A DNA stretch of 63,363 bases, counting the filler, from Hyphochytrium catenoides (lineage: Eukaryota > Protista > Hyphochytriomycota): assembly GCA_900088475.1 (NCBI GenBank). It is 8 parts of 8 records of this genome, joined end to end, with 100 filler letters (N's around TTAATTAATTAA, not from the genome) between each part and the next. Parts side by side here need not be neighbours in the genome. Positions count along the whole stretch, not along the records: positions 52,331 to 58,462 come from FLMG01000626.1; 7 more parts are not named here. One strand, given 5' to 3'. Shown here piece by piece: positions 1-63,363 of this stretch. Position numbers and translations under genes: made by a program. The notes beneath the pieces were generated by a model. The model had not been told where the DNA came from. It ran no database searches and was given only the letters and a program-made list of their open reading frames with translations. Numbering within the stretch: the first letter of the stretch is position 1; every line of letters starts with the position of its first letter.

Positions 1-213
1 GTTGTAGCTGCTGTTCGCACGTTCGAGCAGGTTGCGTGGCGGGGGAGGATGCCAGGCCTCTTATTAGCCTCCACTCTGACGGAGCTAAAGCGAAGGACGA
101 TCAATAACGAGCCGAATACGGAGCCGAACAGTGAATCAACTCTGAACGGATATTTACTTCGTTGTCGAGTGGAAGAAATCTTGACGTTGTTGTCTTAGTG
201 GAGCGAGAGGATC

Positions 214-875
214 ATGACCTCAAGCCCGATATTTGATCCTCGGGAAGAGAGCACACGCTATCTTGAAAAGCACAAGCTCCAAACTCTGTTCGAGGTGAGT
301 TGTAGAGTGGCGCTTATGCATTGATGAAAGACGAACCATTTTGTTGATATTGCGCTTCTACCAGGAGCTCACAACGATGCTGGTATATCATCAGCCAAAC
401 GATCCGAATGCCTTCTTGCTGGATGAACTAAAAAAGCGGAAATACATGCAGGAGTCCAAAAGATCCGTAGGTGGAGCTTGGTAGTTGGCCAACTATAGCC
501 TTTCGATGCTCAAATGGTTCTTGTACAGAACACATTCTTCACCGACGCTGATCTGCAGACGATGTTTGGTATGTTCGACATCAACAATCAGGGCAAAATT
601 TCTGGAGCCCAGTACCTCGAAGGTGATGATGTCGTAAGTCTCAAGCTATGTCTACCTGGAACTAATGCTGCGGCGTAGCGCTCAAGAGCCTTGGAATCAA
701 GAACCCTGCCTTTCCGATTCCTGACAGTGAGAAGAATCTGGATAGATTCGCCTTCATCGGTCTAGCGTAAGGGCTCTCGATTACTTATCCCGTTGGCTCT
801 TTGGAACTAACCGTGCCCACCAACAGGAGAAAAGAACTTAACCGCCATGCGGCCTCAAATATTGAGGAAGTTTAA
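214..875 (+). CDS. Small EF-hand protein with N-terminal RIIa/Dpy-30-like docking segment (EFCAB10-like), 5 exons
   Basis: Not in the ORF track. Manual splicing of GT-AG introns of ~55-70 nt gives MTSSPIFDPREESTRYLEKHKLQTLFE|ELTTMLVYHQPNDPNAFLLDEL...|NTFFTDADLQTMFGMFDINNQGKISGAQYLE|ALKSLGI...|RKELNRHAASNIEEV*. YLEKH..LFE..L..HQP.DP is the docking-domain pattern; DINNQGKIS is an EF-hand loop. Confidence 0.75.
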
Positions 876-960
876 AGTCAACTTTAGCTGGAGGAAAAGC
901 AAGAGCGATGGAGCTAAACCCCTCTGTGATCTAGATGCACAACTTGTGGACCCTAGATTG

Positions 961-1516
961 TTACTTGCGTTTAGCAGACTCGGTGCCATTTCCATTCCCC
1001 AAGCACTGGTTCCAGAGCACCAGCATCCATACCGTTGAAATGCCTATAGGAACAGTGGTGTTAACTCCTGACGCTGGTCGCGGCGCCAACATTACCCACT
1101 TACTTGCGACAATACACGGCGACATAAAGGCTTTAACTGACATTGTCTCGTAATACAAAAGCTCTGTGCTGAAGTGAAATATTGCGTAGACAAACGAGAG
1201 CAAAGTCGCAATGTATATTCCGCGCTCATGTATGTGGAAGACGGAAAGAAGGCATAACGTGTTGGTGACTAGTGTCCATATAGCGAAAGTCCGGCCGTAC
1301 AGCAAAGAGACTACAAGGCAGTATCGTACAACGTCAGTGTCGGCTAGCATCAGCACAAGCAAAAGCCCTCTTACCTTGGTCCGGCCGCCTATCAAACAGG
1401 TACCCCTGAAACTTCTGGGGAAAGCCATAGCCCAAAACAACAGCGAAGATTCGCAAGGCGGCCACCAGCAGCAGCCAAAGCTGCAGCGCAGCTATTCCCT
1501 TATTTTCAGACAACAT
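961..1516 (-). CDS. ERG28: Ergosterol biosynthesis protein 28 (ERG28-like ER membrane scaffold), 3 exons
   Basis: ORF 1334..1516 (MLSENKGIAALQLWLLLVAALRIF...) splices to VSLLYGRTFAIWTLVTNTLCLLSVFHIHERGIYIATLLSFVYAIFHFSTELLYYETM. The RTF.IWT...Y..TL.SF..A..HF..E pattern is the Erg28 signature. C-terminal AKRK fits an ER-retrieval-like basic tail. Confidence 0.85.
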
Positions 1517-2465
1517 TTTGTAGCTCTCTAGAATATACTGACAGCGTGTATGCGTATGCTTCTGTATGAAGGCAATGGCAAGCGGATTCCTAGGGCACTA
1601 TCTTGGCCAGCAAGAATAGACTGTGCTGTAATAATAGGTGACTCCAAGAGCGGCGTACAGTTAATGTACTGTCCTCCCACTCGAAACTATTGTGCTTTAC
1701 CTTAGCCCTGTAGTCGCCGAGAGCTTTGCGATAGATCGTACTATCAACAATCAGGATCCCGAAGGTCTCACCAATGCCACCCCGGAGCCAGGACTCAGAA
1801 TGGAACTCTTCTCAACCCGGACGTGAAGATGTGTAGTTGTACCCGTTCTTGAGCTTGCTGAAGACACCACTCATCTTTAGAGACACAAGCTGAGAGAGAA
1901 GCTTCACACAACATGCCAGGAAACAGATGCCAGTCTCCATTCTGTAAGTGTGTAGCTCTTTAACTCATTATTCCAGCATATAGTCGGTCAGATTCGTTAC
2001 CAAGGTCCGGCATACCATTGCCAAGAATCTTTGTGCACTTCCGCTTCTGATCCTTGCATTGATACCATAAAACAATAATATCCTGACAGCCTGGCTATCT
2101 TCTTGGCGTTAGAAACCTACTCTGTAAGGCGTAGTAATATGATTCTTGTGGTAGATCTAATTGCCGGGTTTGTAATGATTTTTGATTTTCGGATCGGCAG
2201 CTTCTGGTTCTAGAACTTCATCATCGCCAGTGAGGCGAAAATATCATTGAGTTCTGAACCTCAGACGAAGATTTGCGGCCACTTTAGCTCTACCAGGCCT
2301 CTGAAAGGCGGTGTACTGCGAGTATAGAGCCTGCTGCTGCAGCTTGGGAGGAAGTGAGCCTTGAACGTGAGTTAGTACTTGTCATCTAGGGCCTTCGGAG
2401 GGTTGGTTGTTACTTTATCCGTGTGCTAAGGGAAGCTTAAACTAGGCGGTCATTCTGTCAAAAAG

Positions 2466-5400
2466 ATGAGCAACATTGATCCCAACCAGCTTAAGGAGGC
2501 GCTGCTTTGCACCCTCAGTCCCGATCTCAATCTTCGGGGTCAAGGTAGGCTTCCTATATCTGGTCTTCGAAGAGACACTAACACGGACCGGTTCTCCAGC
2601 TGAGAGCTTTCTCAGAAACGTCGAGAAGACCCCTGGCTACTCACTTGCCTTGTTGCAGCTACTACAGTCCTCGTCAGATGCAAAGCTATCTCAGATTTGT
2701 GCGGTTACCTTCAAGAACTTTGTAAAACGCTACTGGTCCGGGGTAAGGCCAGATTCTTATACTTCTCCCATAGCGGCGAAGTAACTGTTGTGCTATGATC
2801 ATTCACAGGAAGAGATTGAAGGAGGAAGAGGGAATGCATTACCAGAGTCGGATAGAGCTGCCATTAAGACACACATCGTAAACCTGATGTGCACTACGCC
2901 ACCTCTTGTTCAAGCCCAGGTTTGTCCCTCAACACCCTGTTGATCGTTCCCGCACAAGGTCTGAGCTACGGTCCCATTCAGATTTCAGAGGCACTATCTC
3001 TGATAAGCGTGCACGACTTCCCTGCCAAATGGGAGTCTTTGTTACCAGAGCTAATCTCCAAGCTCAGCACCTCCGATTGGAAGGTTACTCATGGCGTTCT
3101 CATGACTGCAAATTCAATCTTCAAGAGGTTAGTCAAAGGCCACTTCCAATCGAAGGGCTCTTACTCCAAGTGAGCTGTGTGAGCTCGTCTTCATTTACCC
3201 TCTGCCTCATTGTCTCCATGTGGTGCGCTTGGCAAACTGTAGGTTCCGCTATGTCTTCAAATCTGATGAGCTATTTCGAGAGCTAAAATACTGCTTAGAG
3301 CAGTTCCAAGTAAGCTGATGCAATCGCAACTTCCTTCCAAAGGAACTCAAAATCTAACCAACCGTATAGCAACCCCTGCTGCAGATGTTCAAGATGACCT
3401 CCGAGGCGATTACCGCCAATCAGAAGAACAAGGAGACACTTATTCAGATCTTCCTCTGTTTGCGTCTTCTTTGTCGCATTTTCTTCTCTTTAAACTACCA
3501 AGACCTTCCAGGTGGGAAAGACTTTGGCAGTTAGAGGGGCACCCAGCAGCGCCAAGGAAGAGTTCCAATAACTCGGCTGATCTCACGTTCCACAGAGTTC
3601 TTCGAAGATCATATCCAGGACTTTATGGGCTACTTCGCCACCTATCTCTCTTACGAGAACCCTCTTCTTGTGGACTCTAGCGAGGAGAATGAGCCTGGAC
3701 CCTTAGACCAAGTTCAGGCAGCTATAGTAGAGAACCTAATCCTCTATGCTGACAAGTATTTGGAGGAACTCAAAACCGAGAGGCTTCAGACCTTTACACA
3801 GGTTTGGAACCGTCCAGCTTCCCATCATATTTTGCCTATCTTCCACCTCTTCGTCCTCGTTTCTTTATACTTAAGAGGTTGTTGGAGTCTGAGAGGCCTT
3901 CCTCGCCTGCACCACAGCTACTTTTTTGGTTCTTCTATCTAATCTCACGTTCTCAAAGCTAACGTTCTGTGTTTGCAGCTTGTCTGGACCCTAACGACCA
4001 AAGTGACGACCCAACCGAAGCACGACATCCTCACTACCACCTGTATCCGCTTCCTTACCTCTGTCGTGAGCCAAGCGACCAACAAACCGATGTTCCAGGA
4101 TCCGAATACACTCAGGCAAATCTGTGACAATATTGTGGTGCCAAACCTAATGCTTCGCGATGAGGAGGAGGAGCTCTTTGAAGACAATCCAATGGACTAC
4201 ATCCGGAGGGACATTGAGGGAAGTGATAGCGATACGAGAAGACGGAGTGCTTGCGATCTTGTGCGCGGGTTGCTGAAGCAATTCCAGGAGCCAGTAACCC
4301 AGATCTGTCAGGGAATCCTGAGCAACATGCTCCAACGATATGCCGGGGATAGACAGCAATGGAAAGCTAAAGATGCCTCGGTAAGCCACACTCAGCTCTT
4401 CCAGATCTATCATATATCAAAGATTGGCTGTTTAAATTGCAGTAGTGGCCCTTCTACCTAAACCTAGCAGAAAGGCTAATCACTTCTGATTGCCATAGAT
4501 CAACCTTGTCATCGCCCTCGCCGTAAAGGCACAGACTAAAGCCAAGGGCGCAACCCAGACCAACGAATTGATAAATGTAATGGACTTTTTCTCCAGTCAC
4601 ATTTTGCCCGAGCTTCAGAGCCCCGAGGGAACAACCTCACCCATCATCAAGGCAGATGCAATCAAGTTTGTTTCTACCTTCCGAAACCAGGCAAGTTTCC
4701 TAAGGGCTTACCCTCTCCCATTCCTTCTTAGACTGAGACGTCCGGTCATTGGCAGAGCCTCTATCTATCACCTCCTATCTTTCCAACTGAAAGACACATG
4801 CCGGATGGTGTTGAATACTAAGTTGCTTGCCCGCAGATCTCCGCTGACATAATGAAGAGGCTCATCCCGCTGCTTATCAACCATATGCGCTCAGACCAGT
4901 TCGTCGTGCACACATACGCGGCTGCGTGCGTGGAGCGAGTCCTTACTGTGAAGGACAAGGGTCCTGATGGTCGACTGCACTATAGATTTGGACGGACTGA
5001 CCTGCAGCAGTTTCTGGAGCCTATCTTCACGGCTTTGTTTGGAATCCTAGAGCGTCCAAACTATCCTGAAAATGACTATGTAATGAAGGCTATCATGAGA
5101 GTAATCAACGTGGCGCAAGAGGATATCGTCAGTGCCGCAGATATTGCCATCCAGAAGCTAACAGCTGTCTTGGGAAGGATTTGCTCGAACCCCACCAACC
5201 CTCTATTTAGCCATTATCTCTTTGAGTCAATCTCTGTCCTTGTAAGGAACGCTGCCAAGACCAACGCGGTGGCTGTAGAGAAGTGTGAACAGCTCCTCTT
5301 CCCTCCTTTCCAGACGGTCTTGAGCATGGATGTCGAAAGTTTGGCGCCATATGTTTTCCAGGTAAGCAAAGGGTGTAGATTATTGGGGATCTGGTATTCC

Positions 5401-7500
5401 AGAGGCTTGAAACAAAGGCGAGAGGATAGGGACAGCTTCTCCAGAGGCGGTGTAAAGCTGACTCATAAATGAGACGAAGCGAGGGTCAACAGAGAAGCAC
5501 CTTCGATGGGAGAACGTCTAGATGAAAGAAAGCGGTTGGGAATAAGAGAAAGCCAATCTACCAGCTATACGGAAGAGAGATTCTGTGAAAATGTGCTCAC
5601 GAGACCAACTATGCATTCTTAATCCTTGTAGGTGCTGGCCCAATTACTGGACTTCAGACCTGGGGGCTTATCTCCCGCCTTCCGGAGTCTCTTGCAGCCT
5701 CTTCTCGCGCCACCCATGTGGGAGAGAAGGGCAAACATTCCCGCCATGACTAGGTTGCTGTGCTCGTATGTGAAGAAAGCGCCTCAAGAAATAGATGATA
5801 CTAGTCTCAAAGGTATTATGCACCTTGATCTCTGTACCAGGCAGAAGAAACTATCCGTCAGCCCGTACTACCGTTTTCTGCTGATATCAATGGTTGCTCC
5901 ATCCTTCTGCCAAGGTTGCTCCTTGACGAAAAGTCGTGATTGTCCTGCTGTGGCGGAGGCGCTGCACGCGCTTGCTTTTGGTTACTCTAAGGCTTAAATT
6001 GCCTTTTGCTGGGTTCCTTTCTAACATAAGTTCCTTATATTGCCTACGAGTTCTTCTTTGGTCCTGACAACATACCTCAGGCATCTTGGGGGTCTTTCAG
6101 AAGCTGATTGCTTCCAAGATCAACGAGCACCACGGTTTCGACCTCCTTCGCTCTGTCTTTGGAAAAATGGCCCTCCAGCAGTTTGGCATGCATCTGGAAA
6201 CTATAATTCGCCTGTTAATGACCCGTCTTTCCGCCAACATGACCGTTAAGTTTGCTACCGATTATGTTGTTGCTTTATCAGTGCTGTGCGGGAAGCACGG
6301 GGTAGAAGGCTTCATGCAGGTAAGAAGGATAAGAAGGACATTGCTTCAGTTCGAGGTTAAGAAATAGGCCAAAAGAGGGACCAGCTCTGCTGTGATGATG
6401 GGGTCTAGCTGATTCGCGACCTTACATGTTGGGAAAATCGGAGGTGGGGGAGAAGCTGAAGAAGAGTCCGTTTAGGTGCGGCGTTTTACCCTTAGTATCC
6501 CTAGTTTGGCAAGGCAGAGGAAGAGCATGAGTTTGTTCGATTACTAATTGGTCGCCCGCTTTCTTCTTTCCTTTCAAGGCATGTGAGGCCATCCAGCCTG
6601 GCATGTTTGTGATGTTTACACAGCAGGTGTGGTTTCCTAACGTGCGGAAGATCAATGGCAATGCCGAGAAGAAGACAGTGGCAATCGGCAGCACTCGCTT
6701 ACTCATAGAAGGACAACCTCTTCACAAGTCTCCAGACCTCCTTGTTATGGCAATAACTGGAATACTCAGCCTGCTGGAGCTGCCAACCGATAGGACTACA
6801 GACGAAGGTGGCAAGTTCGCTGCTTCACCTCCATAGAACCTTCTCCTTTCTTCTTCTAGGATCTACCTCAAGTTTCCTTGTTTTTAGTTCAAAACGCCTT
6901 CCTGTTCTGCCTTTTTTCTTTTTGCTCTAGTTTCACACTTCTATGGACCTCATGGCAATCTATCTTCAGGTCTCGATGACCTTTCTCCTTACTAACCCAT
7001 TATGGTTCTGAAGATGTTGACGATGAAGAGGGACTGGAGGAGTTAATGGGCTACTCGGCGGGGTTTTCCAAGCTTCATTTCGCTGCATCTGATCAGGACG
7101 ACTATTTTAAGGACCTCGATCCAAGAGTCTCTCTTGCCCAGGTAAGAAAGGCTATGCTCAGAGCTGGATAGGTCCAACGGTGGTGGGGTTAGAAACGCCA
7201 GCAAACTACCGCTGTGTGTGAATGACATGTGCTCATGAGTTTCTCTGTGATCAGGGCTTGGTGGCTCTTAACAGCAAGCATCCAGAGCTTGGGGTAAGCC
7301 ATGACTTCATCTACATTTATCTGATAGTTTTCTTTCATGGTTCTCCTCTCAAGTAACCACTCCACTTAGTTGCTTCTCATGCTCAAATCTTGTTTGCCGT
7401 CGTCCGTCTGCAGCTGAAGGAGCTCATCGGCAGCAGAGTGGACCCATCTGCTCAGCAGCTTCTGCAGCAATACTTCGTCCTTGCGAAGGTATCGTTCTGA
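2466..7500 (+). CDS. CSE1: Exportin-2 / importin-alpha re-exporter (CSE1/CAS), about 16 exons
   Basis: Exons give the IBN_N motif AVTFKNFVKRYW, HDFPAKWESLLPEL, ELFEDNPMDYIRRDIEGSDSDTRRRSACDLVRGL, IKADAIKFVSTFRNQ, VVHTYAAACVERVL, ENDYVMKAIMRV, NPTNPLFSHYLFES and PYVFQ. ATG at 2466, stop TGA at 7498-7500. Confidence 0.95.
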
Positions 7501-8295
7501 CCACATCTGGCTGGGGCAGCCCCGATATGACCGGAGAGAGGAGATTGACGATTAGAGAAGGAGGAGTGTCTTCCTGCTTGGAGTAGTAATTCACTTTCGT
7601 CTCTCTAACCGCTTAAATGCGGCACATTAGAGTCAGGTTTTAACCATATGTTAACGTGACACCCATGACGTTGACGTATCAACTTCGAGCAACCCATCAC
7701 GAGGCTGATAGAGCGGGGTTTGGGCTTCGGTTGGTCGTTCCTCATGGATACTCGAAAAGAAATGTTGGTCGGCAAGAGTATTCAGAGATGATCGTCCGAG
7801 AGGAAAGGAGCTGCGAGCGGGACCTCCAGGGCGGACTTGGCAGGAATGGAGTTGCCATGGGTACTGTGAGCCTAATGTACCAGAGATGGCAGCAACACTA
7901 CTTTTATTTTGACGTGAGGAACGGTGTTGCGGCTGTTGAACAAAAGGAGCGCTGGACCTCCTTCAAAGAGATTGTCTCTCTTCGTCTAGAGCTCAATCTG
8001 TGAGACTATTCACCTTTTGACCCAGATATCGAACAGGTTGTCAAAGGGAGGAGAGAATTTAAAGTCAAAGGCTGACTGACACATCAAAGTGAGGGAGGAC
8101 ACAGCTCTGCAGTGGCAGTTCAAAGGAGTTTTAATGTCTTTTATTAGGTGACGATATATCTGAGCTATCACGAAGAGAAAGTAGGGAAGGTAAAGCGTTG
8201 ATCAGGATGAGTGAACATCACTGATGGGCGACAGGCGCAGAGGATGGAGAGAGAGGAGAAGTTAAGTAGTGCCACATCATGCCCGAGGCATTCTA

Positions 8296-11200
8296 TTATT
8301 GTCCCTGGGTAAGGTCAATGTTATCCTCTGTCGCTGGATCGCTCATCGTTCTCCAGAACGTGGTATTCTTCTTCGCTAGAGCAGCATCCGATCTCACTCT
8401 GTTCAACTCCTCGAAGTATTTGTCAGTGATATCGCCCGTTACGTAGCAGCCACTGAAGCAAGAGGAGTCGAGAGCTTCTATGGCTGGGTTTAAGCTGCGG
8501 ATACATTCCTCGAGGTCACTCAGGTCCTGAGAGGAGAGATAATATTAGCCCAGCTTCGAAACACAACGAACGTGAGTCCATAGAAACCAAGCAGTACAAC
8601 GTCTGTCAGCCTCCTTCGACTCAACAATCAAAATCGTGAGACAATAAAGGACCGACAAGGGCGAGGCAAAGAAGAAAACAAATGGGAACAAAGTACTTCT
8701 CCTAAGCAGCAGGATGAAGTAAGCAAGCCCCCAAGTGGAAGTGAAATGGCAAACCCGCCTGTACGAGGCGTCCATCACTTCTCACCTGATAGAGAACCCA
8801 GTCCGCCCCTATTGACTTGGCGATCTCATCCTCGCTCCTCGTGTGCGCCACCAGCTCCTCTCTGGTTGGCATGTCAATGCCGTACACATTGGGATGCCGG
8901 ATGGCTGGGGCCGCCGAAGCAAAGTAAACTCTCCTGAAGCAGGAGATATACGGAAAGATAACGGGAAAGACACATACTGTATGTAAGAGTCTCCTTCTGT
9001 CCTGAGCCACTAGGTGTCCTTCATCGTGTTCCCTTAAACTTCTCTAGGCTAGCTTTCTTTTCTCCTCCACCTCTTCCTTCCTTTCCCTTATGACAACTTA
9101 ACCGTGCAAAGCTATAGATATCCGACTTCATGACGGTTCCTCCTAAACAGTTGACGGACCTTGCTCCAGCATCCCTGGCCACTTGCACAATGGCTCTGGA
9201 AGTGGTACCTCTGACAATCGAATCATCGATAAGAAGCACATTCTTCCCCTTGAACTCCGACTTGATGGCATTTAACTTCAACTTCACGGTCTTCTTGCGA
9301 GTGGCCTGACAGGGAAAGAAGAGAAAAGAGATAGAAAGAAGAAAGGACGAGAAGGGCCAACGACAACAAGGGTACAATTAGCCAAACGGATGTCCGTTCT
9401 GTCATTCTCTGTAAAGATTGAGATGCCTCTTTCTCTCACCTGTCCAGGCATAATGAAGGTCCTGGCGATATATCGGTTCTTGATAAATCCTTCACGGTAC
9501 GGTAGCTTCAGCTGGTACGAGAGCTGCCACAGGGATAAGATTTAGGATATACTCGAGACATATCGACAACGGCGATCCAGGAGAGGGTAATATATAAGCA
9601 CCAGAGTAGTCAAAGAAGGAAGTGTAGGTGCGCACCACAACGCAATCTGAAGCACGACATGACACTGACGGCAATATTTGTAAAAGGCACGATGTGACAA
9701 CAGAACGAGGAACATAGATACTGGTGGTATCTCTTAGAAGAACAGAACAAAAGAGAGAGAGTGAGAGGGTGCGTGCGTGTGTCTGTGAGAGAGAGAGAGA
9801 GGGAGAGAGAAGAGATGGGCAAAGGAAGAGAGAAAGAACCAGGGAAGAGAGGTATGAACGACGAAGAAAGTAGGGTACAGCCGTACACGCAGGAAGGACC
9901 CCGGGCGTCATGCAAGAACAAGAAATTGACAGAAACGAGGACCAGAAATGTTTACGTAGTTCGCCAACCTGTAGTGCACTCGTCCTGCTGGTGTCTGGGA
10001 TAGGAATCACCACGTCAATGTCATGATCAGGCTTTTCTCTTAGTAGCTTAGCAGCCAATCTTTCTCCCATCCTGAGGCGCGCTTGGTAGACCGATACTCC
10101 ATCCAAAACAGAGTCCGGTCTTGCCATGTACACGTGTTCGAATATGCAAGGAGTAAGATGGCCAAAGTCTGCGCACTTCTGGCTGTACATGTGTCCGTCT
10201 TGCGAGATAAATACAGCTTCACCATGTCCCACGTCCCCTAAAGGAGAAACAGAGAGAAGATCAGGGATGCCACAGTCAATTAAAGGACAGCATACTTGTG
10301 TAAGCTCGTACGCATAAGCTCAAAATCTAGCGTGTCGAGCGCCACGCTTTCTGAAGCCACGGCATAGTCCGTTCCGGCAGCGGATTGGCGGCAACCGATA
10401 ACAATAGGACGGATACCATAGGGGTCCCGGAAGGCCAGGAGGCCAATGCCTGCAAAAGAAGAGACAGCCGGCCAGAACAGCAGACCGTCAGCCAATCAAC
10501 AAGGCTTCCATACTTTCTCAATGTATCTTTCTCTCCATTTCCTGTCATCTTTCAACTCCTCTATGTCTTTTAACCCCCATGTCTCTCTTGTCCCTGTCAC
10601 TCTTTCTCTCCTTACTGTCCCTCTACTGCTATCTCTGGCGTGTCAATCTGTCTCTCTGTTTCCTCCTCTTCTCCTCTCCCTCCTCCTCACTCTTACGGAC
10701 CCCAGGGAAGTAGCCTCAGCGCCTTCAACTGTTACCTGCAATTATGGCGACAGCTGCATATCCTCCCTTGCACCTCTTGTACAGCTTCTTAACGGCCTCA
10801 AAGATGTTCTCGGGAGTGAGGGGAAAGGGCTGCTTCATGATTTCGTCCGCCAATACATTCAATAGTAGCTCGGAGTCCTGATATATAGAGAGATAATAGA
10901 CCACGAGAGTTAGTCTCATTAAGAAGAAGGGAGAGAAGTGAACACGCTAGAAAGGAGAGAAATAGAAATAGAGAATATGGTGCTGTCCAGCTAGAAACAG
11001 CGGTAACGCAAGGGAAGAGGTGACAAAGAGAGGGAGAGTGCCACGTCCCGCGTCCTACCGAGTCGGTGTTGATGTGCCTAACATTGTTCTTAGAAAGTTC
11101 CGCCGTGATTTCCCGTGCATTCACCAGGTTCCCATTGTGAGCTAAGCACAGTCCGTAACTGTAAGGACGTCAAACGAGAAAGACAGAGGAGAATCTGCGT

Positions 11201-12086
11201 TAGCCAGCAAGCTCGGCCCGAGCAAGAGAAGTGAGTTCCTTAGGCCCAGAGGGAGAGGGAGAGAATAACAGAAAGATCTACACCGGTTACTGAAGAGTTC
11301 GACGGACAGGGAACAGAGCAGTCCTAGCTCCCAAGGAAATACGTAGCATAAGAGGGAAGCTAAAGCAAGCAACCCCGAGAGCGCCAGGAGAACCGCAGGT
11401 AGACGCAGGTAGGAGCAGAGAGTAGAAGAAGGGGATAGGCTGTGGGCACAGCGAATGACGTACGGAGAGTTGGTATAGAAAGGCTGGGCTTCAATGTTGG
11501 AGGAGCTGCCAGCAGTAGGATATCGGCAGTGTCCGATGCCAGCCGAGCCCTGCAGGACCAGCATGTGCTTCTGCTGGAAGACATCCTTCACGAGTCCGTT
11601 GTCCTTGCGCAGGTGGAAACGACCGTTGTGGGAGGTCACCATACCCGCAGCATCTATTTGAAGACAGACAGAGAAAAAAAGCAAAGGAGAGGAGAAACGG
11701 GTTGAAGAAGGAAAACGAGAGACAGTGATGAGAGGAGAGACCAGAGAGAGAGACGGGGCCCAAGTCGTAAAGCGAGAGAGGAGAAGAGGTCAGAAAGAAA
11801 GACACAAGGCTGAGTCTAGAGACTACTGCTTTCTACTAATGGAGCTCGAGCGCCTAGACAATGAAGACGACAGGGAGGCTGCATTAAAGGATAAAGAGAA
11901 AGAGGAGAGAGCACTGTCTCTGGGGTCTAAATGTTGATTAAACGAGGTAGAAGACAGCTCCGTCACGGAGACTGCAGTTATAGCCTCACCTTGTCCGCGA
12001 TGCTGGAGGACGGTGAGCCCGTCATAAATGAGCTGATTGACATTGTGGCGCTCATCAGCCAAGATAATACCCAGGATGCCGCACAT
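8296..12086 (-). CDS. purF: Amidophosphoribosyltransferase (glutamine PRPP amidotransferase), about 10 exons
   Basis: N-terminal MCGILG (Ntn catalytic Cys), [47 protein letters not shown] loop [14 protein letters not shown] and YGIDMPT. Last exon reads [14 protein letters not shown]...[12 protein letters not shown]...QGQ* with stop at 8296-8298. Confidence 0.95.
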
Positions 12087-12439
12087 CTTGACTTTCCTAT
12101 CTTCTCTGCCTCACAAGCCTTCGTTAGTTGCTCTGCAGCTCTCTCTTTTCAATAACTTCGCCGCCCGGAAGCTCTTGAAGATGTGGCAGAGTTCAGGACA
12201 GGAAGAGAGTGCTCGGCGATATGAGAGAGAGAGAGAGACAATCTACTTTTCTCTTTCTCAACTGCCGTTCAGGAGCTCGATCAAAAGCTGGAGAAAATAG
12301 TAGAGAGAGAGGGTGTGCGCCTTATTATTAAGAGAGAGAGAGACGAGAGGACGAGCAATGGAAGAGAAAGAGAGAGGGAACGTGGCTGTTTGGCTATCCG
12401 TTCTCACATCAACAAAAAGGAAGGAGGTGGAAGGTTTTC

Positions 12440-12714
12440 CTTGATGAGGTCTGTTTATCTCCTCGGCTCTTTATCTCTCGAGTCGCTCTCTGTCTCTCTC
12501 GGTCTGTCTCTTTCGATCTGTCTCTCTCTTTCCTCTTCGAGGTAGTCTCTCACATTCTCCCTCTTTTCTCTCTCATCAAGGTTTCGCTGGCGGTCTCGCA
12601 AGGACAAGATGAGAAAGGACAGAGAAAGTGAAAGAGAAAGAGAGAGAGAGAGAGAGAGATAGAAGATATAGAGAGAAAGAGAGAGAGAGAGAGAGAGANN
12701 NNNNNNNNNNNNNN

Positions 12715-12750
<36 letters not shown>
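12440..12750. repeat. (CT)n then (GA)n microsatellite block upstream of purF, with internal N gap
   Basis: Long runs of ct and ga dinucleotides read directly. Confidence 0.9.
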
Positions 12751-12751
<1 letters not shown>

Positions 12752-13413
12752 CAACGCCAGCCAGCGACATCAAGTTAACTGGGATAGTTTGAACACAACA
12801 CACACATAACACGGTTACAGACCGCTTCTAATAATATACAGTAAAATACAGCTGTCTCTGACCCATGGGTATACCCATCTTCGTTCTGAGGATGGCCGTT
12901 ACCGTCCATACCAAGCCTTTTCTTTCATACATAGCACCTGCGATGAAGGATCTTCCTCCTGATCGCTGATCGGCAGAGCAAAGGATGAAGGGGAAGAAGA
13001 GGCACGGCCAGCAGAAAGACAGCTAGCTTTGTACTGTCCCACAAGGAAAATCATGACGAGGAGGAACAGGAACTGGCCATTCTTTCTGGTCACGTGCACA
13101 GCAACTCTTCGCCTCGCTCCTTCATCATTCAGAAGAGTCTCCGCCAAAGGTTACCGCTAACTGTTGTGTGCCTTCCCCCCCTTCTCGCCTTCTCTCCAAC
13201 CCTCTCTATCTGTTGTTGAAAAGAAACGAAGATTCTTTGTTGCTATGGTCAACGTGTCTCTTCAGCAGGTGCTCCGTTGGCACTGGCCTCCAACAGCATG
13301 AGCGCAACTGTTGATAGTCCCCATTTGTGCACCTATGTGCTTGGTCAAGCAAAATGTCTGCCTCCTCTGTACTGAGCAAAGGCCTTGATGGTTGGCAGGG
13401 ACGCACACGCAAC

Positions 13414-13513
13414 NNNNNNNNNNNNNNNNNNNNNNNNNNNNNNNNNNNNNNNNNNNNTTAATTAATTAANNNNNNNNNNNNNNNNNNNNNNNNNNNNNNN
13501 NNNNNNNNNNNNN
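13414..13513. other. Artificial contig spacer (44N-TTAATTAATTAA-44N)
   Basis: Exactly 100 nt; core has stops in all six frames; identical spacer occurs 7 times. Confidence 0.97.
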
Positions 13514-13969
13514 ATAAAAAAATCCATAAAAGAGAACCATCTTTTTGTCCTTCATAGAATTCTTTTATGGGTTTTTGGTCATAGTGTAGTTCCTATCTTC
13601 CAACCCTATGAAACCAGAAGATAGAGATGTCTCACGGTCATCATGACCATCTCTATTCTCATTGTACTTGTAGAGCTCCACAATGCCGCAGCCTCGAGTT
13701 GCCTTTCATTAGATAAGGAAGTCCCTGGGTGAGTGCTGTATGAGAGAAGCAGAGAGCTATGTGCTTTGTTATTACTTTATTATCTAAGAGAAGGTCAAAG
13801 CTCGGCGTGGTGTCTGCGGCGTCGTCGTGAATGTCTCTTCTCCCTGTATCAAGGTGCGAGGTCCCAGTTGTTGTTCAAGTGAAGTAAGGTCTTCAATCAT
13901 ACTTCATTATAAATAGAGCCCGTCATAAGAACAGGGCCATAAATGGCAATTGTTCCCAGCCCAGCTTGG

Positions 13970-15686
13970 TCAGGAATTATTCTCTGCACTCTTCACCAGA
14001 CTGTCCACAATTGCATTGAATGGGCCTACACCTCTGCTGTGAGGGTACTTCTCAACGAAAGGCTCGCCTTCCTCGCAGGCCTTCAATAGATAAGGATCCA
14101 AAGGAAGCCGACCCAAAAATGGTACCCCGTACGTCTTCGCCATTCCCTGAGGCCCGCTGCCGAAGGCGGGGAAGACCTCAGTAGATACTGAGTAATCCAA
14201 TAGATGAGGCGCATGTGCCTTGAGAACCTCTTTCACCTTGGGAGCAGATTGACAGAGAAAGATGAGAAGATTCACAAGATGACATGGACAAACGAACATG
14301 ACGTAGAGGAAACCAAAACCCCGCGATTAGGGTGCCAGGCGGGACTGTGCGGGAGTTGTTGCCCTTCCAGCCCTTACCACTCAAAGATAGTGAAGATGTA
14401 GGTCGAGAAATTAGCCATTGAGGAATAATCAGTCTTACCTCTTCGGTTGCCTCTTGGCCATCTGGTCTGAGAAAAGACAAGCTGCTGACGGGTGCTTGAT
14501 ACCCGCTCATATTCTCAACTATTCCAAGCACGGGAATCTTGGTCTTTTTGCAGAAGTTGATCTCCTTCCGCACATCCATCATGGCCACCTCCTGCGGAGT
14601 GGTTACAATGACCGCGCCGTCTACGCCAGCCTGTTTTAGGTACTGAAAGGGAAGCATGTCAAACACATAGTCGAATACTGGCCATCCGACACCACCTTCC
14701 TTCTTGTCATCCCAACTTCAGTGACTAGGACCATTCTTCTAAGGTGATGTCCGATCACTGGACCCGAGTCTCTCGTAACGCTCTTCGTGAGGACTATCTC
14801 CATTCCTAGGCTAAGCTAATCTCCGTCGTATGACGCACTTCAACTCACCTGCACAATAGAGATATGCTCATCCGAAGTGCCTGGAGGGGTGTCAATGATA
14901 AGATAGTCTAGGTCCTCCCAGAGGACATCCGTTAGAAATTGTTTGATCAGGCCATTCTTCCTGGGGCCCCGCCAAATTATGGCATCATCCTCTTTTGGAA
15001 GCATAAAGCCAATTGACATCACCTGTACCAAAGGGTAAGTAGCTGACATGAAGCTTGGTACAGCGCAGAAGTGCTTACCGCGAGGTTATCTTCAACATAG
15101 ACGGGTGACCATCCCGCAGCACTCTGATGAACTTCATGGCCGACTAAGCCCAACATACGCGGCACACTCGGACCGCATATGTCAACGTCGAGGATGCCAA
15201 CCTACCCATGGGTCAAATGGGTATGAATATCAGCTACCGCATGGGTAGAGTATGACTCTCACGACCCAATTAGCGCCATACCTGTTTGCCCCTGGCTGCC
15301 AAGGTCCATGCCAATTGACAGGCAAAGCTACTCTTTCCAACGCCTCCTTTGCCTGAAAGCACCAAGATCTTATGTTTCACTGACTTCAGGTGCATCTGGA
15401 CTTCTGCTACAGCTAATGTGGGTCCAAAGAGATGATGTTATTGTCAATGTTGGACATAGGGAACTGACATCCTGTACCTGGATCAGGCTTCTTAGCCTCC
15501 CCTGAAGCGCATATTTTTTGGTTAGGACAACCAGCACAGCCAGCAGCTTTGCCTGCATCGTCTGACTGCACGCCCACACAACCTGCCATTGGATGGTTCG
15601 TAAGTGAGTTATACAATCATGACAAGAGTCCAGAAGCCAAGATTACCCTGGTTGGCGTTTTCTGGAACCATTGTTGAATCTGCCAT
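13970..15686 (-). CDS. NBP35: Cytosolic Fe-S cluster assembly factor NBP35/NUBP1 (Mrp/NBP35 P-loop ATPase)
   Basis: N-terminal Cys motif [24 protein letters not shown], deviant Walker [71 protein letters not shown] and [11 protein letters not shown]. Confidence 0.93.
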
Positions 15687-16464
15687 TGCTATACGGTCTA
15701 AGACAGGTCACGTTAAGTGCAATCTGGTGCTTTCCGTATCTGTGTTTATTGCTGAATGAGGACCTTAGACAGACAAATGAAAGCAGAGAAGCTTTCTTGG
15801 GCCACAAAGACACTGCTGTCTATCAGATGGGAGATGGAACAAGAGGCGATGCGATGGCAGAGGAAGATCATCGAAGTGCGGAAAGATGAAGGAGCGTGTG
15901 CGGGCCGGAGCGGGTGCCTGCTTCTCTTTCCCATAACATTCTGACCTGATGCTTACACAATTGACGCTTTCAAACTGTCACTTTCCTTCAACCTCACAGT
16001 TTTGTTGTTTTGACCTTCTGAAGAAACAAATGCAAAGTGACAACGGAACAGTTTCAGACCGCCAAATATGCAGCTTCAGAGTACGGCTAACGGCCGGCCT
16101 CGGTGACAACATAGTAACGGTTACCCGCTAGCTCACCATTGAAAGGAAACTTTGTCCTCCACCGTTCCCCGGCTGGATTCTCCAACTTCAACATCCCATC
16201 ACCGCGGCCTTTGCCCTTCCTGCTCCCGGCTTAGCTTGCGCCTGGGACGGTAGCGGCACTCCGCTAGGCAACACAGGCAGGAGATGAGGCATGAGAGGGC
16301 TGAAAGTGCACTAAGAGGGCTTGAGAGCGATGTGGCAGGATCGTGCGAAGAGAAGCGGTTCCATTTCTTCTTCTCTGCAGATCTCAGTGTCTGCATAGAC
16401 AACCCAGCAGGGTTATAAGGGCCACACCAGCTAAGGAAAGAAGGTCATTGTTGAGAGAAGGACC

Positions 16465-19342
16465 ATGCTACGCCACCTATTCTGCAGAATACTTCGCTAC
16501 CCGGACCCTGCAGAGGCAAAGCTCCTGGGCCTTCTCGTGGCGACAGTCATCTTTTATGGCTTCGTTGTATTACTATCGAGTATGCACACTCCGCCCAAGC
16601 CAACAAGCGGAAACCCCTCAATGTCCTTCAATGTAGTTCAGGTAGCGTCCATGCTCCTCTTGTTGCTCTGTCAGTTGCATCTCGGCTTGGACGATGTTGC
16701 TACTATAGTCAGCTATGTTCTTCAGTTCTTACCACCTAGCGCCCTAGAATCCCCCGAACTTGTGGGTGAGCTTTAGCTTGTCAATTAAGACCCTTTTGCT
16801 CTCCCCCTTCAGTATAACATCTTCGGACGGCCGTACTTGGTGGACTATGATGGCCAAGAGGAGCGGTTTGCCCGAGTTCCGGTAGGGATCAAGCTGTTGG
16901 AAACATACGCCAACGAAATCGACGTCGTCACTTTCACAGAGGCCACGCTGGACAGAGAGAGAACGACAATGCTTGAACATTTCAAGTTGTTTGGCTTTAA
17001 CTACTCGACTTCCATTCTGGCAGCGGACAGGCCCGCTTCCAGGTGCGGCGATCTAGCCTGTGTTTAGCGTGCCTCCACTGCCCGATTCTTTCCTCCATTG
17101 CCCATCTTATCAAGCTAATTGCTCTGCGTGGAAGTCATTTTGCCTTGCGGTATGCCATTGTGTAACATCGAGGTGCCCTACGTGGGAATCTGTCACTGTT
17201 CTCTCTGTTCACTAAACGAGTTTGCTAATGCGCTGTAGTCTGGCAAATGGTGGCGTACTCATTGTTTCGAAGTGGCCTATCCAAAGAGAGGCGCAGCACG
17301 TCTACAGGTGAGCCCCACGTCCATACCCGAAGCTGCTCACGTTTACCCAGGTGTCAACCCGTCCGGCTGGTCTATTTCTTCGTCCTTGGTACAGCGGGAG
17401 CGGGAGTTGTGTCTACGCTGACTGTCTAGCAGCCAAAGGTGTCAAGTATGCACGTATCGTGAAGACAGAGAACGGCCTTTCGAAGGTGTTCAATGTCTTT
17501 GCCTCACACTTACAAGCCTGGTCAACTCCAGAGGCAAAGCGGGTTCGATATGCTCAAATGGCCCAGGTGAGTACAAGAAGAGGAGCAGAAGAGGAGGATG
17601 TAGTTGTTACGATCAAAGGGTAAGTATTTGGAAAGGCAGAACGGTGCAAGGGTTTGGCCAGAGTATAGTGTTCATTGGTCTAGCTCTTCCATTAGCCAAC
17701 TATCACGACCGTCGAGTTATTGCGGAAACCGAGAACTAGAGTTGACAGCCATGTGGTCACACAGATTAAGAATCGTTGCCTCAAAGCGGACAGTAACGCT
17801 AACGAAGCAGATGGTGGAGGCATAGGGTTCGCTGACGAATTGTCTCTTTTACCTCTGCACAGGCACGGGCTTTCATCGAAGCTTTGAACATTCCCAGAAC
17901 CGAGGTATGTGTCCTTGCCTACTTCCCGCAGCATTGTGGTTGCGATCCCCTTATCTACTGAAAACAAAGTTGACTGTCACTCATCGTCCGTCACCCCATC
18001 CTCTTAACACCACTCTTGTATCCTTGCAGCCAGTTATTTTTGCAGGGGACTTCAACACTGACTTGATATCCTTCCCGGAGGAGGTGGCGCACCTCCTGCT
18101 GGTTCTCAATGCGTCCATGCCGCAGCTTATGGGGGACCAGAAGTACACTAGCGAGTATGGATACTTCTGGCTATGACTTTTATATCAGACACTGACATGC
18201 CATCTCCCACTTGTCCATCGTGTGCTTTAGCCCTCATACGAATGTGCTCGTAGGACGAGACGGAGCGGCAGGATCTGATCGATGTGCCACCGAGTATGTG
18301 AAAAGTTGGGGCCCATCACTGGTATGGCTACCACTCTTTATCTGCATCATCGTTTCTGATTTACACAGCCGTACGTTATGCTAGGGGAGTCCCCGACCAA
18401 AGTCTAACTCTGCTGCCAAGGCTCAACCAGCCCTTCGCAAACAATCGTCCCTCTCTCGACACACGCTATCTTCTCTGTCTTACATGCTGGCTGTCACGGC
18501 TCTTTCCCTGCGTGTCGCTTACCGAAACTTGTGTCCACGTGAACACGAAGAATCACACTTACCATCCAAGCCGAAGCACTGAAGTGCAATGCCATCGTCT
18601 ACTTGAGGCTAAGGAACGAGAGAATTCTACCTGCGGCAGCGGGTCCGGCTCCTCTTGCACAGTCATTGACGTCGAGGAGGATTTGGGCGGCGTCAAAGGC
18701 TCCTCGGTATTCATCCCCTGGTTGCTGCCGCAAGAAAGCCTCTGCTACTGTCCATGTTGCCCCTATGAGTGGCTAGATTACGTCCTCTGGGCCAGAGGTA
18801 GGCACAAGTTCTCCTCCGTTTACTCCTCGGGACTGGGTAGAGCTTGTTCCTCAATCGCTGCACAGTTTTAAAAGTGAGGACAAACTCGGCAACCCTTCAG
18901 CGTTTGTCATTTTGGCCGTTGTCGGAATGGCCTGTGGCTACGTTGCTTTCAGGGCCAGCTTTGGCTTCCGGCTATTAACACGTTGCTAACTCTTATACTG
19001 CTGGTAACAGAACCTTTTCAGCAGCCTTTAGTGCCACCGACGTTAGAAGCGCGGCCTGTTAAAATGGAGCCATTTGTAGCAATGTGGGGCAAGCCTATAC
19101 TTGAGAAGGTCGTGCAGGAGAAGATGGTCCTCCTTGACCTCAGTGACCACTACCCCGTAGTGGTATGGACGTCTCTCTTCTTCTTTCGTTGGGACAATTC
19201 CCTGCGGCATTCAGTCTAACGACTGCCGCTTCCCTGGGCTTATCTCATATGTTGGGCTTATGTCCCTTAATTCCTTAACTGAATGCCCTTCAAGCTGTTG
19301 TCACAGGTGTGTCGTTTCCTTTACCAATCTGCTTCATTCTGA
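16465..19342 (+). CDS. Endonuclease/exonuclease/phosphatase-superfamily enzyme, sphingomyelinase C-like, with N-terminal membrane anchor; multi-exon
   Basis: TM helix LLGLLVATVIFYGFVVLL, then EEP motifs in order: SFNVVQ|YNIFGRP, DVVTFTEA, NGGVLIVSKWPI, DCLAAKGVKYARI, NVFASHLQA, PVIFAGDFN, EWLDYVL, LSDHYPV. The last exon is approximate. Confidence 0.8.
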
Positions 19343-20060
19343 CACGGCTACGGCGTCACAGGCATAATCTTCTCGCTAACCTACTTACTCGCATATCATA
19401 CTCCGTTTGCTATATGACTGTAGGGAAAGTTTCGTTTCGCGGTAGATCCCTCGCAGCCAGTCTTACATCTGGACGGATGTTCTTCGACGTCCGACTGTCA
19501 TCTGCGTTGGTTCCGCTGCTACTGCACTGGACCTGGCTGCTTTTTGAACAACACCGTTGTAGACGGGACGAAGCTGGACTCCAATCATCCGGTCAATAAG
19601 AATTGTCTCTTTAGTACAGACCAATGCATTTGCGGGCCTACATGAGGGATGCTTCTCACCTTTGAGATAGAGGGGTGATGACATGAGAGCAGGCTTGCAG
19701 GTAGCAACCATGAATCCATGAATGTAGAGAGAGTCTCAATAGGAAGAGAACTGGGTGACGGTCAGTCCACAGGTAAGGGAAGGGGCAGAAGATGTACAAA
19801 GAAAGACATAGAGCACTTATAAAGGAAGGAGAGGATGGATGCAATGGAAGACGCAACGACACTGGCTTGTCCGTCTCCTGCATCGAGGGTGATTCAATAA
19901 ATTAGAGCAGTTATTTTTAAATACGACTTCAAGAGACTGCTTGGCACAGCTAGCTCTCTCTGGTATGTCAAAGGTTCGCTCAGCGACTAGCGGACATTAC
20001 TGACCGCCCTAAGAAATGGAGCAAGTAGCTGCTGCCGTCACTCACTCCGCTGTCATGCAG

Positions 20061-23000
20061 TCAACAGCGGTCATGGAGCTCAAGCTGTTTCCTCTGGTGT
20101 CCCCTGGTTTGCGTGAACCTCGAGTCTTGGCTTCTCCCATTCTTTATCGTACCGTCATCTGCAACCTGAGGCCCACATGCTTTCCTCTCATGAACTGGTG
20201 GAATCCCAGAACAGACACATTTCTCTGACCAACAATGACATATGCGCTAGACGGGCCCTAAGGTGGCTTCCTCAGCATCAAAGGTCGGCAGTGGCACACT
20301 TAGGTCCTCCTCTGTAAGGGCACATAGTCCTTCGGCATGGGAATGGGTCCACAGCGCTGAGTCCTCTTTGTTATCGGCAGTCGAGCCAATTCTTTCACTT
20401 GACGAAGTACTTTGCACAGCCACCCGTGATTGTTCATTGCTTGTCTCCTCAGAAATATGCGACTTTGACGCTTCCACAGAAACGGGAAAATTAGAAGAGG
20501 AGAGAGTATGCACACCCGTAGGAGGTGAGTCCGCTTGGGGTGAAGCACTGAAAGTAGGGAGAATGTTGCCTCCAACACCGTTTCCTGACCCCGAAGCTAA
20601 AGCCTTGCTGTTCTCAGCGATCAGGACAGACACATACTGACGAGTTACTGTGGCCACCTGGTGAGTTATGGTGCTTACGTATCCCTGAAGCATCTCAGTC
20701 GCCCCCTGTTGGTTTCGCATGCTCTTTGCGATCAAACCCTTCAGACCCGCCACCTGTGAAGGGTAGACACTTAGTACATAAGGGACCGGAGCTGATGAAG
20801 GCAAACACCGCGGCAAGCATTGATCATGGATCCGAGGGAGATAAGCGACGTATACAAACAATGCAATAGACATACTAACACAAAAGGAGAAGGGAACAGT
20901 GTCCTACCCCTTTACACCAGCCAAGACCAAAGGAATCGATATCTACTCAAGCAGTGGTGAATGCTAAGAAAAGCACGATGAAGTTTCCATAAGCACCTTG
21001 TCTCTCAGCTCCCTCACTTCCTCCCGAATAGATGCCGTGCCGTGGTCGTTGATGGCCAATCTCTCGTCTACATGCTTCTGAAGAGACTGCACTTGCTTGG
21101 TCTTGAGTTATATCGAGTAAGATGCGGCACAGTCGTTGGGAGGGTAAGACCATGAGATGCAAGGCGAATACGAAGAGGTAGACAGTTCAGAATAAAGAAG
21201 CGGAACCGACAGCACTCCTCAATTCCTAGTAACTTTGATCGCAATTCAAAAAGGCCCTTCTGGAATGTCAGACTACATGGAAGCGGAAAGTAGAGAGGCA
21301 GAGAGCGCGATGGGGATACCAGGAGCTGGTGACGGTGCACCCAGGTCTGCACCCCTTTGCTGAGATCTTTTTCCTGCGTTGGCTCCACCACTTTCGTTGA
21401 GAGTGTGGGATCGCTGCTCTCCGAGAGCGACCTTCTCTGTGGTTCGTCGACGAAATAGTAGACATAAGAAGCTTAAAACCAGAAGAAGACGAATGTAGAA
21501 CTCAAGTTCAGGGGAGAGACTACGATAACGGGGGAACCTCCGAACCAAGTCCATTAGAAGACGAAGATGAAGACGGGGAGCGAGCGGCCCTCACCTTTTG
21601 CCTTTTCCCATTAGTCTCTCCCTTCAGCTTCTCCACAACATGATCCAGCTGCTGCAGTCTCTCTTCCACCGCATCCACGCGCTCAAGACATCGAGCCACC
21701 ACTCTTGGACCATTGCTATCGGTACAAGCTAGACCGTCATTAATTTTCTCAAGGCTAGCATGTCTTTCCTTTGTGTCAAGGTGTTCGTCTTCGCCCTCCT
21801 CACCACTGCTGCCTGTTGGGGAGTCCAAAGTGGAGCTGCTTCCAGTAGATTCCGCTACCTTTAGTCTTCTCCTACCACAGATTTGGCAGCACAACTTCTG
21901 CATCTCCAGCTCTTGTCTGTCTAATCGTTGCCCTATGTCTTCCACCTTTGACGCCAGGCGGTAGAGGATTTCCTGCGCTTTATCGTCGCCATCCTTCTTC
22001 TCTTGAAGGTCCTCTTCACTTAATCTATGCTTCTCGTTGTCCTTCTTTGACATCACTTGGCGGAGCAGAGTCTCATACTTCTCTTCCATTGTCTTCACTT
22101 TTAGATCCCACCGCGCCTCGATGTCCTTACAACCTGGAAGGAGACGTGATTAGCTTTGCTTGGAGACAAGCAAGGCAGAAGGGCTCTGGAGTTCCTTCTG
22201 ACGGTGATTATGTGAGTCTCCGTTGTCCTAACACTACTTCCACAGAGTAAGAAGTGATCTCTAATTCCCTCGTCACACTCATTGATTATTTTGCTGTTAC
22301 CTGGCCCAAGCACATTCGTCAATTGTGCCATGCTGCTCTGTACGGAGCTCTGCCTCCCTTCCACGGTTGCTAGGCGATCGAGGAGACTGCGAGACTTGAC
22401 ACTTTCGGCCGGTTTTGTTGTTCCCACTGTCGCAGACAGTGCCTGTACACGAGCCTGCCGTTGAGTATAGAGGAAATTAGTATCAGTGAAGCCCGGGTTA
22501 GGATGGAGTGATTGACGTGTCAAGGAGAACATCCTGAGCCAGGCGAGCTATCGCAGAGAGGACACGGGCTCATTGCAAAATCGAGGGAGACATGGCTCCA
22601 GGGAAGCAGGAGCAAAGAACCAAGGCATAGAAGCAAGCTCCAGGAACAGGGCCTTATTCAAAGAAGGATGGAGATGAGGAGGTGTATACAGAGAACTTGA
22701 AAGACATACGAAGACAACGAAGGGACCTTTAGCTCTTCGACCAGGGCCCTAACGTCTTTGTCCTCCTCTGCGCCTTCTCCAGTAACTAATGGAGGAGTAG
22801 GCATCTTACTCCTTACACTTCGTGCCAAGGCCTCTGCAAAGTCACTCAACTTCTGATGCAGCTGATAGTCATCGTCTTCTAACCCTGCAGACCCATTTGC
22901 AACGTAGAGCACTTGGTCGTCTCTCCCTCCCCGTATTCCTCCTCTGGCAGGCTCAGGAGACTGTGGCTCTAGCTCCCCTTGCCGTCCAAAATGCCCAAAC

Positions 23001-23837
23001 CAATCCTTGCTGCCAGTACTGGTGATGACATCGTGGATGGTGTCTCTCGTAGTACTACTGGGGTGATAAGACTGGACACTGCTCATCAAGTCATCCACAC
23101 CATTGCCAATGTTAGGCCTTGAGGAGGTTTGAAGGTCAGCCGATGACGGTGAGACAGACCCGGGACCAAACCTTGACCAGATGTCGCTGGCATAGATGAA
23201 GTCATGATTGTCTGCTGATCCTCTGCCAATGACGGAGCGGAACGCCGCTGGCCTAGTGCTGTAACCTCCATGGAACGTGCCCCTGGCGCGCTGAGCAGTC
23301 TTCGGCTTTTTGCCACCCTAGAGGGCCCGATCGGTCAATAGTGGAAACATCAGTTGAGAGCTTGTAGAATAAGGGTCGGCTAGGAAGAAAGAGGTACGAC
23401 AAAGAAGATCTGAGCCTAGAAAGTAGCTATGAGACAACGTGACGTGAGGAAGCAGACACTGTGGAGGGACTGGCGCCAACTCGCCAGCCCTGGAGCAGAG
23501 ATGTAATGACTCATCGTGCATCAATGGCTTCTTACCATACTCTCGAATGGGGCTAGCCCAATTCCTTGTGAAAAGTACGAATAATTGGTGTCAGGAGCGT
23601 GACAGGGGATTGAAAGCAATAATCACGGCGACGACAACTTAGAAAAGAATCCGCTAGGGAAACAGCTCCCAGAGGGAAGCTCAGAAGCCAGAAGTGCGAG
23701 GTTGTTCCTTGGCGTGGCTTATCATCAATCTCCGCAAAGGCCCCCCCGCTTGAGGCAGACAACACGGCTAGGACTGCAGGTGACAGAGGCTTACGTCCGG
23801 GGTTATCGCTGTGTGCGTGACGAGAGATCTCTAGCAA
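20061..23837 (-). CDS. Hypothetical multi-exon low-complexity / coiled-coil protein (ends approximate)
   Basis: Successive minus-strand open segments bounded by GT/AG signals (~23317-22727, ~22460-22300, ~22100-21590, ~20755-20260) with heptad-like stretches such as LASKVEDIGQRLDRQELEMQKL and LERVDAVEERLQQLDHVVEKLK. No family motif recognised. Confidence 0.55.
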
Positions 23838-25039
23838 TAGCGATGTGCCGATGAAAGCAGTGTCATGGCGTGAAGCGCGGGCACTATAATGACTGACTTC
23901 CTGTGTCTGATGCTCGCGCCAATCGAAAGACAGGAAAGAATGGGGCTTTTCTTCTGTCTGTTCCTTGAGCCGCCTGGTCTCTTAGTGAATGCCTGTTCCC
24001 TTGCACTCTGTCTCGCTCGGTCTCCTTGCTCTTTTCGCACCTTATCTCTTCTTATACTATACTTCCCCCTGTTTCAGTCACTTTCTGAGTCTGTCTCGCA
24101 GCGACTCTGTCTCACATTGTCCTTTCCTCCGCCTGAGTTTGTACTGTACAACAAAGCCAAAAAAGGAGTTCGGGGTTGCCTTTTCTCTACAAACCGCACC
24201 ACACTCAGAAAGTTAGGAGACCCAGGAGTCATTATTCGGGATCTAATAGGTGTAGATAATGTTGATTCGGTATCTAGCGCTATTGATCTGGAACGAGGAG
24301 GTAAGAATGCGCCATTGATTCGAAAGGTCAGAATCAGGGCACAGGGAGCTTGGTCGGTCAGTCCGTCAGGTTGGCAGTTTAGCTGGCCTGACACTTGTCC
24401 TCAGTCAGTCGGTTGAGGCTGAAGGAAGACATGAGACCAGCACCCAGCCGCTCGTATGGTCCTCAGCAGGATCGCAAGGACTTTGACCGTGTTGCAGTCT
24501 CTTGAACCAGGTCCTTTCAATCAGCAGAGCCGCCAACCATATCTTCGGACACGCTTTAGGCCGAGAGGGCAGACGCAGGAACACCATGACGTAGATAAGC
24601 TGTCCACAGCACTCGATGCCCGATCGGGCGAGAACTTGAACCGAGCTTTTTGTGCCGAACAACGAGAGAAGCTGATTACAGGAAAAGCGTACCTCAGGTG
24701 CAACGACACTAAGAGGCGATGAATAGAAGCAAAGAAACGTGATGAGACTCTGAGGCTCCTAGTTGTTGTGGAGATCGGGAGGCATAAAGGGCCTGGAAAG
24801 CCAGACCATACTGCTCAACTTTTGAATCTACGGTCTCTGAAAGCGGCATAATGAGGAAAAACACTAGCTCTTAGACTGGACATCCATTATTAGCGTTTAT
24901 TGCTTAAGCTTAGCTGCATAGGAGCCTTGCTTAAAGTATGAACAGCTTTAGCAAGGTAGGTAGGTATAACTAGGTAGAGGTGCAGCACGTACGGCAAGAG
25001 AGAGAAAGAGGAGGGGAAGGGCGGCAAAGCGTCCAGCGC

Positions 25040-26185
25040 CTAGAAGCACGGCTCGGGGAGGGGACTATCTGGATCAATGGGCGGATGCGACACGGTACCG
25101 ACAGGAAAGTAAAGTATGTGCTCGTTGTAGAAGTCCACCCAAGTTTCAACCTCCTGCAGGAATTTAGTGAGATCACAGCGCTTTGGTCTCTCTTCTCTCT
25201 ACTGTCTCGCACCTCAGTGCTTACGTTAGTCGCAACTCATGCCCCCAGCCAGTCCGGCCCCTACTAATTGTGATCCCTCAGAGGCTACTTCTTTGAGCGG
25301 GATCCCTCGGTAACGTTCTCATCCATTCATTCTACTTACCGCAATCTGAGCTTCTGACAGTCCTCGCACGTCGTGGGTGAGGTGGGTGTCAAAGCAGCCA
25401 GTCACGAAGGCCCGAGCCGTATCCTTTCCTGAGAAGAAGGAGTATCCTCCCTTCAAATACTATTCCGAGCAACAGCGATGCAATTAACATAAAGCTCAAA
25501 GTTCAGAGGAAGGAGAGTCGTGCGCGATACCTTGGCATAATGCCTTGGCCCTGCTGTGACATCAAACACAATGCTCTTGATGCCCAGCAGTATCCTTTTG
25601 TCTGGATCCGATCCGTCATACTCAGCTAGTTCTTCAGGGGTAAAGACCCGTTGCGGAAGCTGTCCATGCGGTCGGGACCATAAGGGCGAAAGGGACGGAT
25701 GAAGAAGGAAGAAGGCCGGCGGAGGGCAATCAGTCGCTTTCGTAAGGGACCACCGAAGTCTTAGCGTTCAACGTTTTACGAAAATAGACCATTTAACCGG
25801 CGAGAGATTGGATCAGATCACTCAACCTACGCCAGCCGGCCACTAGCAGTGCGCAACACTTCTCGAGAGTATCAACCCGTCCCCCGCAGAACAGAGGAGC
25901 ATCGTGTACCTGAGAAAGAACAACTTTTCTAGCTCTCCAGTACTCGCGCTCTAGCAAGGACATCTGCAGCTCCGGATCCTGACGGCTGTGTAAATAATAA
26001 GCGCCAGAAGTAAGTCCCAGAACCACCAAAAGCGGCAACAATTTCCAAAGCCAGCCCTTCGAGTTAGCTGGCTGGGTCGCGGTCCGCTTCCCTTTAGATT
26101 CATCTTCAGAGCTTGTTCCTTGCAAGGTTGCTGTCCTATCCTCTCTTTCCGTGGAACCCTTGCCTGAAGGCAGTCTGCGCTTCAT
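25040..26185 (-). CDS. Membrane-associated progesterone receptor (MAPR)-family cytochrome b5-like heme/steroid-binding protein, 4 exons
   Basis: TM helix WLWKLLPLLVVLGLTSGAYYL, then spliced RVFTPEELAEYDGSDPDKRILLGIKSIVFDVTAGPRHYAK|GGYSFFSGKDTARAFVTGCFDTHLTHDVRGLSEAQI|EVETWVDFYNEH...PLPEPCF*, a typical MAPR domain. Confidence 0.88.
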
Positions 26186-28775
26186 CGTGGCGACTATAAC
26201 TCGACTTGGCTTTTAGGAGACTATGCCTATTGTTCCTATGCACTATGATAAATGGAACTTGGAACTTTGGTTCTGAGCTCAAACCTGGATGCTGCTAGCC
26301 CAGAAGAGCTTCCTTTGGTACTATGCTTGCCCGGCAAGGAGGGAAAGTGCAAATGGAGAGCTGCTAACCATGTAGAACGTGTTGCTGCTCGCTGCCCTCT
26401 GGCGCTCACCCACCGGTGCGTAAGACTCCAAGCTGCTGCCGGCTGTCACTTCTTCAACCTCTTGGGTTTGCCGCTTCTGTGGGGAGGGAGATGCGCACGA
26501 CCAGAACACAGAGAGACGAAAGACAGCTTCTAGAAGCGTTACCGGCACTTCCTTTGTAAGGCTGATGCCTGATGTGCTGACGTGTTGACTATGGAGCGGC
26601 CTACAAGTAGGACAGTACAAACGTCGTCGACCGCACTTGTAGTACCGAGCCAAAAGCAGTCCCCGACCTTACTTTCCGTTAGCGGCTTTGTGGAGGCAAG
26701 GTAAAGCCTCCTTTCTGAAGGCAGTGATGATGATGATGATGAGAAGAAATTAGTCTCTCGGTTTTTTTCAGCTAGTATCATTGTTAGAGTATGTTCAGAG
26801 GTTCCGTTTATTGGTATGGAGCTGTGCAGGCTGAGAGGTCTTGGCCCCCGAGCCACCATCTAGCTGCTCCGTCCCCAATGTAGCCTTTATTAGCTTTATG
26901 AGAGAACAGAGATCTGTAGTAATATTTGTCTCCGTTATTATTAGGTACATCATAATGATCATCGTGGCCTCCTCTTCTTCTACTTAAAACTGGCATCGAG
27001 TCTGGTTAATTGATTGGTCCAGTGGCCGGGGCTGCATTTGGCACTAGCCAAAGGCCATTGCGTTACTGTTAAGCCAGAAGGCAATGATGTTATTATGTGA
27101 AAGGGAAGTTGTTTGTGGCAACTGCAGGTGCTAGTCACTTGTGACCGCAATCAGAGCAACACCACCAGCCAGCCGGCACACACTGGCGACGCGGCCTGCT
27201 ACTACCTAGAACCAGAAAACAAAGTAGTCGCTATTAGCACGTTGAAGGGATCATGCACATAGACCCACCNNNNNNNNNNNNGCGCACAGAAGACATGAAT
27301 CAGTACTTCTGGGCGGCCGGTGGAAATCGAAGCTGCCCCGCCCGAAGTCCTTGTTGCAGTCATTGCTGCATGACAACGCTTGCTTATTACTATGAGGTGA
27401 TGATGACCTCATTGAACACTTGGCGTTGGAGCTGCTGCATTCTAGATAGACGCATCTCTGACTTGAAACTTTCACCAGTACCGACACCGAACGACGACCC
27501 GCAAACCGCTGCTGGCTGTTGTTCTCTTTACACCGTCGTGAGATATGATGGCCGCCGACATGATGATAATATTTACCTTTCCCCTTCTCATTTCAACATC
27601 TGTCTCTTTACTTGGTAGTGAGAGAGTTCTAGACGTCTATGTCAGCAGCCTTAGCTGACGGGATCATGAGTTACGTCAGCCTCCTGCTAAACCCGACCCA
27701 TAACGGTCCTCCGCCTGGTCCTTGTCACCTCCTGCCTTGTGAGGCCTGCAGCACAACAAATTATCGTTTCCAAGAATTTCATCGAAGCAACTGAAGGAAC
27801 AATGTCGAAAGGCCAGTCGCAGGACCTCGTCCTTCCGTCATTCACGCAGCCACCAGCAGCAGCAGTCACTGCCTGACAAAGCATTATCAACAGAGCTTCA
27901 TCTTCTCAACAGCAAGAAAAAACCCGAGCAGCAGAAGAAGATCGCTATTTCCTTGAGAGGAAGCCAATGGAATGAGCGAGGAGGTTGAAGAAGACGGGGG
28001 TGGGATACTAAAGCCCTTTACTGTTTGTACAGCTTCAGAAGGGTAAGAAATTTCGGGGTGATGTTTCTGTTCAAGCTCTATTTTCTACCAACAACTATGT
28101 TTAGTATCGGTATGCATCTATTTTATATATCACTCACTATAAGGTAGAGATATGAATGATACTGTGGCCTAGTTGCCTTAATTGTCTCACTTGGCAGTAA
28201 CCTTCGTGCGACCTTCCCACCACCGCAGAGGAAGTCAGATAGAGTACCAGTAGTAGCTGAGCAATCAGCCCGCAAAAGGACAGGGAAAGATCACGAGGAA
28301 GCTCCTGAATGAGCTGTTAAAGTCCTTCCCTTCGATGATGAGAACTACTAGTTCTACCACTCGCTAACCTTGATGATGGGCCAACCGGCTCTTGTTGCCC
28401 TGTCTCACTGGCTCTGTGGAGCTAGCTCCTCACGTCAGTTTAGAGCTGGGTGGCAGGAGGAGCTTCAAGATAAGAGAGAGGGCCTTTCGACAAACCAAGA
28501 AAGGCTTTTGCCCTCCGCAAGAGATGATGTTTCGATGGAAGGCTATTCAGGTAAACCAGCGCCCATCTGCATCTAATTAGTGCTGCGTAAGCAGAAGATC
28601 GGCCTGCTGCTGCTACCTTTATGCCTGTCCGTATACTCTTCTCAAGCTGATAGACACCAATCCGAAAACTCCTGGCGTGGTGTGTATCCATCTCTTTCTC
28701 CGGCCAGCTCCAAGGCTCATTTTGCTTTATGCAATCCAGCCCCTATCACTCCAACGTAACTTTTCCGTCAACGAA

Positions 28776-30006
28776 ATGAAGGGCCGCATCGTCTTCCCTC
28801 TCCTCTTGACCCTACTTGGTGGATCAACTCTCGCCGTGAGGTCCCAGACATGCGAGTCTGGTGGCCATGGTCCTGCGACAAGTGGCCTATGCACTGCTGA
28901 TTCTGCTACTCTCAGCACTGGGACCTACTGGAGGCCCTCTCGCGAGGAGACTACCGGTGGGTTAGGTGGTCTATACGCAATCTCTTCTCTCCTAGTTTAT
29001 TCTCCTGTATCTGTTTCCAGTATGCTCCCGCTTTCTCTACCTACCTGTCAACCTTTCAACAGCCCGCTGACATCACCGTGGAACGTTTGGCCGTGTGTTG
29101 TCGTTGCGCCGCCCTTGTTTCTTCGACGTTTCTCGCGCTGTTTCCGCCTGAGCTCCTCGAAGTCTCTATCATCTGTTGCCTCATTAACGTTGAAAGTGTG
29201 CAACTTACCGTACCTCAATCTTACAGGAGACTCTACGTCAGACAAGCCCTATAAACGCTCTCCGTGTCCAGCTCTGAACGCTTTGGCAAACCATGGCATC
29301 TTGCCTCGTTCTGGCGCTGGACTGACCATATCGATGGTGGCTGACAAGCTTCTAGAGGCATACAATCTGGACTGGAAAATAGGGGCAGGTCTGGCATTGG
29401 TGTCAAAGGTGAGGCCGCTATCCCACCCTTCAACTCCGGATAACTCCACCGTCGAACTCAATTAAGGTCTCCTGCTTCCCTCATTTCGATCCGCCTCTGA
29501 TCATCTTGTTGGCATTATTGTTCATCTCGTAGGTTTGGCTGTACATCCCTCCTTGGAAGACCTTTACTCTCGCGGATCTAGGAAATCATAATGTTATTGA
29601 GCACGACGCCTCTCTTTTTCACTACGATGCCTATTTCAAGCACGACCCCAGCGAGGTTGACAAGGATGCAGTGGAGCAGCTCATAAGCCTATCGAAGGAT
29701 GGGAAGATAGTGGACATTGAGGACCTCATACGGTTTAGAGAGATGCGGACGAAGGCCAGCGTCGATAACAACCCAGACTTTAGGATGGGCGTTCTCCAGA
29801 AAAGGATTTTAGCAGGAGAGTCAGCTCTTCTGCTCACTCTGTTGGGCAGAAACGAAAGCATTAGCGTAGAGCACCTGAAGAGCTTTGTCTTGGAAGAAAA
29901 GATACCTGGGGATTATAAGAGACCGAATGAGGTCTATACCGTCTCTGACATGAAGCCCACGCAGTATCGTGTCCTACATGAGGATAAGGTCCTGGCTGGC
30001 GTCTAA
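28776..30006 (+). CDS. Secreted heme-thiolate peroxidase / unspecific peroxygenase (chloroperoxidase family), 3 exons
   Basis: Signal peptide MKGRIVFPLLLTLLGGSTLA; proximal-thiolate motif RSPCPALNALANHGILPR (PCP at 29262-29270); HNVIEHDASL (EHD at 29599-29607); putative catalytic Glu in LAGESALLL; C-terminal EEKIPGDY. Confidence 0.9.
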
Positions 30007-30438
30007 ATGATAGACTCCGCCCTGCGTGTTAAGAGCTCTTTTTCTCTCTCTCTCTTCTCTAGTGGCCTCCCTCTACCTCTCTGGCACTCTTAGCCTGCCT
30101 CCTTTGAACCTCTATCTTTCTCGCAGTCTTACGCTGCCTCTATTGAATGCTCACGAAATCTTTTGTCTAGTAGTAGCTTGTCATAGAACCGTTTGCCTTC
30201 CCTTACTCTTCAGTCCTTGTGCCCGAATGGACGTGTTCTATCGATTTAGGCTATATATTTTTCAGCTCCACCACATAATGTCAATACACGGCAGAACGAG
30301 CTACTTTGCCCAGGACAAAGAAGAGACCAAGAGGTCAATAGAGAATATCCCGAGGAGGAGGTTGATACGAATGTGCTTTGGAGGATACTTAAGAAGATTG
30401 GAAGATTAGTAACCGCAGATATGAGGCAACTGAGACAG

Positions 30439-32500
30439 CTATAGCGCGTTTGCTGCTAGACTTGAGAGGCCTTCTTTCACACTGAGTGTAGCTGCGTCAG
30501 ATGGCGTACCGACTTCCTCTCCTCCTTTTAGTGCCTCCTTGAGTGTGCTCGTTGCTTCATCCTCCTTTCCTTGACGGCTGAGGAGTCTCCCCAGATTCTG
30601 GAGATCCATAAGATAAACGTCGTTCCTCTCTCCAAAAACCTCTTTTCGCATCGCAACAGCCTCTCGCAGCGCCTGTTCCGCTTCTTCCAGGTTGTCTCTC
30701 CGCTGAAGGAAGGCAGCATAGCTCTCTAGCACTATCATATACACTGGGTGCTTCTGCCCAGGCTCTCGTTTCACTAGTTCTAAGGTCTCTTTGTACATCA
30801 AACCTGCTTCATCCATAAGTCCAAGCGGTTCTAGGGCCTCTACTAGCCTTAGAGCCGTGTTAGCAACCATCGTGTTGTTCCCTGTTGCTCTCTGCGCACT
30901 CAGAACTGCGCGGTACTGATTCGCCGCTTCCTCAAACCTTTGCTGTCTCAAGAGGACGTTCGCCAGGCTGAGAGTGCTCTCTGCTGCTTGAAAGCTGTGG
31001 TCTCCGCTTATACGCTTATGATGTGCCAAAATATCACGATAGGTTTGTTCCGCTGCATCTAAGCGACCTGAAACCTCCAAGCACAGGGCCAATGCGATCT
31101 TGGCCCTCACCGTGTCACTGTGATCGGCTCCCAGCACCTCTGAACAATCCATGACCCCTTGCTCTAGAAGAGGCAATGCCTCCTGCTGCTCGTTGAAGCT
31201 AACCAGAGCCTCTGCCAGAGTGATGGTAGAGGATATCGTAGACGGATCGCGGGCTCCTAGGGCCGCAAGGCACCTCTCTCTCACTGTTCTGAGGAGGTTC
31301 AACGCCTCCCTGTCATCCATCTTAAGATGGACTAGTGCCAATCTGGTCATAGATTTGAGCGTGTTCGCGTGGTCATCTCCAAACACCCGTTCGTTACTCT
31401 GCCTCCCTGCCTCTCTTAGCGCCAGCAGTTGCGGGAACATGCCCAACTCCTCGTACAGGACATCCAGCACTCCGTCACGTTCTGGCAAGTTGCAAGCCTC
31501 TAGAAAGCCGACCATCTGTTCCAGAACCTCTGAGGATCTATCATCACTTGAAATAAGCTCTAGGAGCTTGGTATCTGTCTTGATTTCACGATCGCGAGCC
31601 CATTTATAGGAACCGTAGCCCTTGTCCCGCTTATGATGATAAAAGTCATCGATGTGAATCTGAATCTCACAGATGTGCCCACTGACTGCTATGTTAACCT
31701 TTATGTCACGGTAACCACCAGAGGGCAGACTAGAACCATTACTTCCAGTCAGCAGGTGAGTCTTGACTCTGGCGACTGCGTACGGTTGAGCTTCACAAAG
31801 GGAGCGAATGCTAGCGATCGCTCTCATAGCAGGACGGAGACTGGTGAACACTAAGGAAGCTCTCGCGAAGTCCAGCACACGCGACACATCTCCCCCATAT
31901 TTCCTGGCAGCCTTCTGCTCTGCACTTTGGGCCGTCTTAAGTGGTGCCACATATGCCACGATAAGCTCGTTTGGCTTGAGAGATAGAACAGTGAAGGAAA
32001 TGGAGTGTGAGCGGGCAGAGCTCCCTTGGGGAAAATGAATACTAACAGGATTGAAGGAAGCTGCTTCGAACAAAGAAGAAAGAGATGACAGAGCGTCATA
32101 CCTGAGAGGGAGCAAATTCATCCTTGATCTCATTAATGATCGCCCCTAAAGAACCTTGGATCTCCTGTGCTTTCTCTAGCAATGCCGGCAGGGTGGTGCC
32201 CTCAGGGCTTTGTTTTGGTGACTGTTCATACTGTTGAACGAGTCCCTGTAGCTCCCTCAAAGGCTCTGCCATTTCCTCTGAGCTATGGAGTTCCTGGTAC
32301 GTCTCATCGTAGTGGCGATGAGCTTCAAGAACTTCCTCTGTCTGCAGGAGGATGAGCAAACTGCGTAGAACTCTCTCGTGAATCTCAGTCTTGGCACTTT
32401 CTTTGAAGTCCAAGCTCTGGACTAGCTCCAACAACTTCAAGCCTGTTTCTGTCACCGCTGGGACAGGAAGGTCTGCACCAACGCTTACAGACCCACCCAT
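30439..32500 (-). CDS. RelA/SpoT-like nucleotidyltransferase domain fused to a TPR array, putatively N-myristoylated; 2 exons
   Basis: Exon 1 is 32500-32102 (MGGSVS...FAPSQ). A phase-0 intron spans ~32101-31976 and exon 2 runs to 30439. Motifs: APLKTAQSAEQK..KYGGDVSRVLDFAR, RVK, GYRDIKVN, HICEIQIH. These are followed by ~42-aa TPRs with GDDHANT / GARDPST / GADHSDT / GQKHPVY turns. Confidence 0.8.
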
Positions 32501-34589
32501 TGCGCTTTAGATACTCTATCTTCCTTGACTAATCCTGATCAACGGACGGAATGATACTGATAATGAGCTTTCAGGCGGTAGCTGTGTCTCCTTTCCTCTT
32601 TTCAGACGCCGCCGACTCCGATCAGGCTCTTTCTTACTGATGGTGTTATGCTTGTGTGCTATATTCCGGCTTCTTTCTCTCGTGCGGCCAAGAATACACT
32701 CTCCGATCTCGCTGAGGCTAAGTTTGTCGTCAATCAATTGGCCTTATTCCTCTCCTGCTGTTGGATGTGGAGAGGGAGAGGGGGAGAGGGAAAGCCGCAG
32801 AAGCTTTTTTTGTTTTCAGGAGGACGTTCTCGACCATTATGCCTCGCATCATTTCTTATTCATTCGTTCCCTTGTGCTGCGTACATAGCGCCCATCCCCT
32901 TACAATGCTGGCTGATGAGACTGTCGAAGGCATAGACGACATCGGCGTTGTTAGGCCTCCAACCCAAGGGGAAAGAGAGAGATACTTGAGAGAGGCAGGA
33001 CAAAGAGAAAAGGGAGTAGCCAACTGAGTACCATGCCGACCATTGCTGTACCTATACAGAGTGGGAAGAAGAAAGGCAGAAAGGGAGAGGAGAGAGAGGA
33101 GAGGAGCTAGAGCTCTACGAGCACAGAGAAGAAAGAAGGAAGAGGGAGGAGGAGTGGCGACGAATGAGGTTGACGCGTTGGTCAGAGAAAGGGCAAGAGC
33201 ATCCGTTACATTCCAACGGGAGCGCAGAGTAGTACGTCCAACAATACCCTATTGTCATATATTATCTATTGCGATGAGAGTAATAATACTGATCTAAAAG
33301 AGGATGGGATGAGAACTCGCTTGGGTCACTTTTTCTCTCTTTCTCTCTTGCTCTCACACTCTCTCTCTTCCACTCTCTCCCCTGTCACTCCTCTCCCTCT
33401 TTGCATCTCTCTTTCCTCACTCGCCTTCTCCTTGCCTCCATCTACCTCATCCTCTGACGCTCAAAACCCCAGTTACACCCGCTCTCTCCTACTTCAACGA
33501 GGTCTTCTAGCAAGCCTCCTAGAAACCTTCGTCCCCTCTTGATAGTTCCCAGCCATGTAGTCCTCACTCCTCCTAGCTCTCAAGCAGCCTGACATCAGCC
33601 TCCTAAACACGAAGAAGGGCCAACCACACGCAGAAGGCCACAAAGTGATGGCAGCCGCATGTAGCTTACGAAGAAGAGAAAGGGCGGTGATTGTGGGTTG
33701 TACGGCCTGCTGAGCCAAACTAGTAGACAGAGAAGAAATATACAAAGAACAGATAATGAATGGTGGGAGTAAGATATGAGCTACTGAGCACCAAACATAG
33801 CACGCCAAAATGGTGAAGTAGTAAAAGGATACGAGCGGCACACGCTAATGGCTAAGCGGCAGAGGACATCAAGACATTGCTGGCCTGGAGGTGCAGTAAT
33901 GAGGATGCGAAATGTAGTTTAAAGGGCATTGCACTCTGTGTTCCTTGCAGTCCTAAGGTAACATGATGATCAAGCTGAAAAGGCAGGAAACGCCTCCTGT
34001 GGAAGGAGGACACTACCCTAGACTTCCCGGACTTTCTCAGCAGAGTCCACGCTTCTTGCATCGCTTGACGGTCCTCATAAAATCTTACCTGCTCAAAGCC
34101 AGACTTCCCTTTCCCCGCGACTAAGTGTTCTCACGGTCCTTGAGCTCCTCGTTAAGCCTCACACTGTGTTTCCTTTCCAGCTCAGGATACCTCTACTTGT
34201 ACCTACGAATTGCATCAGTCACTATCCACTTTGTAAGAAGTCGTCCTCAGCTCATTAGCTCTGGTCCTTCCTCTCCTCTGGCAGCAGCTCCTGTCAGCTT
34301 GCTGTCTGCCTCTCCAAAGCGTCTCCAGTCTCCTTTGTGTGTCTTCCTCATTCTTCTCCTCATCAGTTCGCACAAGTCGTGAGTCATTCTACTAGATAAA
34401 TGATAGACTTTGGCCAGGTCTGTTTGTGCGTGCAGTAGGGTGTACAGATAATCGTTAGCGGCTATCGGCGCGGGCGTTATTGCTTTTTTGCTTTGTCACG
34501 AACAGTGCGCCGAGAGGTCAGAAATAACCTATAGCGAAAGACAGAGGCGGCGAGCAAGGCAGGAGAGAGAGAGAGAGAGAGAGAGAGAG

Positions 34590-34689
34590 NNNNNNNNNNN
34601 NNNNNNNNNNNNNNNNNNNNNNNNNNNNNNNNNTTAATTAATTAANNNNNNNNNNNNNNNNNNNNNNNNNNNNNNNNNNNNNNNNNNNN
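34590..34689. other. Artificial contig spacer
   Basis: 44N-TTAATTAATTAA-44N. Confidence 0.97.
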
Positions 34690-34753
34690 CTCTCTCTCTC
34701 TCTCTCTCTCTTTTCCCCTTTCCTCCTTTTTTGGCCTAACATGTCTCTACTTA

Positions 34754-35358
34754 CCAGACCCATCCTTATTGTGACCCTTCACGCCCTTTCGGTAGAAGAT
34801 CATGGCTCCTCTTGGCCCTCTCAAAGACTTATGTGTGGTCGTTGTCACCACGTCCGCAGCCTCGAAAGGAGAAGGAATGACTCCAGCTGCCACCAGGCCG
34901 CTGATGTGAGCCATATCAGCCAGAAGAACGGCGTTGTGCTAAGTGACAGACACAAAAGCGAGAGCAAGAGAAAGAGAGATGTAAGACGGCGAAAAGAAAA
35001 ACAGCAGTCTTCAAAGAGACTAGAAGCAGTATAATGAAGAAAGAGACAGTAATCGAGAGATAGATGGATAGACAAACAAAGAGAGGCAGAGAGACAGACA
35101 GAGAGAAAGAGAGACCTAGCTGGATAGTAAGAGAAAGGATCATATGGCAGAAAAGGGGGAGAAGGGGCCTCGACGAGAAGGATTGTGTGAGTCAATGAAC
35201 GGAAGCGAGAGAGGGAGTGAGCACCCGCTAAGGCAACAAACAGAGGAAAGCACCAGAAAAGAGAGTGGCAAGGGCTGAGACAAGAGAAAGTGACCCAACT
35301 CATCACAAGCGACGCTGCCTCTTTCCTCCTCCAGCTAACAATCTCTCTTCTTCTCTTC

Positions 35359-35397
<39 letters not shown>

Positions 35398-35806
35398 CCC
35401 GCTCACCTGGTCAGCAATCTGCTTCATTCTCTTGAAGTCCATGTTCCGAGAATAAGCAGAAAAGCCTGCCACAATCAGCTTCGGACGGAAAAGTTTCGCA
35501 TTCTTTTCAAGCTCATCATAGTCCACCAAGCCTGTTTCCTCATTGAGCCGATAAGGGAAAGATTCGAAGAAGATAGACACTGCCGAAATTTTCTTCTTGT
35601 CGGTCTGGTAGCCGTGGGAGAGGTGGCCGCCGTGGGGGAGGTCCAGCGACATAATCCGGTCATGGGGCTGAAGGAGAGCGGTGTANNNNNNNNNNNNNNN
35701 NNNNNNNNNNNNNNNNNNNNNNNNNNNNNNNNNNNNNNNNNNNNNNNNNNNNNNNNNNNNNNNNNNNNNNNNNNNNNNNNNNNNNNNNNNNNNNNAGAGA
35801 GGGATA

Positions 35807-35839
<33 letters not shown>

Positions 35840-36585
35840 GGGAGGGAGAAAGAGAGGGAGAGGGAGGGAGAGGGGGAGAGAGACGGAGAGACAGAGAGTT
35901 GTGAGAAGGGAGTGACCGGAGAAGAAAGAGAAGAGACAAAAGTGAAGTGAAGTGAGAAAAGAAGACGACAAGCGGGTAAGAGCGAGATCAGCAGTGAGAG
36001 CAGACAATAAGTAAGGAAGACTCGATGAGTGAGCGACGTAGAGACACAGAGAGAGAGAGAGAGGTAGCCAAGAGAAGGAGGGAGAGAGAGAAAACGCAGA
36101 CGCTAAATGTCCACAATTGTCCAGCTGACATCATCTGAAAAGAGAGAAAAGAGAGAGACAGAGAGAGAGAAAAGAGAGAAGATGAAAGAGAAGAAGCGAT
36201 GTTTCATGCTCTACCTGGAAGTTAGCAGGAGACCCCGAGAGAGACTGTACATTCACTCCCCACTCATCAGGAGAGAGAGAGAAAGCCTCGAGTGCTCTTT
36301 GCTGGCAGAGTCTCTCCACCTTGTCAATGTTCTCATTTCCTCCATAGTATCGCGCCCCTGGGTATCCCTCTGAATATTTGTTAGACATCACAGAGCCCAG
36401 TGCATCTAAGACAGAGACAGAGGTGAAGTTCTCCGAGGCAATGAGAACGAGACTTTCTCTTTGACGGTCTTTCTCTCTCTCGATGATGGAGAAGAGCTCC
36501 GGATCAGTGTCACTGAGATGCTCGTTCAGGTGCTGCGCCCACTGCAGGAAAGGGACACAAAGAGAGAGAAAAGCGAGAGAGAGAC

Positions 36586-36620
<35 letters not shown>

Positions 36621-36952
36621 AAGAGAGAGAAAGAGAAAGAGGGGTTAAGGAGAAGATAGAAAATGGACACGGTGACAGAGACAAAGAGAGGGAGAGAATG
36701 GGGGAGAGGGAGTAGAGAGAAAGACACAGATAAGACAGAGAGACCGAGAGCAGAAGTGAACTTTGGGGATGGAAAGAAACATGGAATCCGAAAGGAGAGA
36801 GAGAGAGAAAGAGAGAGAACAGTCCACAGCACTAGCGCAAGCAGCGACTGTTATGCAGAAAAGGAGAGCCACGACGGCAGAAGGATACCCAGCATTATCG
36901 TCATTCATAGAGCACGAGAAAAGGAAAGAGAGGGGTTAGGGAAAGAAGAGCG

Positions 36953-36983
<31 letters not shown>

Positions 36984-37101
36984 GGTAGGAGATACTCACT
37001 GCCTTGGATTCGCTCGATATCCGTCTGACACTTCCCACAGCTTTTCCGGCTTTGGCGCTTTGAAGGCGCCTGAGGCAGCTTCGAAGGGCTGGAGAGGCCA
37101 T
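34754..37101 (-). CDS. SHMT: Serine hydroxymethyltransferase, mitochondrial-type; 5' part only, truncated by contig end
   Basis: Arg/Ser-rich presequence [19 protein letters not shown]; LIASENF; [18 protein letters not shown]; [14 protein letters not shown]; [12 protein letters not shown]; [11 protein letters not shown]; PLP-lysine motif [13 protein letters not shown]. The C-terminal half is absent. Confidence 0.95.
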
Positions 37102-37249
37102 AGCTGGGGAAAGAGAGAGAGAGAGAGAGAAACAAGAGAGAAAGATCCCACGCGACAACAGCTGGGCGAGCGCGGTCAGCGAAAGCGGCTTGGCACGGAG
37201 AGATTTGAAGTGAACAGAAAGGGAAGACGAAGACTCGTCTCGTTTTCAC

Positions 37250-37298
37250 TTTCTCTTCAGTCTTTCTCTCTCAATCTTTCTCTTCTCTCTTTCTCTGC

Positions 37299-37334
<36 letters not shown>

Positions 37335-38530
37335 CGTTTTGTAGTCTTGGTACAGTTTTCCTGTGGTCTGTCTCTTGTAAGTCCTGCAGGTTCTAATGGC
37401 TCTCACCTCCTATAGAAGTCAGCACTGATCATCCAGTCGGTGATGTGGTACTCGTACTGAATGTCATGTGAAGAGAGAGAGAGAGAGANNNNNNNNNNNN
37501 NNNNNNNNNNNNNNNNNNNNNNNNGCGAAAGAGGGAGAAAGAGACAGAGAACGAGAAAGAGAGAGAAAGAGAGAGGTTGTGAGAGAGAAAGAGAGGGAGA
37601 AAGAGAGAGAGAGAGAAAAAGAGAGGAAGAAAGGGAGAGGAGGGAATGAGGGAAGAGAGTCCAGAGAGAGAAGGTATTCGAAGGCAACACAGTGTAAAAT
37701 GAGAAAATGAGGGAGATAGAGGAAATTAATTGACAGGAAGTGAGAGTCAGGTGAGACAGAGAGGCAGAGAGATATATAAGAGAGTGCGAGACAGAGCAGA
37801 GCTGTTAGAACCCCTTCCCTGTTGTACGTGTAACAGTGTGTGCAGCGCGTACACCTCCAAGATGTGACAGTCAGTACTACTCCTGGAGCTATACGTTCAC
37901 TATTCGTGATTCCCACCGATCCTACCCTTCAACGAGTACATTGTTTCTTTCCAATTATCTGTAATTCCCACTAAGTAAACATCGGTCTGGTTCATTGAAG
38001 CTTTCTTTTATAAATGATGATGATGATGAGAGAGAGAGAGAGAGACAGAGAGACAGAGGAGAGAGAGAGAGAGAGGAGACTAGAGTGAACAGACAGAGAC
38101 AAGGAGAGGCAAAAAGGGACAGAGAGAGAGAGAGAGAAAGAGAAAGTAAGAATGAAAAGTAAAGAGAGGGACAGTGGAGCAAGAAATCGAGGAAGCAATC
38201 ATAGGGAAGAAAAGCTTTAGACTTTTTAAAAAGCACGCCCTTGCATGAAATTGAAGAACGAAGAAATGGTTCAGGCTGAAGAGTAAGAGAGAGTGAGGGA
38301 TGGGAGACAAAGAAACAAAAGGAAAGAGCAGAGAAAGACAGAGAGAGACAGAGACAGAGAGAAAGAAAGAGAGAAAGTAGGAAAGAGAAATATGCTTTGT
38401 ACCGAGGAGACCAAAAGGCGTCTGACCCTTTCCTCCTAACACACTTCCTTCTATTTATAATGGGCCACATATCGACCGCCTATCTACAATCATTTCCCTC
38501 TCTCTCTCTCTCTTTGTTATCTCCCCCTCT
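37250..38530. repeat. (CT)n/(GA)n microsatellite-dense intergenic DNA between SHMT and the SUMO ligase
   Basis: Read directly. ORF-track entries here are SL/ER dipeptide artefacts. Confidence 0.9.
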
Positions 38531-38593
38531 CTTTGCGTCTTTCTCCCTGGCCGCTTTGCTCCCCTAAGTCCTCGGGCTGGGCTGGTGGAAGCT

Positions 38594-39266
38594 CTATTGC
38601 TGCAAGCCGTGGAACGCTAAAACCGCCTCCAGAATCTCCTGTTCATCCGCTTCTCTTCTCTCTTTCTCTATTCTCTTTCTCTCTCTCTCTTCTCTCTCTA
38701 TCCTCTCCCCATCCAGCCGCAATTGCGTGACCAGGTCACTGGCTGGGAGAGGAGGAGGAGGAGGCTCCTGATTAGCGCCATTCATTCCTATGGGGCCGCC
38801 CACGCTTCCAGAAGAGACTGGACCAGGGGGAGAGATCCAGCCCAAGGGAGAGAGAGACGAAGAGGAAGACGGCGGGGGAGGAGGAAGAGGAGGAGGAGGA
38901 ATGGCAGCAGGAAGAGGAATGGCAGCAGGAGAAGGAGAGAGCGGGAAGGGAGAAGATACATGGTTCTGCGGGAGAGAAGGAGGGAGAGACGGAGGGAGAG
39001 ACGGAGGGAGAGACGGAGGGAGAGAAGGACGGAGAGAAGGGTGGGGAGAGAGAGAGAAGTGGGGACTTGGGGCGGAAGAGGGTGGAGGATGAGGAGAGGA
39101 ATGGACATAGGGGAGCGGCTCGATGGATGCAGGGGCAGAGGAAGAGTGAGGAAGAATGTCTCCTTCTTCTCTTTCTTCCTCTTCATCATCAGAGTCCAGA
39201 AGATCAATGACATCAGGCTCTTGTCCAGCGGAAGGAACATTAGCTGCCGTTTCTGTTTAGGGGAGG

Positions 39267-39297
<31 letters not shown>

Positions 39298-39518
39298 GAC
39301 AAGAGAGAGTTAGTTTGTGTATGAGGCTTGATAACAAGGGAAGAGATGAGGTCAGAGAGAGAGAGAGAGAGAGAGATCAAATCGCAGTAATTGGCAGCCA
39401 GAGCGTAGGGTAATAGATTTGGCAGGAAACAAGGAGAGAGACACAGTAAACAAGGGAGACTGATAGAGAGAAAGATAGAGACGGCTCGGAAGACAGAGCG
39501 GCGGAGAAGAAGAAGAAG

Positions 39519-39563
<45 letters not shown>

Positions 39564-39865
39564 TGAGAGAGAGAGAGAGAGAGAAAGTGAGGGTGCAGGT
39601 AAGAGAGAGAGACAGAGGAAAAACGACAGAGAGGAAAATATAAGGAGAGAAACAGAGAGAGAGAGAGACTCCCTTACCGATGATATCGCCAATAGAGAAT
39701 TCAGAAGAGGATCCTGCCATGCCCGAGCCTTCAGAGAGAGAGATCTTGTCGTCTCCTCCTCCGTCTCCTTCCATCCCTTCTCCTCCTCCCCCTCTTCCTC
39801 TTCGTCTTCCTCCTCCTCCCTCTTCTTTCTTGCTCCGTGCCCAGCTCCCATCTGCCNNNNNNNNN

Positions 39866-39907
<42 letters not shown>

Positions 39908-40812
39908 AGAGACAGAGAGACAGAGAAGAGATGGAGCGGCGTAAGCGTTTGTTCAATGTGTTCCAGAGACACCAAGTCCACAGAGAGGAATAGGGGAGTC
40001 ATGATAGGAGAGGGAGTCAGAGAGAGAGAGAGAAAACCCCTACTCACTGATGAAGCGGGAGATGACGACAGGACGTGAAGCTAAAGACGAGAAAGAAGCA
40101 GAGGTCTATCAGGGAATCATGAACAGGGCTACAGTCCACGGGGAGAGGGGAAGATAGAGAGAGAAACACACACAAGAGACAGACAGACATTGAGGGACAA
40201 AGCGAGAGCTAGACAGGCAGACAGACAGACAAGAAGAAAGAGTGGGAGAGTGCGGGAGAGAGAGAGAGAAAGAAAGAGAGAGAGAAGGGGAGAGAGAGCG
40301 TGAAAGAAAGGGGGAGGAGGCCCACTCACTTTGTTACAGACTGGGCACTTCCACTTGGCGTTAGAGGCCGCTCTATTGAATTGAAGGTAGGTCGCCAGGT
40401 CGAAGCATTGCAGGTGCGAGCAGTTCTCTCCTCTTCCAGGAACGATGATCCGCCCCAGGCCCAGAGAGCAACGGAGAGAGATGTTCGTCGATGTTGCCAT
40501 GATCTCCACATCACTCTCTTCTCCCTCTCCCTCTCTCTCTCCGTCCTTGTCTCTCTTCTCTCCTCCTCCAAACGAACGGGCAACATTCTCTCTCGCTTCT
40601 TCTTCCGTCTTCTTCTCGCTTCTCTTTCTAATTTCTTGAATGATCTCTTCATTGGTCTTCAGCCTAACTTTTTGTATGAGGATGGCGTATCTCTGATAGT
40701 CCATGAAGCTTATTTCTATGGTGTTGGTCCCCGCGGCCACGTACTGAGAGATATCTAGCGGCTTGTCCACCTGGTTCTTTGCTTTGGATGGGTCTAAGGT
40801 ATACTGCAAGAA

Positions 40813-40843
<31 letters not shown>

Positions 40844-41251
40844 CAGAGAAAAAAAAAGAGAGAGAGAGAAATATAAAAAGAGAGAGAGAACATAGAAAGA
40901 GAGATCAAGTAGCAAGAGAGAGAGGGGGCAGAGAGAGAGAGAGGGAGGGAAGGAGAGAGAGAAGGGGAGGAGAGAGAGAGAAAGCGAGAAGGAGAGAAAG
41001 AGAAAACCAGAGAGATAGAAACGGGGCAGGTGGAGGGAGTAAGAGTGCGAGAAATAACAGAATACCGAAAGATGAGAGAGAGAAGAGAGGGAAGGACGAG
41101 GTAGCATGAGAATGCGGTATCATTTGCCTCTCTCTCTCTGGCGTTCTCGCCCGTTTCCTCGTCTCTCTTCGTTGTCCTCTCTTCTCTTCCGCGCGGCCCT
41201 GCTCTCTGCTATTCTCTCTCACTCTGACTCTTGTGCTCCCTTGACTCTCTC

Positions 41252-41291
<40 letters not shown>

Positions 41292-41620
41292 GTCTCTCTT
41301 ACCTCAAAAATGGTTCTATAGTTCACTCTTATCATGAGAGACTGAGGCCACTTATGTCCTTCCTCGGCTCCTCCTAACGTCCTGATACAGCGCAGCTGCA
41401 GCCTCACGCCTCCCGGCTTGGGAGGATTGCCTTTCTCTCCCATGAGAGAGAGAAAGACTTCGTGAAACTCCGCATGAGAGAGAGAGAAAGTCTTTACGTC
41501 AAATCTTCCATAAGATTTACTGGCGACGACCAGAGGACCCAGCTTGGTGCTGACAACCTACAATAAAGACAGAGAAACAGACCATGAGAATTGACTAAGA
41601 CTACGGATTGAAGGGAGGGT

Positions 41621-41694
<74 letters not shown>

Positions 41695-41899
41695 AACAGG
41701 GAGACCATAGAGAGAAAAGACAAATCAAAGAGACGCAACCCAGAGAGAGAGACGGAGAGAGAGAAAAGGAAGAGACAGAAATGGGCTGGAGCAGGGGCTT
41801 TATTCTCCTGGCAAAGTGGGAGAAGTTGAGCCAACCAAGAGAGGGAAAGGAAGGGCGCAACTAGAGACACAAGCAGAAACCTTCAAATGGAATAAAAGC

Positions 41900-41950
<51 letters not shown>

Positions 41951-42559
41951 TACCTCGGCGAAGGGGTCGGCATCCATACTTCTACAGCGCGGACAGTGCC
42001 AGGCTCCCTCAGGGATGACGCCCTCCGAGTACATCCCCAGGCAAGAGATATGAAGCCACGCGGCGCAGCGATCACACTGAATCGTCGTTCCCCCCCGGGC
42101 AGAGGCGTTTCTCCCTCCACAAAGGCAGTCCACCACCCCCAGAGGTGATGTACTTGGAGTGTGGGAGACAGGAGATACCCCTGGGGAAGTGAAAAGGACA
42201 GATCAAGAAGTTAGGTGGAAGAGAGAGAGAGAGACAGAGAGAGAGAGAGCGAGGGAGGGAGGGGGANNNNNNNNNNNNNNNNNNNNNNNNNNNNNNNNNN
42301 NNNGAGAGAGGGAGAGTACCAGCTCGTACCTGGTGCTGGTTTTAAACTCCCATGTTGTTGCTGTTGGGAGAGAGAGACAGGAGCAATGGTAGCCGCTCTC
42401 TTCCCCTGAAGCATCCCATTGTAAACCTCAGAGATCGCTCCCTCCACTTCCTTCAGCGTCAGGCCGATCGGGAGAGCGCCTAAGTTTGCATGGCGTAAGT
42501 GGCTCCTGTCCTCGTGGGAGACGGCCTGAGATAGGAATGAGAGAGAGACAGAGACAGAC

Positions 42560-42600
<41 letters not shown>

Positions 42601-43302
42601 CAAAGAGTGAGAGAGGGAGTGACAAAGAGTGTTCGAGAGAGAGAGAGAAAAGAGATGGAGAGAAAGGGCTGACAANNNNNNNNNNNNNNNNNNNNNNNNN
42701 NNNNNNNNNNNNNNNNNNNNNNNNNNNNNNNNNNNNNNNNNNNNNNNNNNNNNNNNNNNNNNNNNNNNNNNNNNNNNNNNNNNAGAGAGACAAAGAGTGA
42801 GAGAGAGAGAGACAAAGAGTGAGAGAGGGAGTGACAAAGAGTGTGTCAGAGAGAGAGAGAAAAGAGATGGAGAGAAAGGGCTGACAAGAGCAGAAGAGAA
42901 TGAGGGCAACCAGAGCGTAGATTGAAGAGAGACAACTAAACCTAATATTTGATGGAGAGAGAGGGTAGAAAGGGAGAGAGAGAGAGAGAACAAGAGGGAG
43001 GGGAGGGAGAGAGAGAGAAAGAGAGAGAAATCGAAAAGGTGTCTCTGTGTGATCCAAAAGAGAGCGGAGAGAGGGAGAAAAGATAAGAGAGGATGAGAAG
43101 CACAGAAGAGAGAGACAGAAATGTGAGATAGAGAGAGAGAGAAGATCCTTACGTATAGAATGTTGGCCACTCTATCGAGCAGCTCTTGTTTCCTTCCCCC
43201 TCTGGAGAGTCCAAGCTTGTACAGAACCTGCTTCAGCTCTGGCACCCGCAGCTCCCCTAACATTACCTGAGGGCTGAGACCCTCTAACCTTCTCTTCGGC
43301 AT
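38594..43302 (-). CDS. SIZ1: SIZ/PIAS-family SUMO E3 ligase with SAP, PHD finger and SP-RING (MIZ) domains; multi-exon, N gaps inside
   Basis: SAP LRVPELKQVLYKLGLSRGGRKQELLDRV; PHD DCLCG...IQCDRCAAWLHISC...WHCPRC; SP-RING ISLRCSLGLGRIIVPGRGENCSHLQCFDL..YL.....KWKCPVC; acidic SIM-like DVIDLLDSDDEE (~39175-39215). The C-terminus is taken from ORF 38594..38845. Confidence 0.88.
42595..42890. repeat. Duplicated ~80-nt minisatellite unit in SIZ1 intron 1, on both sides of an N gap
   Basis: gacaaagagtgagagagggagtgacaaagagtg...gagagaaaagagatggagagaaagggctgacaa occurs at ~42599-42675 and ~42811-42886. Confidence 0.8.
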
Positions 43303-43304
43303 CT

Positions 43305-43328
43305 GTTTCTGTCTCTCCCTCTCTCTCG

Positions 43329-43365
<37 letters not shown>

Positions 43366-44470
43366 TAATTTCTCCCTTTCTCTCTTTGCTCTGTGTCACC
43401 GGCTATAGAGAAGGTCCCTCTGTCTCGGGCGTTAGATTGCAGGCAAGAGACGCACGGATGGCCTTAATCTTGGTCTTCTCTCTCTCTTTTTTCTCTCTTT
43501 CTCTCTCGCCGCTCCTCTCGGTGTTAGTCTTCAGCACCGGAAAGGAAGAGAGGAAGAGAGAGCGTGCAGCGCATAGCAGACCACACTATTGATATGTCGA
43601 AGCTACAGAGACGAAGAACAACGACGCGCGGGTTGTTGAAGACGTAAGATCTCTTTCTCGGTTTCTTCTCTCTCTTTCTCTTGCTCTTGTTGCTCTTCCC
43701 TAGCCTCTGCCGCGCCTAACGGTTCCGTCTCTCTGTCTTCCTTATGTGGGATCGCTCTGTGGTGTCTGTCTTTCTCTCTTCTCTCGCTCGCTCTACAGAC
43801 TACTGAAGAGAGAGAAGAGCCTGAGCTGCTCCCCGTGCTGGGATAGAAGATGTGTCAATAGCAGGAGGTGATGTCTCTCTCTCTCTGTCTCTCTCTCTCC
43901 ACCCCTACAAACAATTTTCCTATTATTCTCTCGCTCTGTCTCTCTTCAACTGCATCTCCCTTTCTTTTTTCCTGTATCACCTTTATCTCTCTTCTTTCTC
44001 TGTCTCTCTCTCTCTCTCTCTCTCTTTTCTCTCTCTCTCTCTCCACGAGCAGCTCATCATAAAGGTTAACCTATAGAAAGGCGAACAGTTGAGGTCTTTC
44101 CTTCCTAACTCTATTCTCAGTCATCAGATTGCGAGAGAGAGGCAGAGAGGGACAGCGAGAGAGAGAGAGAGAGAGAGACAGAGAGAGAGACAGAGAGACA
44201 GAGAGAGAGCGAGAGAGAGAGAGAGAAAGAGAGAAAGAGAGAAAGAGAGAGACAGAGAGAGAAAGAGCGAAGAGTGGAGGAGAGAGAGTGAGAGTGAGAG
44301 ACAGAGGATAGTAAAAGACAGTAACGCTGAGCCAGAGAGAGAGACAAAAGGAAAGCGAGGGACACAGAGTGTCCAACAGCAAGAGTTTCTTGCGGATAAA
44401 CAGGCGTGAGAGGTAGAAGGATAGAGAGACAGAGTAAGAGAGAGACACCGAGAGAGAATCGAGAGAGGCA
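43305..44470. repeat. (CT)n followed by (GA)n microsatellite-rich region upstream of SIZ1
   Basis: Dinucleotide runs read directly. Confidence 0.85.
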
Positions 44471-47371
44471 ACGTGGCTGGCACGAGCCAACAAACGTCAG
44501 CTTGATAAATACTTCACATATATATATCACTTTATCTATCTGCTGCGCTCTGTCTAGCGCCCTCATTCTACTTATTACGGTACCGCACATATCTCCTTCT
44601 CAGTCTGTCTATTGAGCAGAGTGCCTCTGTCTTTTCCAACGCAACTTCCCCCTTGACAAGGGGTCAAACTCAGACTCCATACCCCTTTACAACCTAGGAA
44701 CTCTGCCGCTCCCTTTATAAGGGTTGCTCAGCCTAGTGCGATAACCGGTCACGGACCACTCAGCCAAATCTCACTTTAGTTATCACTCTACTCTCTATGA
44801 TTACTTTTCATCAACGTTGATTCTTCCTTCGGTGACGAGTGTGAGCTGCTGCTGATGATGAAGAAGAGATCAAGGCTTTGTAGCTCTTATTGTCTCTGTT
44901 CTTCTTCCTCTTCTTCTTCTTCTTCCCTTTCTTTTTTTGAGTAGTAGTAGCTATTGATTACACAGAAAAAAAATAAAGCATCATAGTAGTACATACTTTT
45001 CTCCTCCCTGCTTCTTACACTATTTTGTTACAGTTACCTTCGTACCGCTTGAACACTCATAAATTTGAAGAATATACCGGGTGGAAGGCATAGCTTCTTT
45101 GATGGGAGCAATACTTCAACCTTACTACTAACAGCAGGAGACGTCCCACTACTACCGCGTATATATATAGCTGTATATGTACATATAGCTACTACTTTTT
45201 TTCACTTCTTTGCTCTTGGCCACGGCAGAGGAGATGATGGTGGTGCTCCGTCATCGGCACCAGCCTTTTCACCTTCAGAATGTGGTCTTGCTGGACAGCT
45301 TCCGAATGCTGTGGCGGAAGGAGGAGCGCGCAGGGCTGCTACTCTTTTAACAACGTTGGACACTTCTTCTTTTAGTTGTCCTACACTAGTGTTATTATCG
45401 TCCTTTGTTAGCTTACCTTTTGGTTGAGAACAGCTGTCGCATGTCATTATTGTTCCTCCTTCGTTATTCGTTCTACTATGATGCTCCCTCTATGTTTGTT
45501 ACTAAATGTAGGTCCTTTTGTTCAAAGTTCTTTGGCAATAATACTAGGCTAGCAATCATTGTCTTTAATCTCCAAAGCACAAACAGGTGTTTGTACTTGG
45601 CGAGAAAAGCAATAGCAGCTACTTCATAATGAATCCGTACCCACTCCACTTCATCACTTTGAGACTTGTGCTACTTAAGAAGTCGACTAAGGTGGGGCGA
45701 AACCTCTTCTCATTATTATGTAACTTCATTCCTTCATCGTCAGTCGTCCCAAGAAGGAAGAGGAAGAGTCAACAATATTTTAAGAAGTAGTCATTTTGGG
45801 TCATTATTCACCTTTCTTCAGAAACAACTAGATAGCACTTCAGAGCAGAGCGCTCTCATCGGCCGAGACTTCTTCTGTACAGTATTCTTCCTCAGCACCT
45901 TTTGAAGAAGGAAGACTTCTTTATTAACCTTTTGAATGATGAGAGCACAGTGGTGACCGAGGAGTAGTAAAATTAAATAACAATAAGGAAGCTCTGTTCT
46001 GTTGTTGCTGTCCTCGAATCTTACTAGTCTCTTCTACTTCTTGCTCTCGCGTTCCTAGACTAGCGTGACCAACAGAAAGAAGAAGTGCCTCCAACAATAT
46101 AATGTAATATAGGTAGTTAGAAAAAAGAAGATATTACCGCCTATCCAAAGACACCACTACCTAGCTCCTCCTCTATCCTCTATATGAGTGGTTCGTCGGT
46201 CATCATATTTCTTTCCTGGCAACTGACTTATTATGCTCCCTCCTCACTCTCTATGATAAAATATTATATGTTCACACCTAAATAATAATAAGCCTCCTGG
46301 TCTTCTTGCGTGATGACTAACTGATGATAAAGGTGGTAGCACCAGCTAGTGCCTCAGCAAGATCACCTTCGTCTTCGGACTTCTTCACCAGTCAGCTGTG
46401 TGAAGGTACTCTTCTGGAGTATTTCAGATGATGACGCTGCTCACCACCCATCCTTCTGCGGCCGGCTAGGGTACAAGGAAGAAAGGTGGCTCTTTCACAG
46501 CAGAGGAGGAAGAAGCGGCGGAAAGTCTCAAGAATTTTGGGATGAGGAAGAAGCGGAAAGCTCAAGAATTTTGGAGTGAGAGGAGGAGAGTTTGTCGTTG
46601 GAAGAAGACTGACTCTCAAGCAGCAGCACGGAAGAGGTCTAGACAGCAAACCCAGGAGGAACCAGCAGGGCAGAAGAAGGGCGAAGAAGGATGACGTCGA
46701 AGAAGGAGCTTCGTGGTGAACGCACGCTTACCGAGTGAGCTGAAGCGTGATGAGAAGCAAGCACCTGTTGAGAGAGCAAGTGAACAAGGAAAGAAAGCAC
46801 TTTCCCTTCTCTCTGTCCAAAAGCGCGGGAATTTTTGAACTCCAACGGCTCTATTAGCTCAGCCCCGCTCAATGTTTCATATATTCCACTAAAGCAATAA
46901 TACATATTAGTACCCCAAATCCACATCCCCCGAAATGGTCTGGAAAGAATAGAAAGATAACGAAGGTTTCCTTAGTTCGAATCGAAAGTGAGAATCGTCC
47001 ACATACTACTCGTAGTGCGGCGCTCGACATCTCTCACTTGAAGGTCGGTTCCAAACATTCATACATAAGGCTTACATTACATAAAACCAGCAGAAGTTTA
47101 CCACGTTGATGGTGAGTGTCCCCGGTCCCAGTGGGTCCCTTCCTCCAGTTATTATTTTGGGGGTAACCCTTTCAGAAGACAAGGAAAGATTTTGCCGCGC
47201 AAATGATGGTATCGAACGGCATCACGAAACATACCACTTCTGTTTCTTTCGTTTCTTTCATCATATATATGTAAAATAAATCTATTTGTTTCCTTCCTGA
47301 AAGCTTTACTGTGACGCTGCGTGGGCTTCGGTTGGCGGGTAATAAACCTAAGGATACCGAAATAATAAGCT

Positions 47372-47471
47372 NNNNNNNNNNNNNNNNNNNNNNNNNNNNN
47401 NNNNNNNNNNNNNNNTTAATTAATTAANNNNNNNNNNNNNNNNNNNNNNNNNNNNNNNNNNNNNNNNNNNN
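47372..47471. other. Artificial contig spacer
   Basis: 44N-TTAATTAATTAA-44N. Confidence 0.97.
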
Positions 47472-49865
47472 GCGGATGTAACACTCCGGGTCTCTCCTGT
47501 AGTTGCCACGCGTCTCTCTTAAGGCTTATGGGGTCGCTCTTCCTCTACTACGATCCTCCCTCTATTCCTCTTCCTTGTTCCTCAACAATATTGTCACACT
47601 CTCTCCCAGTCCGTGCCCTGTCTTTTTTTTACGGTCACTCTCTTGGTTCTCTCTATGAGGAATCATTCTCTGCCTTTCCTCCATGTGCAGCAGATGCATT
47701 CAGCAGAGGTCCTCAGCAGCACTACTTCTTCATTAACATTAATTCTTTCATCTCTCTGCATTTGAACGTTCCAGATGCACGCTAGCCTAGCATGACGACC
47801 TCTACTTAGCAACGCTGGCGCTCAGGACCCCCTTGCACTGCCAAAGCCAAGCAGTCTTTTCTGGTTAACAGCCCCGGCCAAAGGCAGCAGCCATGAAGAG
47901 AACGATATAGTTAGACTGGCAAAAGTGTCTAGTAGTCTCTCTCACTCTCTNNNNNNNNNNNNNNNNNNNNNNNNNNNNNNNNNNNNNNNNNNNNNNNNNN
48001 NNNNNNNNNNNNNNNNNNNNNNNNNNNNNNNNNNNNNNNNNNNNNNNNNNNNNNNNNNNNNNNNNNNNNNNNNNNNNNNNNNNNNNNNNNNCAGTTCCAC
48101 CTGTCCCTTTCTTTTTTGTTCTCTCCAACTCTCTTCTGGTCTTTCTTTCAGAACTTATATAATCTCTCTCTCTCAATCTGCTTTTCTGTCGTTACTCTTT
48201 CGCCTGCGTTTGGGGACTTTCTCGCTTTTCTTCTATCTCCCACCTCTGCTTATTATTTTCTCCCAAAGTCACTGTTACTTTCTCTTCACTCTCACTTTTC
48301 ACCTTCCTCTCTGCCTCTCTTCCTGGTTGTCTGGTTGTCTCTCCCCTTCTCTTCTCTTCCCCTCTACCTGTTACATGTATATCTCCTCTGACGGCTGCTA
48401 ACCACCTGATTGCACACTGGACAGGGATCGAACGGTGTATGGGATATGACCTCTCCTCTTTGAGAGTACTCCCAGGGCGGGTAGTCCCGACTAGAATCAG
48501 CAGCGAATGGCGCTGACAAAGGATGCTCTCTTCCTCCCCTTTCTTCTCTTTCTCTTTGCATGTTATTAGAATAGCCTGTTGACACTACTTCTCTTGCATG
48601 TTACTCTTTTATCTTTGCATTCTCAGGTAGACTGACTCTCTCGCAAGGGAGACGCCCTCTTACCCTCTATACCTCAGTGAATAAACTTCTTTCTGAAGTA
48701 GAAGACCCTTTGCTACTTGCGCGTGTTCCCGCGAGTCTTCCTCTGCGTGGTTCTTGTCTGAACTGAGGCCTGGCCAGCCAAGGTACAGATAGGGCACCTT
48801 CTTTTTCACACTTTCTCGAGAGCTGCAGCAGTCTCTCATATGATAATGTTACACTGTGAACAATGAAGATTGAACGAAGTGACAAAGAGAGGGACAGCAT
48901 TTAGCATAAGAAAGGGATTGACGAAGATGAAATTGTGATAGAAACGTATACACGAGACATGAGAGAGGAAGGGTGCTATAGAAGAAAAAGCCGATAAAAA
49001 GAGGAGCAATGAGGTGATAGAGAACCGACTCAGAACTAGGTAAACGTTGACGCTCAGGTCACAACGGAAAGGAAAGCTGCTACTTATAATCTGGTTAGCG
49101 CTAGAGTGTTCTTTACTAGGCTTCCTCTGTGCCTACCATTAGCGTACTCGTACAAGAGAGACGAGTCTCGGGAGGCATTCCAAGAGGCTCTAAACGCTAC
49201 AAAGACGTAATAGCACAGTGGGACAAATGCGAGAGAAGAAGAAGAGTAAGGATCATGACAAGAAAGGTCTATCTCGCTCGACAAGACGAATGGGCTCGAC
49301 AGCCACGGGACGGGTTCTGACCACTTCGCTGCCAGCAGCCAGCACAAGTAGTACACACATGTCTGGTCGCTCGTGGTAGATTCTAGGAGAAAAGCTCGGC
49401 TTTTATGGTTAGGAAGCGAGGTAAAAAGTCCCTCGAGTAAACTTCTTAGAAGCGGCCACAGAGGAGAAGGAACTGATGACGATTCAACTTGGTACGGCTA
49501 CTTCTTCGTCATGCCAGCAGGCTGGAGTGGCGTCGTGTCCTTCAATCAATCAACCGCAGTCAACCAACAACATCAACATACAGTCAGAGACACTCTGGTT
49601 CAAATATTATGACTCTCGCTCTTGCCTCTAAATCACTCTGCCATAGAAAGGAGCTGAGCTGAGCTAGTTGTGTTCGACTGGGACGCTAACTCATAACCGG
49701 TATTCTGAGGAAAGCATCCTGCTGAGAGAGAGAAAAGAGGAGGACGGACATCTTGTCGGAGGAGGAAAAAGGATTGGAGAGTTAGCGGGAGCACAAGAGA
49801 GAGCGTGCCAAGAGGAATGCAGGCGGAGAGAGAGGCAGCCATAAGTAAAGCGGGAGACATGGGAA

Positions 49866-49965
49866 NNNNNNNNNNNNNNNNNNNNNNNNNNNNNNNNNNN
49901 NNNNNNNNNTTAATTAATTAANNNNNNNNNNNNNNNNNNNNNNNNNNNNNNNNNNNNNNNNNNNN
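49866..49965. other. Artificial contig spacer
   Basis: 44N-TTAATTAATTAA-44N. Confidence 0.97.
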
Positions 49966-51541
49966 CCGCCTCACACTTACTTTATAGGCAGTGACACAGT
50001 CCTGGCAGGTGTGCAAGGAATACTCGGTCCTACAGTCAAATCGGGCGATCACCTGCTGAGAGTCAGTGCCCTATCTCGAGTTGAAAACGCTATGAAGGCC
50101 AGTGATCTACCTTCAGCATAGAGAGGTACATCTTTTGGGCGTTGGAGTCTGCAATCAGCCCGTCTGGATCTAGAGCGTCAAGCACTACTGAGTAACTGAC
50201 CTGTACCATGGATGAGTAAGCGCCTGAGAGCAGGAAGTGCGAGTAAAGGACTAGAAAGGGGATGACAACAAGAACGCTGAGAACCAGAGAAACAGGTATA
50301 GAGACTAAAGACTGACAGAGAGACACAGAGGTTTGAGTGAGAGGACCAGAGGAAAAACGCACATCCAGAGAGAACGAAGGCGGGAGAGAAAGTACGCATG
50401 ACAGATAAGGGCCGTTCTGGAGAAGAGGATGCTCATGTACCATGGAACAGAAGGATAAAGCTGTCCCATTGAACTCTGGTATGCACACAGGATTCTTGAC
50501 CGTCACTAAGGCAAGGTCTTTTGGAGTCTCTTTGGATTGCGCCACTGCATTGCCCAGAACATACTTGCAGGACCAAGCTAGGCAGACTGTTAAGAAGATA
50601 CCTGTGACACCACGTGAGCCTTCGGACTATAAAAGAAGGGAAAGGAAAAACCCAGAGAGAGAGAAGTGGAGAGAGCAATGCAGCAAAACGAAAGTATGGC
50701 CTCTTAGATTGAGAGACCGTGGGTCCCAGTCAAGCTTAGAAGAAGCTACAATGGCAAGAGGTAATAAAGAATAGTCACTCACAGGCCTCCCAGACCCCAG
50801 GCCACCGCCGCCTCATTGAGCTATACTGGCTCTCTCTGCCCCGACAGGGCATCCAGGCGGTAATCAACATCGGCTCATGGTTCCTATCAATGATACTCCG
50901 TCTGTCGTGCAGTCAGAGCACAGGTATCCTGTCTGCCTTTTGACATAAATCTCTCCACAATGGCTCCCTGTCTGAGGCCTTGACCCGGCGGTCATATACC
51001 TTCTGCTGCTCTTCCCAAATCTTCTCTTTGATCCAGCGTTCCTCGCTCTCACGCAACCACCGGAGCTACCTTCCTCGCCTAGCAGGCTAGCATGCACTCT
51101 TTACGACTTAACAACGTGCAGAGCAGCTCATATTGCAGAGGCACAGCGCTCCTAGCCAAGTGCTGGCAGCTCTCTGACATGCTGGCTTCCAGCGGTCAGA
51201 TGTCGTCCATGGTTGAGTGCACTCAGCCAACGTCGCAGGCTTCTCCGTCCGTTATTATCGCTGAATGAGATCATTGGAAAGATTCACGCAGGAAATATTC
51301 CAGTAAAGAAAGTTACATTCTTTAGAAAAAGGTTAAGCATTTTCTGCATTTTCTAAGGTTATTCGTAATATAATCTCTTTTATGACTGAAAGCTTTTGTG
51401 GTGAACTACCCCTCCTACCCTCCCGGGACCTCCAGGCCCATCCACCCCTCCAACCTATGGCCTGTCTGCTCCCAAGTCTCCCGAACCATCTAAAGGCAGT
51501 CACCAATTTCCCTGACTTCACATAAGTCGGAGTCTCCTTCA

Positions 51542-52230
51542 CTATACTACCTGGTAGCGGAGCTGTAGTAAGGTGCTCCTCACCTTGACAACACGCATAA
51601 CCTTCCTCCCAGTCTGCCGTTGTTTCTTCTTCTGTGTCTGCTGCGCCAGCCCTTCCAAGGCCGGAGCGGCTCCATTCTCAACTGCCAAGGGCACAACCTT
51701 CCCAGCGTGTCCTTGGTCCCTTAGCTGCAGCGCCGGCCCTTCCGGGGCCGGAGCAGCTACTTCCTCCACCTCGTCTTCCGGCGTGATCGATCCTTCGGAG
51801 ACTAGAGTCACGCCCTCTCCGTCTCCAGGCCGTTTCCCACAGCGTTTTTGACTTGGTTCTTAGGGCAGTCCGACTTGAAATGCCCATATTTCTTATAAAT
51901 GAAGCAGTGCACCTCCGCTAACGGAGTAGCACTTGTGGCCTTCATGACACCGCTAGGAGCAGTGTGAGGCTTAGGACGCGATGGTCCGTTGGCTTCCTGC
52001 CTTGGACAGTGGTGTGGTGGGCGCGAGGGCCGCTGCCCACGGCCCTTGCCTGCCCCGGGCTTCTGCCTTTTCGGGCACTGCTTCCAGCTATGAGCATTGG
52101 TAGCGCACTTCCTACATTTGTAGGTGGTTATAGGGTCCCCCTCTTTCCTCTCCTGTGCCGCGAAGGACACGTTCTTTTGTTGCTAAAAGCAATTCGATAT
52201 TTCGCCCGCAACTCCGTGGCCAGGGCCTCG
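51542..52230 (-). mobile_element. Degenerate retrotransposon gag-like remnant with two CCHC zinc knuckles
   Basis: CRKCATNAHSWKQC is an intact CX2CX4HX4C. CFIYKKYGHFKSDC is the same motif with the second Cys changed to Tyr. The frame breaks at both ends and no protease or RT motif follows. Confidence 0.6.
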
Positions 52231-52330
52231 NNNNNNNNNNNNNNNNNNNNNNNNNNNNNNNNNNNNNNNNNNNNTTAATTAATTAANNNNNNNNNNNNNN
52301 NNNNNNNNNNNNNNNNNNNNNNNNNNNNNN
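52231..52330. other. Artificial contig spacer
   Basis: 44N-TTAATTAATTAA-44N. Confidence 0.97.
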
Positions 52331-52558
52331 CTTCTCGTCTCTCCTCCATTTTCTGATGACCTTCTGCGGAGGAAACAATGCTTGGTATTGGATATCTGAA
52401 AGGAAGAGGAGATAGCATACACTAAGAGATAAGAGACCAGCGAGAGGTTTACATTTTCCTCTCTCTCTCTCTTTCGTTTGCTTTTCTCTCTCTCTCTCTT
52501 TTTTGGGGAGTCTTTAAGAGCTAGCGCCTTCTCTCTCTCTCTCTCTCTCTTTAGAACA

Positions 52559-55500
52559 ATGAGCAAGCGAGGAAGCTGTCACCCGTCGCCGCGGCATCTC
52601 GATAAACCCAAAAGACAGCTCAAGGCCGCTGCTTGTCTTTTCCCTGCTCCGTCGTCACTACTCTTTTTTCTCGTCTCTTGTCTTCTCTTCTGTCTCTCTT
52701 CTCTCCTCGCAGTGTCAGAAGCAGCCGCAAGTATGGAGAAGAAAGAAGAAGAGACAGAGCATCACATCTCAAGATCACTTGTCTCCTTTCTCTCTTCGTC
52801 TCTCTCCTCTATCCACCAGAGCTTCGCCTCTTCCGCAGGCACAATTAACACTGCTCATCGGCTGCTCAGGAGCGCGGCAGAAGAAGAGACTCTGATGGTC
52901 AATAGCGCCAGCCGCGCGGCGCTATTCCAAAAGGCTCCAGCGCTGAAAGATGACTATTCTTTCCTTCTTCTGGTCGTGACGAGTGTCTCTGACGCCGTCA
53001 TCTCTCTCTGCTACTTCGCCATCCCGCTGCAGATCTTCTACTTCCAACGGAGCCTCACACTGGCGCCGCGGTTCAAGCAGGTCCTTGCGCTCTTTGAGCT
53101 CTTCACCACGTGCTGCGGCGTCACTCACCTGGCCGCTGTCTGGCACCCGTGGACCAGCCCTAACCTTCTCATGGCTGGGCTAAAGGTTGGCACGGCGCTT
53201 ATCTCTCTCTTCACAGCCGTGGTGATGATGCAAGTCATCCCAGAGGTACTCACCTTACCCGCGCAGGCTGGCCGGTTAGAGGCCGAGCTCGGCATCCGCA
53301 TCCAGAAAGAGAACAGACTTAAAGAGGCAAATGACATGCTCATGAGGTTCCGCAGTGTGACCCAGCACATCCGCAGCCGTCTGGATATCAAGAAGATCTG
53401 TGAGGCCACGGCATTGGAGCTTTCGTCGGTGCTAGAAGAGGCCGACGGGGTGGCGATCCTGCTACCAGATGAGGAGGATCAGCGGTACGTCTGTCTGGCT
53501 GAACGGCTAAATAAAGACAGAGCTTTCAGTTGGAAGAAAGTGGAGATCAACATGCGCTCTCCGCTTCTAGAGCAAGTCTCTCTCACGAAGAATAAGGTGA
53601 TTAGTCTCTTAGAAGAAGATCTTGAAAGCATGGCTATTCCTCGCTCTGTGGGCTCTCAAGCGGGGACCTTCTCTTGCCGCTCCGGACTGCTGGTAGGCTT
53701 TTCCATAGACGGGAGACGGCATCCAGGGCTGGTTCTGATATGTACGAAGGAGCAATGGTGGTCGCTCCCGCAGGCAGAAATAGAGTTTCTGGGAGATGTG
53801 GTGCATCAGGTGGAGATTGTTCTAAGTCAGACGCTGCAGATTGAGCGAGAGAAGCAGCGGATGCAGGAGCTGTCGCTGCAGCAAAAGAGGAATTACGAGC
53901 TGGACAGAGCCAAGCAAATGGCGGAGATGGAGACGAAGCTTGCGAATGAGTTCTTGGCGTCCATGTCTCACGAAATCCGTACACCTATGAACGCCATCAT
54001 TGGCTTTGTGACGTACATGCTGCAGACAGCCGAGACCGACTCAGACCAACGGGAGATCTTGGAGACCATCGCCGCTAGCTCACAGACACTTTTAGGCATT
54101 CTCAATGACATCCTTGACTTCTCTAAGGTGGAGAGTGGGAAGCTAGTGCTGAACAACGAGGAGTTTGCCATCCGCCACTCGGTTGAGAATGCTCTCCATC
54201 TCATGTCGAGCAACGCTGACACCAAGGGCCTGCATCTGAACTATTTGCTCTCAGAGGAGGTCCCAGAGGTCGTCATAGGAGACCCAGGCAGGCTGCAGCA
54301 GGTCATAATGAACCTTTTGAGCAACGCCATCAAGTTCACATCTCGCGGCGAGGTTTACATCGTTGTCACCATGGAAAGCTCTGTCCCTGCCTCGAAGAAG
54401 CTGACCAGCAGCCCACGCTTTAGTGAGTACGTCGCGCGTAAGGCGAATCCCCCTTCAGACACCAGTGGGAGCGTGGAAGTGTACTTCCATGTCGTTGATA
54501 GTGGCATTGGCATTCCAGCGGACAGGCTGAGGCTTCTTTTCCAGCGCTTCAAGCAGTTGGACTCTTCTTTGACGAGGAGGTATGGCGGGACAGGCCTGGG
54601 GCTAGCTATCTCTGCTAAACTTGTAGAGATGTACCACGGAGGCATCAAGGTCCTGAGCGCAGAGGGCGAAGGGTCTATGTTTACCTTCAGCATGAGGTTC
54701 CAGACGGCAACAACGCATGTGCCGACGCCAACACATCGCCATGGCAACGTAAGACTTCCCTCTCACCTAGCTGTAGCTGTCATTTCTAGCTGGCCAACGA
54801 CCTGCCAGTCTCTCCAGCAGATGATTCAGAGCTCTGGGCTTATGGCCAGCTCTTTCTCATCTTGCACGGCGGCGCTCAAGTCTTCTAAGGAAGAGGGTAC
54901 GGCTTGGGGAGCCTTGGTGGTGGATAACGATTGTCTCTCCTATTTTTCCTCCTCTTCACCAGAGTCAGAGCAAGCAGAAGCAGCTCTAGAGATCCTAGCC
55001 GCTAGCTGTCCCGTGCTTTTGCTAGTGAGACCAAGCTTGGCTCCGCAGCAGCCACCACGCGCCGCCAAGTATCTCAGTCATGTCCTGCACAAGCCTTGTA
55101 AGAAGGACACGCTCCTGCACCACCTGCAGGACCTTCTCTCGCCAGAGACAGCAAGAGGAAGACGACGTCCCAACGTGAGCACCATCCTCACCTCGCCTAA
55201 GAGTGACTTCCAGGACTTATCGGTTCTCATCGTGGACGACAATGCGGTCAATAGAAAGGTGATACAACGTCTATTGGAGCCGTTAGGTGTGAAGGACGTG
55301 GATCAAGCTGAGAACGGCTATCAAGCGGTTTTCGCTGTCCATAAGAAGCGCTATGATGTCGTCTTTATGGATGTCGCTATGCCAGAGTTGGACGGCTGCT
55401 CTGCGACAAGGATGATCATCGCTGGGACAACCGTTGGAAGCATGGACAATAACAGAGATAACGATGATGATGGAGAGGTAGACAACAGAAGAAGAGATGA

Positions 55501-55696
55501 GGACGATGAAGACGCTGTAGAAGAAGAGCGCCGTGATGACGGCCCGCCTTGGATCATTGCCATGACAGCCAGTACAATGTTAGAAGAGCGGAGACAGTGT
55601 TACGAGGCAGGCATGAACGACTTTTTGCCCAAGCCGATCACTCCTAAGGAGTTGGCGGCAGTTTTGCAGACCTATGTCGATAGATGTAGACAATAA
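52559..55696 (+). CDS. Ethylene-receptor-like hybrid histidine kinase (ethylene-binding TM domain, GAF, HisKA, HATPase, degenerate receiver, receiver), intronless
   Basis: First ATG at 52559 in the 1072-codon ORF. TM domain SDAVISLCYFAIP...LFELFTTCCGVTHL...LKVGTALIS...VIPEVL matches ETR1 SDFFIAIAYFSIP...FGAFIVLCGATHL...AKVLTAVVS...IIPDLL. H-box FLASMSHEIRTPMNAIIG; N-box NLLSNAIKFT; G1 DSGIGI; G2 GGTGLGLAIS; receiver IVDDN...FMDVAMP...FLPKP. Confidence 0.93.
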   Translation: MSKRGSCHPSPRHLDKPKRQLKAAACLFPAPSSLLFFLVSCLLFCLSSLLAVSEAAASMEKKEEETEHHISRSLVSFLSSSLSSIHQSFASSAGTINTAHRLLRSAAEEETLMVNSASRAALFQKAPALKDDYSFLLLVVTSVSDAVISLCYFAIPLQIFYFQRSLTLAPRFKQVLALFELFTTCCGVTHLAAVWHPWTSPNLLMAGLKVGTALISLFTAVVMMQVIPEVLTLPAQAGRLEAELGIRIQKENRLKEANDMLMRFRSVTQHIRSRLDIKKICEATALELSSVLEEADGVAILLPDEEDQRYVCLAERLNKDRAFSWKKVEINMRSPLLEQVSLTKNKVISLLEEDLESMAIPRSVGSQAGTFSCRSGLLVGFSIDGRRHPGLVLICTKEQWWSLPQAEIEFLGDVVHQVEIVLSQTLQIEREKQRMQELSLQQKRNYELDRAKQMAEMETKLANEFLASMSHEIRTPMNAIIGFVTYMLQTAETDSDQREILETIAASSQTLLGILNDILDFSKVESGKLVLNNEEFAIRHSVENALHLMSSNADTKGLHLNYLLSEEVPEVVIGDPGRLQQVIMNLLSNAIKFTSRGEVYIVVTMESSVPASKKLTSSPRFSEYVARKANPPSDTSGSVEVYFHVVDSGIGIPADRLRLLFQRFKQLDSSLTRRYGGTGLGLAISAKLVEMYHGGIKVLSAEGEGSMFTFSMRFQTATTHVPTPTHRHGNVRLPSHLAVAVISSWPTTCQSLQQMIQSSGLMASSFSSCTAALKSSKEEGTAWGALVVDNDCLSYFSSSSPESEQAEAALEILAASCPVLLLVRPSLAPQQPPRAAKYLSHVLHKPCKKDTLLHHLQDLLSPETARGRRRPNVSTILTSPKSDFQDLSVLIVDDNAVNRKVIQRLLEPLGVKDVDQAENGYQAVFAVHKKRYDVVFMDVAMPELDGCSATRMIIAGTTVGSMDNNRDNDDDGEVDNRRRDEDDEDAVEEERRDDGPPWIIAMTASTMLEERRQCYEAGMNDFLPKPITPKELAAVLQTYVDRCRQ

Positions 55697-56849
55697 AGAA
55701 TGACAGCGGCCTTGTCCCTCATGATTGCTAGCTACTGCTGATGAATGACTGGAAAGGAGGAGAAGAGCAACAGCAGACGATAGCGCATACATGTTAGTCA
55801 CTTCTTTCTTCTCTTGCTCTTTGTCTCTTTTTTGTTTGTCTCTCTAGTCAAAGTGACATCGGCGTCCGTGCGCCTCGTGGTGGATGATGATGAAGCTTAA
55901 TAATAAGGTGAGCCTTTGCAGGTGACGGCCTTCCGTTTGCCTTGAAGAAAGGCGCCGGTCCAAGGAGAGGAAGAGGTCAATGTATCCATTGCTCAAGGGC
56001 CAAAGGCGAGGCCAGCAGCCCTGTACATTCTTAGGTGATGAGGTGCCGTGCGATTGGGTCTCTTGACTCCTTGTGGACGCGATGGCAAACGCAGTTCAGA
56101 GACGAGGAGAGCTAAGTAAGGCCAGCCCTCAGGGCCTGCCGCGGAAAGCACGATCTAGTCATTATATTCAGTCTATTAGCAAACTGCTTGACGCTGCTCT
56201 TTGGGCGGCTTTCTTGGAGGCTTCCCGTCAAAGATCGTGGACTCTTGCTTGAGCAGCTGGGGCTCCACACGGTGGCAGGCCTTGGATGCCTTAGCTCAAG
56301 TTCGAGTGCTGCACCTCGGAGACCGTCTCTCATCAGCAGCAGCTGGCAGACTTCAGGCAGTGCAAGAGGCAAGGGAACCTACTCGAGAGATGCAGATGCA
56401 AAGGCCGGCAAAGGACGATCTGTCTCTTCCAGTCTCTCTCTCTCTTGCCTTCCTCTTCAGCTACTCTCGACTGACCGCCTCAGGGCCGCTTTCCTCCTTA
56501 TCCTGCCCCAAAGAAAAGAAAAGCCCCATTGTTCTCTGTCAGCAAACTGCAAAATGTTTTCCTCTTCTTCTGGCGTCTGGGATCTGCTGGCCGTTGAGAG
56601 AAAGAGCTCCGTTCTGTTAGCTTCTGCCGTCTTTCTTCTTCTTCATGTTTCGCTCTCTCGTCTTCTGGCCTGGTCTTCGTGGCCCTTAAAGCGTGGTGGT
56701 AGGAAACCGAAGAGAGAGAGAGACGTGGGAAGGAGAGAAGGAAGTCAGGTCTGTCAGTTACCACGTAGTCTCTCTATCTCACTTTTTAGCTCCATCCGCA
56801 GTAGCGCGCGGGGCAGGGAATGAAAGGGAAGCAAAAAATGTTCTACATC

Positions 56850-57540
56850 ACCCTCCTCTCACTCTCCCTCTCTGTCTCTCTCTCTCTCGGTCTCTCTTTC
56901 TCTGCCTCTCTCTGTCACTCTCTCTCTGTCACTCTCTCTCTGTCACTCTCTCTTTATCACTCTCTCTCTGTCACTCTCTCTTTGTCACTCTCTCTCTGTC
57001 TCTGTCTCTGTCTTTCATTTACTCTCTCTCGGCATCTCTCTGTGCCTCTCTCTCTTTCTCTCTTTCTCTCTCTCTCCCTATCTATCTCTCTATCTCTCTC
57101 CCTCTCTCTCTCTCTCCCTCTCCCCTGTCTCTCTCTCTTTCTCAGATACAGCTGAGAGGGATTGAGCTATTAGCCTCTCCTGTCTGACGATGGGCAGCCC
57201 TATGCAAACGCCTCAATTAGCCGGACAACGGGCAAGTGCCGACTGTTGATCAATAGCTGGGACCTGCCCTTCCGTCATTAGGACAGAGCATGGTCCAGCG
57301 CTCGTGACCGGAGAGAGAGAAAAGTAGAGAGAGAAGACGACACAACCATGGAACGGGGAAAGAAGAGGTGGAAAGCCAGACAGCAGCGAGCACAGGGAGA
57401 GAGAGAGACAGAACAGTAACAAGAAGGCAATTAGTTATCAAGAGAAAGAAGAGAGACGAGAGAGAGAAAAAGAGAGACGAGAGAGACAAAAGGAGAGGAG
57501 AGAGAGAGAGGGAGCGAGGAAGAGAGAAAGCGAAAAGGGA

Positions 57541-57586
<46 letters not shown>

Positions 57587-57645
57587 GGAGAGAGGAAGGG
57601 CGAGAAAGAGTGAAGAGAGAGAGAAAAGAGAGAGAGGAGCCGTTA
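56850..57645. repeat. (CT)n block and (GA)n block facing each other around a ~250-nt unique core
   Basis: CT-rich 56850-57145 (with repeated ctctgtcactct units); GA-rich 57390-57640. Confidence 0.85.
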
Positions 57646-58057
57646 CACGTCTCTTCCCCTCCCAACTCCCACCTCAAAGATGTAACGGTCCATTTGTTTT
57701 GTACAGATTCTCGATCGAGTGAAGCCCATCACAAAAGCGGGTCTAATTGCGAAATACATCCTTGACTTCCGGAGGATTCGGAATAAAGGTCTTAAATATC
57801 TTGGAAAGGAGAGGATAGTTGTGGACAGTAGGGCATTGTCTGTGATCTTTTTATAACTTCTACTGTAGAGAGAGAGATGGGGGAGAGAGAGAGAGAGANN
57901 NNNNNNNNNNNNNNNNNNNNNNNNNNNNNNNNNNNNNNNNNNNNNNNNNNNNNNNNNNNNNNNNNNNNNNNCAAGAGACTGGCGTCGGCAAAGAAAAAAG
58001 ATGAAGAGGAAGCTCGAAGATCCAGCCAAGCCCGTTGCACAGTTTCTCTCTCTCCTA

Positions 58058-58090
<33 letters not shown>

Positions 58091-58462
58091 ATATAACCCA
58101 CCACTATGCTGCCCTCACTCCTACACCAAGCCGCCAGCTCCATGTCTTCCTGGCGTTAGGTACTGGGCATGCAAACGCTTTCTCTTCCCTCCTTGTGTTG
58201 GGATGGGAGTCCAGTGCCCCTTAGAGGCAGCACCGCCTCAGCTGCGACTCCTCTTTATAAAACTTCTCCTCTGCTGCTGTCAACCCTCAAGTCTCCTTTC
58301 TCTTTCTCTCTGTCTCTCTCTCTCTCTTTGTTATGGGGAAGAAGCACTATCTCGAGGAGAGGAGGAGCGTGGTGGAAAGAGGAACAAAGAAAAAGGACGG
58401 ATCCAAGAAATTATAGCACCTCTTTAACTCTCTCTCTCTTCTCTCTCTCTCTCTCTCTCCCT

Positions 58463-58562
58463 NNNNNNNNNNNNNNNNNNNNNNNNNNNNNNNNNNNNNN
58501 NNNNNNTTAATTAATTAANNNNNNNNNNNNNNNNNNNNNNNNNNNNNNNNNNNNNNNNNNNN
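58463..58562. other. Artificial contig spacer
   Basis: 44N-TTAATTAATTAA-44N. Confidence 0.97.
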
Positions 58563-60046
58563 TAAAGATTTACTACTGCCGCTATAAATAGGAGTCTGCA
58601 GGTGAGAAGAATTGACACGAAGTCTGGTCAGTCCGCTATACCTGACTATGATTCCTTTGCAGAGGAAGTGCGAGCAACAGAAACAGAGGACAAGCGAGAG
58701 AGGGAAGCTAAAAGCTTAGACAACAAGTATGAGGGAGGAAAAAGAACTACAAAAGGACAAGTGAGAGAGGGAAGCTAAGCGCATAGACAACAAGTATGTG
58801 GGAGGAAAAAGAACTACAAGACATGAGACAATAGCGATAAGAAAGTTGCTGACGAGTTGCCATATGCAAGAGAAGAGGCTACACAAATGTCATGTGACCG
58901 CCCTTTCCGTCTATTCAGACCTTGCAGGCCATGCAAGTGAACGTCTTCTGTGCAAACTTCATGATTCCGCCGGTAGAGACTAGCTTTCGCACCTTCAACG
59001 TATGATCCCCTAGGACAACACCACAGAACAGCGATGAGACAGCAAAGCCTTAAAGAGAGCATCGAAGATGCAATAAAGTAGACAGCTCTGAAGGCCGGAC
59101 TGCTCTAGAAGGTGCTCATCGAGCACCCTAATCATCACAACAGAGTGCACCTTGATAACCGCTGAAAGCGCTAAATGAGAATTGTAAAGAAAAGAGCAAG
59201 ATGAAGACTCTATGCAAAGAGCAATGTGGGGTTCGGACGGCGTCTTTCTACCTCTAAGAAGGCTTTCAGGATTCTTCAGGATAGGACCGAAGATTCGGAG
59301 TAAAGGTTTGGAGAGCTGGTTCTCCAGATAGTACTTGCAGTCAATCGGAAGATTGTTCTGAAGGACGTAAATAGGGTCTTCCGACTTCTCATATGCAGGA
59401 GCCCCTGTGCGACCACGGAATTTAAGTCTAGAACACGGTCTTCAAAAGGAAGGACGAAAGAAAGACACATGAGGGAAAGAACTGGGGCAGGACGGGAAAG
59501 AAGCGTCTTTCAGCTTTTGAGGGACCAGTTACAATTCAGGTGACTGGGGAGGCGTGAATGCCAAGGAAACGTCTGAGAAGCCGCAGGCGGAAGCTCTAAG
59601 GCAATCTCATCCCCTAATCGGGAGAAGAACTCACCCTTGCCCTTTTCAATTATGACATACGCCACACGCTCTCCAACCGCTGGAGCAGATCCAGGATCTC
59701 TAGCCTTCATTCTAGCTGCCAGCTCGACATGAGCCTGTAACATGTTCAAGCAGTCCACCCAGAGCACATCCACCAGAAATGAGGACGGAGGACGATCAGT
59801 CGCGAGATGGAGAGGCGTTCCCACCGAAAGATAGATTTGAAAGTAGGTGAGCGAGCGAGAGAAAGAAGATGAAACATAAGGAAACCAGGCAGCAAACGGT
59901 AATTGCACAGCCTTATGTATTCTATGGCTGTCGGAAAATATATAGCCGATGGAAACGTGACTGCCAGAGTTCTCAGAACACTAGTAATCTAGGATTTAGA
60001 TTGAGGGTACACTCATACCTGTTTACTGCTATAGTCATCCGCATCC
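58563..60046 (-). CDS. POLD1: DNA polymerase delta catalytic subunit, internal C-terminal fragment (5 exon pieces), cut at both contig ends
   Basis: Spliced DADDYSSKQ|[33 protein letters not shown]|[51 protein letters not shown]|[30 protein letters not shown]|[11 protein letters not shown]. This is the Pol delta thumb region plus the first CysA cysteines. Confidence 0.92.
58688..58820. repeat. Two-copy ~67-nt tandem repeat inside a POLD1 intron
   Basis: ggacaag(c/t)gagagagggaagctaa....tagacaacaagtatg(a/t)gggaggaaaaagaactacaa occurs twice head-to-tail. Confidence 0.85.
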
Positions 60047-60146
60047 NNNNNNNNNNNNNNNNNNNNNNNNNNNNNNNNNNNNNNNNNNNNTTAATTAATT
60101 AANNNNNNNNNNNNNNNNNNNNNNNNNNNNNNNNNNNNNNNNNNNN
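60047..60146. other. Artificial contig spacer
   Basis: 44N-TTAATTAATTAA-44N. Confidence 0.97.
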
Positions 60147-60169
60147 CAATAAAGACAGCCCCTACATCT

Positions 60170-62520
60170 CAGCTACAAAACGATAGAGAGAACAAAGGAA
60201 TCGAGCGAAGCGGTTTGATGCCTTTCCAACGGGAGGGCCTTGAGTCTGTGCCTCTGACTGACTGTGCGTCTGTTACTTCGGTAGTAGTAGTAAAACAGTT
60301 ATTCATGATACCATATCCTATGGCATTATGAGCTATGTGACCTTTGATATAATAATACACTACGCAATGAATTTCTGATTTCGGTGTAAAACAGTTCCAA
60401 ATAGACGATGAGGACCCTAATGTGACGTCCGTTAACGTATATAGAGGGAGAGAAGAAGAAGAGATACTTCTGCAGAAGAAGAACGTCGTGACGGGGAGAC
60501 GGGCGGGAGGTGTCGTCATCACAGAGCAGCAGCACAACAGAAGAGCAGAAGAAGAAGACGAAGAAGAAGAGGAGCGAGAGCCTACTAACTAGGAAGAAAG
60601 GACAAACAACGCACTTCCTCCCTCCTCTGCCGCTGCACCAGAACGCATGAGGAGATAGATACATTGCGAGCTGCTCGGAGCGACAAATCGACAAAGTGTA
60701 GTAGCTACTACTACTACCGATAAGCGAAGAAGGAGAAAATTTGTGAATGGCTGACCGGTTGTTGATGATGAGAGAACAGCAGCCGAACAGATAAAAAGAA
60801 GGGGAGTGGACGAAGAATCACTGCTGATGATGATCAGAGAAGGAATGATAAACGATGACGACGCTGAGTTGACGAGAGGAGCGAGAGCCTACCTAGGGAT
60901 AAAAAGGACAAACAACGCACCACTTTATCCCTCATTATTAGCCGCCGCTGCAGAACGCATGATGAGAAGATAGATACATACTACCGAGCTGCCGAGTGGC
61001 TGCTTTATCTCTCCTTAGCCGCTGCAGAGCGCATGAGGAGATAGATACATACCGAGCTGCTCATATAAGCTCTCATTATGCTTATCGTGCACAGTAAAGA
61101 GGTGAACAGGTCTTTGCTACGGTAAAGTTCTACCCTAGATATGGCATCATGTAAAGAAAAGCAGAGAAGTCTAGAGGAGGAGCGAGCCTGTAGACAAGAA
61201 GAAATGAGAGGAGAGAAATAATCTACTTGTCGTTAATCATGCTTTCCAGGATAGGGAAGAGGAGGAACTGTATCTCCAGTTCTAACAGAGCCACCCGCCT
61301 AGGAGATGAGAAGGAAAAGTTGTTGCACGGAAAGATATTGACTGATGAGGCAATGGATGGTGAGAATACAGTCGATGACACCAATCAGGGCTACAGCGAG
61401 AAATCCAAGGGGAAGAGAGAATCAACAGAAGAAGAAAGACAGCTCCCTTTCACAGGTTTGAATATGTTGAGCGTTGAGGAACAGCAGCATACCTTGCCAG
61501 CTGAAGAAAATTTTTGTTGTTGTTGTAGCAGATGACCATCAATAACAAATACTTGAAGCTTTCCTCATTGTTAACTCTTTGATAGAAACAATAACTAAAT
61601 AACGAAGAAAGTAGGACAAGGAATAAAGAAGAAGAATATTCCTTGCTACAGAGACCCCAGAACAAGAAGGTTCTCAACAAGAGACTCCTCTCATTATGCT
61701 TATTATGCAGAGGAAAGAGGAAGAACGGGTCTTTGCTGCTATGGTAAAGTTCTACTCTAGAAAATGCATCCTGTAAAGAAAAGCAGAGAAGACCAGAGGA
61801 AGAGCGGGCCTGAAGACAAGAAGAAATGAGATGAGAGAAATAATCTACTTTGTCCGGCAAGACAATGACGAGGCAATGGATGGTGAAAATATAGTCGATA
61901 ACATGAATCAGGGCTAAAGCGAGAAATCCAAGGGGAGGAGAGAATGAACAGGAAGAAAATGACAGCTCCCTTTCATCGATCACAGCTTTTTTGAATGTGT
62001 CTAGCGTTGAGGAACAGCAGCATACCTTTTCTCCAGCCAAAAAATTCTTTGTTGTTATAGCAGAAGATGACCATCAATAACAAATTCTTGAAGGTTGCCT
62101 GATGGTGGTAAAATCTTCTAATAGAAACAATAACAACCAAGCAACATCATCAGTGAGCATCCATCACTATCAAGGACTATCCAGCACAAACAAAGACGGC
62201 CCATAGATTTGAGCTACAAAATGGCCCCCAAAAAACAAAGGAATCCAGCGAAGCGGTTTGATGCCTTCCCCACGGGAGGGCCTTGAGTCTGTTCGCTCGG
62301 TAGTAGTAAAACAGATATTTAGGATCACAAATGCTGCCATGGCATTATGGATACTATAACCCTTGATATAATAGTACTGCTTGCACCAAATTTCTGATTT
62401 GGATGTAAAACAGTTCCAGATGCACGATTATGACCTACAGTAGTTGAAGGAACGACCGTTATCACATCACACTTCTGTAGGTAGAACTATGGACGCGTTT
62501 TTTTGAGAAGAAGATACCTG
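60170..62520. repeat. Nested diverged direct repeats (probable decayed transposon or satellite array)
   Basis: ~60170-60480 resembles ~62210-62520 (aacaaaggaatc.agcgaagcggtttgatgcctt...cgggagggccttgagtctgt). ~60570-60680 resembles ~60877-61060. ~61069-61590 resembles ~61688-62130 (ggtaaagttctac.ctaga...tgtaaagaaaagcagagaag; agcgttgaggaacagcagcatacctt). Confidence 0.85.
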
Positions 62521-63363
62521 CCTCTGTTTGTAGGAAAAGGCGCTGAAGGAGGAAGGAAGGACTGAAGAAGGAGGAAGGAAGGAGAACTGGCAACATATTG
62601 AGATGATGAGATAGAAGGAGATGAAGAAGGAGCTATGGCAGCAGCAGCTATGACACCGGGGAAAGAAGGGACTTCCTACTAGATAGCGCCGTGCCTGCGT
62701 TGCTTGTTGCTTGCTTGCCAGCTTATGATGATGAAAGAAGAAGGAGGGTGCCTGCTGTTCATGTATGTGGTGGTGCTTTATCAATCAGTCACCTCCTCTC
62801 TTTAGAAAGAGTGCAGTTATTATTAATGGTGGAGGCACAATGAAGCGCAGGATGTTAATAGAAGAAGAAGAAAGGGTTAGGGTTAGTGTTAGAAGACTTA
62901 GAAGATGTGTTGATGAGCATTGAGGAGCAGCAGCATATCTTGGCAGCAGCTGAATGAAGAAGTCTTCTACCATTTATGCAAGCAGATCCGCGTGATATTA
63001 AGGGCCCCTCTCTCCTAATTTTAATTCACACTTGCTCCTCTTTCAGCCATAGGGTGTATGTAATTTGGCGCCCTATTCATAGAGGAGAAGCCGTTGTTGT
63101 TGCTGCTAATAAGTAAGGACGAGGCAGTGATTGCAGGAGCTGAAGACAGGTACATCACTAGTCCTTGCTTGCGGAAAAAGTGAGAACTTGAGAGCTTGGT
63201 AGACTAGAGGAAGGAAAAGGCCAACAAGCACGGCAGTTAAAGGCACGCAAGTGATGATAGTGAGGGTAGCCGCTGTGTACGTCAGGATGGCCGGCCGCGG
63301 CTGCTAGTTCAACGGTGTATGGTCAAGTCCGTACTGCATTTTCTCTCTTGTTGTCCTTGACAC

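Follow-up and report, generated by a model that had tools for sequence, protein, structure and literature searches.

A two-exon gene on the minus strand of the 63,363-nucleotide stretch of Hyphochytrium catenoides DNA analyzed here (the window) encodes a predicted protein of ~644 aa in which a divergent RSH (RelA/SpoT-homologue) synthetase-like domain is followed by an array of TPRs. Our preferred reading, to which we assign a probability of roughly one half, is that this protein is a Tas1-type pyrophosphokinase acting as a one-chain sensor-effector that would be either gated or localized by its TPRs. The gene comprises exon 1 (32500-32102) and exon 2 (31974-30439), with the following features:

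32102..32500, minus strand: exon 1, 133 aa, beginning MGGSVSVG (open reading frame and sequence)
31975..32101, minus strand: intron, 127 nt, GT..AG, phase 0 (sequence and in-frame splice enumeration)
31591..31974, minus strand: predicted RSH synthetase-like core, exon-2 aa 1-128 (family alignment, profile against PDB, AlphaFold, Foldseek, ESM Atlas)
31870..31872, minus strand: Asp codon of LDFAR, D35 in exon 2, D168 in the full-length protein (invariant in 116 sequences)
31666..31668, minus strand: Glu codon of CEIQIH, E103 in exon 2, E236 in the full-length protein (invariant in 116 sequences)
31480..31590, minus strand: short helical linker, exon-2 aa ~129-165 (AlphaFold secondary structure; no Walker A; no Pfam match)
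30445..31479, minus strand: TPR solenoid, exon-2 aa 166-510, 18 helices (Pfam, unit profile, AlphaFold, Foldseek)
30439..30441, minus strand: stop codon TAG (sequence)

Re-reading of the sequence found the start, the exons and the motifs of the original prediction where it had placed them. The start ATG at 32500 is preceded by an in-frame TAA three codons upstream, and the exon-1 frame is open as far as 32102, with a stop one codon past the GTATGA donor at 32101. At its 3' end the intron carries a pyrimidine-rich tract and then AG at 31976-31975; an alternative acceptor AG at 31966 is equally good and would yield a protein 3 aa shorter. When the in-frame splice combinations were scored with the family profile, the best two were 32101/31975 (4.5e-11) and 32101/31966 (3e-11). 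A separate profile, built from only the 75 aa upstream of the domain core in 130 relatives, matched the exon-1 frame at E 3.6e-6 and the remaining frames at E>0.6, indicating that exons 1 and 2 form one gene; exon 1 also displayed weak collinear matches to A2 and to paralogue C1183. The proposed joining of the two exons is thus upheld by homology on both sides of a canonical GT..AG intron. The part of exon 1 described as a helical linker belongs, according to the family profile and at least over aa ~53-125, to the RSH-like domain family itself, of which it forms the conserved N-terminal helices. Judged from its sequence, the RSH-like-TPR gene is genuine, nuclear and that of a heterotrophic stramenopile. 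A transcriptome has been described for H. catenoides (PMC5795050).

Exon 2 contains APLKTAQSAEQKAARKYGGDVSRVLDFAR, RVK, GGYRDIKVN and HICEIQIH, and the modeled core has the order beta1, helix, beta2, helix, beta3-5, helix. Because these motifs fall on columns that are invariant, or nearly so, in a family counting 3233 representatives (E<=0.001), they are not a chance resemblance. The identification of the domain as RSH rests on the family profile and on fold searches. A single-sequence search of the PDB returned chance matches only, and no family-level match to the domain was obtained with the NCBIfam models or with the PADLOC models of known anti-phage systems. Pfam RelA_SpoT (PF04607, gathering score 27 bits) gave no hit on the window protein at a cutoff as loose as E<=10, and relatives score only 20-24 bits against it, so that the predicted likeness to PF04607 does not extend to a Pfam match. 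The profile of 116 family sequences, run against PDB sequences, matched Tas1 at 1.7e-11, RelP at 1.4e-6, the Streptococcus pneumoniae SAS at 7.5e-5 and RelQ at 3e-4, with Rel and RelA weaker; Tas1 leads the next PDB match by ~five orders of magnitude in E-value, and it was the sole match of a smaller family profile. The domain was modeled by AlphaFold with a pLDDT of 85.3, and all of the best 50 Foldseek matches in the PDB were RSH synthetases (Rel, RelA, SpoT, RelP, RelQ, Tas1, FaRel2; prob 1.00, E 3e-5 to 9e-4), a favorable outcome for the structural check that the original prediction had called for. The domain also matched RelA_SpoT clusters in the ESM Atlas.

Five residues of exon 2, K13, K21, D35, R38 and E103 (K146, K154, D168, R171 and E236 in the full-length protein), are invariant in the 116 sequences. 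D168, which aligns with the Asp of Tas1 KDLAR and with that of DIAGxR in RelP and RelQ, corresponds to the metal-binding Asp of RSH synthetases, while E236 is aligned to the Glu of EIQ in RelP, RelQ and Tas1, the counterpart of the catalytic Glu in EIQIRT. Taken together, the profiles and models identify the N-terminal half as a divergent, predicted RSH pyrophosphokinase of the Tas1/Apk1 toxin type in which no catalytic residue is missing. The RelA/SpoT-type assignment is therefore borne out by profile matches to RSH synthetases, by the fold and by the intact catalytic residues; the parallel with RelA/SpoT stands for the superfamily but not for a stringent-response type, the nearest solved relative being the toxin Tas1/Apk1. 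In these comparisons the domain is nearer to Tas1 than to the housekeeping RSH enzymes.

The C-terminal half is modeled as a kinesin-light-chain/LGN-like TPR superhelix. Pfam detected TPR_12 (6.6e-37) and TPR_10 (1.9e-21) in the window protein, and a 42-aa unit profile resolved ~7 TPR_10/TPR_12 repeats over full-length aa ~313-603 (30565-31437), plus capping helices, in agreement with the roughly seven 42-aa TPRs originally counted directly after the domain. The AlphaFold model of the array has a pLDDT mostly above 90 and its best Foldseek matches are the TPR domains of LGN/Pins and kinesin light chain. The groove of such a superhelix usually binds peptides or proteins. A complex prediction between the TPR array and the RSH core scored 0.01, a value that weighs neither for nor against docking. 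The linker between core and TPRs, at ~40 residues, leaves no room for a NOD module, and the window protein has no Pfam match to HD, TGS, ACT, NACHT or NB-ARC and no Walker A (GxxxxGK[ST]) motif, as had been noted from the sequence at the outset. Its N-terminus lacks a hydrophobic signal peptide and, as no targeting signal is recognizable, the protein is probably cytosolic. The suggested myristoylation signal fares less evenly: MGGSVSV fits the N-myristoylation pattern M-G-{EDRKHPFYW}-x-x-[STAGCN]-{P}, a loose one, but the signal is not conserved, an MG start being present in 10 and the full pattern in 3 of 141 relatives, and the paralogue frames having no MG start.

The H. catenoides genome holds ~10 loci of the RSH-like family, four of which are RSH-like to TPR fusions, and relatives occur in brown algae, diatoms, a cryptophyte, a choanoflagellate and a diplonemid. 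The RSH-like to TPR order is identical in Ectocarpus and in metagenomic proteins, and the diplonemid relative carries LRRs in place of the TPRs; the fusion of a putative effector to repeats is thus, by sequence comparison, a recurrent one. Some relatives lie within proteins bearing the bacterial toxin-delivery or toxin domains eCIS_core, Phage_Mu_F and Zeta_toxin, and these domain partners are the one basis on which we infer a bacterial origin of the RSH-like domain. A quick tree, weakly supported at depth, places the paralogues far apart (branch lengths ~0.8-1.3), and on that basis they are old. Tandem Repeats Finder found no DNA-level tandem repeat in the TPR region, so that no sign of recent repeat shuffling or homogenization, the former a check proposed in the original prediction, is visible at the DNA level. 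Diverged paralogues without DNA-level homogenization of their TPRs are unlike fast-evolving immune receptor families. A search of the genome returned no PF04607 match, no PF13328 (HD_4) hydrolase and no light-harvesting genes, the last result leading us to reject a diatom as its source; the organism seems non-photosynthetic and its genome appears to be devoid of canonical plastid-type RSH genes, which makes the RSH-like family the only RSH-type enzyme seen there. No description of an RSH-like-TPR protein family was found in the literature searched, consistent with the initial view of the system as possibly uncharacterized.

A Tas1-type mechanism would proceed as follows. The RSH domain would move the beta-gamma pyrophosphate of ATP onto the 3'-OH of an acceptor nucleotide; given its affinity to Tas1, an adenine nucleotide is favored, the product being then (p)ppApp, and a guanine nucleotide is possible. 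Homology does not fix the product, since the acceptor varies among Tas1 homologues: some yield (p)ppApp, some (p)ppGpp and some both (PMC12691689). The TPR array might keep the enzyme off, or localize it, until a protein ligand binds. The output could be either an ATP-draining burst leading to growth arrest or cell death, according to an abortive-infection logic, or a nucleotide signal, and in both cases a single chain would act as sensor and effector, dispensing with the NOD switch that NLRs use. TPR gating, membrane tethering, an immune role and the nature of the product all belong to this conjectural part of the model.

The best-surviving alternative, although rather unlikely in our view, is that the protein is a non-toxic cytosolic small alarmone synthetase producing a regulated, (p)ppGpp-like second messenger, with its TPRs as a scaffold for localization or partners instead of a pathogen sensor. 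Its fold and catalytic residues are those of the housekeeping SAS RelP and RelQ, the old and diverged paralogues do not make a fast-turnover family, and TPRs of the KLC/LGN type are usually cargo or partner adaptors. C-terminal TPRs have moreover been reported for RSH4 proteins of green algae (PMC6881373). A potent ATP drain with no detectable hydrolase partner would also endanger the cell, which could favor a low-activity signaling role; the same lack of a detected HD_4 hydrolase in the genome, however, leaves such a signal with no evident shut-off. Against a signaling role also stand the wide margin by which the toxin Tas1 is the nearest solved relative, the relatives sitting inside bacterial toxin-delivery proteins, and the LRR-fused relative, suggestive of receptor-like logic.

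Other toxSAS pyrophosphorylate tRNA, and it is improbable but conceivable that the window protein is a translation-targeting enzyme of the FaRel2, PhRel2 or CapRel sort. The FaRel2 structure is found among the fold matches (Foldseek rank 37), and CapRel(SJ46), a fused toxin-antitoxin whose C-terminal domain senses a viral protein and frees the N-terminal toxic RSH domain, offers a precedent (PMC9712102). FaRel2 and CapRel are nevertheless missing from the family-profile sequence matches at E<=10, among which Tas1, RelP and RelQ figure, and the PADLOC defense models gave no match. Still less probable is a catalytically inert scaffold, in which the RSH-like domain would now be a nucleotide-binding or purely structural module: besides the missing PF04607 match, the Gly-Arg of the canonical GRxKS is replaced by Ala-Pro and the His of the family GH..Y motif by Tyr, but the enzyme Tas1 has the identical Ala-Pro, and the window protein retains 5/5 invariant and 11/11 nearly invariant positions of the family (116 diverse members). 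An artefact, be it a gene model joined in error, a pseudogene or contaminating DNA, is barely credible, since the protein is absent from the protein collection searched but its open frames are long, its canonical intron has homology on both flanks, the genes adjoining it on the same contig are ordinary eukaryotic genes and the genome carries several paralogues.

The usual view assigns alarmone synthetases to bacteria and plastids, and their toxic relatives Tas1, FaRel and CapRel are bacterial weapons or anti-phage effectors. A Tas1-like domain with apparently intact active-site residues is here widespread in protist nuclear genomes and repeatedly fused to ligand-binding repeats, TPRs in H. catenoides and brown algae and LRRs in a diplonemid. 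We tentatively suggest, as a bolder possibility that we hold to be doubtful, that NOD-less, TPR- or LRR-gated Tas1-like pyrophosphokinases, descended from domains of bacterial polymorphic toxins, serve as single-chain innate immune receptors of protists and are the only RSH-type enzymes in the H. catenoides genome; a viral or parasite protein bound to the repeats would trigger (p)ppApp-type synthesis, ATP collapse and abortive infection. Such an immune-receptor reading spans stramenopiles, cryptophytes, diplonemids and choanoflagellates. If these enzymes are active, (p)ppApp/(p)ppGpp chemistry would reach the eukaryotic cytosol, and they would represent a simple immune-like sensor-effector free of any NOD switch and a further eukaryotic reuse of a bacterial conflict domain. 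If they drain ATP on command, they could also serve as tools.

Among known systems, the plastid RSH1-4 and CRSH are likewise eukaryotic proteins of the RSH superfamily, some of them TPR-bearing, but they are long, combine HD and synthetase domains, are plastid-targeted and match Pfam. Membership of the long or plastid RSH was rejected for the window protein, in which HD, TGS and ACT domains and a targeting signal are all missing. RelQ/SAS1 and RelP/SAS2 (PDB 5DED, 6FGK, 6EWZ) share the single-domain RSH synthetase fold, and their catalytic Lys, Lys, Asp and Glu align with those of the window domain; the latter differs by an identity of ~15-17%, a Pfam RelA_SpoT score below threshold, Ala-Pro for the Gly-Arg of GRxK, an Arg shifted relative to the Asp (D..R instead of D....R) and the extra TPRs. 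The resemblance to CapRel(SJ46) is one of logic only, an effector RSH and a candidate sensor in one chain: CapRel(SJ46) is bacterial, its C-terminal domain is not a TPR, its target is tRNA and it has no sequence-level match to the window family.

The fungal RelA_SpoT-NACHT-TPR/WD40 NLRs (PMC4986451, PMC12258605) are eukaryotic too, with a presumably cytosolic N-terminal RSH-type effector and C-terminal repeats of the TPR_10/12 type, as in the window protein. The window protein displays one NLR-like feature, an N-terminal effector-type domain (RSH-like) combined with C-terminal superstructure-forming repeats (TPR_10/12). It differs in having no NACHT/NB-ARC, no P-loop and only ~40 residues between the RSH core and the TPRs, and membership of the NLRs was rejected for want of a NOD. 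The fungal domains are, besides, annotated by a PF04607 match, in contrast to that of the window protein.

The closest system is Tas1/Apk1 (PDB 6OX6), the (p)ppApp synthetase that Pseudomonas aeruginosa uses as a type VI secretion effector; it has the same fold and is the best sequence match among solved structures (E 1.7e-11). An operon-style immunity gene, as a criterion, is inapplicable to a eukaryotic locus. As a secreted bacterial toxin, Tas1 carries a PAAR delivery domain and is paired with a cognate immunity protein, whereas no delivery domain (PAAR, LXG, signal peptide, eCIS, MuF) was detected by Pfam in the window protein, which is eukaryotic, intron-containing and extended by a C-terminal TPR array. 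The two nonetheless share the motifs AP[IL]K, Y.GD and D.AR together with their spacing (AP[IL]K...Y.GD...D.AR), as well as the GY and E.Q motifs.

The gene is on the minus strand, within a contig piece of 21 kb (G+C about 50%), and was modelled from the following features:

32500 (-): start ATG, opening MGGSVSVG, with an in-frame TAA three codons upstream
From 32500 (-): exon-1 frame of 133 codons, its stop one codon past the GTATGA donor at 32101
31975 (-): acceptor AG after a pyrimidine-rich tract, phase 0 into exon 2
31974-30439 (-): exon-2 open frame of 511 codons, with TAG at 30439

All in-frame GT/AG pairs were enumerated and their products scored with a family profile spanning the junction; the two top pairs, 32101/31975 (127 nt) and 32101/31966 (3 aa shorter), scored almost equally. 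We also built a profile restricted to the 75 residues preceding the domain core (exon-2 residues 1-128) in 130 relatives, the window protein being left out. This upstream-only profile matched residues 53-125 of the exon-1 frame with an E-value of 3.6e-6, ending exactly at the core boundary, and gave E>0.6 with the remaining five frames. Weaker collinear matches to exon 1 were obtained with the family profile A2 and an intron-less paralogue, and together these matches show that exon 1 codes for part of the same domain. The junction of the two exons, as originally predicted, is thus supported by homology, and the spliced product would be about 644 residues long.

A Pfam scan of the window protein returned TPR families only, RelA_SpoT being absent even at E<=10. 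A word-based search found 11 relatives with 35-40% identity, all sharing GP.K...A..KA.KKYGGDV..V.DY.R..LV, R.K, GGYRD..N and HICEIQ, and the profile derived from them matched 3233 representatives at E<=0.001 (644 at E<=1e-10) in a library of 1.84 billion proteins. In an alignment of 116 domain sequences, five columns are invariant (K13, K21, D35, R38 and E103 in exon-2 numbering; K146, K154, D168, R171 and E236 in the full protein), and another 11 are nearly so, all 11 being retained in the window protein. Against the PDB, the 116-sequence profile retrieved solved RelA/SpoT homologue (RSH) synthetases and almost nothing else: the (p)ppApp-synthesizing interbacterial toxin Tas1 (6OX6, 1.7e-11), RelP (1.4e-6), pneumococcal SAS (7.5e-5), RelQ (3e-4) and, more weakly than RelQ, Rel and RelA. 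The invariant residues line up with the RxKS-strand Lys, the Lys in the helix that follows, the metal-binding Asp and the EIQ Glu. For exon-2 residues 1-170, AlphaFold gave a model with a mean pLDDT of 85.3, whose best 50 PDB fold matches are all RSH synthetase structures, among them Rel, RelA, SpoT, RelP, RelQ, Tas1, FaRel2 and an exported enzyme of Streptomyces; in the ESM Atlas it neighbours hypothetical proteins of diatoms and RelA_SpoT clusters of bacteria. Profile and fold matches therefore uphold the RelA/SpoT-type assignment, and the active-site signature, as read from sequence, is intact and of the Tas1 variety of the RSH type.

The window protein carries Ala-Pro where the canonical GRxKS has Gly-Arg. 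This is not an argument for a dead enzyme, because Tas1, which is active, has the same AP[IL]K, as well as the short D..AR spacing. In some long relatives the partners are eCIS_core, Phage_Mu_F or Zeta_toxin, domains that typify proteins delivering bacterial toxins, and these partners are consistent with Tas1 kinship. Very long relatives of this sort (P0071, P0127, P0095 and P0142), in which the domain is combined with eCIS_core, a calpain protease, Phage_Mu_F or Zeta_toxin, have the look of multi-domain toxin or cargo proteins from bacteria.

The RSH-like core is separated by about 40 residues, folded as short helices, from the TPR solenoid, which comprises about seven 42-residue units (TPR_12, 6.6e-37; TPR_10, 1.9e-21) and is modelled as 18 helices with pLDDT mostly >90. 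In structure it comes closest to the TPR domains with which LGN/Pins and kinesin light chains bind peptides; the array is a protein-binding module in the same chain as the RSH-like core. No tandem repeat identity was found in the TPR-coding DNA. Neither a P-loop (motif search) nor NACHT, NB-ARC, HD, TGS or ACT (Pfam) was detected in the window protein, in agreement with the predicted architecture of TPRs directly after the domain and no central NTPase module (NOD).

Ectocarpus members share this RSH-like to TPR order. The family also includes diatoms (Cylindrotheca, Entomoneis and Conticribra, the first bearing the automatic UniRef name 'RelA/SpoT domain-containing protein'), the cryptophyte Guillardia, the choanoflagellate Acanthoeca and the diplonemid Namystynia. 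The Namystynia karyoxenos transcript P0103 places LRRs (residues 560-715), not TPRs, after the RSH-like domain (333-502) and is a second effector-plus-repeat architecture without NOD. Relative P0097 has the domain at 285-433 and a C-terminal ubiquitin domain at 929-988. In P0067, P0068, P0072 and about 25 others like them (Guillardia type, 900-1700 aa), the domain is matched in two stretches, the stronger at the extreme C-terminus, and the remainder has no Pfam match.

The assembly (61.0 Mb, 4759 records) of this free-living hyphochytrid (PMC5795050) yielded zero candidates genome-wide for PF04607, HD_4 (PF13328) and chlorophyll a/b-binding proteins (Chloroa_b-bind); the same method located Peroxidase_2 in eight places, one being the gene's convergent neighbour. 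The organism therefore probably does not photosynthesize and, within the reach of this search, has neither canonical RSH enzymes nor hydrolases of the SpoT/Mesh1 type. The neighbour, a heme-thiolate peroxidase/chloroperoxidase-family gene of at least two exons (28677-30006, plus strand, mainly 29250-29928), contains the PCPALNALANHG motif. Elsewhere in the window, the opening stretch of a frame at 14178-14666 (minus strand) is characteristic of iron-sulfur cluster assembly ATPases of the Nbp35/Cfd1 type (Mrp/ParA), and the frame is probably one of the exons of an ordinary housekeeping gene.

About ten loci of the genome carry the RSH-like domain, the paralogues lying on contigs C3807, C3972, C1183, C1414, C1721 and C1106 (L022-L027) and C2423, C3618 and C3544 (L028-L030). 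Direct TPR_10/12 fusions number four (the window gene, C3807, C3972 and C1106); three paralogues have long C-terminal regions without Pfam match, and three more, which may be pseudogenes, are fragments or are broken by stops or introns. Long branches lead to the paralogues in a quick tree, suggesting that the family is old and not recently expanded. CT-rich simple sequence (SLSLSL in translation) is frequent between genes on this gene's contig and on the paralogue contigs, including 32500-34589 and several short ORFs.

We propose that the RSH-like domain would pyrophosphorylate a nucleotide in an ATP-dependent manner, under the control of whatever the TPRs bind. There are precedents: in bacteria, the RSH toxin CapRel is released by a capsid protein of phage (PMC9712102), and some fungal NLRs have RelA_SpoT effector domains (PMC4986451, PMC12258605). 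The repeated fusion to TPR or LRR repeats supports receptor-like logic. A single complex prediction of the TPR array with the RSH core scored 0.01, which counts neither for nor against such control. The product cannot be predicted from homology, since the products of Tas1 homologues are (p)ppApp, (p)ppGpp or both (PMC12691689) and other toxic small alarmone synthetases (toxSAS) act on tRNA, which they modify. Of the predicted N-myristoylation, the fit of MGGSVS to the consensus stands, as a consensus match only: the paralogues do not have it, and 3 of 141 relatives match the pattern.

The literature search returned fungal RelA_SpoT NLRs, bacterial toxSAS and plastid RSH enzymes, which include a TPR-bearing green-algal RSH4 (PMC6881373); within this searchable literature, whose coverage is incomplete, we found neither Tas1-like RSH domains of protists nor RSH-TPR or RSH-LRR proteins lacking a NOD described. 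The domain superfamily, the effector-plus-repeat logic and fused-sensor RSH toxins are already known, and what is new here, relative to the searchable literature, is a eukaryotic, NOD-less, Tas1-like version.

Follow-up and report, generated by a model that had tools for sequence, protein, structure and literature searches.

A gene on the plus strand of the Hyphochytrium catenoides assembly GCA_900088475.1 probably codes for a hybrid histidine kinase that sits in the membrane and belongs to the ETR-like class of early-diverging fungi and other opisthokonts; it is a putative Cu(I)/ethylene sensor with a phosphorelay. It lies on a 6.1-kb piece (FLMG01000626.1, positions 52,331 to 58,462) of the window, i.e. 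the whole 63,363-nucleotide stretch (filler included). Judged by the order of its domains (EBD, GAF, HisKA, HATPase_c and REC) and by its place in the tree, the predicted protein is a fungal-type ETR homologue (HHK group XVIII-A). The original prediction had presented it as an ethylene-receptor-type kinase outside land plants; its nearest relatives are fungal rather than plant receptors, and to present it as a striking find was an overstatement, as the class was already catalogued. Complete ETR-type hybrid kinases are known from early-diverging fungi, Capsaspora, Acanthamoeba, diatoms, algae and cyanobacteria (PMC5285503, PMC6324907, PMC6944256, bioRxiv 10.1101/2023.12.22.573025), and fungal and protist homologues of the ethylene receptors have been catalogued since 2017. 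Since members of this class had already been reported from microbes, early-diverging fungi among them, the gene adds one member to a known family and leaves the known distribution of that family unchanged.

The ethylene-binding-type sensor domain

The ETR1_N domain with its three transmembrane (TM) helices occupies positions 52967..53257 (+), as delimited by Pfam PF25487, alignments, the helices of the structural model and a motif survey. The Pfam match (residues 137-233, numbered from the first in-frame ATG; E 7.1e-23, 81.1 bits, the cut-off being 27) spans profile positions 2-97 of 97, and the AlphaFold model contains three helices (model residues 19-54, 59-84 and 91 onward) with pLDDT values of 86-95, in agreement with the three TM helices originally predicted at about 52960-53260. 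A hydropathy scan (>1.6) flagged TM1 and TM3 only, TM2 being assigned from the model.

The equivalents of the Cu/ethylene-site residues D25, C65 and H69 of ETR1 are D145 (nt 52991), C186 of a CGVTH motif (nt 53114) and H190 (nt 53126), while ETR1 Y32, I35, P36, K91, T94 and P110 correspond to Y152, I155, P156, K209, T212 and P228; all were as originally predicted, and the three Cu/ethylene-site residues lie at the nucleotide positions given then. D145, C186, H190, K209 and the other equivalents listed here fall in invariant or nearly invariant columns of the fungal and plant receptor alignments, in which T189, the equivalent of ETR1 T68, is also conserved. In Arabidopsis ETR1 the Asp-Cys-His triad and the helix-3 Lys serve to hold a single Cu(I) in each monomer and to link the binding of ethylene to output (PMC10266040). 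The ETR1 I62 equivalent, in contrast to these conserved positions, was identified by the motif survey as T183; among 146 relatives this position is Ile in 138, Val in seven and Thr in one. Wang et al. reportedly found in 2006 that mutating D25, Y32, I35, P36, I62, C65 or H69 abolishes ethylene binding by AtETR1. Six of these seven binding-critical residues are identical in the protein described here, the exception being I62, which is replaced by Thr183, and at that position only substitution by Ala has been studied in ETR1. Individual AtETR1 residues of this set are backed as binding-critical, and the I62A substitution abolishes ethylene binding (PMC8879215, PMC6586836). Taking Met113 as the start (see below), no Cys, and so no pair resembling the ETR1 C4/C6 that links plant subfamily-1 receptors into disulfide-bonded dimers, is present in the approximately 20 residues ahead of TM1 (MVNSASRAALFQKAPALKDDYSF); the Cys residues of the doubtful N-terminal extension occupy a position that is not homologous to C4/C6.

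The fold and Cu site could have been kept for a natural ligand other than ethylene, for instance a different small molecule, unsaturated or gaseous, or for sensing copper or redox status itself, in which case the rare Ile62-to-Thr change would reflect a changed specificity or affinity. We consider this unlikely. It would fit the presence of T183 in place of an Ile that is essential in AtETR1 and shared by the great majority of the relatives surveyed (PMC8879215, PMC6586836), and the fact that, in the literature searched, plant and bacterial receptors are the only ones with experimentally confirmed ethylene binding (PMC10266040, PMC11819568). However, the three Cu/ethylene-site residues, the K91 equivalent and five of the six other listed positions are conserved; Thr, like Ile, is beta-branched, so that the pocket may tolerate it; and Paraphysoderma KAI9141580, the domain of which is otherwise canonical, likewise has Thr in place of I62. 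In addition, variation within the sensor is strictly synonymous, which argues that its function has been conserved.

Proposed signal transmission: connector, kinase and receivers

From TM3 onward to the GAF domain runs a long connector helix (53258..53341, +), which is unbroken in the AlphaFold model over model residues 91-161. The GAF domain (53342..53878, +) was assigned with AlphaFold and Foldseek and is collinear, in the alignment, with the Pfam-annotated GAF domain of plant receptors. The model has a pLDDT of 90.5 (>90 for the GAF region), and the top Foldseek matches to this region were GAF domains, namely 3ci6 (the best; E 8e-9, TM 0.77), 3trc and phytochrome GAFs. The GAF-like region originally proposed is therefore upheld as a fold, although Pfam returns nothing for it even at E<=10.

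The HisKA/DHp domain (53945..54139, +; PF00512, residues 463-527, E 7.5e-20) contains the motif SHEIRTP with the phospho-accepting His, H471, at nt 53969, and is followed by a HATPase_c domain (54278..54700, +; PF02518, residues 574-714, E 1.7e-22) with its N box (NLLSNAIKFT, N589), G1 box (VDSGIGI, DxGxG at 647-651), F box (LFQRFKQ, F661) and G2 box (GGTGLGL, 676-682), bearing out the intact His kinase that had been predicted around this His. The HATPase_c domain contains a low-complexity insert at about 54377-54475, and alignments to PDB structures jump residues 608-639. The kinase core resembles CRE1/AHK-like and bacterial hybrid kinases (7p8e, E 3e-63) far more closely than it does the catalytic domain of ETR1 (4pl9, E 1.3e-16).

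Searches of codons 716-885, which link the kinase to the canonical receiver, returned no sequence match in Pfam or PDB (both E<=10), and because these searches of the linker, like the Pfam search of the GAF region, were blank, structure or profile methods were needed for both. On the evidence of its model fold, hhalign and alignment to bacterial first receivers, the linker contains a degenerate (pseudo-)receiver at 54770..55138 (+). It adopts a (beta-alpha)5 fold in the AlphaFold model (pLDDT >90), scores hhalign probabilities of 96.6% against a receiver profile and 98.5% against a bacterial REC1 profile, and aligns with the bona fide first receiver of cyanobacterial and other bacterial relatives; SS743-744 stand in place of the acidic pair, and Asp789 and Lys845 are kept. 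This degenerate domain, which follows the kinase and precedes the true receiver, had been overlooked in the original prediction, as had T183 at the I62 position and the doubtful start codon.

The canonical receiver (55214..55684, +; PF00072 Response_reg from residue 889, E 1.3e-24) has the acidic pair DD893-894, the phospho-accepting Asp938 (nt 55370), T1003 and K1025, so that the receiver with its phospho-Asp and Lys was correctly recognised at the outset. It is interrupted by an acidic low-complexity insert (55445-55543). Its VIA-align Z scores are about 20 against the SLN1, Candida Sln1 and CheY receivers, and the receivers that it most resembles are those of Sln1-type and other hybrid kinases of fungi; for two of these the structure has been solved in complex with an HPt protein (Ypd1 for SLN1). 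The catalytic set of a hybrid histidine kinase is complete (H box; N, G1, F and G2 boxes; receiver DD, Asp, Thr and Lys), and by these motifs the kinase and the canonical receiver are catalytically intact.

Since sensor-type residues are combined with an intact kinase and receiver, an output through a His-Asp phosphorelay is a reasonable reading, and the protein is likely to be a Cu(I)-dependent sensor of ethylene or a small alkene that feeds such a relay. The architecture and residues partly support the ethylene or gas sensing through a His-Asp phosphorelay that had been suggested earlier, with the reservation that I62 is replaced by Thr. In the proposed mechanism, the transmembrane domain would bind Cu(I), by means of which it would take up ethylene or a small unsaturated ligand like it; binding of this ligand would move helix 3 together with the connector and the GAF domain and would alter autophosphorylation at His471. 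The phosphoryl group would then take the route known from other fungal hybrid kinases, from His471 to Asp938, on to a Ypd1-type HPt protein and from there to response regulators, and would not pass to CTR1/EIN2.

Relatives and phylogenetic position

An exhaustive HMMER search for relatives of the sensor region found 4596 proteins. In the best 20 of these, all 17 proteins with a named source come from early-diverging fungi, the other three being metagenomic or Logan sequences, and the best sensor matches include a Rozella 'putative ethylene receptor 1'. A word-indexed protein search returned only generic bacterial hybrid kinases for the whole protein and only two plant matches for the sensor region; the protein itself was absent from both protein collections searched, and a metagenome scan for close relatives found none.

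In a maximum-likelihood tree of the sensor region, with cyanobacterial ethylene-binding-domain proteins as the outgroup, the protein falls within a 21-row fungal/holozoan clade (support 90/92) and its sister group is a set of four Entomophthoromycotina proteins (97/94), while the plants form a separate clade (100/100). This tree thus places the protein outside the plant clade.

Close matches in overall organisation include the group XVIII-A proteins of Rozella allomycis (RaHHK2, EPZ33527/APW29918) and Paraphysoderma sedebokerense (KAI9141580, KAI9142709), which have the same domain order, belong with it to the 21-row clade of the tree and align end to end with 33-34% identity over 93-98% of the protein length. 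What sets the protein described here apart from them is its own low-complexity inserts, one in the ATPase domain and an acidic one in the receiver, and perhaps an N-terminal extension. The nearest sensor regions are those of the Entomophthoromycotina homologues (Conidiobolus coronatus CcHHK3 KXN68996, Neoconidiobolus KAI9294195, Basidiobolus ORX98857 and Entomophthora KAJ9061474), with BLASTP identities of 33-37% and, in the HMMER search, E values of 1e-43 to 1e-50 over ETR1_N and GAF; the Basidiobolus gene, like the gene here, has no introns. These proteins are shortened (357-626 aa), lack the receiver and have a partial or missing kinase (bioRxiv 10.1101/2023.12.22.573025), whereas the present protein is complete. 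The complete kinase and receiver would accordingly have been retained in this gene and lost in its closest Entomophthoromycotina relatives, and a complete copy beside the shortened genes bears on how such genes erode.

With Arabidopsis ETR1 and other plant receptors the protein shares an ETR1_N domain with the D25/C65/H69 Cu site, K91, Y32, I35, P36, T94 and P110. Plant receptors likewise run from ETR1_N through GAF to a histidine-kinase module, and ETR1 also has a receiver. The protein differs from the plant ETR1 subfamily-1 in having Thr for I62, no C4/C6-type Cys pair and an extra degenerate receiver, and in lying outside the plant clade. Cyanobacterial hybrid kinases (Nostocaceae HLP91487, Leptolyngbyaceae HEY9796604) have an N-terminal ETR1_N, a transmitter and two tandem receivers, the first of which corresponds to the degenerate receiver here but is intact; they are far longer, as PAS and other modules separate the sensor from the kinase. 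In SynEtr1, the characterised cyanobacterial example, signalling depends on histidine-kinase activity (PMC11819568).

More tentatively, the protein might be an ancestral, complete, phosphorelay-competent ethylene/alkene sensor of the zygomycete lineage, in which the Ile62-to-Thr change tunes affinity or ligand range or, with a lower likelihood still, the gene might have been transferred into a non-fungal host. If either were true, the gene would supply a complete receptor, amenable to experiment, with which ethylene perception could for the first time be demonstrated biochemically in a eukaryote other than a plant. The earlier description of non-plant ETR-like proteins as rarely characterised is fair. 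The literature searched yielded no reports of ethylene binding or signalling by any non-plant eukaryotic homologue, and no ligand, copper or phosphotransfer data for the close fungal homologues. The gene is a convenient candidate for a binding test of such a homologue, because it is complete, intronless and so easily cloned, is under purifying selection, encodes an intact kinase and receiver, and carries a natural pocket variant.

Extent, variation and origin of the gene

The ORF listing gives a single ORF at 52478..55696 (+), whose first ATG, at 52559, would yield a protein of 1045 aa. The span originally assigned to the gene, 52559-55696, is uninterrupted, but its start is doubtful, and the true start is probably Met113 (nt 52895). 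We favour Met113 because codons 1-112 are CT-rich, weakly constrained and missing in homologues. The conservative CDS therefore runs from Met113 to the stop codon (52895..55696, +) and encodes, without introns, a 933-aa ETR-like hybrid histidine kinase. The N-terminal extension (codons 1-112, 52559..52894, +), the coding status of which is doubtful, has a hydrophobic stretch at residues 34-52 and no Pfam match (E<=10), and contains a polypyrimidine tract followed by CAG at about 52690-52712. In the alignments homologues start near codon 130, about 20 residues ahead of TM1. SNP density is about 2.5% in codons 1-112 versus about 0.75% in the remaining CDS, and the SNPs listed for the extension comprise four synonymous and four non-synonymous changes. 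Immediately 5' of the first in-frame ATG lies a CT-dinucleotide-rich tract (52447..52558, +), which is probably promoter or 5' UTR. In the read analysis 52447-52559 was passed over as a repeat, and contigs end there.

Public DNA runs contain two haplotypes of the gene at about equal depth, in samples of 2011 and 2017, and the k-mer depth of the sequence is high (about 350-450 in run X2). From 52895 on, 16 of the 21 listed SNPs are synonymous; all 11 in the sensor and DHp regions are, and three of the five non-synonymous ones (codons 616, 630 and 638) lie inside the HATPase_c insert. The well-supported indel from 52895 on (TGG at 55470) is in frame and inside the acidic receiver insert, whereas indels right after the stop codon are of 1, 4, 5 or 7 nt. 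The CDS thus combines mainly synonymous substitutions with well-supported indels that keep the frame, and the gene is therefore under purifying selection.

Judged by the gene tree, the host is most likely an early-diverging fungus of zygomycete grade, which would be heterozygous and live in soil as well. That the contig is foreign to the labelled organism, deriving from a co-cultured or contaminating early-diverging fungus, is improbable. The tree, which sets the protein firmly among fungal sequences, would agree with such an origin, as would the near-identical 151-nt fragments found in an unrelated soil metagenome and the highly fragmented state of the assembly; however, the same two haplotypes recur at about 1:1, at high k-mer depth, in two samples taken six years apart, and no conflict would arise should the labelled organism itself be a fungus of this kind. 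It is very improbable that the gene survives only as a relic that has fallen silent and out of use, as its closest Entomophthoromycotina relatives, eroded and without receiver and kinase parts (bioRxiv 10.1101/2023.12.22.573025; PMC5285503), might suggest, since the ORF is unbroken over 2.8-3.1 kb with every catalytic motif present, and haplotype and strain variation is strongly synonymous with in-frame indels, the frame-breaking ones lying in the flank.

Four flanking ORFs on the 6.1-kb piece had no Pfam match and no second gene was recognised there; an Rfam search of the piece found nothing, and scans for bacterial promoters and terminators were uninformative. The 3' flank, outside the gene, contains a CT microsatellite array at 56856..57143 (a eukaryotic simple repeat identified by TRF, without strand assignment), and an AG array, also from TRF and unstranded, lies in the flank at 57441..57639. 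The CT/GA microsatellites and the acidic inserts prompted the idea of an apicomplexan/coccidian origin, which was set aside because the tree groups the protein firmly with zygomycete fungi and because CT-rich tracts 5' of genes are frequent in fungi too. A bacterial contaminant was rejected, since simple repeats of eukaryotic type flank the gene, two haplotypes are present and the relatives are fungal.

Domain architecture and conserved residues

Between 52331 and 58462, the part of the window holding the gene, there is a single long ORF on the + strand (52478..55696), whose first ATG, at 52559, would give a protein of 1045 residues, numbered here from that ATG. The gene has no introns, and its GC content at codon positions 1, 2 and 3 is 57, 40 and 64%. 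Pfam assigned ETR1_N (PF25487; residues 137-233, E 7.1e-23), HisKA (463-527), HATPase_c (574-714) and Response_reg (from residue 889), all exceeding the curated cut-offs by far. The ORF, these domains and the residue positions confirm the original prediction of a complete ethylene-receptor-type hybrid kinase, and all of its coordinates were correct. The equivalents of Arabidopsis ETR1 D25, C65 and H69 are D145 (GAC, 52991), C186 (the second TGC of TGCTGC, 53114, the Cys of a CGVTH motif) and H190 (CAC, 53126); the H-box histidine is His471 (CAC, 53969), and the kinase and receiver are intact as claimed, keeping all of the N, G1, F and G2 boxes as well as the DD/D/T/K set of the receiver. When the protein is aligned with receptors of fungi and plants, the D, Y, I, P, C, G, T, H and P110 equivalents are invariant, and those of K91 and T94 nearly so.

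The region previously described as GAF-like gave no Pfam match of any kind even at E<=10. In an AlphaFold model of residues 112-459 (input alignment of 46 sequences; mean pLDDT 90.5) three helices cross the membrane, and a long connector helix leads to an alpha/beta domain, whose top Foldseek matches are GAF domains (3ci6, E 8e-9, TM 0.77; 3trc; phytochrome GAFs). In alignment the region is also collinear with the GAF that Pfam annotates in plant receptors.

Residues 738-860, between kinase and receiver, had no sequence match in Pfam or the PDB. They align with the genuine first receiver of cyanobacterial and other bacterial relatives, have a predicted (beta-alpha)5 fold (pLDDT above 90), and matched receiver profiles in profile-profile comparison (probability 96.6% and 98.5%). 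Alignment and model thus identify this linker as a predicted degenerate receiver, phosphorylation of which is unlikely because its acidic pair is replaced by Ser-Ser. The C-terminal receiver matches those of yeast SLN1, Candida Sln1, a Chaetomium hybrid kinase and CheY with Z about 20; an acidic low-complexity insert (residues 963-995; 55445-55543) interrupts it. The insert varies in length, one haplotype having an in-frame TGG insertion at 55470, which is consistent with a disordered loop.

None of the remaining ORFs of 52331-58462 had a Pfam match, and an Rfam scan of the same piece gave no match. Downstream lie a CT microsatellite array (56856-57143) and, ~300 nt beyond on the same strand, an AG array (57441-57639) that is its imperfect inverted complement, followed by an assembly gap of Ns at ~57900-57971.

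Relationship to fungal and plant receptors

Word-based protein searches for relatives were uninformative, so the sensor region (residues 125-445) was used in an exhaustive HMMER search, which returned 4596 relatives, of which seven reached E<=1e-30. Of the 20 best matches, 17 have a named source, in every case an early-diverging fungus; three are metagenomic or Logan proteins without one. The best matches include Entomophthoromycotina (Neoconidiobolus, Basidiobolus, Conidiobolus, Entomophthora), Sorochytrium, Blastocladiella, Allomyces, Catenaria, Paraphysoderma, Entrophospora, Synchytrium, Amoeboaphelidium and a Rozella protein annotated 'putative ethylene receptor 1'; other matches were to Capsaspora, Corallochytrium, cyanobacteria and Selaginella. 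Over 93-98% of its length, the window protein aligns end to end with Rozella RaHHK2 and two Paraphysoderma proteins (33-34% identity).

Phylogenetic analysis of the sensor region (maximum likelihood, LG+C20, 33 rows) placed the window protein as sister to four Entomophthoromycotina proteins (97/94) within a fungal/holozoan clade (90/92), apart from the plants, which form a separate clade (100/100). It shares 37% identity with the Basidiobolus protein, as much as Basidiobolus and Conidiobolus share with each other, which indicates a deep divergence, at zygomycete level. Single-exon genes likewise encode the Basidiobolus protein and a metagenomic homologue. At 8001-10526 of L002, a 34 kb metagenomic eukaryotic contig from ENA (GC 37%), a single-exon gene between JAB, SNAP-like, ABC and HMG-box genes encodes an ETR-like hybrid kinase of 841 residues (P0137), which belongs to the same receptor class.

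The protein is not a plant-type ETR1, since the tree sets it apart from the plant receptors, its kinase core is far nearer to CRE1/AHK-like and bacterial hybrid kinases (7p8e, E 3e-63) than to the ETR1 catalytic domain (4pl9, E 1.3e-16), the C4/C6 pair is absent, and it has tandem receivers, like cyanobacterial kinases with an ethylene-binding domain and unlike ETR1. Homologues keeping all binding residues were shown in early-diverging fungi in 2017 (PMC5285503) and later in Capsaspora, Acanthamoeba and a diatom (PMC6324907); the subject has been reviewed (PMC6944256). According to a 2023 preprint, the receiver is missing and the kinase incomplete in Entomophthoromycotina copies, complete copies being kept in two Zoopagomycotina species (10.1101/2023.12.22.573025). 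Given this catalogue and the tree, the window gene is a new complete member of an already known class, adjoining the eroded Entomophthoromycotina genes.

Putative ligand and proposed signalling route

Thr183 occupies the position of ETR1 Ile62, a point missed in the original prediction. Of 146 relatives carrying the C-G-x-T-H motif, 138 have Ile here, 7 have Val and a single one, from Paraphysoderma, has Thr. The I62A substitution abolishes ethylene binding by AtETR1 (PMC8879215); I62 is also counted as an essential residue (PMC6586836). With Thr at this position, ethylene is a putative ligand.

By analogy, Cu(I) would be held by D145, C186 and H190, ligand binding would be coupled via K209 and helix 3, and the signal would run through the connector helix and the GAF domain to control H471 autophosphorylation; the phosphoryl group would then pass from H471 to D938, to an HPt protein and on to response regulators. 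The parts and their integrity are observed, and the remainder is extrapolated from ETR1 biochemistry (PMC10266040), SynEtr1, AzoEtr1 and the general background on fungal hybrid kinases. SynEtr1 signalling depends on its histidine kinase, and ethylene binding has been demonstrated for AzoEtr1 (PMC11819568). The suggestion that ethylene or a related alkene or gas may be sensed via a His-Asp phosphorelay, not the plant pathway, is supported in part: the intact parts and the non-plant clade favour it, and T183 limits the support for its ligand. The gene's chief value is as a clean candidate for a biochemical test that such receptors still lack.

Haplotypes, constraint and the start codon

Three DNA runs contain the gene sequence; they come from one organism, sampled twice, in 2011 and 2017. 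Two haplotypes of about equal depth (262 vs 269 and 227 vs 275 in X2, a public run of the source organism) extend across 52560-56400 in runs six years apart, which suggests a stable heterozygous diploid or heterokaryotic strain; paired contigs at 55394-55567, for example, have 7 differences and a 3-nt indel. Among the differences listed (33 others lie outside these tallies), 16 of the 21 SNPs from 52895 on are synonymous, including 11/11 in the sensor and DHp (HisKA) regions. Three of the five non-synonymous SNPs are in a low-complexity ATPase insert (codons 616, 630 and 638), the others being M707I in the HATPase_c core and N872K in the linker before the receiver. From 52895 to the stop the well-supported indel is the in-frame TGG of the receiver; only one contig, of depth 4 in X3 (another such run), has a 1-nt gap at 54155, which is probably an error. 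Directly past the stop codon, indels are of 1, 7, 5, 4, 1, 1 and 3 nt. The synonymous bias and the contrast between these indels indicate purifying selection, and the gene is real and constrained. Two 151-nt contigs from a 2025 soil metagenome run are 98-99% identical to 53333-53612 (1-2 differences), which places the organism, or a very close relation of it, in soil.

We take Met113 (nt 52895) as the conservative start, because homologues begin ~20 residues ahead of the first membrane helix, near codon 130, and because the CT-richness and variant pattern of codons 1-112 speak against coding there. The variants listed for these codons are four synonymous and four non-synonymous, SNP density is about 3x that of the rest of the gene, and one contig has a length difference, in low-complexity sequence, that is not a multiple of three; a hydrophobic stretch here may be a mere effect of CT composition. 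Met59 (52733) is a possible alternative start. Inside this doubtful extension, a pyrimidine-rich tract at 52690-52712 ends in a 3'-splice-site-like CAG, which could be a splice acceptor at about 52712, and several contigs diverge around 52673-52807.
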